Below, piece after piece: positions 1-64,000 of a DNA stretch of 64,000 bases. The notes under the pieces are model-generated. The model did no database searches. It saw only the letters and a list, made by a program, of their open reading frames with translations, and was not told the origin of the DNA. The DNA comes from Anolis carolinensis (Eukaryota), in assembly GCF_035594765.1 (NCBI RefSeq), contig NC_085841.1, positions 353,409,402 to 353,473,401 of the forward strand. The letters are read 5' to 3'. The translations under genes were made by a program, and so were the position numbers. The stretch's first letter is position 1. Each line of letters opens with the position of its first letter.

Positions 1-45
1 TTCCCTTTCAGGAAACTGCTGAACAGCTGGCATAACTCAAGTCAC

Positions 46-249
46 CTGGTTCTCTTGCACTAGGCTGCCGAAGTTTCCCATCCAGTCCAATTAACATTTG
101 TCCGTTGCATTTGTGCTGAGAACAAGCTTCTGGCTTGTCTGTAAGTGGTTCTGGTAACTCTGCTTTTACACATGCGCCTGCTGTGCTCCCAATGCATGGA
201 TTCTCCATATATGTTTGGGCACCTCGGAAGAGAAGCTGTTTTGTTTTTT
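46..249 (-). CDS. SIVA1: SIVA1 coding exon 2 (204 nt); later exons lie beyond the left edge
   Basis: Acceptor ttcTGCAG|AA. Encodes EKTKQLLFRGAQTYM...GQMLIGLDGKLRQPSAREP (human EKTKRLLFLGAQAYL...GQMLIGPDGRL). Donor CAG|GTGACT is weaker than consensus, so that boundary is slightly less certain. Confidence 0.9.
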
Positions 250-324
250 CTGCAGAACAAGGAAAGAAAAGTATAGGTTTGAATGTCATTGATGGTGGTC
301 TGAATTAACATCCAGTCCATAGAG

Positions 325-453
325 CAGGTATGGGCAAAACACTCTCCAGGTGTTTTGGACTTCAATCCCACATTCCTAACAGTTAATAGGCTGTTAGGAA
401 TTGTGGGAGTTGAAGTCCAAAACACCTGGAGGGCTGAAGTTTGCCCATGCCTG
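325..453. mobile_element. Palindromic hAT MITE; relatives at 3742-3851, about 46140-46257 and about 48546-48735
   Basis: TIR CAGG(C/T)ATGGGCAAA; perfect 8-bp TSD CCATAGAG at 317-324 / 454-461. Confidence 0.9.
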
Positions 454-548
454 CCATAGAGTAACAGCAATGAATTTAGCATTTTCTTAGAAGCACGCCT
501 GCACAAAGTTACAACAATCCTGTAGCCAGTAAGAACGTTTCAGAATTC

Positions 549-1055
549 TACTTGGAATACTGTGTCCACTTCTGGGCATCACAGTTCAAAAAGGACATAC
601 TGACCAGCTGGAGAAGAATGACCCAAATGATCAAATATATTGACCAGCTGGAGAAGGACGACCCAAATGATCTGGAAGCAAAGCCCTGTGAGGAGTGTCT
701 TAAAGAGCTGGGCATATTCAGCTTGGAGAAGCAAAAATTAAGAGGCGCCATGAGAGCCATGTTTAAATATTGAAAAGATTACATGTTGAGTAGAGTGCAG
801 GCCTGTTTTCTGCTGCTTTGGAGATTAGGGCATGGAGTGATGGAGGCAAACTACAGGAAAAGATATTCCACCTAAACCTGAGGAAGAAGTTCCTGATGGT
901 AATAGCTATTCAGCAGTGAAATATGCTTCCTTTGTCAGAATGTGGAGTCTCCTTCTCTGAAGGTTTTTTAGGCAGAGGTCAGATGGAGATCTATCAGGAA
1001 TGCTTTGATTGTGTACGGATGCATGGCAGGGTGTTGGACTGGATGGTGTCTTCTG
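549..1055 (+). mobile_element. CR1 LINE 3' fragment; others at about 38820-39030 and 63870-64000
   Basis: LEYCVHFWASQFKKDI and ELGIFSLEKQKLRG CR1 C-terminal motifs plus CR1 3' UTR. Confidence 0.85.
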
Positions 1056-1351
1056 AGGGCCCTTCCACACAGCCATATAATCCAGAATATCGAATCAGAT
1101 AATCCACAATATCCATATAATCCAATGTGGATTTTATACAGCTGTATGGAAGGGGCCCTAGTCTTATGATTCTGAGAAAATGGGTGGCATCTTACTCTCT
1201 GTGTGTATATACTGCACACACCTTGCACTAGCCCTTTGATTTCACAGAATCGTAGATTTGACAGAGACCACATGGGCCATCTAGTCCAACTTCCTGCCAA
1301 GCAGGAAAAGCACAAAGTATCCCTGACAAATGGCCACTTTCACACACATAT

Positions 1352-1681
1352 AGTAAAGATAAAGGTTTTCCCCTGACATTAAGTTCAGTCATGTCTGACT
1401 CTGGGGACAGGTGCTCATCTCCATTTCTAAGCCAAAGAGCCGGTGTTGTCCGTAGACACCTCCAAGTCATGTGGCCAGTATGACTACATGGACTGCCGTT
1501 ACCTTCCCGCCGGAGCAGTACCTATTGATCTACTCACATTTGCATGTTGTCGAACTGCTAAATTGGCAGAAGCTGGGGCTAACAGCGGCAACTCACCATG
1601 CTCCCCGGATTCGAACTGCCGACCTTTCGGCCAGCAAGTTCAGCAACTCAGCTGTTTAACCAGCTGCGCCATTGGGGACTC
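1352..1681 (-). mobile_element. Sauria SINE (SIVA1 intron 1)
   Basis: tRNA-like head with B-box at the right end and (ACCTTT)n-type tail at the left; three homologous copies in the window. Confidence 0.88.
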
Positions 1682-2557
1682 ATACACACATATCCATGAA
1701 CTACACAGGGATTATTTTTTATTATTTATGGCTCCCAAACATACATGAACACATATACAGTTCATATACATATACATGAACTGTAATTATATACATGTTT
1801 TTAAGGTTTTTATAATGTGTTTTAACTATGTTATTAATGGATCTACCTCTTCCCATTTTGAAATATTCTGCACTTTGGCCCAGATCCGTGTATTAGTCTC
1901 CTGTTTTTAACATTTTATGCTGTATGTTGATTTTTATGACTGTTTTATTGATGCTGATGTTTTATTGTTGGGATATTTGTTTTATTGTCTTGTTGCTGTT
2001 ATTATATTGTTGTGTCGGGCAAGGCCCCATGTAAGCCGCCTCGAGTCCCTTCGGGGAGATGGGGCGGAGTATAAAAATAAAGTTATTATATTATTATTAT
2101 TGTTTTGCTTTTATGATTGCATTTTTGGGCATTAAATGTTGCCAATTTTTGTAAGCAGCCCTGAGTCCCCTTGGGTGAGAAGGGTGGGGTATAAATGTTG
2201 TTAATAAATCAATAAATATGTCTTCATGTATGTTTGGGAACAATAAATAGCAAATAATCTTTATTTAATATCCCAAACAAATCCACCAATCTGTGGCCAA
2301 TGGAATGCTGGGAGTTGAAGTCCCAAACACTCGTGCCTTCAGCAACCTCAGAGGCCTCCCCACGATGTTGCCATGGCAATTAAACTGGAATAAAAACGAC
2401 ACAATTGTGTAAGGTACGAGGGACCACCCCTCCTAACTAAACCCACTTGGAAGAGCTCTATCTCACAAAATATTGGAGAGAAAACCCTCAAGTCTCGCGA
2501 GACTCGACCAAAGTTTCGTGCACCCGTGAAGCCCCTCAGGAGCGTTGCTGCCCTCAC

Positions 2558-2675
2558 CAAAGATGGCTCGCCGGTACTGCTCGCCCAGGACGCCTTGGCT
2601 CAACTCCTTCAGCCTCACGCGGGTCTTCAGCTGCGCCGGGGCCGGGTCTCCGAACGGGCAAGAGCGCTTCGGCAT
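2558..2675 (-). CDS. SIVA1: SIVA1 apoptosis-inducing factor, coding exon 1 (118 nt)
   Basis: ATG at 2675. Encodes [39 protein letters not shown], matching the recalled human N-terminus [20 protein letters not shown]. Donor G|GTGAG, phase 1, in a CpG-rich island. Confidence 0.95.
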
Positions 2676-2689
2676 CACTTCGCACGCCC

Positions 2690-3060
2690 CTCCCTCGCAC
2701 AGTCACTCACGCACTCCAAAGTTACCCGGATGTGGACTCTGGCCTTTCTCTCGCTGCTCCCGAAGCAACCAAACTCATCGCCTGTCTCCCGCCCGTTTTC
2801 TAACCCACTTGGTATGACGTCACTTAGACACCCGCCAATCGCGTAAGGGAGTAATTAAGAAAAAAAAGGGCGGATCGGAACGTTGGAGCCATTTTCGTTC
2901 GCACTTGTGGGCGGGGACAATACCAAGCGGCGAAGCCGATTGGAGGGGTGATTGTTAAAGTGACAGGACGTTTTCTTTCTCGGAGGGGAGACCTCCTGTG
3001 GGCGGGGACAACACCTAGAGGCGAAGCTGATTGGCGGACGCGTTAAAGTGATAGACACAC
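2690..3060 (-). promoter_or_regulatory. SIVA1: SIVA1 CpG-island promoter / 5' UTR
   Basis: Full CRE TGACGTCA 2815-2822, CCAAT 2835-2839, YY1-like GCCATTTT 2888-2895, and duplicated GC-box + CCAAT modules starting at 2906 and 2997. No TATA box. Confidence 0.75.
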
Positions 3061-3141
3061 TTCATTTGTTAGGAATGTTTTGCTCAGCAGGAAATCCTCG
3101 ATTTGGGCAACAGCTTGGTTTGTTAAGTCTACTTATACATA

Positions 3142-3464
3142 CAGTAGAGTCTCACTTATTCAATACTCGCTTATCCAACATTCTGGATTATCCAACGCAT
3201 TTTTGTAGTCAATGTTTTTAATACATCGTGATATTTTGGTGCTAAATTAGTAAATACAGTAATTACTACATAGCATTACTGCGTATTGAACAACCTTTTC
3301 TGTCAAATTTGTTGTATAACATGATGTTCTGGTGCTTAATTTGTAAAATCATAACCTAATTTGATGTTTAATAGGCTTTTCCTTAATGCCTCCTTATTAT
3401 CCAACATATTCGCTTATCCAACATTCTGCCGGCCCGTTTATGTTGGATAAGTGAGACTCTACTG
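3142..3464. mobile_element. 323-bp Tc1/mariner-type MITE
   Basis: TIR CAGTAGAGTCTCACTTAT..., TA TSD. Confidence 0.9.
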
Positions 3465-5201
3465 TAATTCACAAAATGTGCAAGTTTTGTAATTCTCCAG
3501 AACTCTTCATCAACATAAGCCAGAAGTTTTGGGGTGCGTCACTGTCAGATTAATGTGATTTAACACTTTAACTGCAATGGCTCAGCGGTAGGTAATCATG
3601 GGAGTTGTAGTTTGGTGAGGCCTCAGCACTCTTTGGCAGAGAAGGCTAAAGACCTTGTAAAGCTACGGCTCCCAGGACTCTATAGCATTGAGCCATGGCA
3701 GTTAAAGTGGGATCAAACTGTGTTGATTCAACAGTGTAGATCAGTCATAGGCTTAAGCGGCTGAGGGGGAAAAGGAAGGGGCCTGAGGCTGTTAAGAATT
3801 GTGGGAGTTGAAGTCCAAAACACCTGGAGGGACCAAGTTTGCCCATGCCTAGTGTAGATACAGCATTTGACAAATATTTGAAATTACTGGAATGATTAGG
3901 CATCACAAGAGACAAAGGCACTTAAGGTATTTCCTGTTGAAATATAACTGCCAATAAGACAATATTGTTTAGGAAATATGTTTGAAATTGAGCAGCGTAA
4001 GTCACTTTTGTCACTGCTTTAAAAATCTAGAGCAGACATCCAAGGCAGGCAAACACTGTCAGCAAGACCTTCTGATGGAAATGCTGGAGATGCAGATTTA
4101 CAACACTTCTTCCTTAATTGGTTCCCAATCTTAGCAACATCTGCTGCTTTGTGGGTTTTCTTCCATCTTGTGGGCTAAACATTTACAACAGCAGCAACAA
4201 ACCATTTTGTCTGCAGCCATGTTTCTGATGTGCTGTCAGGACTCCTGATCCATTGACGCATTTGCCATTTATAGTCTCTGTGATTTTTGGAAGCAGTTTT
4301 CAACCTGTTCTCAACAAAGCTATGAGTTAAGCAGTGGATCTTAGCTTTTAGGGACTCTTGAAATATTATTTATTCCATTTTTTGTTTTACTGTCCAACTT
4401 GATTCATGTTCTCATAAAATGTGTTGAACCCAATACTGTCTTTCAAAAAGAAATGGACTTTGGCAGAAATTCTGAAACGCAGTCCAAGGATATGAGTATG
4501 GATCAATTTCCTATGTACACTGTGGCAATGGAGCAGCAAGTCTAAAGAGTTGCAGCCAGGTTGCTCACTGGGGCTGGCTGCTAGTCTGTTTACGGGCACA
4601 ATTCAAAGTGCTGGTTATGACCTTTAAAAGCCCTAGACCAGTGGTTCTCAACCTGTGGGTCCCTAGATGTTTTGGCCTTCAACTCCCAGAAATCCTAATG
4701 GCTGGTAAAATGGATGGGATTTATGGGAATTATAGGCCAAAACACCTGAGGAGCCACAAGTTGAGAACCACTGCCCCAGACAGTTCAGGTCCAGGCAACC
4801 ACATCCACTTGTACAAACTTGCCTGGGCCCTGAGATCTTCAGGAGAGGCCCTTCTCTCGGTCCTACCTTCATCTCAAACACAATAGGTGAGAACGAGAGA
4901 GCGGGCCTTCCTTCTCGGTGGCTGCCCTTAGACTCTGGAACTCCCTTCCCAGAGAAGCCAGAATGGCTCCTTTCATGCTGTCCTTCCAGCAACAGTTAAA
5001 ACCTTTTTATTCAGGCCGGCTTTTAAATAAGGTTTTTAATATCGTCAGGGGCTGCTGTGATTTTATTGTGAGCTGCTTTAGTCTCCGTATGAAGAGAAAA
5101 AGCGGGATAGAAATAAACATCATAATAAATAAAAATACATCACATAAATACACAAAGAAGAACTCAAGGGACCAAATTTTATACTCCCTGTCTTGTAAGG
5201 C

Positions 5202-5207
5202 TTTATT
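5202..5207 (-). terminator. ADSS1: Candidate distal poly(A) signal of ADSS1
   Basis: Minus strand reads TTGTACATTAGTTTTCTTTGCTT-AATAAA (UGUA and U-rich upstream elements), at the end of a repeat-poor 4-kb stretch. Confidence 0.4.
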
Positions 5208-8200
5208 AAGCAAAGAAAACTAATGTACAATAAGAGGATACAGCTTCATTTACAGTATACAAAAATAATCAAGAACACACTTTTGGTGGATTTAGTGACC
5301 TGTGTACTCCCAGCTGTATCAGTGTGAGAGCAATGTAAATGTTAGACACAAAACATGACTTTTCAAACTGAACTCTTTTCATGATTTATTACTTGTTCAG
5401 TTTCTGGCCATGCTGTTCCCCACATTAATTCAACTGTCATTTGAATTTCAGATTATCAATATTGCCTTTAACCTGTGTGTAGAGCAAAGTGATACTAAAT
5501 GGTTATAACCAAATTCCAACTGAAGATTCAATACATTAATTAACAAGTAACATTCCAGAGAGCAACATGCAGTGTTCACATCAAACACATCTTATTCAAG
5601 TCTGTATCACTGAGTGGGTTGCAATATAAATTCTCTAATTATGAATCTCAGTGCTTTTACTTTGTGAGAATAGAGATTTCTATAAGAATAAAGCCAACAA
5701 TTCAATAAAAATACTGTATAAATATCATCTAACAGAATAGGTTACAGAAATGTTCAACTGTTATTTAGTGCCAGCTAAAAGTCCTGATGTCACTGGATAT
5801 GCTCCAACAGAAAGCCCTCATTTTCTGTAACAAAATGAGTGGGAAGTATTCTTGATCATCACCCTATTCATTTTACTGGTGCTATAACTGGAACATTTCC
5901 CAGTAAATTGCAATACTGCTGGTTAAGATGCTCAACAGCCGTTGCTTTGAACAGAATGTATGCAGTTTACATTGACTGAGTAGTAGTTGTAAAAGGGCTT
6001 TGAATAAAATGGCCATGAGGCAGGGGTGGATATGTATTTGGGCAAAAACACAACAAAAAACCCCTCCACCTTTCACAAGACATACATGACATTTCAAATA
6101 AAGCTAGGTTTGTTTACAAAGCACAGAATGGAAGTCAGAACTTCTTAATGTCCTGAATGCATTCTTAGTATATTGAGGATAAAGGCCACATTGGTGAATT
6201 TTGCTCAAGTGCTAATGTGCTGAGGCACAGATGGCCAAAGAGAGGGATTCCCAAGTCATTTCCAGCAGGACTGGAGCCCACCAGAAACACAAATATATTG
6301 GCAGTGGTCGTGGTAAGAAGTGATCTATAGAACATTAAAAATCTCCAGTGTAATAAAAGACTGTGATCTCAACAGGATTGTCCGAAAAACCTCCTTGCTG
6401 CCTTCCTGAGAGCTCTTATAGAATTATGTGGCACTTTGAATACATTTCAAATATTGCAAGTTTGGTCTATAGCCTACTCTAGTTGTACAGTGTATCTGAG
6501 ACACTATTAGATTCATGTTACTGTTGGCAACTCTGAGGCATTGGTCAAAGAAAAGAATAGATGGGTGTCTGCTTAACTTACAGGACTTTTTAGTCCTCAA
6601 TGAAGCATAAGGGAATACATACTTTTGAAAGCAAAATGCTTTCAGGAGTGCTTTGATTGCATATTTCTGCATAGCAAGGGGTTGGATTGGATGGCCCCTG
6701 TGATCTCTTTTTATCTTTTAACTCTATGATTTTAAAACATCTGAAATATTTGTTGTCTGTACAAAAAAAAAACCCTGCCTTGCATAAAATTAACACCCCT
6801 GCCTTTATCCATATACATGGAAATTTTAGGTATACAAAACTTGCTTCTCAGCATTTTAGGCAGTGAAGTTTTGTGTATAAGCTGCCATGACACTATGAAA
6901 ACAGTAGTTCATATACTCCTCAAAGAGGTGCGTGTCTGTGAAGCTTATTGCTGTTTTCCAAACACTAAATTGTTACAAATAAGACTGCCATTGTTCACAT
7001 ACAGTGTGAAAATATTGGCAGTATGCACAGTTTATTGGCATTATGCTGATCACTTTAACTCTACATGGGAAATGGGGGGAAGGGATGAGAGTCTTAATTA
7101 TACAGTATCGATCAAGTGGGGGGGGGGGGGGGAGGGAGATTTCATCTGTGCCAAAAGTCAAATGCTGAAAATCACTATAAAATTCTAAAGACCATTCCTG
7201 ATAATCAGCATTTTTTTTCAAGATAGTGCATAAAAGAACTGCACAATGACTTTAATCATTTTCTTCCTGGCACAAGAAGGGTCTTACATAAAGTTCTGCA
7301 TTGTAAGAATTAAGTTGGGCACTACAATACAGTACCTGGCAGGTACATGAGGAGTACAAGGAAGAATGTCACATTGTTTGTACTTCTTAACTCATGTGCC
7401 AGTCCAGTTCATGTCCAGAATGGTGCATGACCAGAGATTACTCTAAAACCAATGGTAATTGTGGTCCTATTACCAACTGGCGGAGGATGCATTGGTGACA
7501 GACAGTACTAAAACAATGGTACTTTTCTCTTTTGACAGTTCTGTTTCCTGGAATGTTTGCCTACTTCTACTTTGATACTATCTTTAGTATATAAGTAGTG
7601 GCAAACTGCCCACATGCACCTTTGATTTCAACTTTGTGTTTCAGTGCTCCATGACAGTCTCATGCTCCTAGCTCCATTGTTGGCATTTCAAACAGGAAAA
7701 TTAAGGCTAGAAACAACAGTTATATGTTGTTGTACTCTTTTCATCACAAAGATAACAACCTCAAGAATTACTATTATCTTGTGGTGTTATCTTCTCAGTG
7801 ATGGGATTGTGTTTGTGGGTATTATGCAATGTATTTTAAAAACAACACTTTTCAAAGTGGTTTGGTGATAGTGCTTCAACAGCTGGCTGCCAGTATACAC
7901 TTTTCAAGAAACTACTATGGGCATAACTATGTTATGGGCATATGACAATAAACTGCTAATCCTCACATTGGACAACATGAGAAACACTGCTTTAAAGCCT
8001 TGCTAGAGTATAGCAGCACTCTAAAATGACAGATAACTGCATTAGTTTATAGGGAGTAGAACTCTATATTTTTTATTCTTAGAAGGCTGATGGAGCAACC
8101 ATAGCATTTCTTCTTATAGTCTACTCAAAGGCTAAGTGGAACAGTGATAAAGTAACAACTGCAAAAGAAAAATGTCTCTCTGGAAGATTAAAAATCTAAA

Positions 8201-8504
8201 GATCTATAAAGATTGCAACCAAGGATGCAGTGAAGCTACATAAAGGGTCTACTCTATACAGCAATGTATTGCAAGATGCTGTACCATCTACATTCCTTTA
8301 GGAACATTTTCTGCATCTGCTGTGTCTTTCTCCTTTTAATCTATTGCCTATTGTATAATGGAGTAAAAATGCCACTTAAGCTGCCTAGTGGGAAACAAAA
8401 GAAGGGAAACTGTTTATCCCCAACTCAGACAGCCATCTGCAGTTTGACCGCTGCCAACAAATGATTTCAACTTGTTCCTCTTCCATTTTTGGATCTGAAA
8501 ATCT

Positions 8505-8510
8505 TTTATT
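8505..8510 (-). terminator. ADSS1: Candidate proximal poly(A) signal of ADSS1
   Basis: First AATAAA I found on the minus strand after the stop codon, about 650 nt downstream. Confidence 0.45.
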
Positions 8511-8597
8511 TAAAATGTGCAGGCTTCAAAGCCACAGCCATATTTTTATAGAAATGCAATGCCCACAGCCAGTCTTAAATTTAAATACATGTTCTAG

Positions 8598-8810
8598 AGG
8601 TTGATGTGTTGGACTAGGACTCTGGGAGCCTGTAGTTCAAATCTCTACTCAGTCATAAAAAACCAGTGGGTGACCCTGGGAAACACACACTTTCTCAACC
8701 TCAGAGGAAGGCAAATGGCAAACCTTTTCTGAACAAATATTGCTAAGAAAACCCCATGATAGAGTTGCTTTAGAGTCTAAATAATCTGGAAAAGACTTGA
8801 AGGTACACAA
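8598..8810 (+). mobile_element. tRNA/CORE-type SINE in the ADSS1 3' UTR; related copies at about 28220-28450 and 60205-60420
   Basis: GTTCAAATC B-box, GGGTGACC(C/T)TGGG core and CTCAGCCTCAGAGG...GGCAAACC shared among copies. Confidence 0.65.
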
Positions 8811-9159
8811 ATATGTCATGTCACCTCTTCTTTTGCTTCCCAATACAGGAATAGGAATATGCCATTATGAGTCTCTGCAATCTGGCATACATTTTAAATT
8901 TTTAGAAAAGTTTGGAAAAAATACTTTTCACTTTTCAAATATGAACTTAAGATTCCCTTACTCCAAATCTCACTCTGATTGTTCTTATTCTGTGTTCTTG
9001 ATAATTTTTATACTTGAAAACAACAATAGAACAAGATACGCCTAATCATATTCTAGGAAGAACATTTTGATTTCAACAGAATCTTCATCTTAGCTGGGCA
9101 AAAGAAAGGAACAGATGGACACTCGACTGTGTTTCTTGGCACCAAAGTTCTTTCTGTGG

Positions 9160-38519
<29,360 letters not shown>

Positions 38520-38589
38520 GGGCGCCACAACCGACCCTGAAGAAAGACAAACTGCGATCGACTTCCGACACGAAGCGGCTCCAACGGCC

Positions 38590-38720
38590 GAGTCCGCCCT
38601 CACGCGCGCGCCCTCAACTATTTATAACAACCCGCTGGCCAATCAGCGAGGCCGAGAGCTGTGACGTAAAGCGGAGGAAAGGGAGGGGGAGGAGGGGAGG
38701 CGGTGAAGGGAATCGCCTCA
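38590..38720 (-). promoter_or_regulatory. ADSS1: ADSS1 core promoter
   Basis: TTATAAATAG (TATA box and MEF2 consensus) 38618-38627, CCAAT box 38639-38643, CRE-like TGACGTAA 38662-38669, in a CpG island. Predicted TSS about 38595. Confidence 0.75.
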
Positions 38721-39130
38721 TATTTACCTCACTCTGAGGGAAAGGAAAATGGGTGTCTCTCTAACTGGAGAATTGATGCGATTTGACACCACTTTACCCT
38801 GCCTCAAGGCTATGGAGTCCTGTATTCTGCTTTGGTTAGACCTCACCTGGAATACTGTGTCCAATTCTATTCAAAAGAGATATTGACAACCTGGAAGGCG
38901 TCCAGAGGAAGGCCACTAAAACGATCAAGGGCCTGGAAAACAAGTCCTATGAGGAACGGCATAAAGAACTGGGTCTGCTTAGTCTAAGGAAGAGAAGGTT
39001 GAGAGGGCACATGATAGCCATGTATAAATGGTCCGATTGAAGGCTGAAGCATGAGGTTTTTAGACAAATTGATCTAATTTACATATGTTTTAATTGTTAT
39101 AATGTATTTTAATGATGTATTTTTATAGTT

Positions 39131-39163
<33 letters not shown>

Positions 39164-39374
39164 TTAGTGTTAATTGATGATATGTACTGTTTTTGTTTTA
39201 TTATTATGTTCTTGGCATTAAATGTTGCCAACTGTTGTAAGCTGCCCTGAGTCCCCCCGGGTGAGAAGTGCGGGGTATAAATGCTGGAAATAAATAAATA
39301 ATAAATAAATATGTAAAAGGGTGTCATAAGGAAGAGGAGGCAGGCTTGTTTTCTGATGCCCTGGAAATTAGGCC

Positions 39375-40430
39375 TGACCTCCCCTGCAGATACCAGGACT
39401 TGCCTATTCACTGGGTTTCCCCCGGCATTCACGAATCTATTGTGTATGTTTTCCCCTTCCCCGTGGATATCAGTCTAAACTACCAATTCGTTGAGTTCCC
39501 TCCATATCCACAGGCCCTTTTGTGTGTGTGTGTGCATTTACTTATTATATTTTATGTCTTAATATAAAACTTTGGTAAAGCATGCCAGTAACCAAGTCTC
39601 TGGGATGACTTTTTGTCCTCGTTTCCAGACCTGGGAAGTTCATCCAGCATCCAGCTATCTTCCTGGGCTTCATCTACATATGAAGGACTCGAATCACCCA
39701 TCACCTTCAGGCCGGTCCATCTCTACTGGTCCTATGGACTCTCTACCGGGCAAAGGATGACAGGATCTATTTCCTGGGCCACCCATCCTTTGTCTCAGCC
39801 GCCTTGAAATTACCTTTATTCATCATAAGGCATGACCATCCAGTACTCCAGGGGGTCATGCTCCATATCCAACAATGACATTTCCCCTTTTCCAGGAACT
39901 GACCATTAATCCTATCAGCATGGACAAAATTTCTGCTTTTGGACTCGCTGGACAGCAGCTCCAGAGGCACTGGACCCATTCACTTGGGACTCACATCACT
40001 ATTATCTTGACAATAAAACCCATGGGACCTAATGGCCACCTTTGTTTGTCCCTCGGCTGGGACCTGATAATCCACTCAAGACCTTCCTTTGTCTCCCAGA
40101 CTCTCCTGCCCCTTGTCCACCATTGAAGAACAGGAATCTGCATCAAGAGCAGGGAATGTTCCCCAATGCCTCTGACATAAACAGAGCTCAGCCGGGGCAG
40201 GAGTGGGAATTTCAAAGAATTTTACTGTATAAAAATGTCTGGTTTTCACTGTTATGGCATCTCATCTTACTTTGGCAGATTACCGCAGGCTGGCATCACT
40301 TTCAGCCGATTGAATAAAATACCACACTGGCTTCTTCTTCAACTTGGTGAGATTTATTCAGGAATATTAGGCTTCTTCGTCTCACACAGACCTACAGGGC
40401 AGTCTGTTGCCAGGACCAGTAACCGTGTAT
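39375..40430 (+). mobile_element. Probable ERV/LTR-like sequence upstream of ADSS1; ends uncertain
   Basis: TATAAAAA at about 40228 followed by AATAAA at about 40312 and a U5-like tract; interrupts a CR1 relic. No clear TG..CA termini or TSD found. Confidence 0.4.
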
Positions 40431-40602
40431 CAGAATTCGGTATCCTCACTTCAAGTTTTGCTATCCGTGGCTCGGATCTCACTATTTGCGGCCATTTTAA
40501 ATTGCTCTATTTCAAGAGAAGAAAGGAAAAGGAGGGAAGAAGAAAAGGTATGAGTAGAGAGAAAGAAAGAGAAGGAAGGAAGTTATAAAGGAAAGACAGA
40601 AA

Positions 40603-40735
40603 NNNNNNNNNNNNNNNNNNNNNNNNNNNNNNNNNNNNNNNNNNNNNNNNNNNNNNNNNNNNNNNNNNNNNNNNNNNNNNNNNNNNNNNNNNNNNNNNNN
40701 NNNNNNNNNNNNNNNNNNNNNNNNNNNNNNNNNNN
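40603..40735. other. Assembly gap (133 N) in a purine-rich low-complexity tract
   Basis: Run of N. Confidence 1.
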
Positions 40736-40944
40736 AGAAAGAGCCACAAAGAGAACCTGCCCACCATTGCCATGAAGATACTGTGAGGTAGCCTTCTCAG
40801 GATGGATCTACACTGCCATATAATCCAATTTAAAGTGGATAATCTAGATGCAGAAACTGCATTATATGACAGTGTAAATGGGGCTGCAAAGAAAGGAAAA
40901 AATAAGCAGGCAGTGATTCCAATGACACTGGGACAACAACGAAG

Positions 40945-40978
<34 letters not shown>

Positions 40979-41030
40979 TAATAACAACAACAAGAACAAT
41001 ATATTTCTTTGATTCTAAGACTCACTAAGA

Positions 41031-41803
41031 AACATTAACAACCTCAGATGTGCAGTTGATACCACTTTGATGGCTGAAAGCAAGGAGGAGCTGAGGAGCC
41101 TTATATCCAAGGTGAAAGAAGAAAGTGCAAAAGCTGGGTTGCAGATAAACAGAAAAAAACCCCAAGAATATAGGCTGATTGATAACTGGCAAATAGAGGG
41201 AGAAAACGTGGAAGCAGTGGCAGACTTTGTATTTCTAGGCATGAAGATGACTGTAGACGCAGACTGCAGCCAGAAAATCAGAAGACATTTATTTCTTGGG
41301 AGGAGAGCAATGACCAATCTCAATAAAATAGTGAAAAACAGAGACATCGCACTGGCAACGAAGGTCTGCATAGTTAAAACAATGGTATTCCCAGTAGTAA
41401 CCTATGGATGCAAGAGCTGGACCATAAGTGAAGGAAGATAGACGCTTTTGAACTGTGATGTTGGAGGAAAATTCTGAGTGCCTTGGACCACGAGAAGATC
41501 CAACAAGTCCATACTCCAGGAAAGAAAGCCCGGCTGCTTACTGGAGGGAAGGATATTAGAGGCAAAGATGAAGTACTTTGGCCACATAATAAGAAGACAG
41601 GAAAGCTTAGAGAAGATAATGATGCCGGGGAAAATGAAAAAGGAAGAGGGGCCAACCAAGGGCAAGATGGGTGGATGATATCCTTGAAGTGACTGGCTTG
41701 ACCTTGAAGGAACTGAGGGTGGTGATGGCCGACAGGGAGCTCTGGCATGGGTAGGTCCATGAGGTCACAAAGAGTCAGAAGTGACTGAACGAATAAATAA
41801 CAA
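41031..41803 (+). mobile_element. RTE Bov-B LINE, 3' fragment
   Basis: NINNLRCAVDTTLMAESKEEL (decayed YADD motif), VYGCKSWTI-like and PWTTRRSNKSIL segments, Bov-B tail. TSD AAGACTCACTAAGA / AAGACTCATTTAGA. Confidence 0.9.
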
Positions 41804-43004
41804 AAGACTCATTTAGATTAACATCTCTAAAAACAGGGTGCGCCTTAAATTGCAGGTGTATCTTCCGTATTTTTGTTGTTGTTGGTGTAATGAAATTAGG
41901 ATGCGTCTTATGATCGATAGCGTCTTACAATTGAAGAAATACGGTAATAATTTGTTACTCCCCTCTCCTCACAGCCAGAGGCAGGATACAACACAGTCAA
42001 AGCACAGTTAACACACAATACCTTTACAATCATATATTGTAATATACAGGACACAGCATAAAACATTGACACCAACAAAATGCTTGGTTAAAATTAATTG
42101 TTTAAAATTGACTGGGTAGATTTGTCGAAAGTCTTTAACCATGCCATAAATTTTGATATAATGCTGCTATTATCAAACCATTGCCAAAACAGTGTATTTC
42201 TTGTCTTCTATAATGCATTTTTTGCATTATAGTTAGATCAATTTTTGCTGCTAAGAAAAAAACCCACGGATAGAGAGACAGACTATATATGAATATTTTA
42301 ATGACACTCAGCTTTTAAGATTTCTCTATGTGGGTGAAGTGTGAGTGAAAGCATATTGAAAATGTTGCTCAACCATGTTCATACTGTCACCAACTTTTAT
42401 TTTGATCTCACTTGCAAGGAAGCAATAATGTTAATATTTTTATGATTTAAGAACACAAGGTTGAAATTCTTATTTGATATTTGTCTGAATTGAAATACAA
42501 GAATGAATTTTTCTGATATAGAACATAAGCTTGAACATTAATGTAGGACTAGTAATCTTATTGCAAATAAAAAGTCATAATGCAGAGAAGCATTAGAGAC
42601 AAAAAGTTTGAAATCCATCTGTTACATTCAATAATACTGGCCAACACACATTTTGGTGTCTCAAATGTTAGACCTGTTACTGGGTATATTTAACCTGCTG
42701 ATTCCAAAAATGGCACCAGTTTTCCCCTATCAGCTATAGTTTTTGAGATACAGAACATATCCCATATACCAGTCTTCATCTGCTGACCCATAAGAAATCA
42801 TAACCATATCTAAGAAATGAGAGCTGATGTAATTTTTTGAATCAGTATGTGAAATAACCCCTGGAACAGACTTACAACCAATACACCAAGAAAAATAGGA
42901 GACTGCACTGTGAATCAATTTGCTTTTGCTTTTTAATAATAGGAACTATGCCAAAAAGTAGGAAGCTATATTTTGACACTAACATGTTTCTGTTTAGGCT
43001 AAGA

Positions 43005-43615
43005 TTAATAACTGGGGCGGCATACAGGGAGCGTACCACCCCCCTGCTAAGCCAGCTCCACTGGCTGCCAGTATGCCACTGAGCCCAATTCAAAGTGCTG
43101 GTTTTGACCTATAAAGCCCTAAACGGTTCTGGCCAAATTTACTTGTCCGAACGTATCTCCTCTTATGAGCCATCTAGAACTCGAAGATCATCCAGAGAGG
43201 CCCTGCTCTTGGTCCCACCTGCCTTGCAAGCATGGCTGGTGGGAACGAGGGACAGGGCCTTCTCGGTGGTTGCTCCCCGGCTGTGGAACACCCTCCCTAG
43301 CAACATCCAATAAGCCCTGACTCTTCTGGGCTTAAGAAAAGCTTTAAAGACATGGCTGTGTGCCCAAGCATTTAATGAATAAACATTTGAGTCAACAAGG
43401 TTTACGCATGAGGTTCTGGATGAATTGATTCAATTACATAGATGTTTTTAAATTTTATAATGTGTTTTAATAGTGTTATGAACTGATCTGTATGTATTGT
43501 TTTGATTTTAATGATTGTGTTTTGGGCATTAAATTTTTGCCGACCTTTGTAAGCCGCCTTGAGTCCCCTCGGGTGAGAAAGGTGAGGTAAAAATGCTGCA
43601 AATAAATAAATAAAA
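43005..43615 (+). mobile_element. L2 LINE 3' fragment; another at about 4490-5130
   Basis: LHWLPV...QFKVLVLTYKALNGSG...DRAFSVVAPRLWNTLP and L2 tail TGTAAGCCGCCTTGAGTCCC...(TAAA)n. Confidence 0.85.
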
Positions 43616-43806
43616 TCAAGGAAAACATTCATAAGTCAAAGGCTGTGTCCCATTCGCTTGTCAACATTTCCATTCAAGTGGTTGCAAAGATATTTGCCTT
43701 TTTAAAAAACACATCGACATTCCTATTTTCTATATATAATTCCAAAGGTTAAATGCAAACCTACTAAAATCTTACCAAAGAAACAAATAGTAGTTCATCA
43801 TAAAAA

Positions 43807-44039
43807 TCTATATATAAAAGTCAAAGTATGTAGGTAATTATGTTTGTGCCTTTGTTTGTTTGATGCTCAAACGCTCCACATGGCTTGATGGATATGGACC
43901 TAATTTGGCACAAATATCCTTCATTATTCAGGAATAACTGCTGGGACTTGCAATACAGCCAGATCTGCTGGGTTTCATGATCCGTAACCGTGTCCGGAAA
44001 TTATATAGCAGCTGCAGCTATCAATCGCTAAGTACTTAG
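43807..44039 (+). mobile_element. Possible non-autonomous Helitron
   Basis: A|TCTATATATAAAAG 5' end, GTTT repeats, degenerate (C/T)TAG|T 3' end, no TSD. Confidence 0.4.
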
Positions 44040-44709
44040 TAATTAATGGTTAACTTTATGAGCTTGGAGCAGGCAGGACTTTGGATGAAGACCGTTGGAT
44101 GTGGGTCCAGGATATAGAAGGAGGGATGGTATTTCCTTGTGTAATTCCTATCTAAAATACTGAATTTATTGCGACACAGTGTGAAATTACAATGATATTT
44201 CCTAGCCCAAGTTACTAAATGCTTCCAGATATTGTGTATCACCTTATTTATCTGCTACAAAGGTAGTTAATTACATAAATAATTTCTAAGGATCATAGAT
44301 CTGCTTTATGTCTAGCGACTTATGACAACCTCATAATTTCCCAGGGATTTCTTTTGCAAGGAATACTCAGAAGTGATTTGCCATTGCCTTTCTCTGAAAT
44401 ATAGCCCACAAGTACCTGGTATTTCCTTGCAGTTTCCGATCCAAGTACTAATCAGGCTGCTTAGCGTCCAAGATCCAAGTACTAGACAAGATCTAGTACT
44501 CTTAGGACATTTAGACATGCTTCAGTTTCATTATTGCCTTATATTTGTATTGTGTTCGTTGTATTGTGGATCTTTAATGGCCATCATCAGTGCCATTAAA
44601 AGATCAAATATAATTTAGCTCTGTATTTTAAAAGAGAGAGATGTTTATAATTTTATATTGTCTTGAAATCTCACAACATAACCTTTTGAAAATGATGCAA
44701 AATTGAAAA

Positions 44710-45068
44710 AAGGGTTGAGCATCCATTGTCAAAAAAATCTTGGGCCCATAAGTTTTTAGGTTTTCTTATTTGTTTTTCAAAATTTGGAATACCTGGATTT
44801 GCACATGTGTACATACAAAGTATCTTGGAAATGGGGCCCAAGTTTAAACATGAATGTAAACTACCATGTGTTTCATAAACACTTTATGCACATAGCTTGA
44901 AAATAATTTTATGCACAATATTTTTAAAAATGTGTATGAAACAAAGTTTGTATACATTGAATAATTAGGAAGCAAAGGCATCACAGTCTCAGCCACTCCA
45001 TGTGGACAAGCTTGAGATTTTGAATGTTTTGGATTTTGAGATTCTAGATAAGGAAGTCTCAATCCGTT
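44710..45068. mobile_element. Tigger4-like MITE; relative at about 26430-26760
   Basis: Decayed GGTTGAG(T/C)ATCC...GATAAGG..ACTCAAC termini. Confidence 0.55.
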
Positions 45069-45098
45069 ATAATCAAACAAACAAACAAACGAATGTAA

Positions 45099-46020
45099 TG
45101 TGTTGTCGAAGGCTTTCATGGTCAGAATCACTGGGTTGCTGTGAGTTTTTCGGGCTATATGGCCATGTTCCAGTAGCATTCTCTCCCGATGTTTCACGTG
45201 CATATATGGCAGGCATCCTCAGAGGTTTGTTCAGAGGTCTGTTGGAAATGAGGCAAGAGGAGTGTATATATCTGTGGAATGTCCAGGGTGGGAGAAAGAA
45301 CTTGTTTGTTTGGGGCAAGTGTAAATGTTACAGTTAACCAGCTTGATTAGCAATTGAATAGCCTTGGAGCTGCAAAGTCAAGCAGTGAGGGTATTTGCAT
45401 TGAGGTAGCTTGGCTGCTGTGCCTGGAGGCATCCTTTATTTGAGAGGTTTTAACTGGCACTTGGTTGTTTGCTATCTGGTATTCCCCTACTGTCTTGATT
45501 CTGGTGTTTTTTAATACTGGTAGCCAGAATTTGTTCATTTTCATGGTTTCCTCCTTTCTGTTGAAATTGTACACATGCTTGTGAATTTCAATGGCTTCTC
45601 TGTGTAGCCTGACATGGTGGTTCTCAGAATGGTCCAGCATTTCTGTGTTCTCAAATAATATTCCGTGTCCAGGTTGGTTGATTGAGTGCTCTGCAATAGC
45701 TAGCTGACTTCTCTGGCTGAATTAGTCTGCAATGCCTTTTGTGTTCTTTGATTCATGTCTGTGCATTGCTGTGTTTGGTGGTCCCTATGTAGACTTGTCC
45801 ACAGCTGTATGGCCTATGGTAAACTCCCTCTTATCCTTTGCTGAACAAAGCATTTGTTGGATTTTCTTGGCAGACCTGTATATTGTTGTTAGGTTGTGTT
45901 TCTTCATCAGCTTCCCTTTGCGGTCAGTTGTTCCCTTGATTTATGGTAAGAACACTTTACCTCTGGGTGGATCTTTGTCTTTACTCTTGTGGCTTGTTCC
46001 TGGTCTTGCAGCTCTTCTGC
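45099..46020 (-). mobile_element. Penelope-like element, 5'-truncated: GIY-YIG endonuclease region and 3' end
   Basis: Degenerate GVY...SCGQVYIGTT...IAEHS...HREAIEIHKH. Degenerate hammerhead at about 45181-45230. Possible decayed 16-bp TSD at 45083-45098 / 46021-46036. Confidence 0.88.
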
Positions 46021-46367
46021 AAATAAACAAATATAAGTGTATTAAGACTCAGAAAACAACAAGTTAACCCCTTAGCATTCCATGTGTTCATAGCTCCTCT
46101 GGTAACCCTCAATTCTCAAGGTGCATCAATGCTGTAGATCAGGTTTGGGCAAACTTCAGCCCTCCAGGTGTTTTGGACTTCAACTCCCACAATTGGTAGG
46201 CTGTTAGGAGTTGTGGGAGTTCAAAACACCTGGAGGGCCCAAGTTTGCCCAAGCCTGAAAGCTTATTGCTTTAGCAACAGATTGTAAATCAGAGTAGCTT
46301 TCATACAAAGATGTAACAATTTCTGACAGCCACACGATGGTGCACTTCCTTTAGATTTTCCTCATCT

Positions 46368-46484
46368 ATACCTCATCCATACCTCACAACCTCTGAGGAT
46401 GCCTGCCATAGATGTGGGCGAAACGTCAGGAGAGAATGCTTCTGGAACATGGCCACACAGCCCGAAAGACATACAACAACCCTG
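46368..46484 (+). mobile_element. 117-bp Penelope terminal fragment consisting mostly of the hammerhead
   Basis: Homologous to the 3' end of the 45099-46020 element; perfect TSD TTTCCTCATCT at 46357-46367 / 46485-46495. Confidence 0.85.
46382..46434 (+). ncRNA. Minimal type-I hammerhead ribozyme motif with intact core
   Basis: CUGAGGA 46393-46399, extra U, stem II GCCUGC/GUGGGC, GAAA 46420-46423, palindromic ACGU in place of stem III, GUC cleavage triplet ending at 46427, stem I CCU/AGG plus CUC/GAG. Confidence 0.75.
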
Positions 46485-46713
46485 TTTCCTCATCTTGTTG
46501 GCCACTTATTTTTCCCATTGCATTCACAATTCTTGCCTGGGCTCCTAACCTAGGAAAATCAGAAACCTGTAAGGGCAATAATGTAGGTATGAAAATGGGA
46601 GCGAGAACTCTATCTTGGGTTAAATACAGCTTTCAATTTGCCTAAATAACTGTAGCAACAGAGAGTAAGAATACTACTGCACAGTTCCAGGCCAGTGAAT
46701 GGCAAAACATCTA

Positions 46714-46986
46714 CACCTCCCAACAAAGGATTCCTCCAGGCAGGAATCAGCCTGGCTTGGAAGCTGCAAGGCTTTTCAATGCCAATCAAGTAGATTAATT
46801 GCAGCATTCACACTTGTCTCAAGCAAACAAGAGTTCTTTCTCCCTCTCTGATCATTCCACAGATATATAAACCCCACTTGCAGACCTCACAACCTCTGAG
46901 GATGCTTGCCATAGATGTGGGCAAAATGTCAGGAGAGAATGCTTCTGGAACATGTTTCATACAGTCCGGAAAACTCACAGCAACCC
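46714..46986 (+). mobile_element. Penelope terminal (pseudo-LTR) fragment
   Basis: Homologous to 45130-45440. TSD AAAACATCTA / AAAATATCTA. TATATAAA at 46864. Hammerhead core decayed (GAAAC to AAAAT). Confidence 0.85.
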
Positions 46987-47040
46987 AAAATATCTATAAT
47001 TTTGGACCTGATCCTGGAGAAGCAAGCCAACTTGGCAGTA

Positions 47041-47809
47041 CAGTAGAGTCTCACTAATCCAACATCCGCTTATCCAACGTTCTGGATTATCCAACGCAGT
47101 TTGTCTCCCGCCCTGATCCACAGCTGTTTCTCTAGGCAGCAAGGATTGAACTTTGTATGTATTTAATTTCCAACAATGTTGCTACTGTAAATTCATTTTA
47201 TGCAATTCTATCTTTATTTGTAGTCAATTTGTTAGTAGTCAATGTTTTTGTAGTCAGTGTGTTCAATATACAGTAGAGTCTCACCTATCCAACATAAACG
47301 GGCAGGCAGAATGTTGGATAAGCGAATATGTTGGATAACAAGGCGGGATTAAGGAAAGGCCTATTAAACATCAAATTAGGTTATGATTTTACAATTTAAG
47401 CACCAAAACATCATGTTATACAACAAATTTGACAGAAAAAGTAGTTCAATACACAGTAATGCTATGTTGCAATTACTATATTTACGAATTTAGCACCAAA
47501 ATATCACGATATATTGAAAACATTGACTACAAAAATGCGTTGGAAAATCCAGAACGTTGGATAAGCGAGTGTTGGATAAGTGAGACTCTACTGTATTGCG
47601 ATGTTTTGGTGCTAAATTCATGAATACAGTAATTACTACATAACGTTACTGTCTTTTGGACTGCTTTTCCTGTCAGTTTGTTATAAAACATGATGTTTTT
47701 GGTGCTTAACTTGTAAAATCATAGGTTTTTCTTAATCCCTCCTTATTATCCAACATTTTCGCTTATCCAACGTTCTGCTGGCCCGTTTATTTTGGATGAG
47801 ACTCTACTG
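47041..47809. mobile_element. Longer variant of the same MITE with a 323-bp copy nested at 47271-47593
   Basis: Two nested TIR pairs, each with a TA TSD. Confidence 0.88.
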
Positions 47810-48094
47810 TATTAGGCCTCCAAATAGATTAATCTGAATTCAGCTGGAACTCATTCTTATTAAGACTGCATGCGATAGTTAAAGATCTTAATTTAAGGAA
47901 CAAATCGCATAATAGTAGCACCTTTTCCTTTTTTTTTACTGTTACCCGAGGAAAAAGGTTCTATTGGGTCTTCAAAAACCACATACAACTTCCTCTTTAA
48001 GTACCATTGCCCACATTCTTCGTTTCGAACTTCAACTCCCAGAAGCCTCAGCTGCCTTTGTCAACAGCCAGGCATTCTGGGAGTTGAAGTCCTC

Positions 48095-48344
48095 TGCGTC
48101 GTTGCTAGGGGCAACACAGCTGACTGGCCCTTTCCCTTTATTCGCACTCCCCTTAGGCCACGCCCCTCGAGGGGGGCTGTTTTCCCACTCTCCTTCCCCA
48201 ACGTTCGAGCTCCGCCCCCGTCCGGCGGATCCAGCCAATCGGGCTGCTGCAGGCCGGCACCTGCTGGTGGCCCCGCCCCCTTCTCAGCTGCTCCATTCCA
48301 GTGTCACTCACTCTCTGAGGAGGAAGGTGCGCGAGGAGGAGCAG
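48095..48344 (+). promoter_or_regulatory. CLBA1: CLBA1 promoter and probable non-coding exon 1
   Basis: GC-rich island with X-box-like GTTGCTAGGGGCAAC 48101-48115, KLF/Sp boxes at 48157, 48212 and 48271, CCAAT 48235-48239, and a strong donor CAG|GTAAGC at 48345. Linkage to CLBA1 is inferred from position and strand. Confidence 0.7.
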
Positions 48345-48735
48345 GTAAGCGTCCCCTTTATTATTGCCCTCCCTTGGCTGGGGTCCCTTGTTTTTGGTTC
48401 CTCCGAAGAGGGTGCTGGTGGATGCCATGAAAGGAAGGCTGAGAGGAGAATAGGAAGGTCTGACGGCTAGGTTGGATTATATAAATAACTCCAAGGCAAT
48501 AATAGCCTTTCTGGGAATGTGTGGTACCATCCATAGTGTTTAGATCAGGCATTGGCAAACTTAGGCCCTCCAGATGTTTTGGACTTCAACTCCCACAATT
48601 CCTAACAGTCCTCAGGCCCCTTCCTTTTCCCCCTCAGCCGCTTAAGCGGCTGAGGGGGAAAAGGAAAGGGCCTGGGGGCTGTTAGGAATTGTGGGAGTTG
48701 AAGTCCAAAATACCTGGAAGGCCCAAGTTTGCTCA

Positions 48736-49084
48736 TTCCAGACAAGGAACAATCAGGACCCGTTAACACCTCCCAACAAAAGATTCCCCCAGGCAGGAAA
48801 CAGCCAGACTTTGAAGCTGCGAGGCTATTCAGTGCTCATCAAGCTGGTCAGTTGCAACATTCACACTTCCCTCAGGCAGACAAGAGTTCTTTCTCCCACC
48901 CTGGACTTTCCACAGATATATCAACCACACTTACCTAGTTTCCAACAGACCTCACAATCTCAGAGGATGCCCTACATGGATGACAGCAATACGTCAGGAG
49001 AGAATTTTTCTGGAACATGACCATACAGCCCGGAAAACTCACAGCAACCCAGTGATTCCGGCCACAAAAGCCTTTGACAACACC
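48736..49084 (+). mobile_element. Penelope terminal fragment in CLBA1 intron 1
   Basis: Same family as the other three copies; hammerhead core degenerate (CAGAGGA...AATAC-GTC). Confidence 0.82.
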
Positions 49085-49112
49085 TTGTTAACACTTTAAT
49101 AATAATAATAAT

Positions 49113-49545
49113 AATGTGGGACTTCCGAATCCAGATTGACAAAGCTCTGGAACACAACACACCAGACATCACAGTTGTGGAAAAGAAAAAGGTTTGAATC
49201 ATTGATGTTGCCACCCAAGTGACAGTCGCATTGACAAAAAACAACAGGAAAAACTCAGCCGCTATCAGGACCTCAAGATTGAATTGCAAAGACTCTGGCA
49301 GAAACCAGTACAGGTGGTTCCGGTGGTGATCGGCACATTGGGTGCCGTGCCAAAAGATCTCAGCCGGCATTTGGAAACAATAGGCATTGACAAAATCACG
49401 ATCTGCCAACTGCAAAAGGCCACCCAACTGGGATCAGCGCGCATCATCCAAAAATACATCACACAGTCCTAGACACTTGGGAAGTGTGCGACTTGTGATT
49501 TTGTGAGACAAATACAGCATATCTATCTTGTTTGCTGTGCCATAC
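49113..49545 (+). mobile_element. Dong/R4-clade non-LTR retrotransposon, 3' fragment with restriction-like endonuclease
   Basis: WDFRIQIDKALEHNTPDITVV...IIDVA and VQVVPVVIGTLGAVPK...LQKATQLGSARII; (TAA)n arrays on both sides. Confidence 0.85.

Positions 49546-49602
<57 letters not shown>
49546..49602. repeat. (AAT)n microsatellite; others at about 39133-39163, 49098-49114 and 52575-52641
   Basis: Read directly. Confidence 0.95.
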
Positions 49603-49606
<4 letters not shown>

Positions 49607-52596
49607 TATTCTTCTATCCCGCCACCATCTCCCCAAAGGGACTCAGGGAGGCTAACATGGGGCCAAGCCCAAAACAGGAACAAGGTATGACAATTTAAAA
49701 CATATATCAATAACTAAAAACAATGATACAACAATCAAATAAAATAATCGATCAAAACGTAACATACAATAAAATATATAATGACCAAGCAGAATGAGGT
49801 TTTATTTATTTCGTGTCAAAAGCATTGTACATTTCAAATAATGGAAAAAAAAAAGGAATCACAAGCAGAATGAGGTAAATAATATAAACATCAACGACTA
49901 TGGATAAAAGGGGTTGGGCATATAAAAATATAAGAGTTCAAGGCCTTTTATTAAAGTGCATGGACAAGTGTCAGAGAGTTGGACGGGATAATGCAGGACC
50001 AGATAAATAGGAAGGGAAATAGTGTTAGGAAGTAATATATCAGTGAAGGTAGCGCCTTCCATCCAGCTGAATAGAATCCCACATTATCTGCATTGAACTG
50101 GAATATATGGCTTTGTGGAAGGGCCCCCAGATAACCCAGTTCAAAGCAGATATTGTGGGATTTTCTACCTTGATATTCTAGGTTATATGACTGTGTGGAA
50201 AGGCCCTTTATTTGGAGGAAAGAGGAGTACATGTGTATCAAAGTACTGTATTACTCCCATTTCTAAAGGTTTTGTAGAAATGTGTAGCACATGTTTATAT
50301 CAAAAAAAGAAAAAGTTGCCACCTTAGTGACCTTATAGATGTGGGCAATCTCGAACAGAGGGCCTTCTTTCTTGGGCCTCTTATCCACTGCCGTATAATC
50401 CAGAATATCAAGGCAGATAATCCACATTATCTTCTTTGAACTGGAGTATCTTAATCTACACTGCCGTTTAATCCAGTTCAAAGCAGATAATCTGGATTTT
50501 ATACAGCTGTGTAGAAAGGGCCTTGGTTCTTACAGATTTCACATTTCCTATTTTAACCCACAGGTTAAAACCCTATCACTCATTAATCCATCAAACCAAT
50601 TCTGTATTCTTTTCAACATCACTCATATGTTTTTTTCCCTCAAAAATAGCACCTATCCAACTCACTCTTTTGTTCAGAAATTCAAGCACTAATTACATTG
50701 AAAGGTACTCAAACACATCCTCACAATATAGTGAAGGTAGCATCTTACAGCTAATTCTGACTGTGTCTGTCCTCCCTGGATTGCCTGTTAGTGAAAGAAA
50801 TTGTGTGAAGCCAAGTGAGATTGGAAGCGAGAAGCATTTCTTTAAAGACAGCAGTTTTTAAAAGATGCAATCTTGCATAAGAGAGATTTGTTTTTTAAAA
50901 ACATATTTTTAAAGGATAACACCAGTAACTCACATCTTGCGACATAATTGTACTATACTATTATTTTTGTGCCATTCCTTTTACCTCGATTAAGCATGTT
51001 CTAGTTTAGTTCAGTATTGCTAGAATCTCCAATGTGAATGGTAGATTATTAAATCAAAATAGTATCTCAGTCGATATGGATAATAACATAAAGGCTGGAA
51101 AGACTTTCAAATGGTTGAATAGAGGTTGCCTCAATAGAATATGTTGCCTCCCTCAGTTAAATGCAATAGACAGGAATATGCACACAGAGCTAGAAATAAT
51201 ATTTCAAATTCCTAAGCGTCTGGATGGACATAGTGTTCCTGTAGTCCTAAATTCTATATGGCCACATGATTGCACCTTATATTGGATTACACAATATCTT
51301 GCTCATTGTAGTCCTTTTAAAGCTTTCAGGATTTTGCAAAGAGTTATTTCCCTTATTGGTTACTTAAAATCAGTTATCATAGCGAATGGATTTTGGGGCA
51401 TTATTACTTCAGTAGAAAATTGTGTACAAGAAACAAATAATGTGGAAACAATAGGGGTGAATTCCTAGACCACAAAAAAGAAAAGCTCTTCAATGCTTTT
51501 CAGCAAAGCCTTTGGTCAAAATTAACTGTATACACACGTGAAATTAAAAAGAAAAAACCTCAAGTCAAATAGTTCTTCAGTAAGTTCATAAAAACTTCTA
51601 GAGACCACTTGCAAGTTTCTTCCAAATTGCATCCAAGAATTATTTTTTCTTTCAACTGCCTTTTTCTTATGGATTCCATTTATGTGGCCACATTTATACA
51701 GCTATGCTTTTTTTAACATGCGGGGGGTACCTTATGAGATCAACTTCTCCGTCCTGCTCTTCACACATGCTTTGTAAGTGATTTTGCAGTTAACTACTGT
51801 TTACCTTGCCTGTTGTAGGCAGGTCTCCACAGCTGCAGTAGGGATCAGAGAAGAATCCCATTCATTACTGACTCAAGTTTTATTCATCACTCTCTCAATG
51901 CTTTCTTCACCGTACTCTTAATTTCAGTGCTGCTAAAGACCTTCTAACTAGACAGCGAATGAGAAGAAAAAGGGCCACAAAGAAGACTTTGTAAAAGTCT
52001 TTCTCAGTGGCTTTATTAGTGGAAGAAGTATACTGTTTAGCTGAGTGAAAACATCACCCTCTCCATCATGGGTCCTAAATAGGAGTGGCTGATGTTGACA
52101 AATATTGAGGTACTGGGAAATTTTGCAACAGCAACGTAGAGCCCATCACCACCACTTCCTTTTCTTTTAAAAGTTCTTGCTGCTATTGGAAGCGGTGAGG
52201 GCTGTATGAGCAACATTTATATCTCAGTTGAGAGATAAAAGCTGAAATATAGCAACAATAATTCTCACCCCGCTCTTCTCACCCCGGAGGGGACTCAGAA
52301 CGGCTTACAAATCAAATATACATACAATATATTATTAGCATTGCACAATATAAGCATTAAATTACTATATTGTACTAAATCATTATATGGTAATATTATT
52401 AGTAATATTACATTTAATATATAATATTATTATATTATATTATTATTAGTATAATATTGTATTACATTATAATATTATTGTCAATATTATAAGTATAATA
52501 ACCTTCTTGATATCACAGATCATGATCATTGGGGAGAAATCATGGTCACCCCCTTCCAAATATGGTTTTCCCTTTAATAATAATAATAATAATAAC

Positions 52597-52641
<45 letters not shown>

Positions 52642-53683
52642 TTTATACCCCGTCCCATCTCTCCGAAGGGACTCGGGGTGGCTTACATGGAGCCAAGCCT
52701 TTGTAGATGAAAGTGTGGTAGAAAACTATTGCTTGGAAATTTTGGTCCAGCTGTGTTTTAGATTCTTTTAACAGGCAGATTAAAGTTTGCATGCAAAGTT
52801 TGTCCCTCCCATTACTTGTCTGAACACTTTTTGAGATGACTCAAGAACTTGAATTGCATTAATCATTTCAGTTGAGCAGCATCACATTTCCTTTGTGTCT
52901 CATTCTATCAGTGACAGGGAGCTGCGCTACTTGCGACAGTTTGTGGGGGCTGATAATCGTATCAGATTATCCCACAGATTTCATTATCAATTATTCAGAG
53001 TTTATTTGAAACCAGATGACAGTATCTGCTGATGGCATTATCTGCTCTTCTGTACGGGGAAGGAATCTCATTGACATATGACAGAGACAGCCATAGCTAT
53101 ATAACAGTTTTCTTTCCCCTTAATACTTTCCCTCATGTGTTAACTTGTAACTTCCAGTAGTTTTAACCAGCACACCAAATTGCTGTGATGGCTGGAAATT
53201 GTTGAGATTGCAGTCCAATGTATCTGGAAGATGCTAAAGAGGCGAAGGACAATGTATTACAATATACAGTAACTTCTTGTGGGTTTTGAATTGTCAATAT
53301 CAGAAGCACTGCAGAAAGTGTTGTATGATCCCTGATTGTTTCACTACCAAGGCAAGGCTAGGTTCACTAATTTAATTGAACTGTTTTTATTTATGTGATA
53401 ACTCTTACATCGTCTTTTCACAAGTTTAATTAATGAATATAAATAGATCTCTCAAAACATGGCTCTCTAATAGTGTGTGGCTTCATTTATAATTGGCACT
53501 CTGCCAGAGATGGTAGAGAATGGAAATAGTAAATTTCCTGAGTAATTGGTTTTACTCCCAGTCTGAAGTACATACTTGCTCCTTACGTAGCTATATATGG
53601 TTTCCAATATATTGCTTCTTGATATATGTATACACTCTAGAATTAATGCAGGTTGACACTACTTTAAATGCCATGACACAGTG

Positions 53684-54770
53684 TGTTGTGACTGCGCCTT
53701 CGGGGATTATGGTTGATGGTGATGGAATTCGAAGAGGAAGAAAAAACCCTCGTGATGAGGGTTCACTGGAGGAGTTGCGCAGGAAGCGACTTAGAGAGCT
53801 ATATGGGGGATCTTCTGAGGAAGATTCAGATGGGGAGATGGATGCTGAGGAACAGGTGGTGGCTGGGGAAGCGGGCACAGCCACCGGAGATGTCTGGGGA
53901 TTTGGGGCTTATGGATACTTCTGAACCTGGGGTTTCTGCAGGAGCTGATCCCAATTGGGATGCTTGGAGAAGGGAGGATGGTTCTTTAAGTGTTCATGGG
54001 GCTAAGTGTGGGCAGGATGATTGGGACTCCGACGAATTGCTAGGTACTCCAGATCCACGAGCTCTAGCTGTGTGGAGTTCAGTAGATTTGGGACACCTGG
54101 TGTTTGGGTGTGAGTGTTTGGTCACCCAGGAGGAAGGGGAATAAAATGGGAATGTTTGGCCACTGCACTTTGCGTGTGGCAAGGTGTTGCTGAGGCGCCA
54201 TTGGGATCTCTGTGTTTCCATGAAGACTGAACTTGGACTATGATTTGAATCTGCTGATATCATCTAGCTTGGCTCTCGCTGTGTCTTATCGTGGACCTGT
54301 TTTGGATGACTGCACCCTCTTCGGACTTTGGATTGAATTTGACCTGGCTTCTGTCTACGCCCTCTGACTGACGGCTACTCCCGGCTTCTGACTATTGGTT
54401 TGTCTTTCGGAATTTCTGCTGCCTCCTGACCTGACCTTGGATTCTTCTGACAACGGCTATTCATCATCCCTTTGAGGCTCTCGGCTTATCTGCACCGTGG
54501 AAGCAGCTTTACTGCTTTTCTAGTTTGTTTATTTTCCAGCAATTAGCTCTATTTGTTTTCCAAAGCTGAATTGAAGCGTTATTTAGTTTTTTATTGAATG
54601 CCAGCATGGGAAAATAGCGTGGCTCGTTTTTGAGTTATTATTGTCCAATCTACTCTCGAAACACTGTAAAGTGAAGTGTTTCAAGGATATTTCCTGTGTT
54701 TATGTTATTTTTTGGCTTATCTTCGGAATAAACTTTGTTTTTTATGTTAACTGGCGTCTGACTCTTGACA
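53684..54770 (+). mobile_element. Solo LTR (1087 bp) inserted into a palindromic MITE
   Basis: TGT...ACA termini, 5-bp TSD CAGTG at 53679-53683 / 54771-54775, AATAAA at 54727. The host MITE resumes on both sides. Confidence 0.8.
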
Positions 54771-55908
54771 CAGTGCTATGGGATCTGGGGGTTTATAGTT
54801 TGGTGAGGCACCCATACTCTCTTTCAAAGAGGGCTAAAGATCTTGTAAAACTACAATTTGCATTGCATTGAGACATAGTTGTTAAAGTGGTGTCATGCTG
54901 CATTAATTCTACAATTTGGGTGCTCCCAAGGAGCATGCAAGAGGTGGGACTTGCATTTCCCCACCTTTTTATTTTGGCTTTTGGTAGCTGCAGAGTGGTC
55001 CATGTACATAGACAGTACTTATATCAAGTGAAAGACAGGATATAAATAAAATAAATAAAAGTAAATAAAATACATTCAGACAGAACTTCAAGCCCAAGCA
55101 AGGCTAACACTAAAAACCTACACAGGACCGTGTTATAAACCTCTACAGCTGTGGTTCTCTTGATGTTTTTGGCCTTCAACTTCCAGAAATCCTTACAGCT
55201 GGTAAACTGGCTCGGATTTCAGGGAGTTGTAGGCCAAAAACATTTGGGGAACCCAGGTTTGAGAACCACTGCTTTACAGATTACCCTTAGATGCCACGTA
55301 CTTTATCAAGACATCACAGCCAACTTGTAATTGGAATAATTTAGAGTATCAGCAATGGACTCCTCAAACTTGATTTCCAAGTATTAGATCTGGGGAAGGT
55401 AGGCGTTCAGTGTTGTAAGATCTTCTCAGAGCCATCCTGGCAGATTTTATTTGACAAGTTATGGAAATACTCTTTGGCTGGAAGAATTGCCTATTGTGTT
55501 GGGCTGTAGTGTTATGCTAACACGGGAATCATTCCTTTTCAACACAGCAGGGCTTATTTCTGAGCAAACATGAATAGGATTGCATTACACACTCATTTCT
55601 AAACGCCAGTCTGGAATGTTGTAATGCTAACACTGAAGTGTAATCCTTTGTATGTTTGTTTTGAAGTAAATTCCGCTGGAGTCGTAGGGGCTCTTTCCTG
55701 GAATAAGTATTTACGACTGGAACGCAACTGAAATCTTGAGTGGGTCTAGTAGAAGATTAGCTGCATTGAACTTTGTGAAATTTAAAATTCTCATTTGGGG
55801 CAGAAAGTAGACATTTCTCATTGCAGGGCATGGTCTCTTTTTTTCTATTTCTCATTTTATTAGAAGTTACCATTTATGTTTAGAAGGCTTTCATAGCATT
55901 AGAACCAA

Positions 55909-56170
55909 CTTTTTTGTGTCAGGAGCGACTTGAGAAACTGCTAACTGTGAGAGAATTGGCCGTCTGCAAGGACGTTGCCCAGGGGTGTTTTGATATTTTA
56001 CCATCGTAATGGGAGGCTTTTCTCATGTCCCTGCATGGGGAGCTGGAGCTGACAGAGGGAGCTCATCCACACTGTCATAGGATTCAAACTGGCAACCTTC
56101 AGGTCAACAACCCAACTATCAAGTCAGCAGTCTTGCCAGGACAAGGGTTTAATCCACTGTGCCACCAGGT
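55909..56170 (-). mobile_element. tRNA-derived SINE with Sauria-like head and Vingi-like tail (AnolisSINE2-like)
   Basis: Head resembles the Sauria SINE; tail AGTCGCTCCTGACAC-A(n) resembles the Vingi 3' end at 16475-16500. Confidence 0.65.
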
Positions 56171-57486
56171 GCTTAAAGTGGATGTCTTGGGCACAAATTT
56201 TGTTAAAATGTCTAAAATATGTAGACTCACATACACAGCTTGTTTTTACATTACCATTTTAAGGAGCGCTCCCAAGTTAACAGAATGTAAGGCAAGAGGC
56301 CAAAGGTTTTACTATCCAATAAAGTTGTACACAGAAATTAAAACAAGTTGAATTAAAACAAGCTGGCTTCTTGGCAATACATCCTCTCATTCGTTTCTAA
56401 AGTGATGCTTTGTCACTGTCAAGATCTAAATCTTGCTGTAGTAGAACAATTATTTGCATATATTGGGGAGATAAATAATTTCTTCCAGATTTGTGGGTTT
56501 ACAATACTACAGAATGATGAATGGATATCTTAATGCCAGAAGGCAGAAGGTTTTTTTCCGGCAAAACTGCAGTTACAACCCAAATAATAAATCTCTCTAA
56601 GAACTATGCTGTCTCCTGCCAGCTTTAGTATTATTCTTCCTATCCAAGTTCTTAGAGCAATTTTTAAAAATGCATACAATTGTATTTTAAAACTTTTAAT
56701 TGAATAAAGCTTAAAAGGGGGGACTATATCCACAGTGCGAGACAATGATTTGAGTGTTGGGTTACACTATGTAATACAGTTTTCGTTCCTGGGTTATAAA
56801 TGTCAATTCTTAATTGGTTCTATCATAAAAACATGGAAAAAGTTTATTAAACTGCAAAAAAAAGTTTTTGCGGAACATCTTACAGCACATTTGGCTATAG
56901 ATTTTTAATTAATATCTCATAGAATCGCAACCAATTCAACATAGTTTGTGGCAGCCACAAAAAAAACCAAGTTTCTAGAGTAGAACAACTCCTTTCAAAG
57001 TACGACCGCACAATTAAACAAGAAACAAAACATTCAAACAAGAAGAAACTTGTTCATTCATAGTCCACTCCTTTCATTTTTTTCACGTTCTACCAAAATA
57101 CTTATTTGTTTGTAGAAAAAATTGATTTGCTGTTATATCAGACAAAACGATGGATTGCATTTGACCTGGTAACTAGATTACATCCTAATTTATAGGGAGA
57201 ATGCAAACCTAAGTTTTCTAGTTCAAATGAAACTACATTTTGTGGCAAACCAAGAAGTGATTAAATTGAGCAAAAAGGAGTCAGTCATGCTCATATTCAA
57301 AATTTTAGTTATTTAGGAAAGTAATATACCACCCAGGGTGCATCTTCACTGTAGAATTATGAGTAATGGCAGTTTGACACCACTTTATCTACCATGGCTC
57401 AATGCTACATAATCCTGGGAATTGTTGTTTGGTGAAGCATCGGTCATTTTTGTCAGTGAAGGGTGACGATCTTCTTGATTCCATAG

Positions 57487-58186
57487 CAGTCGTGTGCATT
57501 CGGGGTAAACCTTGATCTGTTTAGGGTCCCGGCTTTCGGTGGGCCCCCCGATTTGTTTCTACTGAGCCTCCTGAAATCGGAAGGGCAGATATTTGTTTTC
57601 GATGCCGAAAGATCAATTTTCTTTCAACCCAATATTGGGGGGGGGGGGGGGCTTCCCACCCAGGCTCCCGTTCCCGGCTCCCCTTCCCAGTGCGTGCTTT
57701 TGGACAGGGTTTGCCTCACTTTAATCTGAGAAGTCGAAGGGCTTCCTGGCTGGGGCTGAAGACCCATCGCGTTTGCTGCCTGTGGCCTTACTCCACAACC
57801 CAAAGCACCTGGGCCTGCAAGGGCCTGCACCTGAGCGCCAAGTAAGCAGTGCTCCTAAACTCGGCACTAGACTACAGGCCCTGGCAGGCCTAGGCATATA
57901 GGCCCAAAGCACCTGGGCCCACAAGGGCCTGCACCCGAGTGCCAAGTAAGCAGCGCTTCTTACTCGGCGCTTGGCTGCAGGCCCTTGCAGGACAAGGTGC
58001 TTTGGACCCACACGCACGGCATTCAGTCCAAAAAAACAGGCTTGGAGCCGGTACCCACTCTCACCTGCCTTTCGTATTGAGTTATTTTAGTTCCAGGAGG
58101 GGTCTTCCTGTTTTGTGCCATCTGAATGGACAGAACAAAACCGAAACACGAACCAAACAATGATACAAATACTGCGCCCATGACTA
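57487..58186. mobile_element. 700-bp non-autonomous hAT element with internal tandem hairpins
   Basis: Perfect 8-bp TSD TTCCATAG at 57479-57486 / 58187-58194; imperfect TIR CAGTCGTGTGC / GCCCATGACTA. Confidence 0.75.
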
Positions 58187-58888
58187 TTCCATAGTATTGA
58201 GCAGTGGCAATTAAAGTGGCGTCAAACTGCATTAATTCTACAATGTGGGATGCATCCCCATTTGGGAAACACCCGCTTTGCAATTAATAAACATAAAAAC
58301 ACAAAATAGTCAATTCTTAATTAAGCTTTTGTGCGCCCACTTAATTGCTGCCCTTTCTTCTGTTTTCAAGCTGGTTATGAAACACCATGAGTTTCAAAAG
58401 TGGCTTACCACATCACAGGAAACCCTGTCTGAGAAACCCAAGTTCAAAACTTTGATAGGTGTTTTGAATAGATTTTGAACTCTGCAAGTAAAACTTGTAT
58501 AGGGGGTTTTAGTTTTGGGTTTTAAATGTGCAAGCTTTCAATGCATCACATTGGAATGTGTTTGTCTAAGCACGGGCCTCCCTCCGCCACATAGCTTATC
58601 TTTTCTAAGCTTAACACATAGCATTATCAGAGAGCTCTGTATTTAATAACCTTTCTTTTGCAGACTGGAATCTGGATTGGAATCAAGTTAAAACTGAAAA
58701 AGAAGCATTGCTTGGACATTTCGGGAGGCGTTGAAGGACACCTTGCACTCCTTAGCAAAATTTTTGTAGGCTGTTGAAGACACAGTGCAGCACCCAGTTA
58801 TGTTTTTGAAATATTAACAGTTTTTGCTGGATGTTGGGCTCTTTTGTTCCAGTTTTCTGAATGATTCTTCCTTGCAGCTGTAGCAGGA

Positions 58889-59350
58889 ATGCAGGGCCAG
58901 AACTTAGCGGAAATGCATAGCAGTGAGGTGCTTTCCGAACAGTCGTATTCACAAGATCTGCCAGCCGAGACATCTGCCGCCGTTCACAACAGTGATAAAG
59001 CTGATGAATATTGCGTAAAGCAAGCTGGGAATCTTGATGAAAGTTTTGAGGTGGAGAAATTTCAGATAAGCTTTCCTAATAACCAAAATGGCAATGGAGA
59101 TGTGCATGAAACATCACCGGAGACTTCTTATGACACCAGCGTAGTGGAATCCAACAGTTCATGGGGTGACTTTGAAGCATTTAGTGAAGTCAATATAAGC
59201 AACAGCCCAGAGTCTTTGGGAAAGTTAAGTGAAAAACAAGTTTGTATGAATGGGGTCGACCTCAACCACAAGTGCACCGCTACCTCATGGACACAGTGCT
59301 TTTCCCAAATGGCGAGACACCACCGAAAAGAAACTTCGACTAATATTATG
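58889..59350 (+). CDS. CLBA1: CLBA1 (C14orf79, clathrin-binding box of aftiphilin containing 1), first coding exon
   Basis: ATG at 58889 (MQG...), acidic low-complexity region with SSWGDFEAF at 59156-59182 (human WGEFEGF, gamma-adaptin-ear-type motif). Donor ATG|GTATGT, phase 0. Confidence 0.85.
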
Positions 59351-60982
59351 GTATGTTTTGATAAGATATCTATTCACTTAATCCCCACCACTTTTTCCTG
59401 TTTAAGAATGCTGTTTCCATGGTATTACCATGTCTTTTCTGTCTCTTTTTTTGCTGTATGATAACTTGGCTCAGCTTAGGAAGACAGAGAGGGTTTGGTT
59501 GCTCTTCACAAAACTGAGGAAAAAAACTCTTAATTCATACATTCTCCAAATATCTCCCTGCCTTTGTGTTACTATTTCCAAATAAGAGTGTCCTTGTCTT
59601 TGTACAATCAGGTTTTTGTCTACACAGTTTTGCATTTCTTGGCCCTAAGCTATAACTGTACAGTTCACTCCCATTCCTTATTGTCTTGGACTGTAAACTT
59701 GCAACTACGATGTAAACGCATTTTTAAAAATAGAATTACCGTACACTTATTAATTGTGGCAAAATCACAGTTGTAAAAATGTTTCATTTTTTGTCCAAAG
59801 TGCAGTAATTTAGATGATATTGGACAAAAAATCATGTGATTGCCTCATAGTCACATGAATAATTGCTGCACAGATAAAAATTGCTGTTATTCCAGTCAGC
59901 CTATGTATATATGTGTCCAGGATGTGAGAAGCAGATTCCTAGGTTTTTATAATGATTTTTTTAAAATTCTCATAGGCCTTCGTTGCACTTTAATTGTATT
60001 GATTGTGACAACTATCTAATTTTGGTTGTGCATGTCTTGCATTCCTTTCAAATGTAGGGACTTGTTATACATGGTATCCTGTGGGTTGTGATTGCCAATG
60101 AGATTAAAATGGTAAAGTAGAAAAGTGAGATCAGGTGGGGAAAGAAAATGCTAAAAATCTGTTGAAATTACGCAAATATTTTTAACAAATTCCAACAATG
60201 AGAGCCAATATGGTGTAGTGGTTTGAGCATTGTACTGCCATTCTGCAGATTAGGGCTGGTCTCCCCATTTGATTACAGAAACTCACTGGGCGACCTTGGG
60301 CAAGTTACATTCTCTCAGCCTCAGAGGGAGGCAGAGGCGAACCCCCTGTGTACAAATCTTGCCAAGAAAAATAAATTCACTTATGGTTGCCATGGCTCAG
60401 AAATGATTTGAAGGCCTATATGAGCATTCTCCCAAAGGCAAACAACAAACCTAGGTAAACATAGTCTGTTCTCTATACTCACGGGTTTGACATTTGTGGA
60501 TTTGATGCCCCACTTTCTCATTGGCTCCAAATATATTGAGGAGACATCCAAGGAGGGAAATCAAGGTGTACAAGGAGAGCAAGACCTGATATAGGGAGTT
60601 ATGGAAGTTGTTGTATAAAGTAGAAATCGTGAATTTCCATGCATTTGTTATGTTAATCTGCCTGAAAAATATTTGAGGGGACTAGCAAAATCACAGAGAA
60701 ATGAACGCTTCCCAGTTAATCTTGACTGGCTGGATTCACTGTGGTGGATATCTTTCCAATGTCTGAAAATCTGTAGGCTTGCTGGATGTCTATAATGCTG
60801 GGGATTGTGTTAGCTTGTCTAAACGAATGAGAAGCTCCCTGGTACAGATATTGTAAGCATGTCTTGGAGACATCCAATATACAATGATTTCCTTTGTTCA
60901 CTGTAATCATCAAACTGCATGTTTTGACACTGTATATCACACTGCTGGCTTCAATGCATATGCATTACTTTACTTTCTCTAG

Positions 60983-61131
60983 GCAGCCTCCACTACTGAA
61001 GATGTCATTAAACTGAGCTTTCCAGACATTCCAGTACCACAGTTCTTGGAAAAAATAAGCAGTTTGGAACAAATACTTTATACAGAAACAGAAAACACAG
61101 AACCTCCCGAATGTACAGAGCAACAACTTTG
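60983..61131 (+). CDS. CLBA1: CLBA1 second coding exon
   Basis: ctttctctAG|AASTTEDVIKLSFPDIPVPQFLEKISSLEQILYTETENTEPPECTEQQL|GTAAT; resembles human ENILKCAFQEITV; 149 nt. Confidence 0.85.
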
Positions 61132-61529
61132 GTAATAGTTTGTATTTTTAAGAATGTATTAGGTGTATCTATTCTGGTCAGGACTAACAATTGGATTTAG
61201 GCCAGATGTGTCAAAGTATGGTGTTCCTGATGTTGATGGACAACACCTCCATCAGCCCCATCTAGCATAACCAAAACTGGGGAAATACTGGCAGCATCAG
61301 AAAGGTTGCACTTTAGTTTGCTTTAGGCTATAATAATACTATTTAGCTCTAAATGAATTCTTTTATCTGTATACGTCTGATTCAATGCACACATTTGATG
61401 GTAGTACCAAAGTTTAGGTAGACTAACTTTTGAATTTTAGCATGGCAGACTACAGAGTATTTATTTTCTACTCCCAAATATATGTGTATTCACTGCTTCT
61501 ACCTTATTGGAAGGTAAAAAGGAATACTC

Positions 61530-61650
61530 AGAGCTGATTTGCCATTGGCTGTCTGAAATTAGCCCATAGGGCTTACTTGGTGGCCTCCCATCCAGGTGCT
61601 AATCAGGGCTGACCCTGCTTAGCTTCCAAGATGTAATGTCTTTAGGGTTG
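61530..61650 (-). mobile_element. 5S rRNA-derived SINE fragment; a second copy at about 44310-44515
   Basis: Minus strand ATCTTGGAAGCTAAGCAGGGTCAGCCCTGATTAGCACCTGGATGGGAGGCCACC matches the 5S rRNA internal control region. Confidence 0.7.
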
Positions 61651-62535
61651 GTAGCACCTTGAGTTGTGTATTGCATGCATCTAATTTAAATAGATGAGTA
61701 ATTAAATAACATTTTTGTGGAGAAAGAATCTCCATTCAAAGGGACATCTCTGCCAACGATATTTATATGAGTCATTATTTATAACACCTTATATACTCAT
61801 GGATACTTTGGGTTATTCCAGCCTTAGGACAGAATCAGAAAGCTTCTGGAAAATAGTTCCTTTATAAGTGATTATTTAACAAAAAGTATGATGGACTAGA
61901 TCATTATTCTACCAAATTTTGGTAGAGCTATGAATGGAAAGTCACTGCCGTAAAGGAAGGTAGGACTTCTAAAAGCACAAGACTGCTTTTGCTGTAAAAT
62001 ACCAACCTTGTTTTCAGCTGCAGGTACATGGAGTCAGAGATTACAAAAAGTAGAGTTAGAAAATATGGCGCAATTCACAAAACGTGTCCTCAGGCCAGGG
62101 ATCCACAGTATTGTTACATATACTCCCAAGAATGCTAATAATGCATGTGTTTGGCATGCATTTTCTATTGCAAGGGTCTTTAAGCATAAGAGGTTGGATA
62201 GACATTTTCCAGGTATGCTTTAATAGTGTTTTCCTACATAGTCGGTGGTTGGGCTAGATGGGCCTTGCAGTCCCTTCCAACTCTATAGTTTCTTGCTTTA
62301 AATAAGAAACATAAGATGACACAAGAGATTTTCTGTCTTGCTAATATGAATTGATTTTTGTGTTAGCTTGTTGTGGGTTTTCCAAAAATGCTGGAAATTG
62401 TAATTTTGTGAAAGTACTATCTTATCACAGAATTACAGTGCCCTGTGAAAATTATCACTATGAATGTTATTTATCTGTAGTGCAGAAAGGTTCAAATTTA
62501 AAGCGCTTCCCAAATCAGTAGCCTTTTTAGATGTA

Positions 62536-62858
62536 CAGTAGTCTCTCACTTATCCAACATAAACGGGCCGGCAGAATGTTGGATAAGCGAATATGTTGGA
62601 TAATAAGGAGGCATTAAGGAAAAGCCTATTAAACATCAAATTAGGTTATGATTTTACAAATTAAGCACCAAAACATCATGTTAGACAACAAATTTGGCAG
62701 AAAAAGTAGTTCAATACGCAGTAATGCTATGTTGTAATTACTGTATTTATGAATTTAGCACCAAAATATCACGATATATTGAAAACATTGACTACAAAAA
62801 TGCGTTGGATAATCCAGAACGTTGGATAAGCGAGTGTTGGATAAGTGAGACTCTACTG
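62536..62858. mobile_element. 323-bp Tc1/mariner-type MITE
   Basis: Same family, TA TSD. Confidence 0.9.
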
Positions 62859-63049
62859 TATTGCTAGTGATCCAAGTGCACTCTTTAGTCCCTAAGTATT
62901 ACTTAAGGTCATTTGCAAATTGGGTGTGTTCACTGTCTCTATTCTTTGTAACCGAATTGTTCATGTGGAAGAGTGGTTTACAGTGAGGCATGTGTTTGGT
63001 ATGTGTTTGGCAATCTTGGATTAATCTGAATTATTTTTTCCTTTTAAAG

Positions 63050-63179
63050 CATTGACTCAGCAGACGTATGGAAGACCCTCACCTCTTGCAGTAACCTGTC
63101 CAGTTTAAAATGTCGTCGGAATGAATCTCGTCATCAGGAAAACCTTTTAGCTGTGCTTGGAATAGATGTTCACCAAAAG
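63050..63179 (+). CDS. CLBA1: CLBA1 third coding exon; last exon lies beyond the right edge
   Basis: CIDSADVWKTL...ESRHQENLLAVLGIDVHQK|GTATCA; resembles human LWRAL...[20 protein letters not shown] (aftiphilin-type domain); phase matches the previous exon. Confidence 0.88.
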
Positions 63180-64000
63180 GTATCAGGCAGATTTTTTTTA
63201 GAATTTTGTGGAATTTTTCCATCTTAATCGCGGCTGTCATCTTGGAGGCATTGTGGGGCCATAAAGAAGTGCCAGGCATTTTCCAATGAGACAAGAAACT
63301 TTGCCCTATTTTGGCTTGATATCAGAAATTTTGTTTCCTACTTTCACTTTGCATGAAATGTTACCATAGAATACTATAAAATCATCGAGTTGAAAGGCAC
63401 CACAACAGTCACCTAGTCTGGCCCCATCCTGTCATGCAAGAATACACAATCCAAGCACTCTTGACTGATTTTCTGAGGCAGCATATCCTATTGCTGATCA
63501 GTTCTTACTGTCAGGAAGTTTTTTCTCATGTTTAAGTGGAATCTCTTTTCCTGTAGTAACTGAGCCCTTGTTTGAAATCTTCTAATAATGGAGAGCTCGC
63601 CACCTTCTACCGTTTGCAAAACTGATGTGAGAAATATGTGATTGTAAATGTCATCCATATGCAGGTTTTTTTTTTACTAATTTATTCTGTCGGGGGTGCT
63701 TTGTGCTTTTCCTGCATGGCAGGGGGTTGGACTAGATGGCCCATGTGGTCTCTTCCAACTCTATGAGTCTATGATTCTATTGAAAAAAGAGTGTTGGAAA
63801 AATCTTTTTGGAAGATAACATTAATAGTGTGCAAAGATACCTTGGATTTTTCAGCACTTGTGCACCTTTATCAGAGAAGCACAAAACTTCCTGATGGTAA
63901 GAGCTGTTTGGCAGTGGAAGATGTTTCCTTGGAGTGTGGTGAAGTCTCTTTCTCTGGAGGATTTTAAGCAGAGGCCAAATGACTAAATGTCGAGGATGCT

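Follow-up and report, generated by a model that had tools for sequence, protein, structure and literature searches.

A 117-bp hammerhead-bearing insertion in the green anole genome, very probably a recent and extremely 5'-truncated copy of the Penelope-like element Poseidon_Ac

Results

The insert and its target site

The 64-kb stretch of Anolis carolinensis DNA analysed here (hereafter the window) is vertebrate-like in composition (38.8% GC; CpG observed/expected ratio of 0.29) and carries, on the forward strand, a 117-bp insert at 46368-46484. On either side of the insert lies one copy of an 11-bp target-site duplication (TSD), TTTCCTCATCT, at 46357-46367 and 46485-46495, which a script identified as the sole direct repeat of at least 7 bp between the two junction zones. 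These perfect duplications had been recognized in a preliminary description of the locus, and contigs that retain a single TSD copy (a joint from 46356 to 46485, at which 11 letters are compatible with either side) prove that the DNA between them was inserted. The boundary between the TSD and the 3' end of the insert is ambiguous by one nucleotide, because the next consensus base of the element and the first base of the TSD are both T; the TSD can thus be read as 10-11 bp and the insert as ending at element position +86 or possibly +87.

Apart from its first eight nucleotides, the insert consists of sequence already known from Poseidon_Ac (PAc), a Penelope-like element (PLE) of the green anole with a consensus in Repbase (Arkhipova 2006; Frangieh et al. 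2024, PMC11167929). All 109 nucleotides of 46376-46484 are identical to that consensus (109/109) in a by-eye comparison with the printed text of File S1 of PMC11167929. The first 23 of these (46376-46398; 23/23) are the last 23 nt of the pseudo-LTR (pLTR; consensus 2645-2667, or -23 to -1) and carry core positions C3-G8 of the hammerhead as well as the 5' strand of its stem I, while the following 86 (46399-46484; 86/86 against consensus 1-86) are the first 86 nt of the ORF, +1 to +86. The start codon (46399-46401) lies inside the hammerhead and the translation that follows, MPAIDVGETSGENASGTWPHSPKDIQQP, is the published N-terminus of PAc. The derivation from a PLE proposed in the preliminary description is therefore borne out by both nucleotide and peptide identity. 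Membership in Poseidon_Ac is indicated by the identity to the consensus, by a 3' end at a published RT start site, and by the TSD with its empty site.

The insert represents only 4% of the 2667-bp Poseidon_Ac unit. It is without the RT/GIY-YIG ORF, the promoter and the tail and, with nucleotides 1-86 of the ORF alone, it is a truncated copy of an element that is otherwise autonomous. None of the 10 ORFs of at least 130 amino acids in the window had a Pfam match, and thus no PLE ORF is apparent anywhere in the 64 kb.

The eight additional nucleotides at the 5' junction (46368-46375), ATACCTCA, are missing from the empty-site allele and are not consensus sequence at that position. The same octamer recurs at 46379-46386 (element nucleotides -20 to -13), so that the stutter noted in the preliminary description was seen again, and the extra nucleotides overlap a second copy of the target motif CCTCATC (46371-46377). 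They are not common to the repeat family, as the depth of Logan contigs in the bin 46360-46375 is more than 200-fold below that of the next bin. The arrangement looks like a template-switch or microhomology stutter, in which synthesis may have slipped on the CCTCA that target and element have in common.

The hammerhead motif

The insert contains a minimal type-I hammerhead motif on the forward strand (46390-46430). Stem I pairs 46390-46392 with 46428-46430 and is followed by C3-A9 (CUGAGGA, 46393-46399), an unpaired or bulged U (46400), and a 6-bp stem II with two G-U pairs (46401-46406 with 46414-46419). The G12-A15.1 segment (GAAA) occupies 46420-46423, C15.2, G16.2 and U16.1 occupy 46424-46426 (the palindromic ACGU being 46423-46426), and C17 is at 46427, with the cut predicted between 46427 and 46428, equivalent to +29 and +30. 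Thus the core boxes CUGANGA, GAAA and UH are all present (46393-46399, 46420-46423 and 46426-46427), together with the G10.1-C11.1 pair (G46401-C46419) and palindromic positions 15.2 and 16.2, and a helix III loop is absent. The complete motif set out in the preliminary description, with all core nucleotides, stem I, stem II and ACGU, was recovered as described, and its predicted cut equals the published PAc cut between +29 and +30 (Frangieh 2024, PMC11167929), where the ATG is likewise placed inside the hammerhead. Because both the ORF start and the cut position agree, the motif is the published PAc hammerhead and not a new one.

A minimal-hammerhead descriptor requiring the core boxes, G10.1-C11.1, a stem II of at least 4 bp, palindromic 15.2/16.2 and a stem I of at least 3 bp matched the window once on its two strands, at the insert, and matched none of 200 shuffled sequences that preserve dinucleotides; for the core boxes by themselves, the mean was 0.21 matches per shuffle. 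Hallmarks of PLE minimal hammerheads beyond the descriptor, which include G10.1-C11.1, a long helix II with a short helix I, and palindromic 15.2/16.2 (Cervera & de la Pena 2014, PMC4209133), are all displayed by the insert (4 of 4). The hammerhead models of Rfam had no match at the gathering score in the whole window or at E<=10 in 46300-46560, searches that returned only two chance snoRNA-like matches, and we attribute this silence to the missing helix III hairpin.

The folding of the motif is unremarkable, with single-strand z-scores of -0.7 and -1.0. The minimum-energy fold of a single copy (-14.4 kcal/mol) pairs the core nucleotides, compared to only -8.6 kcal/mol for the hammerhead-like secondary structure, and the minimum of a cofold of two copies was not the hand-drawn active dimer. 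The insert contains three CpGs, all of them shared with the published consensus. Across related contigs that are at least 92% similar, variants of the CpG-decay type (C>T or G>A) at 46419/20 (C11.1/G12) and 46424/25 (C15.2/G16.2) make up 17-32% of the depth, and genomic copies thus appear to decay freely at the ribozyme core, without visible constraint.

Other copies in the window

A blastn search of the locus against the window revealed three further copies of the repeat, each about 280-320 bp in length, 80-87% identical and older, of which the insert matches only the 3' ~105 bp. The copy at 45097-45379 (reverse strand) is 5'-truncated and tailed (~35 nt), with its end near ORF position +118 to +121. 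The copy at 46713-46987 (forward strand), about 87% identical to the insert over a shared 106 bp, is a tail-less, 5'-truncated member of a related Poseidon-type subfamily and has its 3' end at the same point as the insert. The copy at 48766-49083 (forward strand) is also 5'-truncated and tailed, ends near +118, has a decayed hammerhead core, and is the copy that extends the furthest in the 5' direction, reaching the 3' end of the PLE ORF. The hammerhead of the copy at 46713-46987 (46896-46930) is broken by G12>A at 46923 and C15.2>T at 46927, both CpG-type transitions that should kill the core. A search for TSDs around the three older copies found none that was convincing; one 8-mer for 48766-49083 falls inside PLE-homologous sequence.

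The 5' ends of the four copies all differ, at -23 for the insert, at about -140 for 45097-45379, at about -190 for 46713-46987, and further upstream in the PLE ORF for 48766-49083. Their 3' ends fall in only two classes, both published: about +86 (the insert and 46713-46987) and about +118 (45097-45379 and 48766-49083). PAc has two internal start sites for reverse transcription, separated by a ~34-nt "tail" at approximately nucleotides 85-119 of the ORF (PMC11167929). As its end at +86 coincides with the upstream RT start site, the insert is a tail-less copy. Two fixed 3' ends combined with scattered 5' ends point to variable 5' truncation and not to a discrete mini-family, though four copies are few.

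The empty site and the age of the insertion

Logan contigs from four runs of four studies (X1, X3, X9 and X10) were placed on 46200-46650. The exact empty site, with one copy of the TSD, is present in contigs from X1, X9 and X10, representing three independent studies. These contigs extend from 46228/9 to 46356 and continue from 46485 onward, skipping 128 bp with 0 mismatches and at least 128 letters on each side. In X3, a mismatch-free contig (46461-46650) crosses the filled 3' junction and includes, beside the right flank, the final 24 nt of the insert; those 24 letters inside the insert are below the 31-letter rule for bridging. No X3 contig was found at the left flank (46264-46359) while the right flank was covered, and such a hole proves nothing.

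The empty site in three runs combined with the filled junction in a fourth implies that the insertion is polymorphic and recent. The zero differences from the consensus and the intact CpGs of the insert are consistent with this presence/absence polymorphism, and the youth proposed in the preliminary description is upheld by all three observations: 109/109 identity, CpGs as in the consensus, and empty-site alleles in other individuals. Penelope insertion polymorphism is common in the species, with 16,208 polymorphic insertions reported in the green anole (Bourgeois et al. 2020).

Between 16,000 and 64,000 pieces of related contigs (similarity of at least 92%) fall on 46376-46487, a depth profile from which neither copy number nor the distribution of truncation points can be read. 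The consensus of their loose ends is pLTR sequence upstream of 46376-46381 and the tail downstream of 46485. Since the upstream consensus is pLTR, most relatives are longer than the insert. Joints between 46247-46258 and numerous sites within the insert connect two high-copy repeats at an unknown spacing and were left out of the 5'-end data.

Discussion

The feature is very probably a recent and polymorphic insertion, with extreme 5' truncation, of Poseidon_Ac, an autonomous Penelope-like retrotransposon of the green anole. It shares with PAc the 109-nt identity, the ATG-inside-hammerhead layout, the cut between +29 and +30, a 3' end at the published upstream RT start site, flanking TSDs and an A/T-rich nick site, and differs in its eight extra junction nucleotides and in its lack of the RT/GIY-YIG ORF, promoter and tail. 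Judging from the published in vitro mechanism, the PAc protein would have bound a Poseidon_Ac transcript and nicked the bottom strand between 46356 and 46357, at the A/T-rich AGAT/TTTC beside an ATT. Reverse transcription would have begun internally at the upstream of the two start sites (~+86), leaving the tail uncopied, and would have proceeded for ~109 nt through an uncleaved hammerhead to -23. Synthesis would then have stopped, attachment of the 5' end involving a short slip on the CCTCA common to target and element, and a top-strand nick 11 bp downstream would have generated the TSD. Evidently, the template had remained uncut at the hammerhead of the insert.

The same set of features appears in 5'-truncated LINE insertions (e.g., L1), which combine a constant 3' end, a variable 5' end, a TSD, a 5' junction with microhomology or added nucleotides, and copies that are dead on arrival. 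Unlike these, the insert has no poly(A) and its 3' end lies inside the start of an ORF, since the RT of PLEs begins at an internal position of a tandem transcript. Templates for PAc must contain ORF nucleotides 1-172 (PMC11167929), and an insert that ends at +86, without the region +87 to +172, is thus not re-copiable. Together with the lack of a promoter and an ORF, this makes it most likely that the insert was itself dead on arrival and is not a propagating mini-element.

The ribozyme within the insert is intact in sequence, yet it is most likely inert at this locus. In vitro, this exact motif was cleaved only when PAc protein was present, with the expected pattern for C3G, G8C and the rescuing double mutant, and the cut site showed no RNA-seq ends (PMC11167929). 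As the published motif is inactive without the protein, the hammerhead most likely does nothing on its own. Cleavage as dimers is an established idea for PLE hammerheads in general. The hammerhead of the insert is alone on its strand, and the nearest copy, ~500 nt downstream, carries G12>A and C15.2>U. The preference of the lone RNA for the core-pairing fold and the lack of published in vivo ends at the site also argue for an inert motif. Compared to metazoan PLE minimal hammerheads (PMC4209133; Lunse, Weinberg & Breaker 2016, as cited in PMC6765202), the motif has the same CUGANGA and GAAA boxes, unpaired nucleotide between A9 and G10.1, G10.1-C11.1 pair, 6-bp helix II, 3-bp helix I, missing helix III loop and palindromic ACGU. 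There is no structural difference, but the published activity of the PAc element is protein-assisted and not that of an RNA-only dimer.

The preliminary description had left a choice between an extreme 5' truncation and a tiny retrozyme-like family, and it is the truncation, with its four 5' ends and two 3' ends, that stands. The alternative holds that the insert belongs to a discrete SINE- or retrozyme-like mini-family of ~110 nt, composed of a hammerhead and an RT entry site, that PAc would copy in trans from abundant short junction RNAs, so that the 5' end would be the transcription start within the pLTR and not an RT truncation. Some observations do lean this way: the junction of pLTR and ORF is reported to show a peak of RNA-seq coverage, with reads that end at the RT start sites (Frangieh et al., PMC11167929), animal non-LTR retrozymes are derived from PLE pLTRs in a 2026 preprint (Li et al. 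2026), and the backward joints in X9 described below hint at short tandem hammerhead units in other parts of the genome. Against these stand the composition of the insert as nucleotides -23 to +86 of an autonomous consensus, without the template region that PAc would require to copy it again, its first eight nucleotides that the family does not share, the pLTR sequence that continues upstream of 46376-46381 in most relatives, the different 5' end of each copy in the window, and a locus without tandem structure. A discrete mini-family is consequently very unlikely. A related proposal, that ~110-nt junction mini-insertions carrying the hammerhead and the upstream RT start are a preferred product class, templated in trans by short and abundant RNAs of the pLTR-ORF junction whose transcription starts in the pLTR near -23, is decidedly unlikely as well. 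If it were true, such mini-insertions would be the seed of vertebrate non-LTR retrozyme arrays; the idea that PLE termini seed retrozyme arrays is found in the 2026 preprint (Li et al. 2026).

It is extremely improbable that the hammerhead-like motif is a chance resemblance without ribozyme meaning and the insert merely a repeat fragment. The silence of the Rfam hammerhead models even at E<=10, the unremarkable fold z-scores and the free loss of the core CpGs across the family are what a chance motif would show, but the full descriptor found no counterpart in any shuffled sequence, each of the four hallmarks beyond the descriptor is present, and the identical motif of PAc was cleaved in vitro with mutant and rescue behavior as expected of a hammerhead (PMC11167929).

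The truncated Poseidon_Ac copy also differs from the animal non-LTR retrozymes (Cervera & de la Pena 2020, PMC7229834; Li et al. 2026 preprint), which are similarly small, non-coding, hammerhead-bearing and related to PLE pLTRs. Retrozymes are tandem repeats that give rise to circular RNAs, whereas the insert is a single TSD-flanked unit with neither end at the ribozyme cut. Head-to-tail hammerhead units, by which retrozymes are recognized, do not occur at the locus, where the closest further copy lies at a distance of ~500 bp, is older and results from a separate insertion. As a single, non-tandem unit with the ends of target-primed reverse transcription in place of ribozyme-cut ends, the insert is not a retrozyme.

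It should be noted that the element, its hammerhead, the layout with an ATG in the ribozyme, the two internal RT start sites, and Penelope insertion polymorphism in the green anole are all already published, and the locus offers little new biology. It is instead a clean natural example for which the empty site has been identified, and it shows in vivo what the in vitro work of 2024 predicts: a start at the upstream site, cDNA synthesis across a hammerhead left uncleaved, a staggered cut of 11 bp at an A/T-rich site, and a 5' junction formed by template slippage. Possible uses of the locus include that of a population marker and a textbook case.

Neighbouring sequence and backward joints

Several observations were made beside the insert. 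In X9, the interval 46376-46463 has many joints at which a contig goes back on itself, for example from 46452 to 46382 with 9 letters between, at a depth of ~2000 compared to 22 for single-copy sequence. These joints suggest that head-to-tail, hammerhead-bearing units of ~60-90 bp are present elsewhere in the genome, either as retrozyme-like arrays or as stacked truncated insertions, and nothing in the data ties the insert locus to them.

A short repeat of very high copy number lies ~100 bp upstream of the insert (46216-46263) and is found also at 46135-46258, 48555-48732, 3751-3850 and 388-453. Inverted copies within the window are 92-94% identical and the repeat looks MITE-like, with a depth of 10^5-10^6 in all four runs compared to 5-22 for the single-copy flank. 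A run of 133 N at 40603-40735 marks an assembly gap or masked sequence, and AAT-type trinucleotide microsatellites at 39130-39162, 49548-49602 and 52572-52641 came up repeatedly as blast matches.
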